This document shows, in pieces, positions 1 to 64,000 of a DNA stretch of 64,000 bases. Position 1 is the first letter of the stretch. The number at the start of each line of letters is the position of its first letter. This stretch comes from Marsupella aquatica (Eukaryota > Plantae > Marchantiophyta), in NCBI GenBank assembly GCA_973895155.1, contig OZ316891.1, forward strand, positions 12,832,771-12,896,770, given 5' to 3'. The position numbers and the translations under genes were made by a program. The notes beneath the pieces are model-generated. The model searched no databases and was not told the origin of the DNA. It worked only from the letters and a program-made list of their open reading frames with translations.

Positions 1-19
1 TACCAAGTTAATAGAAGAA

Positions 20-170
20 ACCCAAGAAACTTTTAAATTTCTCTAACATTTACCAAGGTAATTTAAGAAACCCTTTGGCTACTATGGATAGAATAAACCC
101 AAGAAACTTTTAAACTTCTCTAACATTTACCAAGGTAATTTAAGAAACCCTTTGGCAACTATGGATAGAA
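20..170 (+). repeat. ~77-bp direct tandem repeat (2 copies), member of a dispersed repeat family
   Basis: acccaagaaacttttaaa..ttctctaacatttaccaaggtaatttaagaaaccctttgg starts at ~20 and ~97. A reverse-complement relative lies at ~61550-61590. Confidence 0.85.
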
Positions 171-454
171 GAGTAACAAGTGAAGGTCAAAAACACCATA
201 ATTACTATGGGTAGAGAAATACCAAGTGACTCTAAAACCTTTCAAATACTACTAGAGAGAATAATATTTTGTATGAACTATATGGTATGTCACATATATA
301 ATATAGACATGGAAGTACTAAGGGAAAAGTTTTGCATGGAGAATTACCCTAGAATGTATTCCTATTTGTCTTCCATGAAATTGTCCTAACTATCTTTAAA
401 ATTCATTTTATTTAGATTCCTCCATTTAATCTTTGTACTCTCATCCATCTATTC

Positions 455-2715
455 CCCCCTGAGGATCCTCAGTTTGGTTTTCCAGTTTTCTTCTCCTTTT
501 GCCAATGTATTGTAGCCGGTCGTTTGCCTCCTCCCGTCTCTCGGCTCTTGAGTGCTTCTCGTTTATTGGCCATGGCTAAGTCTTCACCGGGTGTTCGGCC
601 AATTGCTATTGGGGAGGTTTTTCTTTGGCTTGTGTCTCGCACACTTTCCTCGCAGTTTCGCTCTGCACTATCGGATCATCTCTCTCCACATCAGTTTGCA
701 GTTGGCGTTCCTGGCGGTTGTGAGACAGTTATTGCGGGTATTCGAGCTACCTTGGACCTCCACCCTGATTGGGTTGTCCTCCAGGTTGATGTCTCTAACG
801 CTTTTAATACGGTTTCTTGGGCAGCCATTTTTCATGCTTTGAGGGCGGCGGATCCAGACATCCAGTCCCTGATCCCCTTTGTCCGTTGTTTTTATGGACT
901 CGAGGCCCCACTCTTCTATAGTCATCACTCCTCTACAGGTGTGTATACCACTCTTTCCTCTGTAGAAGGTACTCGTCAGGGTGACCCTTTGGGTGGGCCT
1001 CTTTTTGCCATTGCCCATTTTACAACTTTACGGAAAGCCGCCATGGCCCACCCCCAGTGTATCTTCCCCCCCTTTCAGATGACACCCACATCATTGGTCC
1101 TCCTGCCGCGGTTACTTCTGCCCTCGCCACTCTTTCCACCCATTTGATGGGCCTCGGTTTACGAGTTCAGCCTGTGAAGAGTCGTGCATGGAGTCTAGCT
1201 GGGTTACCCTCTGATCTTGCGCTTCCCCCAGGGTTCTTACGTCCAGCCGATGGTCTTCGGGTCCTTGGCTCCCCAGTCGGTACCGCCTCCTTTTGCTCCT
1301 CTTTCATCGTTGACTCTCTACAGGTTGCCTTAGCCTCTACTCCTATGCTCCCTAAGTTAGCAGATTCTCAGGCAGCATTTGGGATGTTGTTGAGGTGCAT
1401 CCACCCTCGTGCATCTTATCTGGCTAGGACGCATCCCCCTACCGAGGATCTTTGTCTCCACCTTCGAGCATTTGATGTCTCCATTCATCAGACCCTGGCC
1501 TCTCTTTTGGGGCCGGGTACGTTGCTCTCATCTCCGTGGCTTCATCGACAACTCAGTCTTCCTATTTTGCAGGGTGGTTTTGGGCTTACTTCCATTAAGA
1601 GCCTTGCACTTTTGGCCTTTTTGGGTGCGTGGGCGGCCACCTTCTCATTGTTGGCCGATCGTTTTCTTATTGAGAATCGCCCTTTTTTACTTTCATCTCT
1701 CATGGAGGTAGAGGAGGGTTCCCTCCCGTTTCAGGTTCATTTGCGTGCAGCGCGGTCCTCATTACCAGATCCCATTCGCGCCGCGTTACCTTCTTTTCAG
1801 GAGTTTTTATCCTTGGATCCCGTTCGTCTTCAGGCAGACCTCCCTGGGCGTATGCACACTTTCACCCTTTCCAGCATCCTCTCCGAGGCACCTGACACGG
1901 ACCGAGCTTGGATTCTTTCTTCCGGAGGGAAGGGCGCAGGTGGATGGCTTCAGGCCAATCCAGTCATTCCTCATTTGCGGATATCTTCAACGGAGTTCTC
2001 CACAGCCATGCGTCTTCGTATGGGGCTGCCCCACCCACTTCTTGCAGGTTTACCCCCTTCTTGCACTTGTGGGAAGCCTTGTGATGCCACAAGTGTCCAT
2101 CTTCTTCGGTGCAATTTGGGAGGTGAAACCATTATTGTTCACGACGTTGTGCGAGATGCGACTGCTCAGGTTCTCTCTGGCTCTTTGGTATGCGTGCGGC
2201 GGGAGGTGGTACTCGAGTTACCTGGTCCTCCATCACAGCGATTACGGGTGGATCTTACCATGGTCCGTGAGGGTCAACGTACATTGGCAGATGTAGTGGT
2301 GGCAAACCCATTGCGCCAAGACATCATTGGGACAACGGCAACTACGGCAGGGGCAGCAGCGTCACGTGCGGCAACAACGAAGGAGGCCAAATATGCTGCA
2401 CGAGCTTCATTCGACAGCTTCCTCCCCCTTGCTCTGGAGCTATTTGGGCGTCTTCATCCTCAGTTTGATGGGCTTCTTCGGCAAGCTGCTCGGGATGTTC
2501 ATGGCCGCATGGGTCCCACCGGACCCCCGCTTTCTATTTTGACCACGCACTTTCGCCAACGCATTTCAGTCACCTTGCAGCGTGCTCAAGCTCGGGCCAT
2601 CTATCGTCGATCTCTTACAGTGGGTGCTAGTGTGCCTCCGCAGCGGCTAGCTCCCCTAGAGGATGTTCCAATCCCACTTGCCGATCTAGCTTTGACCTTT
2701 GATGTGGACCAGTAG
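455..2715 (+). pseudogene. RT-zinc knuckle-RLE polyprotein ORF, 5' truncated, one frameshift at the C7 run 1066-1072
   Basis: RT motifs VRPIAIGE, HQFAVG, DVSNAFN, GTRQGDPLG and LSDD, then LRVLGSPVG and GGFGL. Zinc knuckle CTCG..HLLRC. RLE motifs HD.VRD, RRE, RVD, ADV, KEAKY and FLPLALELFG. ORFs 524-1147 and 1057-2715 join by a -1 shift. Confidence 0.88.
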
Positions 2716-2956
2716 CTTTTTGCCACATTCGCTAGGAATGATGAGGACCTCGGTCCGCTTGGGTTAGTTTTAGTCTCTCTTTCTTGGTTTTTAGAGGTTC
2801 CCTATTGCTCATTTCTTACTTTTAGTTCCTCTTTCTTGGTGTTTAGTGGTTCCCTTTTGCTCACTTCTTTTTCGATTGGTTTTGTCCACTTGGGCCCTCT
2901 TTTGTTTGTTCATTTGTACTCTGATTGGTCCCTTTGTATATAAAAAGTGTGTATAT
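455..2956 (+). mobile_element. 5'-truncated non-LTR retrotransposon, RT + restriction-like endonuclease (CRE/R2-like group)
   Basis: Flanked by a perfect 11-bp direct repeat TCCATCTATTC (444-454 and 2957-2967). The RT frame is open from base 455. T-rich 3' UTR at 2716-2956 contains an internal ~52-bp duplication and ends ...gtatataaaaagtgtgtatat. Confidence 0.9.
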
Positions 2957-3420
2957 TCCATCTATTCAAATGTGCAATTCATCATGGCTCCAATCCTTTA
3001 ATAAAACAAGCTTACATAATCAAGGGGTCCGGGCAATAATTTCATTATTTTTCTCCTTTCTTCAAATTTCATGCAACTTTTAATTTTACTTTCTTTACCA
3101 AGAGCCAAGTAGAGTCCATATCTCAAAATGCCCTTACAGACCCTTCCGTAAATTACAGAAAGATGCAAAGAGAAGATTTTGAAAGAATTAAGGACACTGC
3201 ACTTTAGCTAGCAGCTCAGTGACATTGTCATGTGCTCAAGTTTGAATGATCCATTGTAGAGGTCTAGCCGTGGGTAATATGGGCCTCAGCAATTTATGGC
3301 TTCCCCCTTAGAGTACATCCATGTCCCGTTTGCAGATTTTTTAATGACACTAGATGCATACCATTAGTTTATTGGACCATTGCACTGCATGTGGACCGTT
3401 GGCTCGTCACACGATTAAGG

Positions 3421-3635
3421 TAGATTTTGATCTCTTAGTTTTTCCTATTCCTATTGTAGGTTATTGGGGTTTGCATTTGCCTGAAGGGTCCTGTCTGTGT
3501 CCTCACTTGACCTTTGTTGCTTTTACTCTTTTGTACTGTATTTTAGCATACTTTTAAATGTGTTTTCTTTTTTGCTTTTTAACGTGTTTTCTTTTCGGCC
3601 ACTCTGATTAGCGTCAACTTGTGTGAAGGAAAAGA
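3421..3635 (+). mobile_element. Degenerate non-LTR 3'-tail fragment
   Basis: T-rich tract with tgtgtcctcacttgacctttgttgctttt...tgtact, resembling the 3' end of the 455-2956 element and the 27.9-28.6 kb units. Ends in A-rich gaaggaaaaga. Confidence 0.4.
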
Positions 3636-4943
3636 TGCCAGGAATAGCCCTCACCTAATTTACTATATCACTTTCTGACCATCAGCCCTCCCTAGATTTA
3701 AGAATAACCCTTAGATTCTGGCAAATGGAAGATAAATAACATAGCCAATTCTTACCAGAAGTGGCCAAGACCTTGTAGAAAGGTGGAATTAAAAATCTAA
3801 AAACCTTGTTTAGTAAATTGGTCCTTTTCAACCAAAATATTGAAGGTCCTCGAACACCGCTCTTGGGGAACAGCGTGGGGTCCACTGCCATTGACAAATG
3901 GAGACCAACGAGATTTCTTCAGCCTCAATTATAGCAAGTGCCCGGCAGCCAGCATCAAGGCGACAAGGCTATGCTTTGCTCTCCTCAGCCCTTCCTTGGC
4001 CCTGCCCCACCTGATCAGCTAGCATCCTTGTTTCGTTCCTTCCCTTCCTTCACGAATGGCTGCGGTGGTTTGGAGTTCCACCTAGCCGCCTTTCCAAGGC
4101 CACCAGTCCACTCACACTCCATGACTCCACCTCTAGAGGGGATGATAATTGTCATCATAGGTGTGCCTCTTTCCTCTTTCGAAAGATACTTTGTAACAGC
4201 GTGAGACACACAACAATATCTGCGGCCCAACCACGAAAGGAGGTGACACAAACGTTATAATGATTAGTCTGTACCACAACTCCAACTTACTTTGGCCATG
4301 AGAGCACTTACTTTGGGCTGTATAGTTTATTCTATTTTGTAAGGGACCTGAATTGCCGAATTGGCGACTGCCTCGAGGGTCCAGTATCTACTTATGAATA
4401 TTCCTATATTTATGGACAGCCCTCAGATCTTGAATGTACTAGTGTACCTTATTGTGTACTCCTTATTTTTTGGTAGTTTGTGAGGGATGTATATTAGCGA
4501 CTGCCTCAAGGGTCCAGGAGCAAACAGGTGGCCAATGTTTACTTACGAATAGACCTAAATCAAAGGGTTGGCTTTAGCTCAAAGCAGACTTTGGTGAATC
4601 TGGTCCAAGTTTTTCATCATATTTTCTCGTATCAGTTGCCAATCCTTTGAAGGAGGTCAGATTTTGCATAATATTAGCCAACTAAAACATCACAGCAGCT
4701 GCCCGCAACCCCACACTACTTCCCTTGCTGTCTAAAACAAGAGGGGGACAGAGCCCGAAACCAGACCCCATGCAATCAGGGAGAGAGGTTCAAACCCAAG
4801 AAAGTAGCCAGAGGGCAAGTCAGATGGCATTACATGAAAAGCGCAATGTGTGTTAGAGAGATATATCCCTAAAGAACAAAACTGAAAGACGCTCAAGGCG
4901 CAAATCAGCTGGGGGCCCAGAGCTAGCAACACATAACTGTTTC

Positions 4944-5216
4944 CACTACTAATCGGAATTCAAATTGCAACTTTTAAGTACATTACCACTAAAGATGTTT
5001 GAATTTACAATATTGTCACTATTTTTTCATATTTACAAAAATATAATGGTTTCTGTATATAGTTTCCCGGGTTACCTTGGTAAACTTGTTCTCCATATAT
5101 AAAATTATGATATTTTTATAAATACAAAAAAATAGTGATAATGTGAATTGGAACATCTTTAATGACAAAGTAATTAAAAGTTAATTCAAATTGTCATCCA
5201 TGAATAGTAGGTAGTG
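4944..5216. mobile_element. AT-rich foldback MITE with CACTA-type termini
   Basis: Begins CACTAC (4944) and ends GTAGTG (5216). Long imperfect inverted arms, e.g. cactaaagatgtt...tcactattttttcatatttacaaaaatat vs atatttttataaatacaaaaaaatagtga...aacatctttaatg. No clean 3-bp TSD. Confidence 0.65.
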
Positions 5217-8200
5217 TCAAATTTGAAAGACAGATGACCAGGGCATAAATCCCACCATAGTCATCGTGAGTTCCGTCCCGTTATGGGAGTGGAATAAAGT
5301 TATGGAGGGTCTGCTTCTTTTTCTTAAAAAAACTTTTCGAAGCAAATAAGCTGGCAGTGGTGTTGCATGACGCTGCCCCATAATATTTCCCTTCCCGTGC
5401 ATGCAATGCAGTGAATAATTTGATGGCAAGCGGCTACTTTGGGCTCGATAGTACTGCCTCAACTCCCCACAACCCTCCAATACTTCCATTGCCATGCAAG
5501 TGCATAATTTGGCAAGCACTAACTGTAGATAGCAGCTACGTCAGCAATCTTCCCTTACCATGCAGGGAATGATTTGGCAGGCTGGTAGTGTAGGTAGATT
5601 ACTTTGTCAATATTTTTTTGGCAGAGACTAGGGAGCCTATAACAAAAGTTCTAACCTCGATGGAATCTCTATTCAAACCTTTAAATTTGAATGGGATCAC
5701 AACAAGTAATTTTTTACTGCTAAAACTCTCTCCTTCTAAATGTGTATCATCCAAGCTCAAATGTACATTTCCAGAGACCCTCTACGACCTAATATATCTG
5801 ACTATAATCATTTTAGGTTCTAGGAAATTACTAAAATGTCTGCCAGCATTGCAAGGATGCGTGAATGGACCACCAAATTTGACCCAACGACTCATATGGA
5901 CTACGTAAACCTTTGACACCCAGATAGTAAACATGTATACAAAGGGAAAGCTGGCAACAAAGTACTATTTTGAGGAAGAGTTTATCTGGGTTGGTATGGT
6001 GCATCCTAGTTCTTTATTGTCAAGCATGGTGGTCCATGGAGCTTCGTTTTCTTCACCAGCCAGCACTCACATAGACAAACTCAAAGTTCCTCCAAGGGTT
6101 AGCTCACTTAATATGAGCTTGTAAACCTGCCAGTGCAACTCCTCGTCCCCATATCGGCTTAAAGCTCATATGTGATTTAATCTTGGCACCCCTAACTTTG
6201 TGGAGAGATGCTCTATCATCGATCATAATTATTACAAAGTAGCCAAGGGGTCACGTTCCAATCCTATAACACAGAAATGGGGCCTGGGGTGGATTGGCTT
6301 TGCAAGAAGCATAAAGGAGCAGTAGGGCCCACTCTACACTCATAGAAGAATAGTTTCACGAACTGTGCAGTTATATAGAGTAGTACTAAATGATTTGAGC
6401 TTTTTCAACTTGCATTGTTGGGAGTAACATTTCATAGCTTCAGAAAAATACTCAAGCAAAATAAAAAAGGAAAAAGCTTCCTTCCACTCGACAAAAAGGA
6501 GGATATCTAAAAGAAAGAAGAAAATAACTAAAGTATCTTTCTAGAAGAGATAACAAAGGGTTTGGGCCTGGTGCTTTTTTAAACCTCCATAGGCTTAAAA
6601 GATTTGTAAGACAGAAGGGAAAAACCGGCTTCTCTTTTGCCAATATCTCAGAAGAAAAGTTCTTAAAGCACATAAAATTTGTGCCAGAGTGTATCCCGTT
6701 CTTTGCTGTTGGCAAATTAACACCTCATTTCAATTAAGCATATACATGTTGATTTGGTAATGGAGTACTAACGATCTTGATGGATAGTGCACCCTACACA
6801 AAGTTTGGGAAAGAGTTTGATACTAAATGTGAAATGCCATAAACCCAATATGAATGTTAGTGGCGTTCTCCATGTAGTGCCCGCTACAGGGACTACCTGG
6901 TACTACATAATATTCTGTTGAGGTTTCCTGATCTTGCGCTTACTTTGGTAATGATCAGCAGTGCTCACAGGTCCAATTCCAACTTTCCTGGTACAGCACA
7001 TAATAAAGAAATTGGCACTGTGCTTCACTCTTGCTGGGCTGTTCAAAATAATTGTAATATGTATACAATACAGTGCCATCGAAAGCTACAATGAGGGCCT
7101 ACATTCTAGAGTGAAGTCTGTAAACCATGACTCTATGGGCAAAGCTATAATTAGTGTGGCACTGGACAACAGGCACACTTATGGTTTGGGTTGGAACTGG
7201 AAATGCGCACGCTGATACTCACAGTGTATTCAAGCTAGTCCAAACACATGTTGGGAAGTACTTCTCTTGATGATAAAATGCAACACCGGACCCAAACTTA
7301 CAGCCAAAACATGGAGAGCTGATACTGTCCCTAACGATAAGGCAACATCGTTAGAGTTCATAGATTGAGATTCCGTATCCATACATGTGTGGCTGAGTAT
7401 GGGGCTTTGTTACCTTGACCTACTGTAGTTTTCAGGATTTGTCACTTTCTTTGTGTTTGAGGGGGGATTGTGGATCCTGCTTGATTATGCTGTTGCCAGT
7501 CTCCTTATACTGTGTATTCTTGTTTCTTTCCAATGAAGGAAAAGATTGGGACACCCTTGTTCATGGCAAATTGATGCTCTGATCCACTACAATCTGTAAC
7601 CATGCAACGAGGTATTGTATATTGTGAGTAAACAGGAATTCTGTTAGCCTAGACACTAATGGTTGATTTTTTTGTTGCTTTTGGCTGCCTTTGTACATTT
7701 CATGTTTTTTTGTGACTCCAGATGGCTAGCGAGGTTGCTAGTAAAAAGAGGAGTCCCAAAAATGTATATTATCAACCAGGTTGTTGTTAGCGGTGCAGTT
7801 GAATATAGAAAATTTAGGGGTCATGTGAGAAACAATTTTGCTCATACGAGTAAAACTTTTACTCTTTCCTCGCTTGTTACAATGACCCCCATGCAACTGA
7901 GATGGACCTACTGTAGCAGGTTAAAAACGCCAAAATGTGGCGATTAGACAACAAAGATATGATTTGAGCAAACAACACTTGGAAATGGTCCATCTCTTCT
8001 TGCTTGGAGGAACTTCACCGTCAATTCTACAGGAAAGAGTCTCACTACATGGGGGTCTCACTGCATGGGGGTCTCACCACGTAATGTTTCCAAATATGGC
8101 GCCCACCAACCAAACACCTGCAAAGAATATTCTTGCTGATGTGAGGCAGCTCAGTACCCAGCCTAGACAAACAAACAAAAAGTAGTCTACCAGACAACAA

Positions 8201-9610
8201 AGTAGCAGCCATTTTAAAATTCTTTTGTAAGTATATATATATTAAGGGAGACAAAGTGGCGACCACCTCCTCGTGCGTGAGAAGTCCTTTCTAATTATTG
8301 AATACATATCCGGCCAATCTTCCTGATGATAAGGGTGACAGTTAGATCTAAGAACATATGGGAAATAAAGTCTACATTGGATCCATGTTTCGGCCGATGA
8401 CTCTGAGTTTTCATTAATTTTTCCTTGGCATGATTAGCCAGACCATTAGTAAAATAAGATTTGGACCAATTTTGTCTTAAAAATGCCCAAACTGGAACCC
8501 TGATGGACCCAAACGTCTGGAAATATGCCCAGGTAGACTGCAAGAAAACCTTGTCTAAACTCAGATAGTACAGTTTCGGTGAAAACCACATTTTTGGGTC
8601 AAAAGTGAACTGGTCCATTTGGGTTGCAAGGTTCACTCAAGTGGTCCATCTCAGCACTGTTTCAAATCTGGCTGATGTGTACCGTAGTTGTAACCTGACT
8701 AGTAATAATTGATTGCAGAAATTGAACTTGCTTTGCGATCAAACTTTTCAGTCACAATGTTTTCTGAGTGCACTATTCGGGCATGTTGTTGACACCCAAC
8801 CAAGACATCTGTTTCCGACCTATTTCGCACCCTGTAAAAACATTTAGACTACGGTGTCAGGAATTTAATTCCGTCCCCAGATTCCCAAAAAATCAGCTTA
8901 TATTTCGCGCCCGGTCCGGCTTGTCTGAAACACCCATTTACTGCATTGGGCCCTTCTTCTTCTTCATTTTTGTAGATTATTTGGGCGAACAGAATTCTCC
9001 GAGCAGAGGAATCTCGAGATACATACCAGTCCAACAAAATGCCGGGATCTTAGGGAATAAGAAGTCCGTCGTCTTCTCGCTTTGACCCACCGACCGACCT
9101 CCAATGCTCGTGTGGGTTTCCGCCCTCCCTTGATATACGGGAGGGAGGAGACTGTGAGTCGCAGCTAGCTTGCGTGATGAGATAGTGTGAGATTGGGCTC
9201 ATGCTTCTACAGAATTTTGCGGTGCGGCTGCTATCCGAAATGTTGGTCTGTGCACTGTACTACCTTACTGTAGCTGGCTACTAGGAAGGCGCAGCATGAG
9301 CCAGAATCGCAGAACACTCAAACAGGAAAGTGTGGTACAAAACTTTGTTGGGCATCGCACAAAAGAAGACCAAAAGGGATGGACTGGAGAAAAAGCGGTC
9401 AATAATTACAGGAATAGATATCAATCAGGCCGCCCTACCAGAATCCAATCAAAGCTAAGGACATGATTCGAAAGTACAAGTTAGTAATATAGGCTCCTCC
9501 TTTTTTTCTTCTTCCTCGAAGAATTGAAATAATTCGATTCCAACGAAAGAAAGAGCACACAGCAGGGCAGCACACGAACTGGGCTAAAACAATTCCTTTG
9601 CAAGCAATCA

Positions 9611-9663
9611 GAGGGAGTCAGAGAGAGAGTAGGGAGGGAGGGAGGGAGGGAGGGAGAGGAGAG
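9611..9663 (+). repeat. GA/GGGA-rich low-complexity tract, possible promoter or 5' leader element of the glucanase gene
   Basis: gagagagagtagggagggagggagggagggagggagaggagag, about 1 kb upstream of ATG 10626. Confidence 0.55.
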
Positions 9664-10625
9664 ACTGGTGAGGCAGAAACGTTGTATGTAAGTGGTATAA
9701 ATCAATAATGTCTGCCTGTCCTTCACAGAGTGGACGCCCATTCTCCATAAACGCAGACGAGTCATCAGTAATAACATCCCGCACAGAATCCGTCCAACGA
9801 CAGTCGTAGTAGAAAGATGTTGTGCGCCTGTACTGCTATGGGAGTCAAAGACTGGTATCAAGTACTCTTCTAGGACCACCACCACCGGAAAAGGAGTCGA
9901 GTAGTAGTGAGATCTTTGGTCACTGCTGCTGCTACGACTAAAACGCGGCTGATGGTACTGTTCTCGAGGCTTGCTTACATAAGCTTTGGTATCATCAGCA
10001 GGAGTACAACGTTGGTTAGAACGACGGGAGAGAAAGAAAGCAATAATTTCTCGCATTATAGCATTATGCGGGAACGATCACCGTTGCTGCAGGTAGTAAC
10101 GTCTCTTTCTGTCAGGAGCAGCGATACCATTGCGACGGACGGCAGTGAGTCCTTGCCTTGTCTTTCCTGCAGAATCAGCCGCTGACCTGAGAGAAAAACA
10201 ATGAGCGAGAGGTGTGGGCAACAGTGTATAATGTCACAAAGCGGACAAAAGATCGTGCGAGGGAAGAGCTGAGTTCGTTTGCTGGTTTGTTGCACAACTG
10301 TCCTTTATTGGCACAGTAACTCCAAAGCCGTGTCTCTAGGAATGCGAGTCGGAGCATTCTTCAACTCAGTGCGCCTTTAGACAGACCGAGGGCTGTAGGA
10401 ATTTAGTTTGTGGATCGATTGATCGGCTGAACTGATTGATTCAATCCCGACATTCGACCCACCCTGGAGTCTGGGTGAGTTGCGTCGTCGCATTCTCTGG
10501 TTTGGCCGAGGGAGCTCTTGTCGAAGGTATCGTCACGGGGTAGAGGAAGCTGAATCCGGTCAGCTCTAGAATTTGTTTTCCTCAGCAAATTCCTTCGTTT
10601 GCAATCGGAGCACAGAAGGGTCAAC

Positions 10626-13133
10626 ATGGCCGGGAGTACAGGCGGACGGACGAGCTGTAGGATCTCAAGAAGTCTTCTGATTGTGGCGTTGCTGGTGTCC
10701 AGCTGCTTCTTTAATTCTTGGGCTGTTGATAATGGTGCGTCTCACTCGTTTCTGAACTCCAATGACTCTTATCGTACTTCCTTCGTTCAATGCTAAAATC
10801 TGTAGCTGAGGTTTGAAGAACTTAGCATTGGACGGTATCGTCAGTTTTGCACTCAGGACCGCACAGAGCAGAAAGCGGGAAATGCTGTTGGGTGGATCCT
10901 CCAGGGGGGACCTAGAACCGGTCCTGTTGCTCACACCGTACTGAAGGGATAAGTTCGTTAGTAGTGTGGTTCGTCGCCTCGTTACATGGCATTGGACTAG
11001 ACTGCCGTTTGTGTGAATTTTGTCTTCATTTTCATGTCAGTTCCCGGTTTTTTGGCAAGTGTCATGGCATTCGACTGCCTTCTCAGTGAAATATTCTTTA
11101 TATTTTTTTCATAGCAGTTCCCAGTTTTTGGCACCCGTCATCGTGGTAGCTAGACATGTTTTGACTGATTTGTTGTGCCTGCCCCCACTGCTTCCTGCTT
11201 CCGGAGAGATTCTGCAACTGAGATCCAGTGGCACTGGATGCTCCTGTCGAGAGAGACGTCAGATTCATGGAAATCACTCGCCGTCGTTTGTACCTGCTGT
11301 AGTGCTGTGCCTCGTTACTCTTGATTGATTGGACGCTGGTTGTTGTTGTTGTTGTGCAGCTATCAATGAAGAATCTGTAATAGGTATCAACTATGGGCAA
11401 ATTGCAGACAATATACCTTCACCCTCGGCAGCTGTGGCCTTGATTTCTTCAATGAAGATTGGCAAGGTAAGGATTTATGATGCGGATCCCAACATTCTCA
11501 ATGCGTTGGCTAATACGGGCATACATGTTGTGATTTCCGTCACAACAGATCTCATCGGTGGGATTTCTGCCGACCCCAACGTTGCGGATCAATGGATAGC
11601 AAGCAATGTGGTTGCATACCCCAACACCTTGGTGAGATATGTTATCGTTGGAAACGAGCTCTTTTCGTACCCATCGTTAAACGTCACCTGGTATCAAGTC
11701 CTTCCGGCAATGCAGAACTTGCATAGCTCTCTCCTTTCACGAGGATTATCCGACACTGTGAAAATTACCACTTGTTTGGCCATGGACATTCTCCAAAATT
11801 CGTATCCTCCGTCCTCTGGAGCTTTCCGTTCGGACATTGCAACCCCTCTCATGCAACCAATTCTTCAGTTCATCTCGACAACTCAGTCCTATTTCTTCCT
11901 CAATGTGTACCCGTATTTCGCCTGGGCTTCCAATTCTCAACAAATGTCAATAGATTATGCATTGTTTGGGACAGGTTCACTGCAAGTCACAGTCACAGAT
12001 GGGCAGTACACGTACACCAGTCTCCTCGATGCTCAGGTGGACGCGGTGATCGCTGCAATGAACGCTGTGGGCTACGGAAGTACAAATCTCGCCATTGGTG
12101 AGACGGGATGGCCAACACTGGGAGACGCATCGCAGGTAGGTGCGAATCCTGCCTACGCTGCGATGTACAATAGAAGATTGGTGCGGAAAACGCTGGCGAA
12201 TCCCTCTGCTGGGACTCCTAGAAGACCAGGGCAATTCATCCCGACCTACATTTTTGCTCTCTTCAATGAAGATCAGAAGCCCGGCCCGACCACTGAACGC
12301 AACTGGGGTCTGCTTTACCCTAACACTACGCAAGTATACCCCATTGACCTGAGTGGAAAGCTCCCGGACTCTGCTTATCCGCCTCTCGCAGCCCCCGCCC
12401 AGGCGCCCACCACGTCTACACCCAACAACGGTGCTAATTCTCCGGCCCAATCTACGCCTTTTGTTGATAGTGGGACTTGGTGTGTCGCCAACACCGCCGC
12501 GCAGCCTGGGATCACTCAAGTCGGGATGGATTGGGCTTGCAGTACCGGAGGGGCGAATTGCATTCCCATTCAGGTCGGTGGCGCCTGCTACAATCCCAAC
12601 ACCGTTTACGACCATGGATCCTATGCATTCAACAACTATTTCCAACAGTTTAAGACCAAAGGAGGGACTTGTAATTTTAACGGGGCTGCTGTTCTCACCA
12701 CTGTGAATCCAAGTAAGTTCTTCGCGCATCTGATTTGTTTTGTGCCTGGTGACATCACTGTGTGGCTTGTTCTGTTACATTCTGTACGAGTGCTTTTCCC
12801 TTGTCGTCACGATACCTTCAGTTCTGTGTGGAGCAACTTGGCGGATGTCTGGTTTCCATGCGCTGTCTGCGCGGCGGATGTTTCGCAACTTGTGATAACT
12901 GTGTAGCTGCTGGATTCTCTCCGCCAATTTTTCTTGAGGATCTCACAAGCAGCTGATGGCTGGCTGGGATTGATGATGATCTTCCAACGAGCTTTATGGA
13001 AAGGATCAGTGTTAGAGCGGAATTTAGATATTGTGCTTCTGAAGGACCAACCACTGTGACAACTAACAATAACCGTGACATAACTGTAGGTCCGGCAAAC
13101 AACACAGCTTGCGTTTATACGTACATCCCCTGA
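10626..13133 (+). CDS. Glucan endo-1,3-beta-glucosidase (GH17 + X8/CBM43), 3 exons, secreted
   Basis: Exons 10626-10734 (signal-peptide-like LLIVALLVSSCFF), 11360-12712 and 13090-13133, with GT-AG introns and matching phases. Motifs IGINYG, VGNE, NVYPYFAW, IGETGWP, YIFALFNED.KPGP.TERNWGL; X8 WCVA...DWAC...C.PIQ.GG.CY.PN. Confidence 0.93.
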
Positions 13134-14670
13134 TGATAGACGGATCGATCGTCATGAAGAATTTACTCCACCAAGAAAGCCTCAGAATCGACGATTGGAG
13201 GTACTCGATCACCGCACGGCAGTGAAATGCAATCTTTCATTGAGCACGCACCGACGTTGACGTTCTCTCGATCAGAGCATTTTTGCCGCAAGCCATTTTC
13301 GAAGGACATTTTGTTAAGTGGTTCCAAGCCTTACTATCGGGTTGCATCCTCGATCTCCGTCGTCCATCGATAAGACGGCGTGCAAGAAATTAACACTCGC
13401 GCTTTGAAGTGTGAGGTATCCCCATCCGAGGTCGTCCTGTGTGCGGAACAAGCAAATGCGGTCCTGTAGCTCGCTCTTTCCTAAGATTTCCGTATCCGAA
13501 TCCCTTCACTGCCGGCGCTGACTACTCTTTATTGCTCGCCCGTGTGAGCGATGGTGCCTCCTGCATGCTGCGGAAACTGTACTCGTTCTCACGGAGGAAT
13601 TAGTTGGGGCAAACTTCACTACCGACATTTCTACCCCCACCACCTCTCTTCGAAGATTTCACATAAAATAAAAACATAATTTTGATCAATCCTCTCTACT
13701 TTCGGGGAAATTGGGTTGATTGAATTCATTTGTGCGACCGTCGCGTGTCTATTATTGAACCGCAACCCGGCCAGAGTGACTGCGTATACACGATATACGG
13801 GAGCTGATCGAGTGGCGTGGCATTTCTTGGAATAGGATCAATGATACGGTAGTTCTTGTGGAAAGTATTCGGAAGGTTTCAATGGATCAAATACGTTTCA
13901 TTGGATTTATCGGTGCAAGCTATCAGAAACCAGTCAGTACAATCAATTCAATTTTGCGATCCATTCGCAACCATTTTGCCTCGCGAAGCTAGATTCTTCT
14001 CCAGTCTCCAGCTTAAGGTTTTGGGTACGTGGTGATGGGGTCTTGTCAAGTTCGGTGTGCTCGTCAAAAATGTTTCCAGAAATAATTTGATTCCTCTTAA
14101 CGTTAACTGGGGTCCTTCTTAATTAGTCGTAGAATTCGGTCCGGCCAGTTGCATTGCACTATGTACTCTCCCTGTGCGCCTCAGAGCTGCAATCAAATCA
14201 TCCTCAACAGTGGTCCTGAGTCATGAATGGCGATATTTCGAACAACTCTCACTGTGCAGCATGTTTGGCAGTTTGGGATGCGTCTTGATCCCAGCCCGTA
14301 ATATGAATCAAATCGCATGCTTTCTCTAACCGATGAGAACTTTTATCTTCACAAAGGACTTTGCAATCTTCCGTCATAGAAAGAACAGTAGCGGAAAATT
14401 GCAGCTTTCCACGACCCACCGAAACTACGGAGATCAATCTTATTGACCGGGCATTACGGTTCCTGACCAGATCTCGCAGTCGCGGCTGGAGTAGATCGAG
14501 TCTCCTAGGTTTAGATTGCATCCCTGAAAGAGCGAGTACGGTAGATGCCTCACCGACCAATTGAGAGGAATTGTGGGCAGGCCATGGCTAAAAAGTCAGC
14601 AGCAGAGCCGATTTGTTTTGTCTGTTGGCACTCTGCAAACACAGGAAAATGTCAAGCTTGTTGGCATTTG

Positions 14671-14675
<5 letters not shown>

Positions 14676-14702
<27 letters not shown>
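14676..14702 (+). repeat. (AG)n microsatellite, ~13 units
   Basis: Uninterrupted AG run. Confidence 0.95.
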
Positions 14703-14714
14703 CACATGCTACTT

Positions 14715-15053
14715 AATATTGACTCAACCTCCAAACATAGGGATCCATGTGGCCCTTCCAAACAAGTGGATCCGCAAATATTGACTCAACCTTCAAACAT
14801 ACGGATCCATGTGGCCCTTCCAAACAAGGGGATCCGCAAATATTGACTCAACCTTCAAACATAGGAATTCATGTGGCCCTTCTCTGCAAGTGGATCCGCA
14901 AATGGATTGAAAATGAGCCAACAACTGTCTCCTCGCAAGCACGAACATACTTCAACGCCGCTTCACTAATTCGCTCAACCTTCAAACACACGGATCCCTG
15001 TGGCCCTGCAAAACATAAGACCCATGTGCTCACGAACAAGTGGGTCCGCAAAG
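14715..15053 (+). repeat. 62-bp minisatellite, 3 copies plus 1 degenerate copy
   Basis: aatattgactcaacct(c/t)caaacata..gatccatgtggcccttccaaacaag.ggatccgca starts at 14715, 14777 and 14839; a relic copy lies at ~14974-15053. Confidence 0.9.
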
Positions 15054-18000
15054 GGAATGAAAATGAAAAAACCAAAACATCTCACAAGAAAGAATGACGA
15101 CGTCGGCCGTGGGGACTAGAGAGCGAGAGATGCAGGAGCATCCCGGTTTGTTCGTTTGCAACTCGACACAATATACAAAAGTGAGAGTTGTTCGCAAGAT
15201 GTGGGCGCCGCTGACGTGACTCGGTCATGTTGCAGTGTCGCACGTTCCGAAGTCTTCTACAGTTCTACTGGACAGGTTTCATCATTCGGAGAATCTCAAC
15301 GCCTACTTTGGACTGATTGACTGGAAAAGTGGAGATCCTAGTGGACGAAAATATGCACTGCTGTAATCCTTGTATTCTCAGAAGAGTGATGTCGTCAATG
15401 TATTTTGTTTTGAGGGGTCATTGCGGCGGACGAGCGTTTGGTGTGTACTCAGAGTAAAGTACCAGCCTTACAATTATAGGAACCTCAGATGGGATTCCAA
15501 TTCAAGAGTTTTGCTAGGATAGGATTTCTAGGTTTCTACAGTTTTCTTAGAAACGTGCAATTGATCCAGGATGACATGGATTGTATTCTCAACAGTTTGC
15601 TTTACTACAACGAGGATTTTGGCATGTCTGGATGATGAAGATCTGATCCAGAAAGTATATCCCCTAGTGCCATCCTGGTTGGCGCAACTAATAAATATTT
15701 TAGAGTGCATTTGAAGACCTCAAGACATATGTTGTGATGGAAACTTTACGAATATTGTAAGCATTTGGATGTGAACACTGACCTTTTCAGTGTATACACT
15801 ATTTTAATATTAAGGAACTAAAACAAGACATTCATATTCTAGCTTTTCATACGCGAACACAAGATAGCATTACCCAAACTAGGACAGCACTACCTGGTTG
15901 GGTCGTGGCATGAAACTGTTATTGGCCACAATGCCCTGGTAATAGAAAATTTTATACACTTCAATCACTATGATTTTTACTTCAGCCGTACTCTACTTCA
16001 ATCATTCTCTCCTTTCTTCATACTCTTAAACAAAGCCAATTTGCACTTAAAGACAAACCCAAATTGACGAGTTCTATGGTCCTACCGCTTTTCCTCTGGG
16101 CCCCTTAGGAAGTACCCCTGGTGGGGGTCTCCCTGGTGTCTCCTTTTAAGTTTGTAAGTCTGCATTTCCAAGGGAAATATATGTCACGCAGCCAAAAGGC
16201 AAATTCATGCAAGTTGAGAGCTTACTTTTTGGTACGATGAAACAAGTAAAGGACAAATCTTAAAATGCCTTTGCACAGCCTTTGATGGGCATTCTCTTCC
16301 AGAAAGCACAAAACTACAAAAGGTGAAACCTTGAAGAGATTTGGGATTTCTAAGACGTGCGTCAGGTGGCCACTGCTCCCTGGTCTCGAAGGTTATTATC
16401 CCATAAGTGTTTTTTGACAAATACATATAGTTCCTTGAAACCTCCTAGACTAAGGACAAAGGTTAGATCTGGCTATGAGCCCCCCTAGCCAGGGAGGTAT
16501 CTGGTGAGTTTAGTATATACAATTTTAAATAAGTTAGGATAGCAAAGTATTAGAATCTTTCAAATTTCGTTTGTTGTCGTCCTTGGCACTTTCTGTGAGT
16601 AGGAACTTGGCAAACATTTGCAAAGATAAAAAGGCCAAAAAAAACGACTTTGGGGGGAATCTTAGTGGGGAGTAGGTGGGGTTGAGAGAAAAATCTTTGG
16701 GGTGTCGTATGGAGACCAATCAGACCATACTGGTCCCAAACCAAAGTACAAAAAATGATTGCCAAGGGCATCTCCACCTTTGCACCTGTCCTATTTAAAT
16801 AATCCATGTCCTTTTCTGGATTGTACATTATAAGGGCAACTGGTCCCCACTATGGCATATAAAAGCATTAGTGGGACCGCCTCCACCATGGAACCCCGCT
16901 CCTACCACGGGGAGTGGGAGTGTCAAACCCCACTTCCAGTTTCTGCTCCATGGCACCCACACACGGGCATGCTATCTTGCATATTGTCCCTCCACCTTTG
17001 GTTGGAAGTGATCCTCACACTGCACAGGCACCCAAGCCCTCCATCAAGTGTCCCCATACCTGGATCAAAACAAACAGTTCAAACTACAGAACCGAACACA
17101 ATTGAACTGTTTGTTTGAACAGGGATAGTCCTCTGGAGATGATAGCCAAGGTTTTCACCAGTAGGTTCTTAATGCGGTGACCTCATGATTGGAGCATAGA
17201 AGAGGCCTGTATATATCCACTCCCCTTAAATATTTAGTAGTCATCTCTCAAATAATTTTGATATGAATCTTGAATCAAGTCTATCTGTAGCAACTGTATT
17301 GATCCTCTACTATGGGTTTGTTTTCATATTGGTAAGAGTGTCAAAACATGTACAATTTCAGCAATCCTATGGGATTCATTTCCAATTAGTTGACAACAGC
17401 CAATTATGGGGAAGAGCAGCTAGTTGCAAAGATTATCTGTCAAGCAGAATCCCTTGCTTGGGTGCAACAATCCATTAAATAGTAAATATAGCATGACTGG
17501 GATTGAGTGAGTTAAAGTGCAATAGAAAAAATTGATGATTTTGACATGCAAGATTGAGAAGTGGCAAAATTTCTATATTAAAGTGCTTTGATTTATTGGT
17601 TCATTATTCACATAAATTCATGTGTCTCCATTGCAATACACTGTCCACAGTTGATACTACTGCACAAAAGTGGCCCTCCATCCTGCCCAAAAGTGTGCCT
17701 CCATTTTGAGCTGTATTCAGCTACAGCAAGCATGTCTTCTTCAAGAAGTGCATGCATGCCCTTCCCACTGAAACACTAAATAGCTTAAGCTACAAATTGA
17801 AGTAGAATGTGGAAGACAACCAAGAGCAGGCTGTGTACAGATGGAGTACCCTACCCTAATTGTCATTAGTGGAGTCACTACTAAGTTCCTCATGATTGCC
17901 TTTGTCCTACAAGGTAAGATGCAATTGATCACTTCTCCCACTTTGTTTCTGCCGACTCATGCAAGACATTCCCATATTTATGCTTGGGGGCACTTCCACT

Positions 18001-19780
18001 GATGTGCCATACATGTGCAACAAAATATAGGGTCATTTAAATGGTCTTGACTCGGGTCCTCAACGAAAACTTCCAAAGTTTGGGGACAATAGGGTATGCT
18101 TTAAAGAACAATAGGCTCTCGTCAGATGGGTCATATTCCATGAAGTTGTCTAAGAAAGGCAGAGTTTTGTGTCATGTATATGCATAGGACACATGGCATG
18201 TTCTAATTAATTGGTACACCTATCACTATGCAGTTGGTACACAGCAGTTGGTACATATGTATTCCCAAAGCGCCCGCCAAAGAATAGTAGCTTTAATTTT
18301 TTCCCAAGAAAATAGCTTAAAGTATTGCTAGTTGTTTTGAAGAGCAACTAGGAGGTAGTTTGTATTTGTTTTACTTTATCATTATCAAATAGAATCATGA
18401 AAATCATGTACTAAGCCCAATGCTGAGGTGTTCAATGCCCCACTCAAATTGGGAGGACCTTTCTTTTGCATTCAATTGACCTATGGTGAAGGTCATATCT
18501 ATATCTTCACTACGGCCATGAGCTCAAGCAAATGAGTTTTAAGTTGCCATTTGCTCAATTCCCCTCCATTATATGGACACAATCTAGTCATGCAATGATT
18601 TGTGAAGCAAGGTAAACAACCAATGCCTTGAATAGGCAACCAATAGTGTTTGGTTTCCTATTCATAGTGTATGGTACCCACCATGCTACACTATTTGAAA
18701 GTTTAGAGTGCAACATAGACAAAATGATGGTTGGATAATCATAGAATAATATGTATAATTATTTAGTTTCATGGTCTATGGACTGTATAGGAGATCATGT
18801 AGGATGTACTATCAAGTGGAGAGGTAGAGTATATTGCATTGAGTGGAAAGGTGATCGAAACAAATTGAGTGATTGCAAGATTTTGGGCTCTAATTAAGAT
18901 GGTATCTTTTCTTTATAGGCATTCTTTAATTCAAGTTTGGGGTAAACATTGTAAGACATGGCCGCTCTAAAGTGGGGGCGAGAAAAAATAAAATTTCACT
19001 TATAAGTTAGGGGGTGTAGACCTATAAATGTCACACGCAATGTAGGGCCCTTCATATAGTGAATGCCGGCCCCCCCCCCCCCGCAAGTTTTGTGTCCAAG
19101 GTGTGGGGACTTCTTTACTATAGGTCTAGGTGCCTGAACTTTGGGCCTCACTATTGATGGGCATGGCTTTGAGCTTGCAGTAGATGTATTGGAATCCAAG
19201 GATGTGGACATTGTGAATTTTTGCCAATTGTAGAAGCTCTAGTGGGCTGCCAAAACTAAAAAAGCCTACCTGAGCCCTCATTGTGAGAGACTCACAAACA
19301 GGAGAGATAATTTAAAGTTAAGCTCTAGCACTCTCAATTGTTTTTGTAGATTTGTGAGGGGATATTTGTGACATGAAAGAATGTGACTTGCCATGTGTGT
19401 AGGGTGGCCAAGACATGAGTCTTTGGCACATAGTCAACTTTAATTTGACAAGTCTGTACCGTGGTACTCATGCACTTGATGTATCCAGTACATACTGTAC
19501 AATGATCCATGATAGCAAACATGTGAAACTGGAATTATGACATTTAGTTTTAGACAAAACTAGCCCCACTACTCGTTCTTTGAATATGAATAGAGGAGAG
19601 TCATTTAGGAGAGGACAATAAAAGTGTCAACAAAATAGATTTACTATTCTCATTCTTTGAAGCCAGGTTAATGAAATGAAAAAAAAACCATCATGCCTGG
19701 AGCCCATCATTCTAACAATATATCATACATATCATAACATCCTCCTTTCTATGCACATATATTACGGTGGGGCCCTAGAG

Positions 19781-19878
19781 TCACGGTCTAGAGGCTTCAC
19801 TCTAGAAGCCTAGAACTCAACTCTAGCTTCACGGTCTAGAGGCTTCACTCTAGAAGCCTAGAACTCAACTCTAGCTTC
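19781..19878 (+). repeat. 48-bp perfect tandem duplication
   Basis: tcacggtctagaggcttcactctagaagcctagaactcaactctagct at 19781 and 19829. Confidence 0.92.
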
Positions 19879-20119
19879 CCTTTGCGCTTTATACATAAGA
19901 TTGACCCAACTGGTCCTCCATAATTTTCCAAAAAACACACAGGATATGATCTTTTGGTGAGCTCTAGAATAGCTCAAGGGACAAAATGAGAACATATTTT
20001 GCATACTCCTAAAATCTGCCCTAAGAATTTGACAATGTTATCTACTTGTAATCTACAATATCAACTACAAGGGGAGATGTAGCTTCTTCAACAATAAAAG
20101 GTTCCTCTTCATGCATGAC

Positions 20120-20860
20120 CTAGCACAACAGTTGGCAGAGAGGTCCTTTTTGTTGTGGGTTGCTTGGCTTGGGAATGGGAGAGATTCTTGCTTTCAACTT
20201 GGCCATCGTATTTAGCCTCCACAGTCTCAAGAAATCCATGGTCTTGCTGCCAATTACATGCTCAATGGGCAAGGTAAGCATATTCATAAACGTGTGGGTT
20301 TCCAAAACTCTCAAGCATTGTAGTCCTATTTGAGCCACTGCCTGTCAAGCTTGGGTTGGAACCTGAATTGAATGCATCTTCTTGGGCCCTCCCTTTTGTT
20401 GCATTCTCCTTGCCAATTTAGATGTAACAGGCCTATTGTTACTATTTGCCATAGAAGTAGTACGGTCTGCTTCCAAATTCAACCTCTGGCTATTCAGTAT
20501 GACAGTTGTTCTCCTTATCTCTTCAGTACTCTACCTCCAATTGACCATTGTCAGCTTCCCTTTGCCCAAACCCTTGGCCATTTGATCCTCCAATGGCATC
20601 CACCTTGGGCAATCCTTCAAAATGTAGTAGCAAACAGAGAAAGTGAAGTCCTTGCCTTTAGTTGGATGACACTGCTTTTTAAGTTCTTTGGCCTTGTTGA
20701 ATGTACTCTTGCTGTTGGTGCCCCAAACTGTCCAGGTCTTGACAAAAGTGTGGCAACCAATAAATTGGGTGGTAGCCTTGAAAATGCCACTTCACTTCCT
20801 ATTTTCACAACCTCCAGGTTTCTTTATCTCATAGTGCTCCCCTATACATTCCCATAAATT
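20120..20860 (-). pseudogene. Relic of a PIF/Harbinger Myb/SANT-like (NAM-associated) ORF
   Basis: Minus-strand translation ...SGIFKATTQFIGCHTFVK...TFNKAKELKKQCHPTKGKDFTFSVCYYILKDCPRW resembles the K.F.F..CW..LK..PKW signature. Contains stops. Confidence 0.6.
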
Positions 20861-22595
20861 CTACTTTTTCTCTCATGACCCAAAATTTCCAAATGTGAAT
20901 AGCACAATTTTTTCAATTATGGTGCAACAGAGTTCTTCCCTGGTTGAGCAGCCATCTGTGCAGAGCTGCAATTAAATGAGAAAGCATACCATGCAGGGCG
21001 CAAATGGAGCAGGTATGAGACCAAAAATCAATCCCAAGCAAAACATGAGTAGATTCACTATGCACTCCACCTTGGCCTGTTGATGGTAGGACGGAGCTTT
21101 GCAATGCGTGTAGACAGAGCCTGGCACCCAAAACCATTAAAATGAGGAAATTTTGAGCCTATGGCAGATGCAAACATGTGGCACCTGATCCAACATAGAT
21201 TCTATTTTGCAGCACGCCAAAACTTGAATGACAACTTGGGAGAAATAGTGAATATGGCAGTTGAGAGATAAACTGGTTTAGTGAGACTGTTTCTTGACAA
21301 AATGTGGGGTGACATGGCTATACCAGCACAAAAGGAAATTTTTGCATGGAATTTTTTTGGCAACTAAATAGATGTACCAAAGTTCAAAAGAAGCACCAAC
21401 ACATACAAACGGAGTCAGTGTATTTATAGTTCTAATTTTCCTGCAAAATGTTTTGGAATATTTCAATTCCACCACTTTGTTTTGGGTGGAGATGTTTTTT
21501 GATCGAGTTTTAAATAGACTTTTTTGTCTTTAGAAGAACGCACTCCTTCTAAGAAAGGCCTCATTCACTCCTTGGATAAGAAGTGAAAAAATAGTGGCTA
21601 GAAGACACCACCAAGTTGCACGCAAGGTTAGATTTCCGGGGGCAATCATTTTTGTGTGCACAAATTTGCCAATCACTTCCCTTGAAAACAGGCAGGCAAA
21701 TGATTTTTAAAAGTTTTGTTCCATTTGCCATGTACCACCAAATGCACTAGGAGGGAGTACTAGCCAAAAAAGTACTATACAATAGTAAAAAAGTATTGTG
21801 TAAATTGACATAATGTACTCCATAACCAGACCTAGGCCTACTTGTACAGTAAAGAGTCGCCACCTTGGCAAATGTTTAAGAACCAAAATATAGCTGGGCG
21901 GGGCTTCCATCTGTCATCTGAAGCATAAACCCTAAAAAATATTGTTTCTGGGCTAATAAAACCAATTACATCTTGACCTTGAATGATAATTTTTTTTATT
22001 AAACTATAAAACACTCCAAGTCAGAGAGAAAAGCAATTACACTTGCTTGATTGTGGGACTCACCTTGCTAGTAGTCAAACTTTGACACTTCTTCACTTTA
22101 ATTCTGCCATCATTCTAATCAAATTATGAGATGATAATATAATTCCTTATGATAACATTCCAGGCTACATTGAATATGTCAATGCAAGAAGTATCGGTCC
22201 TAAAGTATTTTCTTCAGTTCAACATGGTGCTGTAGTGTAACTCTATCCTCTTACGGTATTTGGCTTAATTTAGGCTATTGCCCAAGTTAGTTAGAGCAAG
22301 GAGCTCAGACTCTTCCTCAACTTAAAATAGATGTGGCCACTCAGGCCACTACATTGACATTTGGCTCTTATCAAGATAGCGCGCCAAAGTGCCAAACACA
22401 AAAGAATCCTCTTTCCACCATATAGATTTACCGTTTGGCATTTATTCTGCTCATAGCAGATTGAACTCCTTGCAAAAACCTACTCAATTTGATTTGTAAC
22501 ATCTTTGACTATGGCTGCTCAATGGGAGTCAAACCCCCCATCAAAACTGATCTCACTAGATCCTGATCCACTGCCCACAATGAACAGCCTAAGGT

Positions 22596-24456
22596 CATGG
22601 CTTGGTGCTGTCCTGCATGGCCCTGTAACAAGCCATTGCAAATCTGCTTTGCCACATCCTTTACTGCTCCTAATCCACGTGGGATAAATATAGTAGATTT
22701 CTTGGAACTTGCCCTTCGTTGTGTCATAATATTTGAGTCATCCAAACCATGTCAAGAACATCTTTGGCAGTTATCCATAGTACATTAAGAGAGAATGCAA
22801 CAACACTATCCCTCAACCCATCAACAATTGCTTGACATTTTGTTGCAATACCACTCCTGTCAGATATTTTGCCTTTGCTTCTCCTTCAAGCCTCTTCACC
22901 TGCAGTATTTTGTCTGCTTCTACTTTGTCACTGTCTTGCTGCCAACCTCAGTAGGGCAGCTGCAAATCCACAAGACAAGGAAATTCATTGTGTAACACTC
23001 CATCGTGAAAACTTATAAAATAGTTACAATTGGTGAAAACGGAGATGATATTTTTAAGGAATATTTCAAGTGTCAACAAAAATAATATTTCTTCACTTCC
23101 TTCTTTCACAATGTGTAAATGTGTTGGTGCATCACCTGCATTGATCTCATTCATGGCTCATTTAACATACTTGTCAGGTTTGATGTCCACAAGCAATGTC
23201 TCCACAATTTTGTATTCATATGCACCCATAGCCTGGAAGAGAAAGACTACATTGAAACAAGAAATCAAGAAGTCTTTTGGACCACCTCCACGTATTTACT
23301 AGTAAGTTTGCATTCATAAAGTGGCCTTGTAATAGTCAGCTCATCAGAGAGCAACATTCGCCAAGCATCTCAAATTTACCGATTGGAGCAGTTTCTCGAA
23401 TGCAGAAACTTCACTTGACATTCTTGGCAACCTCGAATAGAGAGGCATGGTTGTGTGGTAGCTCACTTGAGTGGAGACTGGTAGGTCTTCGTCTCAAATA
23501 TTGTGACCGAGTATTCCTTTTATGTGGGTTTCATAGATTTTCCCTTAAAAAATGTTTATGCATCAGTAAAAGATATGGTCAATCTCTGACACACCTTCTC
23601 CAGTTTCATCTCAACATTCTTGGCAACCTCACTCTTCCACTTAAATACAGTTTTGGCACACTGGCTCTTACGACTGCAAGGAGAAAATCACGACACAAAT
23701 GATCCATTTTGATGTTAACATTGAATCTATCCAGCTCTGATGTTAAAGGTAACATCTGCATAGAGACAACAAACTCAATTGACCACTTTGCATAGCAACT
23801 ATTTCATGAGGTAAAGGCATCTTGTTCATGATCCAAAATTCTGGGTTCTCCAACTTTGAAGGCCCTTTACAAAGCCACTCTGGAGTAAAAGTTTTTGACT
23901 TACCATCAAACACATACAACTGGATTTGGGATTTAGGATTGGTAAGTTTGTAAAAAGCATCATAAGCAGAGCCTTTGACTGCTCGGTATTAAACCAATGC
24001 TACCACCACAACAAACACATTATCCTCTATCCATTCATCCAAAGAAAAAGTTATTTAGCAAGAGTATGAGCCTTGCATTTGCCAGCAGGTCATGACCCAT
24101 GAGTCCATCACTTGCTCTATATATAAACACATTAGTTGGGAAGCTGCACTCTCATAATCATCATTTACCACCTCAATCTTTGGCAATACATGCCAAGGAC
24201 AACTGCCCCTGCAAACTGTAATGCCGTCACTATGATAATAATTATGTGCACCTTTGTTTTGGTCTCACAACAAACACCCAAGCTAACATCTAGCTGCTGT
24301 ACACAAAGCAAGAGCCAGGGTACCAAGGACTCTGACTCCGAAACACTAGAGGACAAAGTGGCATCCTGGTTCAATTGTTTCTGAAAACTTTCCAAATTTT
24401 TCTTTCACCCCAACAGTTGATTGATTGACTTGAAGATCGCCGAGTGGTTGACCCAT
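22596..24456 (-). pseudogene. HIR: Hypersensitive-induced response (HIR; SPFH/band-7) pseudogene, 5 exons with retained introns
   Basis: Exons ~24456-24252 ([30 protein letters not shown]...QQLDV..CETKTK), 24024-23904 (DNVFV..YRA..AYDAFYKLTNP.SQIQ.YVFD), 23673-23595 (VRASVPKL..VAKNVE..LEK), 23232-23136 (AMGAYEYKIVETLLVDIKPD.YVK*AMNEINA) and 22959-~22596 (AIVDGLRDSV..AKDVLDMV..IFIPRGLGAVKDVAKQI.NGLLQG). Several stops and frameshifts. Confidence 0.9.
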
Positions 24457-24659
24457 ACCTCCACGTTGATCTGTGGCCACAACAGACATCCTTTGTTAGT
24501 ATTCCCCAGCTTCAAAGACAAAAGAAGATAAAGACATTGCAACCAGTACCACATTACAGCTTGCCCCTGGCTCTATTCCAGTAATTATGGAAAAACATAT
24601 AACTATTTCTTGTAAGAAAATGCACAATTATAGAATTCCCGAGAGAACCTCTCCTCCTC

Positions 24660-25470
24660 ACCTTGTAAGAATGCAAATGTTTAGGCAGGGAAGCCTTGGA
24701 AATAGTTTATGGTTTAGATGTTGCCACCACTGCAGGAACTGAAGGGTAGTTTTTGTTGATGGAGAAATTCACTTCTTCAAATTGAAGAGACTTTCTAGCC
24801 GCAAATCATGTCAAGCCTTTAGAGATCAAAGTGCAAATCCTTTGACACCTAGCTACCATCAATCAAGGAGTTGTGCACAAAAACTCAGTTCTCTTGCAAC
24901 AATGCTAGTCCAGTACTACCATCTCAGAGAAAAATAGCCCAAAGGATCAATGACGAGAATTCTTGGGAACTTGGGGTGATCGATCATCAATATTTTTTAT
25001 CTAGAGTTGAGACTCTCTAACAATGGAAGAAAGAAACAAAGCCAAAACACCTAGAATCCAAACTCTTCATAATTGGCTCCATTGCACTTGGATAATATTT
25101 ACAAATATCTCAAGCCACTTACAATGATCTAAGTATATGTTGAGATTGCATATGAGCGGAGAAAGACAACAAACAGAAAAACAACCATAGAAACCAGTCA
25201 GATGCAGGATGTTGTGCTCAAAATTGAGCATACTAATAATACAAACCTGCCTTTTGCACAACAAAAGGATGATGATGTCACTCCAGCCTGTGAAGGTCTG
25301 GTATTTGACCGCAAAATGGACCAGAATTGTCACTACAATCTCAGAATTCTTCTCCAATGACAACATATCACACAGGCTCCAAACAAGAATTGCTCTTCCA
25401 AAAATCTGAAAGTCCTTATAGAAAGGACCACAACCTCCCAGAATGATGCGGGAGAGAAGAGATGATCCTA
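24660..25470 (-). pseudogene. Possible F-box(/LRR) gene relic
   Basis: Minus-strand FRFLEEQFLFGACVICCHWRRIL..FW resembles the F-box F.FL....L..A..VC..WR....FW pattern. Stops are present and GT donors lie nearby. Confidence 0.3.
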
Positions 25471-27883
25471 TGTCTTTCACTTATTGATAGAGGTTGTTGT
25501 GGACAAGCTAGACGGTGTAGCTAACAGGGAATGGGGTGTTGTACTGGGGGTACACAAAATCAACTGGTCACTCATATCAATGACTAATATCAGTTATCAA
25601 CTTTGTCACACACAATTATTGTGAATCTCAGCTTAGTAGGCTGAGATGGGCGAGGAGATGGGGCCTTTAAATCTCCACACATCTCAGCTAGGCCTCGAGC
25701 TAGGCAGCTAAGATTGGCTCAATCTTGGTTGACCTTGCCTAAATAGGCGAATGGACAAAAAGAATACTTAACAGAATGCAAAAATTATAAAAACATTTGA
25801 AGCAACATTTGGGGGCAAAATCATGTGTCCGTACTATACTGACACAGCCCATCTCAGTTAACCTCACCGAGATGGGGAGTCTGTACAGTAATGATGCCCC
25901 ACAATGAAATGAAGCTTGGAAATTTTTCTCCTAAATTTTGATGAAAATAATTAAACCTTTTCCCCCTTTTTTCTGCCTAAACTTGGCTGCCTCTCTAAGA
26001 TGACATAGATATCAGGTTCATTGATGGACTTGATTGATAACTGATGAGATTAAGTTACTTGTTATATTGCCTTAAAATAACCTTATTTAAGTATTTATTC
26101 ATCCAAAAAAGATACTTGGCCTTCAATGCATTTTGTAGACTAAAGTTACAAGAATGACGCACACCAGGGCATGTCAAAGGACATGCATTACCATAATCAA
26201 GGTCTTACGCCTATAATTAATTAATCATACATTATAACTTTTTTTTACAAACATCCAGTTTTTGGATGTCTGATTCTTATCGGGCACCTTTATAGGTTTT
26301 TTTTCCTGACCATAAAAACATTGTATGTGCCAGGTGTATGTCCTTGGCCATAACTCACTCATGGCCCTGCTTTGACACACCTTATTATTGTCTCCTTTTG
26401 GACACTAGGAGATCTTCCAAGCTGTTGATTCAAGCTAGTGAATGGCAGTTCTTGACTTGAGAAGAGTGCTGTTGGCCATGACCAGCATAGTTTGTAAGGT
26501 ATTTAACCCAATGTCACCTTGTGCAAATTAAGGATGAGATGCTAGGAATCTTCCTTATCTAATGTTCTGCTTTAGTTCTGACAGTAAGCTCTTTCTCGAA
26601 TTAAGGCTAAGTAGTAGGTTCTTGCTAATGGGGTTTGTGGCTAGGTGGGAAACTGGCTAATGGAAGACAAAAATTCTAGCTAATTTCAGCCAACTGTGAC
26701 CAAGACTTTTCAAAGACGTGGAATCTAACAAAATTTGGCCACTAAAAAGAATGTTGGGCATTACACAGAGTTTTGCCCAATCCTACAAGGCATTAGTAGG
26801 TCCTGGTGATTGTCTAAGTGTAAAGGGAATTTTTTTTGCCAGAGCTTAGACCACCGTTAGCACCTCAGGGTGGCTTTACCAGACATTGGGGGCCATGGCT
26901 TGTTTTGGTTCACTCTGAGATTAAATTGAAACCTTGTAGTGAGTGGAAAAGGATACTGTTGGCTTTACAAGTACTCAAGGGCCCTTCCAGTAAGGTGTAA
27001 CCATCCTACATGGCAAGCAGTGGACCTAAATAAAACTGCCGTTGATCATTGTGGAGTGTTGTGGAGTGCTACCTTTGTCTAGAAGTTTCATTGGTCCAAA
27101 CATTTCCAAACTTTGGCTTCTTCATTCAATGGATTTGCATTTATTGAGCCTCATGTCAAAAGTTATTTGGTTTGGAGTCTATCACATCTTGGCCTTAGTT
27201 ATACAATCACACTCAAAGTCAAGTGTAAAGTGTAAAACAAGCCTTAGTGTCTTGAACTATAAAATGAATCTTGTTTCATGTGAGTTGCAGTGGACAAAGT
27301 CATGGACAACCTCATGGTCTAGCCGGGCTTCCACTTCATGATGCAGTCTATGTTAACAATTGAACAAGCTGGCCAGTAGGAGGGAAAACTCCTTCCCAGT
27401 AATATACAGTAAATGCCAAAGACTCAGATCTGACAAAGGATCCAAGTTATTATTCAAGGAGGCATTGTTGTTATGAAAGTCAATTTTTTGGGGTTGCAGG
27501 TCTTCCACTGGTTCTTCTTATGATGCTTTTGCCTGATGATGATTCACTGTCACAAGTTATCTTTCAGCTAACATGTCAATTTTAATCTATAACTTAGAGC
27601 ATGCCATCCAAGTCAATGTACTTGTTTGGATGCTGTCCATCCGAGCATATAAGAAAATTTGAAGGTCCATCCATTAATTTTCAATTTTTTTTTGAAGGTC
27701 CATTCATGCATCATCTTCCTCCAGTGCACATACTTTGGATGTGATTGGATGGGGACAAACCAAATTGTTTACAGTAAGCTTGAGACATTCATGCATAGGC
27801 TGGTTCCACCTGACTACCACTATCCAGTTTGACAATGCACTTACATGAGCCTACTTTGGTCCACTATATTGACAAGAAATTAT

Positions 27884-28597
27884 AAAGACTAAACCTTTGA
27901 ATGGGAAGAGCACACGCATGTACAATGGGTTGCTCATAGACTTTTGTCCTTATTTTTTCTTATTTCTTGGTTCATGGGGTTTGTTGAGTTTAGTGTTTGT
28001 CCACTATGGACCTCTGTTGCTTTAGTCCAGTGCACTTTGTTGGGCTCGTTTTTACAAAGTGGTCCTCTTCATTGAAAACAACTATATATAAGGACTTAAA
28101 CCTTTGAATAGGGCAGGAACTAAACCCACAAGCATGTACTGTAGGTTGATCATATATTTTTTGTTTCTTCTCTTCTACAGGTTTATGGGATTTGTTGAGT
28201 TTCATGTTTTTCTTCTTATTTCTTCACTACAGGTTTATGGCCCGGTTGGTTGAGTTTAAGTTTTGTCCTCTATGGACCTCTGTTGCTTTAGTCCAGTGCA
28301 CTTTGTTGGGCCCTTTGCAATAAATTGGTCTTTTTAATCAAATAAATGTAAAGCCCTATGCACAACGTACATGGGATGGGAACTATACACAGGAATGTAC
28401 TGATATATATTTTAATTATATTATTTTTTCCTTCTTTCTGGGTTTATGGGGTTTCTCTAGTGTCCTATTTTTACTTCTTTCTAGGTTTATTGGGTTTGTT
28501 GAGTTCCTGTTTGTCGTCCATGTACCTCGGATGTTTTCAGTCTGTGTACTTTGTTGGGCCCTTTTCAATAAATTGGTCCTTTTTGTTGAAAGAAAAA
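27884..28597 (+). mobile_element. Three head-to-tail short retro-like units (3'-tail homologues of the RLE element), each preceded by a repeated target-like motif
   Basis: Units ~27940-28085, ~28153-28345 and ~28405-28595 share gggtttgttgagtt..tttgtcc.ctatggacctctgttgctttagtccagtgcactttgttgggc.c....aataaattggtc. The spacer motif recurs at ~27884, ~28090, ~28375 and ~29184. Confidence 0.7.
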
Positions 28598-29145
28598 TCC
28601 ATTTTTAACTAACCTATCCCCCAAATGATTTAATTACTAGGTTGACCCCCATTTTGTATACAGGTTATTTTACTCTTGTACTTAAACTCAAGGTCATTAG
28701 GCACTGGTTGTCTGTCATGTGGCAAGGCACTATTGCCGCCTAACCCCATCTGGTAATCCCATAACCCAGGCCGCCTCATTTTGATTATGAAAAATGTGGG
28801 AGTACAGGGCCAGCTCCCCCCCATTGCACAAATCCAAACCCTACTTTGGCTTCCTTCCAACCCTCCTGTTTTAGAAAATGCAGCCCCGGTGACAGGGCTA
28901 CCCCCTCCTTTTTTTCCACGTTCAGCTCCTTCCTGGGCTCCTTCCCTGCCATTTGTTTGAAAGGACAACCTGGGTCGGCTTGATTTCTCACATTGACATA
29001 ACGCGACCAATAGCACCTTGCCATGTGACGTGGCAATTAGTGCAAAATGAACTAGGTAGGGATAAATAACCCATCTACAAAATGGGGTTCAATATTAATT
29101 AAAATAGTTTGGGGAGTTTGGGGGACAGATTAAGAATAAGGGTCA
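28598..29145. mobile_element. MITE with long (~130 bp) imperfect TIRs, Mutator-like
   Basis: Left arm tcccccaaa..ttaatta..ttgacccccattttgtatacaggttattt..ggtcattaggcact..tcatgtggcaagg is mirrored by ccttgccatgtgacgtgg..agtgcaaaatgaac..aaataacccatctacaaaatggggttcaa..taattaa..tttggggga. Confidence 0.65.
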
Positions 29146-29728
29146 TTTTGAGAGACAAGGTAACAAAAAACGGAAACAAAAATATAGACCTAACCCTTTG
29201 AATGTGACGGGAACGATCCACCACAAGCACGTACTGTAGGTTGCTGTGTCCAATCTACCGGACTCGATCATCCCTGCATCGTTATCCACTCGAAAATTCA
29301 GGACTGTCACCAGTTCTCTGTACGCCAGCGAGCTGCTGGAAGCTGAATCGAAGTCCTCATGAGCGCAAAATGATGAGCACCCGCACCATTGACACAGGAA
29401 GCCTTTGCAATGCGTGTCCCAGAAATGTTATGTGAATGAACTGTCGTCTGACTGCAATCCTGGTTGGGACCCGGGGTCGGTGGTGCATAGCTTTACTTGA
29501 GGCTGTAGTGTTGCTGCAGGAGGGTACGTTTTCTCTCTGATTACGTTGTGCCCATCAGCTGGTCAGTCAATTCGTTCGTAGCTGCTGTTCAAGAGGTTAG
29601 TTTGGACCATTTCTCCTCATCACTTCGCTCGGGATTTTCCGGTGAATGTGGAGGGTTGAGACAACGTTTTAGAGGAGAGGAGGCAAATTGATCAAACTTA
29701 GGACAGTAGGGAAGAAAGAGGTGGTGAA

Positions 29729-32700
29729 ATGTTGGGTTGTAAAGGGGTACTTCGAACCCCAGTTTTGCCGTCATTCGGAGGATTTTCTCGGCCATCGGCA
29801 CCAGCTCACGTCCCTCATAGGAGCCAGCACCTGCATTGCCGATCAAATTTGCTGCAACGCGCTGGCTGCCGGAAAGTCTTAACTAAATGCAAGAGTGATG
29901 GAGTTCAAGCTGACAAAGCAGTAAAACGTACACGTAGAGGATCAAAAACAGTATCAGCAACAGAAGAGGAGCCCGCCAATAGTTCTCCACCTGTTAGTGC
30001 GGAGCAAACGCAAGATGTTGCCGCGAACGAAGGGAGGGACGGGTTTCTGAAGCCAGTTTCTATCACAGTTCCTGTTGGCAACAGAGAGGTAACTCGTGTC
30101 TTCCTCATTATGAGTTCGAAATATTATTTTCTTTCTGTAGATGAGAATATCTATGTTTCTAAGCCGTCAAGAATTTTCCACTTCTGTCAGGAGAGATGTA
30201 GCGGAACTCTCTCGCAATCTTCAATAAATTAATCTTCATTTAGTTGCACAAGGTTTCTCTAGGGTTTCCCCAAATCCAGCTGATTAGCCATAGGAAAGGG
30301 CTTCTGGCAACCTTGCAAGGCTAAGGTTGTCTGGAGATGCTGTTCTATCTTCGTGATACATAGTATGATCAGTAAATTTAAAATGTCAATCGTAATCATT
30401 GGAATGCTGTTCCACAGTCTTAACATTTCTGGAGGGGGACTGACATTGAAAATGTACTGTGCACGCTGTCCCAGTTCACTGTAATTTCTCCTGGATTGCA
30501 GCTTTGGAAGTATTTCCTCTCCCAAGGCAGCTGCAGGTCCGTAAAAGGCATAGCTAACAATTATAAGTCAGGAACAGCAAATGGCAGGGTTAGATAACAT
30601 TGACAAGTTAAATAGCAGATTTTAATGAGATATGAGTGAAAGGCTCTGACGATTTATTTTTTCCGCTGCTGTCTTAATCGGTGTATGGTGAACACTTAGC
30701 TTGGCTTAAATTCGGACAGCAGTATTGAGCATGAATGGTCCTATCGAAACAAAACAATGATAAATAATACTTTTGATATCTAAAAGGTACTCGGGCCCTG
30801 GGACCCACTTGGATCGTGCAGATAATCATCGAAACAGGTCGCATGGGCCGCTTAGCTAATGGGGCTGTGACAGTTACCGATGGAGAAACCGTAAGTAATT
30901 GTGCGTTTGCGCTAATTTATATCTTTCTATTTTATGATGTTAGTTTTTGTAACCCTTCTGGTTAACCTCTTCTGGACAAAATAGCAGGGAGCCACAGGCA
31001 ATTATGATGCTTTCAGTGTCTGCTGTAAATCGAAGATTCAGCTGGGATGTTTGTCGTCAGCAACAAGATTGTTGGATGGTGGTACGTCTGTTTCAGGTTC
31101 TCTACACAACAGTTTGCAGCTCCTTCGATCCAACAGAGCCTTCAGATTTCATACCTTTAACAGTTAATTATCAGGAACGCTTCTCTGCTGCGGGGAGAAC
31201 CAGGTTTGCATTCCTTCTTGTTGATTTGTTAATTTATTTTGAGAGTACACTGCTCAAAATTTCCAGGTAATTTTGTGTATGGATAAGAGCTGAAGCCACT
31301 GAAAAAGGGGTGTTTGGTGACTGATGGATTCCTTGGTTCGTACAACAAGCGTTCTCCTTAGAATCATGGCAAAGAGGCTTTGACAATTTGTGAGAGAAGT
31401 TACTCCTTCTTTAGAATTAGACAGTGGTCGCTCTTGATGTCATGACCTCTAAGATGTGTCTCCTTTACTATACACCAACGAGAAAGAATCCTTGGCGTGT
31501 GTTCTGGGAAATGTTGTCGACCAATCCTAGTGGCTTCCTACTTAGATGCTTTTAGCAGTTATCCTTGAGCTTGAGGGAACTCATTGTATTAATCCGTTGA
31601 AGGCTCGTAGTAATGCTGTTCTTTGCTCCTGCAGTGGTGGATTTATAAAGAGAGAAGGAAGGACAAAGGATCATGAAGTACGCACATTAAATCTCTGTCC
31701 CAAAACAGTTTTGTGGCTCTGTGATTCAGGTCGCCTGCGTGCTTACAATGCCAGTTCTCGCTGAGACATGAATGATTTGGACTATACTGTGATATCATTT
31801 GATTAGGACCTCAGAGAAAAAGTGAGTAGAATGTCATTGGTCTGTTCCTGTTTTTAAAGGAGTCTAGTAGGTGTCCAATTTAGTCCAGATTCTATTTATG
31901 TGAATATAACTCATAGCTGAATCTTGGTTTTGTGCTCACAGATTCTAGTTTGCAGACTAATAGACAGGCCGATTAGACCTTTGATTGCGAAAGGTTTCAA
32001 CTTCGAAACACAGATTTTGTCTTGGGTAAGGACACTTGGTGTCGAACAGGATAGTTAATCTCGTTCCGCACAGTGACTCATTATTCCGGAATGCATCCCA
32101 TTCGATTGCTGTAGTGCCAACGACCATTTTCTCTGATATATGTTGTGGGATTATTATTATGTTAATTGTACTGGGCAGGTACTTTCATTTCTGCTCTAGA
32201 TCTACCATGTTTCTCCACTGCGTTAGATCGTTTCCTTGCTGTTGATCTGGAACAAATACCTCTGGATAGACAGATAGGTGATCACTTGTAGTAAGGACTA
32301 ACCTAAATTTCAGTTTCGCGTGGGACGAAACAGGTTTTGAGTTATGATGGGGTTCATTCTCCAGAACCATTAGCAATTACTGCCGCTGGTGCAGCTCTGT
32401 GAGTTCCCGGATCTCTGAACAATCTCAGCTAATTTTCCTTTTTTGAAAACTCTGAAGTAAAGAGCACTCCCTCGGGGTCTTAAAGCAATAGGTGGGGAAC
32501 TATCTGCAAAGACACGGCTTCTCCAGGTTGCAATCCAATCAGATTAATGTTTCTTTTACCATGTGTCCAAAAATCAGAGCATTGTCGGACATACCCATCG
32601 CAAAACCAGTGGCAGGTGTTCGAGTAGGATTGGTGGATGGGCAGTTTATTGTTAATCCGACAGTGCAGGAGATGTCTTATTCAGTGCTGGATATGGTGAT

Positions 32701-35700
32701 TGCTGGAACATCCGAGGCAGTGCTCATGATTGAGGTTTGGTGACTTGAGCTAATCTCAAATTTACTCTTAAAGCTAGCATGCATCGAGATGGCATTTGTG
32801 AACAGTGGACAAATTATATTGAACGGAGTGGGTTAACAGCGCTATAATTTGAGCACAGCATATGTAGCTAGGTGTAGTTATTATATGACAAAATGACAAA
32901 ATGTGATTCCCTTTAAGGACTGACTCATGTGGCCTACTATCTGCTGTAGGGTTATTGTGATCTGTTGCCGGAGGAAAAGTTGCTGGAAGCAGTAGAGATC
33001 GGTCAGGTGTGATATGTGTACAATCAAGCATTTGTTATTTTGCGTTTAGTTTCCGTTTGCTTATTCCGCGGCGATGTAGTTTTGGAGATCATGTAGTTGA
33101 GTTGTAGCTTCTACCCATTTTATCAACGTAGAGGGTATTAGTTCCTCTATATCTTCGTCACAACAACTGGGGATCTAAAGTACTGAATTTTGTGTGTCTC
33201 TGTTGTTGGCAGTAGGGGGATTTGCTTTTATTATTAGAAGTGCATCACATGAGAAAAAGAGTAGATTGTGGATGATAGAATCTTGTGGTTTCAGACTGCA
33301 GTTTCAAAGATCTGCGGGGAAGTAGCAAAATTTGCAGCCGTCGTTGGAAAGCCTGTAAAGCTTGAGGGGAGAAGTTTAGCCTCACCCAGTTTGGGTACAT
33401 ATATTGAGGTACACTACTTGCAGAAGTTTATCTCTTGGGAAAATCTGTCTTCTGTACTTTATTGGCATACATTGAAAGAATGGTATTGATCGAGTGATGT
33501 TCTCGTAGTCAATGCATATGAGTTGGGTTTTTAGCCTTCCATATAAGGATTTTGGATTCAAAGCTTCCTGTGAGTCTAGGACGGAGCTACCTTCCACTCA
33601 AACTATGCGAATGTACGAGGTCCATTTGTCGATCTAATATTTTTTAAACTGTATTCATCAGCAACAAATTCGGACAAGTCATAAGCGGTTCTTAAAGGGA
33701 GGCTAAGCGATACTGAGAAATCTGCCATTCTTGTTCTTACTACAAACAGGAACTTGTTGGAGATGACTTAAAGAACGCACTCCAGATCAAGACCAAGAAG
33801 GCTAGGGGCAAGGCCATAGGTCTGGTGGAAGAGAAACTTTTAAGGATGCTCACAAGAGAAGGGATAAAAGCAGGACAACCTACTGTAAAAGTGGAGGATC
33901 CTCTGGAGGAACTAGTATGGAATGAGGATGAAGATGGGGTGCTAATTCTTGAAGATGGAGAGGTTGATGAAGGTGACATTCATGTGCGCACTGGCTCACA
34001 AAGTTCAGTCACTAAGGTACACCTGAAACGCATGGAGCAACTGTACTTTCATCAACATCTACCAGTCTTTGATCTTGATTGCAAACTACGTTAAGCCTAA
34101 AAGTGTTGCGCTGCGCCCTTTTTGCTAATTTTGAAGCATCGCGTTGAGGTTGTAGTATTGACTCCTTTTAGTGCGTGACGCCACAGGTTTTTGACCCAAC
34201 AGACGTGAAGCTCGCTTTAAAAGAAGCATCTTCCAAAATCATGCGGAGATTTATAGTGCAGGTGAGGGAAATTGACCTTTTTTCACTTACAAATTGGATA
34301 AGATGAACTGTAGCCCTGGACTTCTGAAAAACTTACCTTTAGGTGCAATGCCAAGTTGGGTAATGGGGCATTGATATTCTTTATCTTTTAACCTTGTGAC
34401 TAAACAGTCAGGAAGAAGGAGTGATGGTCGTAGCGTGACTGATGTTCGTCCAATCGAAGCAACCTGTGGATTACTTCCTCGAGTGCATGGCAGTGCCCTT
34501 TTCACTCGGGGGGAGACACAGGTGAATGTTTACTCCTACAATTTTCTGCCCTTACTGTAACATTCTCTGGGTGCAGAATCAGAGAGTATAATGAACCTGT
34601 TATTGCTCTGAAGTGCTTCCTCGACCTCGTTTTTGCCAGCACCTGTTGGACATTCTGCCCTAGCAGTAACTTCAGTCTCCTGTGGACTTGCAAAATCAAG
34701 TCAGGTCGATTCAGTTCAAGTTTGGTTACTGGCCAGTGTCCTGTCTTTGGTATGCACTTTGTCTGGCGTGTGACTTATGACTTTCGAAAGTCATTGTACT
34801 TTGTTGCCCTACTGGGTCACTCGGATCCCCAAGTACCTTAAATTTAGCAATTTGTTTTCCTAAGTCTCGGATGTACATGTTTTTGCAAGGCCTTGGCAGT
34901 AGCGACACTAGGAGGGGGAGACATGGCACAGCGAGTTGATAATCTCACCAGTACTGTTCCCACCAAGAGGTTCTATCTCCAGGTCTGGAACATTCTGCAT
35001 TCCATTTTTGCTGACTCGTTTGAATATACAAGGAAAGAATTTGTCCAAATGCAACCATATATGGTTTACGGCATTGTCTAACACTCCTTAAAGGTCTCAA
35101 AAGACAATGCAGCTTCTGTCATCAAGGGCTTTCCAGTGTCTGCTCGTGTTCAGGAAGAAATGATAATTGTATGTTTGAATTAAGGATGATCCAGTCTGTA
35201 CTTGTTGTGATTTTCAGTGAAGCATACATTACTCAACCATGTTTTTGAAGCGTAGTTCCTTGCAAGGAACCGCGGAATTATATATGATAGACGATGATAT
35301 GCGCAAGTGTAGGTGGTACTTAAGAGAATTTTTCACAAATATGGGTACACATGTGACACAAGACCTTGACGTGATTAGTCACGAAGGGCTTCTTGACCAA
35401 GACAATGCAATGTCACGGACTATAAGTAGTCTGAGTCATCTTTTCTTCTTTTCCTTGTGCAGTACGCATTCCCCCAATCTTCAGTGGGTGAAACTGGTCG
35501 AGTTGGAGCACCCAGCCGACGAGAGATTGGCCATGGTACACTAGCAGAGAGGGCCCTTGAACGAGTTTTACCTGCAGTACAAGAATTTCCCTATACAGTC
35601 CGTGTTGAGACTACTGTCACAGAGAGTAACGGCTCGTCAAGGTTTGGTTTGCGTTGTGCTTCATTTGGATGTTGATGTAGCAGTGCTTTTTTGCAGTGCA

Positions 35701-38700
35701 GAACTGGATATAGAATGCTTGTGTGTTTTTCTAAGCTGTTGTTCAAGGTGGTTAATAAGTCATGAATTGTTGTTTGTGCTACAGCATGGCTTCAATCTGT
35801 GGTGGTTGTCTTGCAATGCTGGATGCGGGAGTTCCATTGAAAGGTTTAGTAGCTGGAGTTGCAATGGGTCTTATTCTTGATACCGAGGGATTAGGTGGAG
35901 ATGGTGAACCACTGATATTGACTGATATTCTTGGATCAGAGGATGCGCTGGGAGACATGGATTTTAAGGTTTTCTCTTGTGAAGTGTCTCAAGTCTGGCA
36001 TTTTTTTATCAGTTTTGACATTAAGAAGTTGAGGGCCTGTGATGAAAGGTTTGAAGTTAAGGCCGTGTGATGCTTTGCAACATTACTTCCCAGATTTAAG
36101 ATTCGGAACGAATGTTATTATACTTCTGCTTGTTGCTTTGTAACTCGTGATCAACTAATTGAACAACTGTAAATATGTAGATTGCTGGTGATGAGGTTGG
36201 AGTAACAGCATTCCAGATGGATATCAAGGTGTTCACTCTCAGCACGTCAATCTTGGCAACTAATTCTGTAATTTGTTTTGTTGTGTTTGCTTTAACGTCA
36301 GTCCGTGTTGTAATTTTGCCGCAATGTTTGTCTTCGCGTGGCTAGGATATTCACTGTATCCACTTGGCAACATTCTCCAGGTTGAAGGAATTACTCTTCC
36401 AGTGATGAAACAGGCGTTGATACGGGCTAGGGAAGGAAGGGTTCACATTTTGGGTATGTCATCAGTAGGTTTGCCTGAGACATCATTGAGCAACAATGGC
36501 TGGTGTGGGATTTGTCAACCTTCAATTGTGATGGAAGCTGCCCGTATTTCCAGTTCTTACCTTGGCTGTCCTGGACTGAGGAGTTAGTTTTCCGTGGTTA
36601 TAAAGCACAGAGATTTACTCTGCAAATATATGCAGTTAGTTGCAGTTTAGTTCAAGACCTTGAATTGAGGATGTCCTCGCTATTGGCTGGATCAACAGAA
36701 CAAGCGTAGATGTAAGGAATACGTGGGCTTAACAAAGTTTTGCAAACGCAGGTGAAATGAGAAAATGCAGTCCACCACCAGCAGGGGCCTTGTCCAAGTA
36801 TGCCCCAGTAATTGATGTCATAAAGGTTAGTGTATTTACATCGGTCACATTCTTGGAGTTCATACGAGTCTGAGGCAAGCCAGGATTGTTATTCTTCTTG
36901 GTTCGAGACGATTTGGTAGCCTGAATAACTTGCACCGCTAGTAAAATTGATCATTGCTACTGGCCTGATGTCTGTCATCAGAATTTAAAGTAAAAGGTGC
37001 TTGAGCAAGTCTGGAGGCATTCTTGTCGTGGAACCTAAAACGCAGATGCGTGCCTGTAATACTGATCTTGCAGGTACGACCAGAGAAGGTCAATATCGTT
37101 ATTGGCCCAGGTGGGAAAACGATAAAAGGAATCATTGAGGAGACTGGAGTTATGTCGATTGACATAATTGATTCTGGATTGGTATGTTCATACTGTCTTA
37201 GATCAGTTTTCACTGGACCATTTAAACTTTCTTTTCGTGCGCCCAATTTGTTTCTCTACTTGCAATTGTACGTGTCAGTCTTCTGGCGAACAGAGTTCAG
37301 TGTGCTCAGCCTGCATGAGTGATTTACTGACTTCAGGTAGTATTCCTGATTCAGGTGACCATTGTAGGTCCGACAAGCGAGTGTGTAGAAAGGGCACGAG
37401 CAAAAGTAGCTGGTCTGACCATGGTTCCGGTTGTTGGGACTATTTACAGGTGTGCTTCTTTTCGTCCTCTTTTCAGTGTGTAGTACTCGGTTTAAAACTT
37501 CCCACAAAAGTTGGCAGACGCGTGGATGTTCACAGAATATTACCTAGTGGTGGCGAGGATGCGTAGCTTACAGCTGGGAGGTTTTGATCGATACTTTCGT
37601 CACAATCCCTTTTCTAAAATGATCTGAGAAGCCGAACTCATGGTGGTTTGCTGCAGGAATTGTCGAGTGAAGGGAATATTAGCATTTGGTTGTTTTGTCG
37701 AGGTTGCTCCAGGAAAGGAGGTAATATGGCTCTCAGTTATGTGGATATCGTTTATGGTGGGGATTACATCTTGCTTTCTGACAGGTTATAATGCAAATCA
37801 GCAGTTTCCAGAAATGAACTAGCGTTTGAGTGTCTCTAGTGAATGTCTGTACTGTGGAGCATTGGTGGTTTTCACTGACCAGATGAGGGTCACTTAGTTA
37901 GAGACCGATTGGATTCTTCGTTTTCTTATTAGATCTGTAACGGAAATCTAATACAGCAATTTCTGGCAATAACAGGGGCTGGTTCACATCAGTGAGCTAG
38001 ATATTTCCAGAGTAAGCAAGGTTGAAGATGTAAGTCCTCTTCCACAACTGTTTGAGCGTTGTTCTGATTGGCTCTGTCGTGACAACTGAGCTTTTTGTGC
38101 GGTGGAATCAATTTACATGGACGAGAGCTTTTGGTTAAAATCGAATGCCAAGTCTTCATTTCTTTCGAGGAGTGATCGTTCACTCCTGCTTTGGGATTTA
38201 TTTTCGAGTCCTTCGAAGCCACGTCCTGCTTGCCTAATATCAGATGTAGATTCGGTAGACCCTGTCCTGCTTGCCTGATATCAGATGTATTTCGCTAGAC
38301 CCTTTTCTCAGTTTCTACGTGTTTAACTGTTGCATATGTGGTAACTATTATTTTTAATTTTGTGGTACTAACAAAGTTACTATGAACAAACGTTTCTGAG
38401 CGCAACAAAATGACAACTTAAGAAGGTTTGTCTTGGTAACACCACTTGTGTTTGTGGTTGGTCGTTTCTTCTTTGGAACAGGTTGTAAACATGGGGGATC
38501 TAGTGGATGTCAAGCTGATAGAGGTATACAATCTACCTCCTGGTTTTTTCCACGCTTTGTGACTTCTTTTAGGTTCCTTGGACCTTTGGAGAGTCAGAAA
38601 ATTGAACTCAAAAGCTCTGGCAGCAATCTTCTCTCCTTGTTGTCAGCATGAGACGCGCGCTTCCTTTGATTTTGTTTTGAAAGGGCTGGAAAGTATTTTT

Positions 38701-38969
38701 CTTTTGTGGCCATCCACATATACTAAGGTGAAATTATTTGGCAGATTAATGTGAAAGGTCAGCTTCGGTTGAGCCGGAAGCAAGTCCTTGTCGCGGATAA
38801 GCCACCAGATGCAGCTCAAGCTATTGAGCAAAGTTCAGTGGATGCCGTCAACGAGCAATCAAATGGAGAAAGATCGGAGCAAATCCCGTCAGATGACAAT
38901 TCAACGCTGGGGAATGAAGTCGATCAAGCCCAGAAATATACAAAAAAAAATCTTGCCAAATCCAGGTAG
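29729..38969 (+). CDS. PNP1: Polyribonucleotide nucleotidyltransferase (PNPase), chloroplast type, ~24 exons
   Basis: Transit-peptide-like exon 1 (29729-30088). Spliced motifs [117 protein letters not shown]; KH domain (IGPGGKTIK) and S1 domain ([15 protein letters not shown]). Last exon ~38745-38969. The acidic insert DEGDIH and GGDGEPLIL match, from memory, the plastid paralogue. Confidence 0.95.
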
Positions 38970-40306
38970 AAGTGCGAGCTATTGCTCTACAGAAGAGAAT
39001 TAAATGGTCCTTCGAAGTAGAAAGGAGCCCTGTGCAACACTTACGAGGCTTTAGCGGTCCATGGTGCTGGGCTTCCGACGCAGTATTCATTAGGGCTGCT
39101 GTGACTGAAACTGGCCATTGAAGAGGAGGTTGAATGAAACTGGCAATTGAAGAAGAGGATTTGCCTTGCCTCAGAAGTTTCACCCAATATTTGCAAGGTC
39201 AGATGATTTGTTTGGGCGGATATCAATACAGTGAAGGAGATGAAATAGAAGTTAGCAAGGCTACCAAATTAAAGAGTCACAGAGTGTACTCTTGGGGTTT
39301 GTTCTATGCTTATAAATAGCTGGTCCAGATTCCAAATAACTACTGGAGGCGTTTAATTAAGTAACTACTCCAGGCTGCTAATGGGTCAAACCCTACCAAT
39401 GTTCAAAACTTCTTCATGTAACCAGAGCAGTTCAATCCTCTTGTGAATTTATAGAAATTCCAGCTGTACAAAGCAATCTTGTATCTCAAACTTTTCAGAT
39501 TGTTCGGTTTTGCCATAAAAAGAAAAGCTGCCTATCACACTCCAGAAGCTACCCCCTTGTGCTGTGCCAGGATTCTCGCACCATCCCTCTGACTCAACAT
39601 CCCTGATTTTAATGTTGTCACTATCTTACCCTTGCCAAAACACAATGCAATACAATGTGATCACAATAGGCTGAACAATATCATATTGACAATACAAGAT
39701 ATAGTTCAATTTGAAATAAATTGTGGACCGTCTTTTACAATACAATAGATTTTGGCCCCATCACTTAACTGAACTAGTTCAGCCTTTAGTTGTTCAGCCA
39801 GTAATTGAACATTATTTTGCTCTACAATCATACCCTTGTAGAGGTTTTGCACTTATCTAACTGTCGTTTAGCTCAAATAGTGCAAAAACCCACCGAGCGA
39901 AAGGCTCGATGGTCGACCTTGCAGTAAACCAGGGTTGTACTTATGGAGTGTGCACTTCGGCAGAGGCGACTGCAATCTGCTGAAGATGTTTACGAGATGA
40001 AACGCATAGAATCGAAAGAGTCAGATTGTGAGAGACAGAGAGCAGGACAGACTAATTGAAGAAATGTGACCGCCATCGGCAGAATCCAGAGCATTGCCAA
40101 TAATTTGCCATCGAAGTAACTTCGACCTCGGGTCCTCGAGAGTCGTCATCAGTCATGACAAGCCCAGACGACGACGCCACTCTCCATCGATCTGCTAGGA
40201 AACTCGGAATCATTCTACAGAAGCGATGATGCGTGATGACATTACTAGCACCGTAACACTAATGTGAACGCCCAACTTGAGGATGCGGAGGAAGGGAGAG
40301 GGCACA

Positions 40307-42881
40307 ATGGCAGAAGAAGGTCCATACAAGAGGGCTGAAGAAGGCAGTTCGTTCGAAAGTATTGTGGCATACTCACAAGCTCTGAAGCAGACGCCGCAGC
40401 GCCTATGGCAGAGGGGAGTTTTGGCGAGTCTGCCAGAAGAGGAGCTGCAGCATGTCAAGGCAAGCTCGGGAGCGGCATTGAGACGGCGCTTGGAGTGGTA
40501 CGAGGTCGTGGGCATGGGCGTGGGTGGGATGGTAGGTGCCGGGATCTTCGTGACCACAGGTAGTGTTGCCAGAAGCATAGCGGGCCCGGCAGTCATTGTC
40601 TCTTACCTCCTGGCTGGGCTCACTGCACTTCTCTCCGCCTTCTGCTACACTGAATTCGCTGTCGAATTGCCCGTTGCTGGAGGAGCTTTCAGCTACCTGA
40701 AAATCACTTTGGGTAAGGTGACACACTCTGTGACTGGGTCTGCATTTGCACAGAGACAGCATTTTGTTCGTCGTCATAGAGCCCTCTGCCAGTCGCTGGA
40801 GGAGAAATTTTTCATTTTGCCTTCTGCTGGAATTGGCTCATTTTTTAAGATTATATTGGGTCATGTCTTGTCATATTCTGAGCATTGGATGATTGACTTC
40901 GACAGGAGAGTTTGCCGCGTATTTCACCGGTGCCAACTTAATTATGGAGTACGTTCTTTCCAATGCTGCAGTTGCGCGTACCTTCTTGCCCTATCTGATA
41001 TCTGCATTCTCGTCAGAGAGTGCAGATGCCTTTAGAATCAAGGCGCCTGGGTTAGCGCAGGGCTTCAATCGTCTGGACTTTGTGGCCTTGTCCCTTGTTG
41101 TACTTATCACGATCGGCCTTTGCTACAGGTTTATCTCCCCCTCTACTACCGATCCTCCATATGACAAATTTATAACATCGTCTTCGGCTATGGATTGCAA
41201 AAACTGTCTAGAAGCTTTTATCCTGGGTCTTGTACTAGAGATTACTTTCCTGATGGGTACTTGTAGTGGTTTCGCTATGTTTTCCTCTCGTGAGTATCTT
41301 CTTCTGCTACAGTCGATGAAAATTTGACTCATGCCTCTCTTGTACTTGGCTGCTTCTTTTGCAGCTCAAAACATAGTGCTGTTTTCAACTTGGCAGTGAC
41401 GGTTGTCCATTTGATATTTATTGTGTTCATTATCGTGGTTGGCTTTTCAAAAGGTGATCGGACCAATTTAATAGAACCAGGGAACAAGAGTAATCTTGGA
41501 GGATTTTCGCCATATGGAGTGAAGGGAATATTAAATGGTGCTGCAATTGTCTACTTTAGCTACATCGGCTATGATGCTGTTTCCACAATGGCAGAGGAGG
41601 CAAAGAATCCAACCACAACAATGCCCATTGGTGTTTCTGGCTCTGTACTGATTGTAACCATCATCTACAGCTTGATGGCCGCAGCTATCTGTTTACTTCA
41701 GCCCTATGATGAGGTACCTCAACCTACATGATTGCACTTCACGCTTTATCTAGTGTTTCGTTTCAGCTTGCTAACATTCACGTGGCATATATGTTTTATA
41801 TAAAAACTCATAGAGCAGATTCCCAGTAGAATGAGTGACCTATGGAGAGTGTCAGTATGGACTTGAATCCTATCATAGCCTCGTGGATAAAACCAGACTT
41901 AAGAAGTTAAATCCACGTCAGTGCTGTGGTTGCAGATAGACCCAAAGGCCCCGTTTGCTAAAGCGTTCAAACAAATGAGAGGCTGGGAGTGGGCATCAAG
42001 TTTTGTTGGTGTCGGAGCAAGCTTGGGCATTCTCACGTCAATAATGGTCGCTATGTTTGGCCAGGCACGATACTTGTGTGTAATAGGCCGTTCTCATGTT
42101 CTCCCACATTGGTTTTCAATTGTCAACCCTGATACTGGTACTCCAGTAAATGCAACAATTTCTCTGGGTAAGTTTCTTCTTGTCTCAGCTGGACGATCTT
42201 GTACAGTCACATTCCAGTTGCATTCAACTATAGATACCTCTGGAGATGCTGCGGATGAAAAAACATTTGCATGAAGTTCGAATTTCAAGCGCTGTGTGCT
42301 GACATTCGAATTGTGTGGTCTGGCCAGGCATTTGTACAGCTGTGATCAGTTTTTTCACTGATGTGGATGTACTTCTCAATATGGTCTCTATTGGGACACT
42401 TTTCGTATTTTATATGGTGGCAAATGCATTGATCTTTCACCGCCATGTAGGACCAAGGGGTGACAACTTGGTCACGACCCTGTCCTTCTTATCTTTTCTG
42501 TCTGCAAGTTCTTTAAGTTTTGTCTCGGTTTGGACATTTTACCCGGGATGTTGGTGGGGTTTGTTACTCTTTGGGGCCATCACAATCATCCTGACAATGA
42601 CCTTCTATTACTCCGTGCCAGCAGTGCACGAACCCAAAGACTGGCAGCTACCTTGTATGTCAATCGTTGCCTCGATGTCCATATTCTTGAATGTTCTTCT
42701 TCTAGGCTCAGTGGACGGACTGGCATTTACCAGGTTCGCAATCTGGAGCGTCATTGCAGTCATATTTTACCTTCTATACGGTGTACATGCTGCACACGAT
42801 GCAGCCGAATCGACTCGGAATAGGGTCTCGTTTGTCAGGCTGGAAAGTATCGAAATGGAGGTGGGAAGAGGTATGGATTGA
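40307..42881 (+). CDS. CAT: Cationic amino acid transporter (APC superfamily, CAT6/7-like), 5 exons
   Basis: Exons 40307 (alternative ATG 40283)-40712, 40906-41128, 41365-41713, 41936-42167 and 42328-42881. Motifs GVGGMVGAGIFV, AGPAVIVSY, CYTEFAVELPVAGGAFSY, FSYIGYDAVSTMAEE, GQARY, SIGTLFVFYMVANAL, FYLLYGVH. Confidence 0.93.
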
Positions 42882-43599
42882 TAGTGGCTCTCCAGTTTTA
42901 GAAAGGAAAACCTCAGTTCGTTATGAGGCAGAGTAAAATTTAGTCTAAGTGCGAATGTCTATCAACAAGACATTCATGTAATTCTTTGTAATATATTGGG
43001 TGCGATACAGGATTGGCATTGGCAGATATGATGATGTCTAACGTATTCGAATTCGGTTTTGTATTGTTCGGTGCTCTAAAGAGGGACTTTCATACGGAGA
43101 AGCTGGACAATCACATTATTGCCTTCTTCGATATGTATATATGTTCCGCTTAGACCAAAGTGAAGGAGGGATTCTACTGAAACCAATCTGAACTTGTTCC
43201 CGCAACAGAAAAAATTCAAGGAAAAGAATCTGTAAAAATTAGCTGTCATTCGTTCAACATATCCATCTCTAAGACCACCCTCAGGCCAGGAAGACAAGAC
43301 AGACATCGTATGCAAAAGGATCAACCACAAATGATAGCAATGATGGAATATAGTGCGTTGGTCCGTCCATTGGTCCGTCCATCGCCCCTTTTAGAAATGT
43401 ACAACTATGAAACGTTACCTCTTGCTTTCGTTAATTGATTGAACTTGTCTCCTTTCAATTTATTTGATAAACTTATGACACAGTCAATCCAGATAGATTC
43501 TATTTGAAGAACAGTCTCAAGAGTGGTGTGGTGATTGTGCGTAGCAAATCTAAATGATGAATTTTCCATCTAAGGCAGGTTTTAAGATTGCTCTGGGGG

Positions 43600-46500
43600 C
43601 TCACTGCTCAAAATAAGCAACTACAGGAAGGGATCCTGGAAGATAGACTTGGGAATGATGGTCCGACTAGTTTCCAGAGTAGCTTCAAAGAGACCAATCC
43701 ATTGAATATCAATACATCCACGGTTATCTGACAAAACAGTTGTGGCAGAAGTTTGCCCTCTGTAACACATTTCTGAACTGTATACTTGGTTGGAAGGTGT
43801 CTGACTACAGTAGTCGAATTGGAGTTTAACAATCAACTAGCAATGCTCTTAATAAAGAAGAATGCAGCCTTAGCTACACAAGGGCTTCAAAGGATCGGAG
43901 ATGAGAAAGACTACAGTAGTCGAATTGGAGTTTCACAATCAACTAGCAATGCTCTTAATAAAGAAGAATGCAGCCTTAGCTACACAAGGGCTTCAAAGGA
44001 TCGGAGATGAGAAAGCCCCTCTTGTTGCACTAATCATGGAAGCTGTGGAATCCAAATCAAGAACTAGAATTACTTTGTTGCAAAAGCTTCATGGGCTCGG
44101 CCGGTTGGATAGAATCTCTTAACGTTCTTACCAACAAAACCTTCTCCCTGAGGAGAGATAGGACTTGATACTTCGACATCCGATCACAGAATCAACTGAC
44201 CGTGTCCGTCAGGTACGTCCACGACAATCTGAAACGATCAGTATCGCGGTTGGCAATGCTGAACTACTGAGGCATGCAGACTATTCCCACACCGTGCCTT
44301 TGGATGCTGGACAGCAGCTTGGAGTTCTAGCGCATGAGAGTGCCAAACTCAAAGGACAAAACGGGTTTATTGGACATCTAGACCTCAGCCAACATTCACG
44401 ACGAGGTTGTCATAGGGAGGACAAGCACCGTCCTACTGGAGTTGACCGATGTTTTAATTGTCGCCTATGGTCATGGGCCGGGGCATGAATGGAAAGTTGG
44501 GAACTGCACTGACTCATATGTGGCTTACGAATCTATGAAAATTAGGAGGATTTGGTTATAGATCATTCTTAAATTGAACTCTTCCCGGATGTTAGAGGAA
44601 CACGGAAAATGTGACTCGAGAGGTCTGACGTGTATCCAGCGAGAGCAGTCGGTCACATCCCAGGTCCCTTTCCTTTCTCCGGCGGCTGTGGCGAGCGCGG
44701 AGCCCCCTCTGCACCACTAGCTCTGCAGTCCGTTCCCCTTCTCCTGCTTCTCTTCTGCTAACCGTTCTTCTGAAAATCCGCCATGCTCTTCACGTGTTGT
44801 CCTCGTAATCGGACTCATTCACTTGTTACCGCAAGACACGCTCAGATGGATAGCTTGTCACGTTACAGCGGAAAAGATGCATAGTAAATATTCAACAACA
44901 CCCTTTCAAGATTTTGAATGGGACCACTTGAGTTCGAGTCAAGAAATTGAACCTCCTCACTCTAGGAGACTGTTTCTGCCTAGTGGATCGGGAGAAACAG
45001 TGCTCACTTGAATAATAACTGGTGAGAGAAGTCTCTGGAGCTCTGTTCCTGTGTACTTGTTCCTCAAAGTCGTTTTGTCGGAGGGAGGTCGAGAGCCGAA
45101 TGCCAGGAGGACGTGAAGTTTCAAGGAGTGCAGTCACTTCCTTGGTAGTACTGAAAGGTGAATTTGACTACAAACTTGGTGAGTGGTGACATTCCATGCT
45201 ACCAACCACGTTGCAAAAATTGGAAAACATGTGTGCACTTCATGACCTCTGCCACTCTATTGGCTAGTTTCGAGTAATAGTCTTCCCCCTGTTGTACTGG
45301 CTCTTCCCCAGTCCCCCAGTTTAGATAGCTATTGCTTTCAAGTCTTCTTTGCACATATTGAGTCGTCACACTCAAGACTGGTGGTTGGGAATGTGATTGC
45401 TGACTACACATCAATTTTCCACCATTCTGTTTCATTTGTTGGAGCCGAGCCCAAGTATTCTTGGGGACTTCCATTATTTTTGAAACAGAACTGATAGGCG
45501 AACACAAACTTTGATTTCCTAAATGTCGCCACCTTTGGAGTCTCGGAAATGACCTCAGGATTTCATCAGTTGGAAATTAACCTAGGCGATAAGAAACTGT
45601 TAGTCAGCCTTAGAAATCCATTCTTCAAGAGGCCTTCCATAAATTGATTTAGAAATGATCGATTTTCCTCTCCAATCTCCAGAAGTATCCGGTGGATTGG
45701 TTTCCGTATCGGGTGATGCGTGAATTGTCTCAGTTCCTGCTCTCCTTCCTCGTTGATATTTAGATACATATCGTTTTCTAGGGTTCCGTAAACTGGAGTT
45801 AGGAATCTCCTCTATGAGTAGTTGCAATGGATTCAATTGAATCGGTATGGATAAGCAATGTATTATGGATAGGCAGTGAAAGTTTGGAGGTTGTGAGAGA
45901 CAACAGAGCGTTTATTCTGAGAATATCGGCAGAGCGGCTTTTCAAGTTGCAAGCACTGTTGCGAAACAAAATGGGGAGCTCGCTAGAATTTTAGGCTTCA
46001 TCAATGTGGACCTGGTCCAGCTGGACATGGGACACCAATCTTGAAAGTAGAGGATGGAAAAAACTACATGAATTGGTGTCCGCCCGGACCCTGAAGGATC
46101 ATGGGATGACAAATGTACAAAGAAAGGGCAAAAACTAACACCAGAATACTGAACAGGTGGTCAGCATAACAGGCGACAACCTGTTATGCTAGGGTTCTGG
46201 TCTGAATGGGGATTGGGCTAAGTTTGCAGAATCCTATTTTGCTTCATCAAATATGAAGTTCTCGCCCGTGTGACTTAGAAAAAAAGAAATGAGCCTGAAA
46301 CAATTTTGAATTGACTCTGAGCCTGGGACTTCCATTGTACACAGACAGTCTCGAGATAATTCTTATTTCTAATATGCATACTCGCTTTGTCAACTTCTTA
46401 TACGCGCGTTCGCAATCTCTTGAACAGGATGGTTATACTATTTCCCAAGTAAACGTTGATAAATGTTTCAACAGCCAGTCTTACTTGGATATTCAATCAG

Positions 46501-47100
46501 ATGAAACCGCCCAGACAGATCCGGCTGGTTCCCTGCTGGCGTACAAGCACCTGATTAGGTCTCCACTCCACTCAATTCCACTCCCCCGGATGACCTGTTG
46601 CTCAGTCCTCTAGAATTATAGCGTTTCTTGAGCAGTGATTGAGCTGAATTGGATTCCTGCTTTTTAGGCGTCGTTGTTGGAGGTCGATTGATTGAATCTG
46701 GCCAGCTTCCCACTACGTCCATGCGTTTCCGTGAGCTGCGTTGGGCGATGTCAATTGAAATTTTGTCACTCTTGACAAGTCTCTTAACCGTAGGTCGAGG
46801 CTCACTCAAGAAATACCCAAGGATCGACCCGAGTATTAGCTGGACACTCCTACAGACTGCGTCGATTCTGTTTTTAGAATCATGACACTCCACATCACTT
46901 CACCCTCACGGCGGGGGACGGGACCTGCCATAGTCCTTTGCAAATGGAGCAGCTCAAAGAGCGCCGGGATCTAGCGAGACATCGAATCGCGCTTTGCAAT
47001 AAGGAGAAGACGATACCGCGTCCCGTGCTTCTCAAATCCCGGGCCGTCTTAGAATTATTAACGGAAAGTAGTTTCATTCGCCCGTGGAAACTGGACGAGA
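43600..47100 (-). mobile_element. Highly degenerate L1-like LINE fragments
   Basis: Minus strand shows a zinc-knuckle-like CSIC(K)DYG near 46940 and a C-terminal zf-RVT-like PFCP..HAL..CP....VW near 44290-44370. Many stops and frameshifts; no intact RT. Confidence 0.4.
43803..44015 (+). repeat. 106-bp near-perfect tandem duplication
   Basis: gactacagtagtcgaattggagttt...ggatcggagatgagaaa starts at 43803 and 43909, with one visible mismatch. Confidence 0.92.
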
Positions 47101-47511
47101 CAACGGAAACGGCCGACGGCCAATTCCTCTGGTTTACCTCTCGTCTCTCACTTGAGACTCCTTACCTTTGACAACATAAATTGGTACATTCCTTCTGTTT
47201 AATATTTCACCGCTCCTTAGATGACCGAAACTAACTGATGGATGGTTTGATGCTTCTGATTTAATTTTAGTTTGACCAACGTTCAAAAGCGTTCAGAAGT
47301 GTAAAGCCTTCGATGTTTCTAAGTAGTCTTGTAGATAGATATCATGTATCTCACGACAGTAGTTCAACCAAAGTCACAACAAATGTCAAGTAGAAATTCC
47401 GTTTCGATATGTACAAGATTAAATAGCTGGGAAATTGATACATTCGACGACTGATTTTTGAAATTGTTGACTTTGCAGAACACCAGTGACCATCTCTCAA
47501 TCATCCAGGAC

Positions 47512-50500
47512 ATGATGACAATGTCAGAAGTCCAGGGAGAGGGTGAACAGTCCATTGCCGCAGAGTCCTATGCATTAGAGCACACGCCAACATGGGCTGT
47601 AGCAGTCGTTTGCATCGTCTTCATCGCGCTTTCCCTGCTTATGCAACGTGGCCTCCAACGGCTCGGCACTGTGAGTTGAATTCGATTTTTCCCCCAGTTT
47701 TGTGTCACTAGCTGTATAGAATTCTGATGGAATTCTAATTAAGGAGCGCTTCCGGAGTGGACAGATAATTGTTCAGAGAAGCTGTAAGCTCTACACATTA
47801 AAAGCACGTCCGAGAGAATTATTTTTTGTCAGTGATCAAGTTTGATTTCATCCTGTGACCATAGCATACGGATTGAAGCGATCGTAATTTCGTTGTTGAT
47901 TTTGGTACATGGCAGTGGCTTCTGAGCTCGCACAAAAAACCGCTCTACGAGGCTCTTGAAAAGATGAAAGAAGGTACATCGCCCTTTCGTAAAAGTATTG
48001 TAAATTATGCGATAATCGTGTTCAACTCGTGTTGAACTATTTCATTCATTCTGTGGAGCAACTTTATCGAAGGTCTGACACAACACGATCACTCGGCAAC
48101 GATTTTGCAGAGCTCATGCTGTTGGGCTTCATATCCTTGCTGCTCACGGCTGCTCAGAACCCAATGTCCAGATTATGCATGCCAGCCTCGTGGGCCAACC
48201 AGATGCTTCCGTGCCAATTCCAGATTCTACAGAGCCCGCTTGAAGCCCAGCCTCCGCTTGCTCCGGCTGCAGCTGCAGCAATCCACAACCTCGTCATTCA
48301 CCGCAGTACCCTTCGGTCTAGTGGTAACGCCGAGCAGCCGACCGTGCGCAAACGCGAGGCTCTCAGCTTTCCCAACCACGACACACCACGCCGGAAATTG
48401 TCGGGAGCGGCCAGTCCCAATTTTTGCTCTAAGGTGCGTACACTCGATATCTACATGACACTTCTGATTACATACTCACACTTATTATCTGTAAGGGGAG
48501 ACTTCTTCCATGTCTGATTCTAATTCGCGCAAATTGAGATATCGAAGAAAAAGCATTCAAGAAGTGCTCTGCAGCTGTATCTAGTGTTTTCCTGGACAGG
48601 TACGTAATGGCTGATCTTAGACAGCCTCCTTATTATTATGCTGACTGTCTAGAACATGAACAAAAAAATCGCTGGCAGGGTCGAGTCCCCCTCATGTCCA
48701 CTGAGAGTCTTCATCAGCTCCACATATTCATCTTCGTGATGGCCGTGATTCATGTTTTCTACAGTTGTTTCACCATGCTTTTCGGCTTCACGCAGGTTTG
48801 CCTCCGATACTTCAATCGTCGACCATTACTCATGAATACATTGTAGGGACTTCTCAGAATCTGAATGATCGAGAAAGTAGAGAAAGTAAATTACTTACAT
48901 TCCGTTGTGATATATCGTCCGCCGATCACTGTATGTTTTCTCCTGTGCAGTTGAGAAATTGGAGAAAGTGGGAAGAGGAGACCAATGTGGACAATTACAA
49001 TTATACAGACGGTGATGACTTTCCACATGCTGACTTTAACTGGATCACTTACTTGCTCGCCCTTCCTAGTTGCCATGCACCTTTGAAAATGAGTTTAGGA
49101 AACTAGAACAGACAGACGAGACGAACACTTCTCTCTTGTCTTGATATGGACATAGAGAAGACTACTGGTTGACGAGGTTTTTCGAAATTCCGAAGTCCAA
49201 ATAGTGGTTCTGATTGACTAAGCTAGGACTTTCTATAATTGAGTTTCCACTGCACACTCGGACTGAATTGACGGGCCTGAAGATATTTTCTTGTGATTTC
49301 AGTGACTGGTCAGCAGTGACTGAACTTTGACTTGGATTGATTTCGTTGAGAGCTGCAGAAATCAAGAAATCGTTCAACGAGGAAGCCTTCCGCAAAACAC
49401 CGTTCCGGAAGATGGGATTGGGATCCTTGAGACGCCAGAGCACATTTGTGACCTCTCGCACGATGACTCCATGGGCTGCCACAACATGCGGCATTTGGTT
49501 TGTAAGCGTCTCACTTGAAATTCCAGTTTTCGGACATGTCCTGGATCATTTATTTTCCCCTTCAGAGTAGTCTGAATGTTGATCAGATTCAGACGCTGCC
49601 AATTTTTGCTGCCTTCGAGAACCTTCCAGACTATAACTATTGCACTCTATCCTGAGATAGAAGCTCTTCAATCCCCACGATGATTTTCATGTTCCTTGCC
49701 TTTGAAGGATTTAACTTGGAAGTTCTAATTGTCGAGTTCGTACACTGTTATCTCCTTTAAAATCTGACAGATGATTCATAGTATCTGCTGATTAAAATTC
49801 TGTGGCATCATTCTGGATTTGCACAAAACAATAATTGCTATCAGGCCTTGCACGCAATAGATCCTTGCAATTTTGGCTTCAAAGTTCCAATGAATGCTGC
49901 CCACTCTAAAGCATAGTTCTGAAGAGTTACTTCTGATGTTTCTCGGGTTGTGGCTTTTTGTTTTTTGATCTATAGCTCTAGAAAGTTTGTTTTCCCGAAT
50001 GCAAGTTGGGCAGATTGATCCAGAGCTGTTTCCCCTTAAAGAATATCAAAGAAGTTTGAAGTGTTGATTTGAACAAATGGATGTTTTGCAGAACAGTTTC
50101 TTTCGGCAGTTTGGCAAATCTGTGGCCAAATCTGATTACTTGACCCTTCGGCTTGGCTTCATAAAGGTCTGATGGACTACCTAATGTACTCGTAGACCTA
50201 TTCTTAAAACTCCATTGTGTATGTTTTGGTGCTTGTTTTTTAAAACTTATGAAAAACTTCTCATGATCTATTTGGTTGCCCAAAACTTTCATGCAAATAT
50301 CGTTTCGTCTTTGCTGATTTTTTCATTAATGTTCACTCAGAAAAGAACCACCAGTCATGAGCGGTTAAGCAAATTTGAGGGTGGTTTTTCTATTGTGGAA
50401 AACTTTTGGATTAACTGTATGAAAGCAATCATGACTTGTACACAGCAAAAACTTGAAGCACCAGCCTCCTGGTTGCCAATGATATGCTCTTGATTTCAAT

Positions 50501-53500
50501 TCTTAATTAAAAAGAATGGTTCATTAATTCTTTCAGGCTTAGGCCTACAAGCTTGGATGGGACAAACAGAAGCTCACAGAGCATCTAAGGTTGTCAACAC
50601 AACCCTGATGGAACCAGAGAAGTTAGACTGATAAATGTACAGAGAAAATGTTATAGCAAAGTAGTAAACAATTTTGAATAAAGTTTATGTAAACATCTGG
50701 TGAGATTCAGTCCAGGATACTAAAGTCTATCAGGGCATTTTGGACAACATTGGATGTAATGGGGACTTATTTTTCTCAGATGAGACAAAGTTTTAGCAGT
50801 AGAAAAGTTTTTATAAAGTATGAGAAACTTTCTTTTAGACTATTGTTGACACTTGACAAAATTTATAGATCTGCCTTGGTTTTAAGTATATTTCATGACC
50901 TCGGCATGTGCCAGAACCACAATGCTCCCATGCATTTAAACTTCCACAAGTATATCATGAATTCTCTTGAAGATGATCTCAAGACTGTTATTGGTATCAG
51001 GTAATTCATTGAAAATTTCCTCTAACTCAATGGACTTGTGTGATGCAACCGGTTCCTTATGTCTTTCCTTGAAAAGGCCACTACTTTAGATGTTATGTTG
51101 TTACTCACACTATCCAAGGGGATCTGCTATCGGTCTGTGGCCTAGCCTGTGGTAGTGAGCTTAACCACCATCTAGCCTAACCACACACCCAGCATTTTTG
51201 CTAGATGGCCGTAGGCCGTGAGCAAGTCTGAACTTTTTTCATATACAGGGGACTTTTTTATTGATGGGTGATCTTAGTGCTATCTTGGCCAATTTACCAT
51301 TAACCATAGATAGACATATAAATGACATAAAAAATGATGTACTGGGTGTTTTCAGCACAATTAAGAGCTACTATTGGCAATCACAATCTTTTAAACTTTT
51401 ACATTGCTACCTCTAATTTCAATGGTATTGTGTCTTTTCTGTGGACAGTGGTTACTTGTGGGTATTTGTGATTTTCTTCATGATTCTCAATGTTCATGGT
51501 AATTTCTTATCTTCTATATAAATAATTGAATTGTCCCACAAATGCTGCAGGGTAGTAAACTGTTTTACTGTTAGCTAAGATGAAAACACTAAGGGTGGTA
51601 AACAAGGATAAGAAAAAGATGGATGTATGACACCAAAAAAACTACTAAGGACTTCCTAAACTACATGGAGTCAAACTAAAATATCATGAGACTTTGACTC
51701 AATTTGTGAGGATCAAGTTGCATTCCATATACAAGTATAGCTATCCTTTGGCAGTGCACCACTTTCAAAATCCCAAGTATATCAATTAACAGTCATTCAA
51801 CTAATACTTTTTTTATATAATTGCAGGTTGGTATGCCTATTTTTGGATGTCTTTCATTCCGGTTCTGGTAAGAGCAACATTTCTATCACAAAATTAGGTT
51901 TTGATGGTTTCTAGTGATAGAAAAGGCAATAAGGTTCTAGGAATTATTAGAGGTTTTTCATGCAGTTGAATGATCAAACATGTGAACAGCCCAAATATAC
52001 ACATTGGGGTTCAAGACTTGCTCAATCTTGCATCATCCTCATTCACGGATGAGAGTACTTTGCAAAAACTCGATACAGAGTGTAATTGTTGGACCAAGCC
52101 TAGTTATCTGATCTTATTAGACTTGAGAGTGACTTTGTGAGTGAGTTGACCTATGCACTTGATGGCCCATAGTTACCAAGGAAGATGTAAATGTGCTTTG
52201 TAAGCTTGAGGGGTTAACTCTAAGTACTTTGTAGGATACGGTATGCCATCATGATCTAATTAAATGACGCTGTTTTATCAAGAAAACAATCTAAAAATAT
52301 TCTCATTTTGAATCTTAAATAACCCTTTTTTTTGCTTTAGACAAGATATACAATCAAAGATAGTTTCTATTTTTATCAAGTTGTAAATAAATTATATAGT
52401 TTGTATGTTTTAGGGTTACATTGGTCAAAATTATATTGAAAATGATTATCTTGGATCGCATTTGGTATGTAGTTTTTACTCCTTACCGCCCATAGCTTGT
52501 AAGAGCTTTCAGTTAACTGACCACTGTATCATTGTAAAGGGGAAAGAGTCCAACCCCTTTATTACATATTTTTCTGGATGCAAATTTACTCTAAATTTCA
52601 AGAAATTTTTATTAATGACAATAAACATTGGTATTACCAGAGAGTGGTGAATAAAGGAAAACTGCCCATAGAACCATCATTTACATGTGCTTGGACATAT
52701 GATTACTTGATGACATTAATTTTGGCTCATATTTGATCCTCTTAGCCATGGGAGATGCTAAGAGAAAATTCAAACAGACTCAAAAGGTTTACAAGATGCC
52801 TGGATGAACTCACAAAAACATGATTAAATTATTTATACTCCAATAACACTTCTTACAATTCTTTCAAAGTGCTTTGTTTCTAATTTGCTGCATTGTAACT
52901 TGACCATGTCCATAGTCTCTACAATCAATATTTACAACTATCTGGGCTTTTCCACATTTTGTTAATAGAGTCCAATGTACGGAAATGGGTTACCTGGTAT
53001 CATGAAATTCTCATGAACTGCACTCAATTTATGCTGAGTAGCTAGATGTGCAAGTGGAATCTATACATAGCTACAATGAAATAATCTGCATTGTAACAAA
53101 AATCTGGCTTTTTTCTTAAGTTATGATACTACATTGACCTCATATTAAAGCCAAATTTGTTTTAAATGCTATTATCCATGTATAACCACATATTTTAAAT
53201 CATAAAGGAGGTTTTACTTCTTTGCCAACTATTATTAATAATAACTCTCGAGTACTCTAAAATTTGCAGATTAACCTGGTTATTGGTGCAAAGCTGCAAC
53301 ACATCATAACTCAGCTTGCCATGGAGACAGCTCATGAACATGGGCTTGCTGCGGCACCTATCAAGCCAAGAGATGAGCTTTTTTGGTTCAATAACCCACA
53401 CTTATTGCTCTACCTCATCCACTTTATTTTGTTTCAAGTAAGTGTGTATCATTTCACTTGCATGCATTAAACACTAGGGCATTTCACTTGCATGCATTAA

Positions 53501-56401
53501 AATATAGGGACAATCAAATCTACAGATGCCTTGTTAAAAGATCTCCTTTTCAAACATAGTGCAATGTCAAATGATATCTTCCTACCTTTCAATTTGGACT
53601 CTGAAAACAATGAACATTAATAAATAAGTGTTCACATCAATATGCTTCGTATATTTCTAAGATATGCTTTATAAATCTTTTTCCAGGGTTCATAACGAAC
53701 ATTTTAAAAAATCATTGTTGGAAGCTGAACTTTTTCTAATAATTATTTATGTTTGGCCCAACCCTAAGTGTCCTAGCTGTTGGAATCTATGTCACAGGCA
53801 ATGAGTGTCACCTTGTCCAGTTTATTTGAGGTTTAATATTCTTCTCCATGCCCTTGGGGCCGGATATACTCATGTTCCTAATTTGCATGAAATTATTTGT
53901 TTGATGGGATGTTGCATCTATATGCCCCGCATTACACACTACATTTCGTGCACTACTTGTCTAATGACATGAGCTCACTGTTGTCTCATTTTTTCCAGAA
54001 TGCTTTTGAGCTGGCCTTCTGCATCTGGTTGGTGGTGAGTTTTTGTTTCAAAGATTCTTTTATGAGTTATACTTAGATTTTATGAGTTATACTTAGATTC
54101 TTTTATGAGTTATAACCAGCAATCCAAAATGAGACAAAATGAACTAGATTACTGTTCATGTAAAATCATTCTTGACTTGGTACCCATCTATCTTGTATCT
54201 GCTGTGCAAGGCTACAGTTTCTACATTTCTTGACTTGATACCTACCTACTTTGTATTTGCTGTAATTTCAAAAGGTTGTGTATATCAACTTGGGCACCTC
54301 TTAGAATGATACCTTGCTTGTTTCCCCATAATTGCAGACAACATTTGGATTTAATTCATGTTTCTTTGCTAAACATGGCTTTATCATATCAAGAGTTATT
54401 GTGGGGTAAGCATTCTTCGTCTCCTCGATCTGACTCCATCATATTATAGTAAGTGATGTATACAGTATGCGATCTAGTAAGGGAATCGATGATCAAGTAA
54501 ATGTCTTACATTCCTAAACCTGAAAGACCATAGTCAAGTTGGTACAGATGCATTAAAACTATGGAGGAGTTGAATGTAAATTGATATGATTAAAATGTGA
54601 AGTAAAATAGGTACGTCTAAACTTGTTCAATTACCCGATAGTGCGCTGCCCCCTGTTCAAGGATTTACTATAAACATCCATATCCATACTGTTAACATAC
54701 TTGATCTCATAATGCCCTCCATAACTCATGTTCCTATAACCAAGGAAGTGAACTAAAGCTAGTGATCATGTCAAGGATCCTGGTTGAGACGGTTCACATT
54801 GGATTTTGCAGAATTCTTGCGCAGGTGCTCTGCAGCTACAGCACACTCCCACTTTACGCTCTAGTTTCTCAGGTACTTGACACCCTTCTTCAAATGCTGG
54901 CATTCGTTTTGCAAGGCTTTCCACCGCAAGGTGGTGATTGAAAACGTCACACGAACTTGTGATTAGTATGTTATGACCGAAAACTGGCGAAGATAGCTCA
55001 AGGTTAGCCCATCTTGTGGGACGTCTTCATCCTAATGATTATAATAAACTGGTTGCCAATTGAATAGACCGTGAGTGTTTCAAACCCAGTCTTGTAACAC
55101 GGCAAACCCAGTCTTCCAAAGATGAAAGGTTGTATGATGCTTTGAATGCTTTGTCTGGCTCACCTCGAGCTTCTTGTAAATTGCAGATGGGATCTCACTA
55201 CAAGAAGGCAATCTTTGCTGATCCAGTGTCATCAGCAGTAACCGACTGGCGGAACAAGGCCAAGGCAAACGTCAAGCGAAGGTCAAGTATGGAACTGGAA
55301 CACATCACTGAAGCTGAGGGCAGCTCCCATTCCCACTCTCATTGTCAAAGCCATGATCATGATCATGGACACGATCATGGACACGATCACGATCATGCAC
55401 ACATACACCATCACCATTGCAGCTCTACCTTAGTAGTGGCCTCGGATGGAGAGAGCATTTCACAGACCCACCATAACACCTTTCTAACCCATCCCGTTGA
55501 CACTGCCGAACCTCGAGTGGATGAGACCAAATCTGATCTGATCACCGACAGCCCTAGAGAACTCTGCAGGCAATGTGAAAGACTCAGCCTGAGTCTACAC
55601 ATGGATGCGGGTGAGGTCTGTGAAGGGAAGATTGGGGAAAAGCACGACGCAGATCGAGGCTCCGCATGTCCTCCCAAATCACATCTTCCAGGCAGCGCCA
55701 AAACAAACGCAGTGTATGTCAAGATCTCAAGTGAGGAGACACCTGATGGCTTCCCACATTGGTCGTTTGAGTGTAGTGAATGTAAGAGTCTCAGAGTATT
55801 GACTGAAGAATCCAGCTTACTCAATAATGAAGGAAATTCACAAGTGGGCACTACTGTGCACGAAGGGGATTCTCCCAGACTGGAAGGTGTTCGGGTTCAG
55901 GGCAAGAGGAAGTCGGTATTTCTGAAGATGTCCAGGGCAGAAACTCCGAAAGTGCCTAACACTCCGAAAGGGCCATCGTTGGACAGAATGAGGCGCTTGC
56001 CATCTCGAGAGATTAGAAGTGCAGAAGCTACGCATGGGTTGGAACCCTTCAGACCAGATCTGGACATACCTGAGCTGATGATGTGCACAACGCTACTGAA
56101 TGACCCGAGGGAGGTACTCGAGTTTGCAACGGCGACCTCTGTTTCCTCTAAATCCAGAAGGGCAGCTCCAAGTCCATCTTCACATTCCACTCTTGCAGAC
56201 GCTTCAGTTACAAGCCAGGAAGTCAAATTGGAAACGTCAACCTCCTTTGCTAAGAAGACGTCAGCTGCCAACTTATGTACAAGTTCTACTCCTGGACACA
56301 TTCCAAGTGAAGCGATAGAGCCCGGAGAATCTACATCCTTTACTGCTGGATTTAAAAGTACAAATGTCACTGATGGAGGTTCAAGAGTTCCGAGGGAGTA
56401 G
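47512..56401 (+). CDS. MLO: MLO family 7-TM protein, 15 exons, with a ~400-aa C-terminal tail
   Basis: Motifs [141 protein letters not shown] and CaM-binding IF...V......W...AK. Exons run from 47512-47670 to 55187-56401. Confidence 0.95.
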
Positions 56402-58218
56402 AATTAGGAACCTACTGAATATAGCAATCCTAAAGTAGCAACTATAGACGAGAGTTTGCGTGGTAATAAAGAATCACACTATTATCAATTACGATTCTTT
56501 CTTTAGAGAAGAGGAACAACCGTGGTATGAAAGCCTTGCCTATCCCTGGACGGGTTATTCTAATGTTTGAAGATGAGACTTCCATTTAAGACGTCCTTTA
56601 AAACGTGTATTAAGGAATTGAACTACGGAGAGTAGGCCAGTTCTACTTTTGAGAATGCCAAGACCTGTTCTGAACATGTTATAGGTGAAATTGAGCAGGA
56701 GCAGGAAGGTTCTACATGATGCGCCCCCGGGGATTCGACTAAGATGCTAGACCATGTAAAGGTGTCCATACACTTTTGCACACAGCTCACTAAGGAATGC
56801 TTTTGTGACCTGAGGCCCGGGCCATGAGATTAGACGTATTAAATAGTATTCCAAGACTTGCAATTCATAAAAATAATAACCCCTCAATGACAGTTTTGAT
56901 CGAGAAATTCCAAATTTTCAGGTTCTGCCAAGACGCTAATCGGCGATGATATTGCCCTCCTCTCAGCTTGTACCTCAAAAATCTCCGCAAACCCCTGCTA
57001 AAGAGTTCACAGACGTGATTTCCAATATACTACTTTTAGGTCTTAGGATGACGCAACCTTCACTCTCACCGGTGGGTTCTCTCAATCCTGTATGTTTCAA
57101 GAACATGCTTACAAGTAGCACTGTCGAATGCAGTCTACAATTACAATGTCGCGGTCAAGGGAGCCAGCGTTGAAAGATCTCTGCTGCTCGAGATGAACCA
57201 GAGTAAGTAAGCACTCTAGAAAACAGACTAATTGCCCAAAAACATGTATTCTAACAAAGATCTAAAAATCCATATCTGCTACTGAAGTAATGCACTTGCA
57301 CGTTACAAGTCAATCTCGTCTCCCAGGTACATCCTTACCAAGTACAATGAACCACAGCTGACTAACAAGAAGCTCAGGTGCAGCTAATGCGATATCGGAA
57401 TCGTATCTCTACAAACACCTTTCCTAGAGAACTGCCAAGAAAGTTTCGATTCGCCTACTAGAACCAAAAACCCAATGAGACAATCTATCGTATGGCCCAG
57501 CCCAAGCCCACATTCATATCGATACTTCAATCACTGACATAAAAATCAAGGACATGTACATCCACGTATCAGTTACCCGAGCCAAAAGCACACAATAACA
57601 AATTATTTCCGAATTCAGGATAGTGCTCATTAGAGGCGAGCTTTGGAGAAAATTGACAATATCACGAATCTCCAGTCCCGATCTAACGGTCAAAACAACC
57701 ACAAAGGGTGATGATAGCAGTTCTGAATGCATGTCATGTACTCAAGGCAGGACAGGAAACAAAAATTGTCGGACGCAGCTCCTACAGCCGTAGAAGATGA
57801 CGAACAAAGTGCAAGGCAAGAACTTCTTCCTTCTCCTCGGTGAAAAGAAACGTCCTCCTCACGGACATGAGAGAAGGGACCTGTGGCAGGCCAACATCGC
57901 CTTCAGAACATTAGGACATTTCACACAGATGGGAAGTAAGTTTCCAATGACACAAACATTAAAAACTCTGCTAACAAACAATTTTGACTTGAAGAAAAGC
58001 GTCAGGGGCAACAGCTTGAACGAGAATATAGTGAAATAAACACCTGTGGTGTTCAACTTGCGACACCCACAACAAGGTTCGATCCAATGATGCTGACCGC
58101 CCTTGTCCAATCACCCTGCCCCTCGTGACCGTTTCCTCGTCCATTCTGGTTCGTTAACAGACTTCTCATTGCCTTCAAGCAGAATACCAAATGTTTGAAA
58201 ATGTGAGTTACACATGAT

Positions 58219-59306
58219 TCACCTTTTGCCGTTCCCGGTCGAATATCGAAATCTAGCTCTCCAAGCTTGATCCCCTTCACTCGCAGAGCTCTCTTGCATC
58301 AAAGAGGAAGCGGTGGTAGGCGGGGTTAATGTGTACCTACTTCGATTGCCAGACAAGATCTCCCATGCGAGCACCAGAAAACCAACCAGCTCTCTCGTGG
58401 TCATACTACTCTTGTGCTGCTCCGCCTGCAAATAGTCCCACGCCCTTTCAAGGCAAGCAATCTCATCGTTACTGAGCTTCCCGCATCTGCTCAATTCCAT
58501 CTGCAGAGACTTCCAATCTCTCACGAGACACAAAATTTCGTCCGCAGTTATACTGCCACACTCCCCGCCCATGATCTGCCGCAACACAGATTCTTAGGCA
58601 ACAACGTTGTACAAACAAGCTCGACACTAGCAGAGATGCCTCGGAAACGAGAGAAACGAGAAAAACGAGGGAAACGAGAGAAAGCTGCAAAAATCAGCGT
58701 TCCAAAGCAAAAATGCCTCAACTCTTGTTCAGCTTCGCTCTCTAAAAGGTCAGTGAGTCAGAGTGAACAAAAACTACCACGGGAGACAATGAATCCACCA
58801 AGCAAAATAATAGGCCGGCAAATGATGAACACGAACTTGTCATCTGTGCATTAAAATGCTGGGCTATTGCATGGGAGATAAAAACGAGAGTATACCGGCA
58901 CACGAGATTCACTTACGTGTGCCACGAGATGCGCATTGTAGCGGAATGTCATTGTACAGAAGGTATTAAAGCAATGAATTTCGTCGCCTTCATAAACCCT
59001 AGGATTCTTGTGACCCTGCCAGGCCGATTCAGATCGCTGTTGTAGCTGTTGCTGTTGCTGTTGGTGCTGCTGCTGGCCCCAAGAGGCAAAGTACAGATCC
59101 CGAACCCTCGTGTGGAAGGCGGATTGCTTTTGCATGTTTTGCAATTGCGTCGCATTTTGCTGGTGTAGGAGGTGAGATTGTTGATCGAGGAGATCGGCGT
59201 TTCCAGCAGGCAAGAAACCCACAGGTCCTCCCGAGAAAAGATGCTGGTACTCCAGTCGTTGTGAGGGGAGATTGAAATCCATGTTACTATTACCGTAGGA
59301 ATTCAT
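58219..59306 (-). CDS. Putative ~248-aa Gln-rich protein with a single C2HC/C2H2-type zinc finger, 2 coding exons
   Basis: Exon 59306-58917 (130 codons, donor GTAAGT) joins in phase 0 to exon 58575-58219 (acceptor CAG; pyrimidine-rich intron), giving C-FNTF-C-TMT-F-RYNAH-L-VA-H|IMGGE-C. Confidence 0.68.
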
Positions 59307-60532
59307 CGTTCAATCGTCTTGAGCCACGAATTTCCTGGTGTGACCCCAAATCGTTTGGCTTCGAGAGCGAGACAACTACTTCAGTGCCGATGTTCCAGAT
59401 ACACGACCCGAACTCCAAAGCTTGGTGCACTGAGCACGGAATCCATGTCCACTGTAGCTGCTTCAATTTGAAAGGCAGCCGAGGGAGTAAAAGGACCGGT
59501 GAGAACGACAGTAGCATTAACTGCAGCATCCACGGAGAGGAACCAATCTGAACAGCGAAAATACTACTACAAACGTTTCGCAATTTCGCTTACCAGGAAG
59601 ATGGACTATGGGAGAAGAAGGCTAGTAAAGCGGATCTAGACGGATGGCGAACGAGTGCGTCGTGTAGCTCAGATCACTAAGAGTCCGCTGTGCAAATTTT
59701 GACCTGACAGTAGTACTTTGAAGTAGAACCAAGAACAATGAGGCCTAGCAGAGAGTCTTCAATGCGCGCCTGTACTAGAGCATAGCACTTGCAAGAGCGG
59801 CAATTCAATTGCTGGTAGCTCTCCCGTCTCCACCTCTCCGCTGTGATCGAGGTAAATTAAAGTACTTTGTCATTCAACCGTAAACCCATCACCTCTAGCG
59901 TTACGCAGATTTGTTGTCAACAATCTCTGTATTTTTCGGCCAGGCCCACACCTTTTCAGTGATCTGCACTCTGAATGGGGGGGGCCCAGCAGTGGATTTG
60001 GACTCACCATCAATGCTATCGTAAAAGTAGAACTGAGCAATCGGTACAGTAAGTTCCCCAATACGGAAAGCGGAGTTAGTACAGCTGATTACGCCATAGC
60101 CCTCTCTCCTTTGAGTCCTTTCGTAAGATTGTCGACGCTTATTAAAGTCATTTCCCACGTCTGAAGGCGGGACCGCGGGAGTGCAGGACGAATGGTCAAT
60201 CAATAAATGTGTGCTCGAAATCACGAGTTCGCAGCCGCATCTTCTGCGGGTTCACATCAATGGAGGTCGCTCATTTGCTGCACTAGCATTAACTTTCATT
60301 CATGAGCCAAATTGAAGATAGATCATTAGATCCCGCACCTGAGCCAACGGCAGCAAGCAACTTTATTGTTGCTGCTGATTGAAGCACCCGCCCACCATGC
60401 CTCCTCAGCTGCGGACCCTACCACATAGTTTTTTAGGGACCGCTGCAGTTTGTGACGATTAAATTGTTTACCCCTCCTCATGCCATGCGCCTTACTGCTC
60501 ACAGTATTGTCCAATGTTCATTGCCCAATGGT

Positions 60533-60619
60533 CTGCCCATTGCTCAGAGTTTAATTTCTGCCCATTGCTCGGAGTTTAATTTCTGCCCATTGCTCGGAGT
60601 TTAATTTCTGCCCATTGCT
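60533..60619 (+). repeat. 25-bp tandem repeat, ~3.5 copies
   Basis: ctgcccattgctcggagtttaattt at 60533, 60558, 60583 and 60608. Confidence 0.93.
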
Positions 60620-60688
60620 GAGTGTGTAATCTCCCTGCCACCATGCATATACAGTAGTTTGCATGCGGAAGGAGTTTGTTGAGGAACG

Positions 60689-60926
60689 ACCTGATCTACC
60701 CTGGTCTTAATTTGGTCCGCAATCTTTTTTATACTTTGATAGCAAAAAATCATTTTCATATGCTTCTCCTGTAGACTTCTGCAGGTGGCCACTTTAATTT
60801 CGGAGCCAGAAAGTTAGGGAGCAGGTTGTTGAGCTTCGGACCTGATCTACCTTGGTGTTAATTTGGCTACAGTGATCTTTGATAGCCAAAAGTTATTTTA
60901 ATTTGCTTCCTGACTTTTGCAGGTGA
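60689..60926 (+). repeat. Diverged ~90-100-bp direct repeat pair
   Basis: acctgatctacc.tggt.ttaatttgg...ctttgatagc.aaaa..tt...tgcaggtg at ~60689 and ~60840. Confidence 0.7.
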
Positions 60927-61369
60927 TTATTTTACATGATAGTCATCTTGCAAAAATCAAGTTTACTTAATCTATTTTTTGCCAGAAGTTGGAGGAGACC
61001 TCCAGTAGACGAGAGAGTGGTGGCCTATTTCAACACAAAACATGTTTTGGGGCAATTTGCCTCCTGTAAAAAAATTTCTTCATAATGTTGTGTCTCAGAT
61101 TTAAATTAGTTGGAGTACCCATTGGTTATGTAAATTTGATGTTATTTAACTAGGCTGAGCAATGAAGAGTTGCAGATTGGATTAGGTTTACATATGGAAA
61201 TGAGAATACAAAAATTATATGGAGGAGCCCGAATGAAGTGTGTTTTACGGGACACTTTCAATTTATTGAAAACAAAGAGGAGGTCATTCCTGGTACAATC
61301 CATACAAAACAATCCCTTGGTAACTCCATGTCCATTGAGTATGCACATTCATTGCAAAAACATTTCCTT

Positions 61370-61590
61370 TGTACATAGTAGTATGAAGGGTTTCTTACAT
61401 TGCCTTGATGTTTTTTGTCCATAGTAGTTGAAAGGCTTCTTATATATCTTTGTTACTCCTCTTACCATAGTGAGTTTCTTATATTTCTTTGTCATTTCTC
61501 TCTCCCTAGTAATTGACGGGTTTCTTATGCTCTCTTGTTACTCCTCTAACCATAGCCAAAGTGTTTCTTACATTACCTTGGTAAATGTCA
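61370..61590 (-). repeat. Diverged copies of the repeat family seen at 20-170
   Basis: ccatagccaaagtgtttcttacattaccttggtaaatgt is close to the reverse complement of acatttaccaaggtaatttaagaaaccctttggct. Sub-repeats gtttctta.at are present. Confidence 0.65.
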
Positions 61591-62161
61591 CAAAAGTTGA
61601 CGAGTTTGCTTCTGCCCATGGTTATGTCCACAAAAAAATCCAATTAAATAAAATAATCTACCAAAAGACACTCATATATCAATCACAACCCATCCAAAAG
61701 TCACTTTCTTTACCCCCTGGTTTGCCCCTTCCATTGCTTACTTGAAATGGTGCCTTTCAATTTTCTTTGTTTTCACAGTTACAACATTTTTTCTTTGCCT
61801 TGGCTCAAACACAAAAAAAATCATGTTTGATTTTTCTTGCAGAATTAATTGCTATTAATTGCTCTTGTTTGTGACCAATAGTGTTCATCTGGTTTCACTT
61901 GTTTTCAAAGATTTTGGAATGAGCCCAGGGCCTCTAATTCCTCCCTGTTTCCTGAAATGGCCTGCATATTTTTTTCCAGACCACACTTTCTGCAGGGAAA
62001 CAATGTACATTAAAAGTTCTACTGGATTTGCCTTCCTCACTTGGGAATTATTGCACGTTGAGTTATTGATATTTGGGCTTCTGAAGGTGTGGTAATTTGA
62101 ATTGACTTTGTTGCACTGGTGGCCATGGTTAGGTGGCCAACACTTCAACAAATTATAACTA

Positions 62162-62980
62162 CAGTGAACTCTGGATAAATGCACTCTCCATAAGAGCTTA
62201 CCCTGGATTATTGCATGCCATCTTGTTCTTCCCCTTTTTTTTACACGGGATAAGCGATTTTTAAACATTTTTTCTAAGCGCACATAGGGCTAAAATCATT
62301 CCACTAAATGAACAACTTTCTAAGCGCTTACCCTGGATAAGTGATTGAATGCGCTTATTTGTAAATGCATAAACTCCAGACATGTCATTTACCGATAAAG
62401 GCATGCCCATTATTAGTAGAGTACATAATGCACTTAAGGAGTGTGGGCAAAGAATTAGGGCAGGGATTAAGGTACGAGGCTGACTATTGGGTCCATAGAG
62501 CATGCGAACACTGTTGCGCATTGTAGCTTGTGGTACTGTAGCTTGTGAATCATTGGGGTAGTCAGGTGGAATCAACATGGAGGAAAGGAAGGTGACAATA
62601 CTGACTCACAAGCAGAAAGCGAGAAATGTGTTGCCACAAGCAAAAGCATCCAGAGCTCACAAACAAAGCTCTAGTTGAATGGGCTTCAGAAACATTTGGG
62701 TGCTAAGGTACATCAAACTACTGTTGGTTGAATCTTGAAGAAATCTTCTCATTGCTTGCCAATGTGACTGCAAATGAAGTCAAACCAACTCGTAGTGCAC
62801 TTTGCCCAGATCTGGAAGAAACCCTGGATAATTACACATTTAACAAAGGATCCCAAACTAAGCACACTTATCTATTACAGCACTTTTATTGGGATGTGCA
62901 CTTATCAAGTCATGCAACACCTGCTTAAGTGCACGCCAGATCTTTCTTCCCGAGAGGGTGCCTTTATCCAGAGTTCACTT
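62162..62980 (+). mobile_element. pogo/Tigger-like (Tc1/mariner) internal-deletion derivative
   Basis: TA|CAGTGAACTCTGGATAAATGCACTCTC ... GAGAGGGTGCCTTTATCCAGAGTTCACTT|TA. Internal decayed CENP-B-type HTH at ~62580-62830 (KREMCCHKQKHPELTNKALVEWASETF..QTTVG.ILKK...RSALCPDLEETL). Confidence 0.82.
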
Positions 62981-63219
62981 TATTGGCTTCTGAAGGTTGG
63001 TAATTTGAACTTGACTTTGTTGCACTGGTGGCCCTGGTTAGGTGGCCAGGACTTTAGACTAGGGTTCCATAGGCATACACGCAGGGAGTGCTTATACCCC
63101 CTCAATCCCCAGGACTGCAAGCAAGCCTCCACGCAGCATCCACAGTGAGAGCGGAGAGGTTTGGGGGCAGGGAGGGATTGCTTTGAGTTCCACCCCCCAC
63201 AACCCAAACCTTTCAAAAA

Positions 63220-64000
63220 TGGACTTTTGGTAGGAAGGCCAGCAACTAGAAAATTTCAAACCTTCCAGCGTACTAAAAGGAAAAGACCAACAACTTCAAC
63301 CCCTGCCTAACAGTCTACTTTCATGATAAGGATGAAAACAATCTGTGCCCAAAACCAATGTCAAACGACACCAAACACACAACATAGAAGGGGAACTAAT
63401 ACAGAGGTCATTTGTTTTAATTTTCTTAAGGCACATTAGTTGGACAATACTTTAGACGACCTTTATACTCAGCAACAATTGTCGGTCATGGGGGAGACGA
63501 CCACTTTTCCTCACGTCTGTCCTGGAGTCGATTCATAACGACCTATCTGATGACCTTCTTAAGCCACTCGAAATACGAAATGTCTGTCTCGACGAACCTT
63601 TTTTCTTTGATAATTGGGACACATGTCACCCACCTCACCTTCCATTTTATTGAACCAATTGATGTGGATGTCCAAATCCGACACTCATAACATGCATATC
63701 CAGATCACAAAAATTTCCTAAGGGGTAAATTTCCTCAGAAAGCTCACCAAATGATCCAAATCAGAAAAAGTGTTTTATCCTCAATGAACCCAATGGGCTA
63801 TATCGTCTATCAATCAACCAGGTTTGACAAAAATGAGCACCAAAGCTCCTAGAACCTTTTTCGAGACCACCACGACTTCGTGCGACTTTGTCATCATAAG
63901 CACTGAAGTCGGGGTGACTAGAGCCCAATCTAGTGCATGCTGACCCAACATATTTCGTACCCCAATAGTGTGTGATGAAGTAATTGGCCTCTGACAAAAG
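63220..64000 (-). mobile_element. Probable 3' end of a degenerate LINE running off the window edge
   Basis: Minus-strand WIIW-like motif near 63745-63760, followed by a T-rich 3'-UTR-like tract. Confidence 0.3.

What the first reader, a model, noticed from the sequence alone, without database searches (positions are those of the whole stretch)
444..2967. Young RLE-type (CRE/R2-like) non-LTR retrotransposon in a plant, with a defined 11-bp target duplication
Seen: a single RT-CCHC-RLE frame, open from the base right after the left TSD with only one frameshift over ~2.2 kb, and identical TSDs (TCCATCTATTC), which points to a recent insertion. Known: RLE-clade elements (CRE, R2, R4, NeSL) are often target-site-specific, whereas seed-plant LINEs are mostly APE-type L1/RTE. 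Inference: an active full-length master copy with an N-terminal DNA-binding region may exist elsewhere in this genome and could be an uncharacterised site-specific TPRT integrase.
Basis: partly seen in the sequence, partly recalled or inferred. Interest (0 to 1): 0.78.

Follow-up and report, generated by a model that had tools for sequence, protein, structure and literature searches.

The report
Dead R2-like jumping gene in liverwort
This is a broken, front-truncated copy of a jumping gene of the R2/CRE type (reverse transcriptase plus a restriction-like nuclease), one of likely hundreds in what is probably a liverwort genome, and its sister copies sit in varied DNA, so it is likely not the site-specific integrase first proposed.

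Summary
Observation confirmed: an 11-bp target duplication (444-454, 2957-2967) flanks a 2.5-kb RT-CCHC-RLE frame with one frameshift. The closest named relatives are multi-copy proteins of the liverwort Calypogeia fissa (73% identity). A family profile and a predicted fold match R2 proteins better than L1 ORF2p. The copy is dead: 5'-truncated by at least 159 codons, with a frameshift beside the RT catalytic aspartates that most family depth does not share. Contigs of four public runs show a high-copy family (about 60-600 copies) with a sharp 3' end. Flanks of other copies agree about as much as random DNA apart from a short TCCC-like start, so a long fixed target is not supported. 'Young' is overstated: at least 28 private substitutions, mostly at CG/CHG sites, and the same junction in 3 of 4 runs from two studies. 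It landed inside another repeat whose empty site is visible. CRE-clade membership fits motif spacing but could not be tested on a tree with named CRE elements. The scan noted the same kind of element before in a moss (e1-9585534). What remains interesting is a little-described RLE LINE lineage in streptophyte algae and seed-free plants.

The parts
444..454 (+). Left target-site duplication; its last 6-8 bases likely double as 5' microhomology with the element
   Evidence: in-frame codons H-L-F against D-L-F in P0212
455..2956 (+). 5'-truncated RLE-type non-LTR retrotransposon copy (52% GC against 43% in the rest of the window)
455..1069 (+). ORF remnant, first piece: N-terminal part of RT; starts at residue 160-162 of the 915-aa Calypogeia protein P0212
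1065..1071 (+). One-base frameshift in a C-run just before the RT catalytic aspartates; about half to three quarters of family depth at this place reads without it
   Evidence: table 4; P0001 and P0212 read through unbroken
1072..2715 (+). ORF remnant, second piece: LSDD catalytic motif (DD at 1078-1083), rest of RT, linker, zinc knuckle, RLE, stop at 2713-2715
2062..2112 (+). CCHC zinc knuckle (C-x1-C-x9-H-x3-C)
2140..2439 (+). Restriction-like endonuclease core: VHD-x19-E-x13-RVD-x12-D-x29-K
   Evidence: profile stretch aligns with the R2 RLE, E 4e-6
2716..2956 (+). T-rich 3' UTR (114 T of 241) with a 52-bp tandem duplication (2764-2869); no poly(A); family sequence ends sharply at 2956-2958
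   Evidence: no structure beyond shuffles, z -0.21
2957..2967 (+). Right target-site duplication; its first T is shared by most family copies laid
   Evidence: table 8
1..443 (.). Left part of an unrelated dispersed repeat into which the element inserted
   Evidence: high depth at 1-381; second copy at about 61610-61200 on the minus strand
2968..3055 (.). Right part of the interrupted repeat
61090..61610 (-). Diverged paralog of the host repeat that runs across the insertion point without the element (empty site)
   Evidence: 23 of 29 identical in the block across the junction, 32 of 51 in a later block
3200..3624 (+). Older, decayed 3' fragment (ORF end plus 3' UTR) of the same lineage, about 250 bp downstream
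   Evidence: local score 168.5 against shuffle maximum 86.5 of 200; weak tblastn hits

Best explanation
This is a 5'-truncated, frameshifted copy of a multi-copy non-LTR retrotransposon with RT, CCHC knuckle and restriction-like endonuclease, likely of the CRE group and likely in a liverwort, which likely inserted by target-primed reverse transcription at a site with little more than a short sequence preference. Inferred steps: a full-length copy elsewhere made the protein; its RLE nicked the bottom strand next to the first base of the future duplication; RT copied the RNA from its T-rich 3' end; copying stopped after about 2.5 kb where the cDNA could pair with 6-8 bases of the target overhang; a second nick 11 bases away and fill-in gave the duplication. 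Shown: the copy lacks the N-terminal region, sits inside another repeat, and has since gained a frameshift and at least 28 substitutions. It cannot make a whole protein.
For: TSD unique and unlikely by chance. Empty site seen in a window paralog, in 2 contigs of run X4 whose loose letters resemble the left flank and in joints 436 or 453 to 3000 in 3 and 4 of 4 runs. 73% identity over 753 columns to Calypogeia P0212, which has 159 more residues upstream; sister to it at 100/100 support. Profile scores R2 141 bits with RT and RLE stretches, L1 ORF2p 57 bits with RT only; model of P0212 (pLDDT 87) hits R2 structures at ranks 1-7. One X1 contig at the frameshift site has depth 22,389 against 56-75 for single-copy contigs. 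Depth is roughly 2-3 times higher in the 3' half in X2-X4. Flank agreement near random. 20 of 28 private changes are C>T or G>A, 14 of those 20 at CG/CHG against a 33% background, p 0.0008. Junction contig 2935-3026 with no difference in X1, X2 and X4 at single-copy depth.
Against: No named CRE element is in my trees. The flank test rests on 2-9 contigs per group, 24 of 117 loose-end rows were shown, and the runs share the same insertions, so they are not independent. Copies inside a high-copy target could hide in short contigs. Consensus flanks at 2957 begin TCCC in 3 of 4 runs and TCAC in the fourth; a random 5- or 9-contig consensus begins TCCC in 40 of 20000 draws, so some sequence choice is real. 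The right-flank match to the paralog alone is borderline (78.5 against shuffle maximum 77). Host lineage is inferred from the element's relatives, not from host genes. 5' microhomology is inferred from a protein relative only.
Confidence: 0.8

Rival explanations
1. The family is truly site-specific for a repeated target (for example an RNA gene or the host repeat), and the scattered copies are leakage.
For: Most CRE, R2, R4 and NeSL elements are target-specific (PMC4640811, introduction). This copy sits in a high-copy repeat. Short TCCC-like start of flanks.
Against: Flanks beyond the first few bases look random. No Rfam match at E up to 1 in window 1-5000. Depth just past the 3' end falls from tens of thousands to under 500, and the contig joining element to this repeat has single-copy depth. 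The share of laid material running on into unlike sequence is only 0.01-0.02.
Confidence: 0.1
2. The insertion is very recent and the family is transposing now.
For: Identical TSDs; no stop codons in either frame. Hundreds of copies share exact words at the RT site, so the family had a recent burst.
Against: At least 28 private substitutions (1.1%, a lower bound since 40 of 787 rows were shown), enriched at methylation contexts. Junction shared by three runs of two studies. At about 1% divergence two 11-bp copies usually stay identical, so the TSD dates little (inference).
Confidence: 0.15
3. It is an RLE element outside CRE (HERO-like non-specific, or a separate clade).
For: Non-specific insertion is typical of HERO. 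No poly(A) tail, whereas trypanosomatid CREs generally have one (PMC12278014 passages). No CRE reference in my trees.
Against: RLE spacing fits the published SLACS/CRE pattern at 5 of 7 intervals and misses by one residue at two. Relatives have 1-2 C2H2 fingers and no Myb hit in Pfam. TSD present. Only 15-16% identity to R2 structures. The RT motifs look CRE-like to me (recalled, no call).
Confidence: 0.2
4. The GC-rich element came recently by horizontal transfer or is an assembly contaminant.
For: 52% GC against 43% in the rest of the window.
Against: High copy number, junction contigs with host DNA, an older decayed fragment beside it, and nearest named relatives in other liverworts, a lycophyte and Closterium.
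Confidence: 0.04

Closest known systems
CRE group non-LTR retrotransposons (CRE1/2, SLACS, CZAR, Cnl1, MoTeR, FoTeR)
   Same: Single ORF with RT then CCHC and RLE; RLE spacing close to the published pattern; 1-2 N-terminal zinc fingers in relatives; TSD formed.
   Different: No spliced-leader or telomere target; hundreds of dispersed copies with near-random flanks; no poly(A) tail; (R/K)PD reads RVD and RHD reads VHD across the liverwort family; land-plant host.
R2 retrotransposons (R2Bm 8gh6, R2Tg 9nl3/9dou, Platysternon R2 9nl2)
   Same: Best solved-structure matches by profile and fold, covering RT and RLE; same TPRT architecture.
   Different: 15-16% identity; not in 28S rDNA; no Myb hit in relatives; 11-bp duplication rather than the target deletion common in R2.
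Unannotated RT proteins of Calypogeia fissa (CAM6082257.1 and 11 cluster mates), Riccia fluitans, Diphasiastrum complanatum and Closterium
   Same: Same lineage; 73% identity to the Calypogeia protein; multi-copy in Calypogeia.
   Different: Deposited as unnamed or hypothetical proteins; this copy is shorter and frameshifted.
HERO clade
   Same: RLE elements that are largely not target-specific.
   Different: No tested sequence link; resemblance is in behaviour only.

Membership tests
RLE-type (early-branching) non-LTR retrotransposon | Non-LTR RT domain | tested here: met
   RVT_1; top PDB profile hits are R2 and L1 RTs
RLE-type (early-branching) non-LTR retrotransposon | CCHC knuckle followed by PD-(D/E)xK-like nuclease C-terminal to RT | tested here: met
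   Motifs and spacing; profile aligns with R2 RLE, E 4e-6; fold match to R2
RLE-type (early-branching) non-LTR retrotransposon | No APE endonuclease upstream of RT | tested here: met
   No APE family in 8 longer relatives scanned with Pfam; the window copy itself lacks this region
RLE-type (early-branching) non-LTR retrotransposon | TPRT marks: fixed 3' end, 5' truncation, TSD | tested here: met
CRE clade | RT groups with CRE1/2, SLACS, Cnl1, MoTeR | not testable with these tools
   No named CRE sequence was returned by any search; trees hold only homologs and two outgroup rows
CRE clade | RLE spacing C(1-3)C(7-8)H(3-4)C(9-10)RHD/N(19-33)E(9-21)R/KPD(12-14)D/E | tested here: met
   Observed 1, 9, 3, 8, 19, 13, 12: five intervals in range, two off by one; catalytic acidic residues present. 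The pattern may not be exclusive to CRE.
CRE clade | One or two N-terminal zinc fingers | tested here: inconclusive
   Region missing in this copy and in P0212; pattern found in 6 of 22 relatives checked, many of them partial; Pfam support weak
CRE clade | Insertion into one specific repeated target | tested here: not met
   Flank agreement near random; small sample; the cited sources say 'most', not all, CRE elements are specific
CRE clade | 3' poly(A) tail (general in trypanosomatid CREs) | tested here: not met
   Family ends in a short TA/GT-rich stretch at 2956-2958
R2 clade | Insertion at the conserved 28S rDNA site | tested here: not met
   No Rfam match in 1-5000; varied flanks
R2 clade | N-terminal zinc finger(s) plus Myb domain | tested here: inconclusive
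   No Myb hit in 8 relatives, but Pfam may miss R2-type Myb; the Myb criterion is recalled
L1 / RTE clades | N-terminal APE and no C-terminal RLE | tested here: not met
   RLE present; L1 ORF2p scores 57 bits against 141 for R2. No RTE reference was available.

The most novel reading that the evidence does not exclude
A vertically inherited RLE LINE lineage runs from zygnematophyte algae through liverworts to lycophytes (and mosses, by an earlier unchecked scan note), has given up long-target specificity for a 3-5 base TCC-like motif possibly chosen by pairing with the RNA 3' end, and recently amplified to hundreds of copies. An intact master would be a plant-native RT-RLE enzyme whose landing site might be steered by the template's 3' end.
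Probability: 0.3. Interest if true: 0.62.

Novelty: new member of a known kind. Interest (0 to 1): 0.36.

Why it matters
The copy itself is ordinary TE debris. The family matters modestly: RLE LINEs are known mainly from animals, fungi and protists and are prized as site-specific insertion tools, and avian R2 is now being brought into plants (PMC13580325 passage). A high-copy RLE family native to seed-free plants widens the known host range and offers hundreds of natural insertions with which to measure how an RLE element behaves once strict targeting is lost.

Tried and rejected
No whole genome is held, so tblastn for full-length copies could not be run. Scan of metagenome contigs gave 2 loci with 48-residue matches at 46-48%; the family profile found nothing significant in them. 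Scans of viral and prokaryotic genome contigs found no relative. No RNA holder listed; no evidence either way on expression. Single-sequence PDB search of the second piece found nothing meaningful. Pfam has no hit on the RLE part. 3' UTR folds no better than shuffles. Rfam: nothing in 1-5000. Atlas searches gave only unnamed RVT_1 or unnamed clusters and placed a host gene in Streptophyta only. Third cluster look-up named none of 10 distant relatives by organism. In the quick tree the window and Calypogeia joined Riccia at 93 and all Closterium rows at 95; in the careful 47-row tree the Riccia join was unresolved and only part of Closterium joined at 94/87, so vertical descent is suggested, not shown. 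Trees left out 47 of 237 RT hits covering under 70% of the profile, including Diphasiastrum, sponge and Diplonema rows. For the mutation count I dropped the row at 1069 (indel artefact) and rows outside the element, and added 2924. Ten paper searches listed no paper describing RLE/CRE LINEs in liverworts; three classification or survey papers were not held and Repbase/Dfam could not be consulted, so absence from print is not established.

Full report
Observation. The 11-mer TCCATCTATTC stands at 444-454 and 2957-2967 and nowhere else in the window; 2 of 3000 random position pairs gave an exact repeat that long. Between them two stop-free frames (416-1147, 985-2715) encode an RT (RVT_1, E 4.7e-7), a CCHC knuckle (2062-2112) and an RLE core with spacing C1-C9-H3-C8-VHD-19-E-13-RVD-12-D-29-K. 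The frames switch in a C-run near 1065-1071, just before the LSDD catalytic motif; natural relatives P0001 and P0212 read through this point unbroken. A 241-nt T-rich 3' UTR follows, without poly(A).

Relatives and host. The closest named proteins come from the liverwort Calypogeia fissa: a 12-member cluster including the 915-aa P0212, 73% identical over 753 columns. Riccia fluitans, the lycophyte Diphasiastrum and several Closterium strains follow. The window copy starts at P0212 residue 160 and near residue 315 of the 1096-aa P0057 (estimated), whose N-terminus has a C2H2-like finger; 6 of 22 relatives checked show one or two such fingers. The window and P0212 are sisters at 100/100 within an 11-row set (100/99) that holds both Riccia rows. 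The window also has plant genes (GH17-X8 glucanase, amino-acid permease, MLO). A liverwort host is an inference from the element, not from host genes.

Kind of element. A profile of 20 relatives scores R2 proteins at 141 bits, with separate RT and RLE stretches, and L1 ORF2p at 57 bits, RT only. The AlphaFold model of P0212 (pLDDT 87, pTM 0.86) matches R2 structures at ranks 1-7 with 15-16% identity and L1 ORF2p lower. So it works like R2/CRE. The RLE spacing fits the SLACS/CRE1/2 pattern quoted in PMC12857005 (passages) at five of seven intervals and is off by one at two. CRE elements form TSDs (PMC3636483 passages) and carry 1-2 zinc fingers and generally a poly(A) tail (PMC12278014 passages). 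No named CRE sequence was available for a tree, so CRE is likely but not shown.

The insertion site. Both flanks belong to an unrelated dispersed repeat. A diverged paralog at about 61610-61090 on the minus strand runs across the site without the element: 23 of 29 identical in the block over the junction, although the right flank alone scores only 78.5 against a shuffle maximum of 77. Run contigs agree: joints from 436 or 453 to 3000 in 3 and 4 of 4 runs, and 2 X4 contigs that enter at 2960 from sequence like the left flank. The last two codons of the left duplication read L-F in frame, as P0212 does at the same place, which suggests that reverse transcription ended at a 6-8 base microhomology (inference). 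That would explain why the frame looks open right from the duplication.

Family size and targets. Seven runs from five studies hold part of the stretch; I laid the four best. Summed depth over the element is in the thousands to hundreds of thousands against tens in unique flank, and the tool warns that summed depth is no copy number. One single X1 contig at the frameshift site has depth 22,389 against 56-75 for single-copy contigs, about 300-400 copies; X2 and X4 give 60-100 per contig and about 300-600 if summed. Depth is higher in the 3' half, as expected from 5' truncation. The family ends sharply at 2956-2958. Loose ends behind it, that is other copies' flanks, agree 0.48-0.67 over 30 letters in eight groups of 2-9 contigs; random window DNA gives 0.44-0.63. 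Six groups are within the random range, two exceed it slightly (p 0.035 and 0.017). A ninth row had a single contig and was not scored. The consensus at 2957 begins TCCC in three runs and TCAC in one, which chance gives in 40 of 20000 draws for 5 or 9 contigs; the window's own duplication begins TCC. So there is no long fixed target in what I could see, but a short pyrimidine-rich motif is likely, either as nuclease preference, as pairing with the RNA 3' end, or as a variable tail of the element. Limits: few contigs, 24 of 117 rows shown, runs not independent, and copies in a high-copy target could be under-seen.

Age. At 28 positions the window differs from most or nearly all family depth (1.1%, a lower bound). 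Twenty are C>T or G>A, 14 of them in CG or CHG context against a 33% background (p 0.0008), the pattern of methylation-driven decay (established knowledge). The frameshift is absent from about half to three quarters of the depth at that place. The right junction contig (2935-3026) is identical and at single-copy depth in X1, X2 and X4, two studies; one of these may be the window's source, and X3 was not shown. The copy is therefore fairly well kept but not new; the family had a recent burst, since many copies share exact words. Present activity is untested.

Mechanism. Inferred from R2/CRE knowledge: TPRT by a full-length master in trans or cis, bottom-strand nick, priming on the T-rich 3' end, early termination at microhomology, second nick 11 bases away, fill-in. 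Shown: anatomy, truncation, duplication, empty site, copy number range, flank diversity, decay.

Novelty. RLE LINEs are a known kind; most CRE, R2, R4 and NeSL members are target-specific and HERO mostly not (PMC4640811, introduction read). Ten searches (listings and abstract starts seen) showed no description in liverworts; two plant reviews checked by passages do not mention native RLE LINEs (PMC11630846; PMC13599430), and passages of PMC5348765 mention RLE only for oomycete Utopia. But Repbase/Dfam and three key papers were out of reach, so families like this may already be catalogued. Of the FoTeR supplements I read file 1 and searched seven files by term; they gave accession lists, not a plant CRE. 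Verdict: a real, dead copy of a new member of a known kind; the site-specific integrase reading is not supported; interest 0.36.

Noticed in passing
window 3200-3624 (+): Older decayed 3' fragment of the same lineage, same orientation, about 250 bp downstream of the element; shows an earlier wave of insertion.
   Followed up: partly
window 27930-28572 (+): Three degenerate units about 210-260 bp apart, each resembling the element's 3' UTR (scores 82-100 against shuffle maxima 61-80); could be a SINE-like or non-autonomous partner, or a tandem array born from a 3' end. All are T-rich, so part of the score may be compositional.
   Followed up: partly
window 1-443, 2968-3055 and 61090-61610 (-): Unclassified high-copy dispersed repeat with a 77-bp internal duplication (11-172); no coding match looked for.
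   Followed up: partly
window 3684-3800: Another high-copy repeat begins here, with many loose ends at 3688 and 3728 in run contigs.
   Followed up: no
window 11329-12906, 40268-42881, 47993-56401 (+): Ordinary plant genes: GH17-X8 glucanase, amino-acid permease, and an MLO gene (Pfam hits); the long His-rich frame at 55064-56401 may be the MLO last exon (not tested).
   Followed up: partly
proteins P0054, P0055, P0056, P0069: Very long predicted proteins (3700-5900 aa; P0054 is from Closterium) with 2-8 matched stretches of this RT, perhaps gene models spanning tandem copies, which could point to a tandem target in that alga.
   Followed up: no
protein P0023: Distant relative with a zinc finger and an RNase H-like domain upstream of RT, an arrangement reported for oomycete Utopia.
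   Followed up: no
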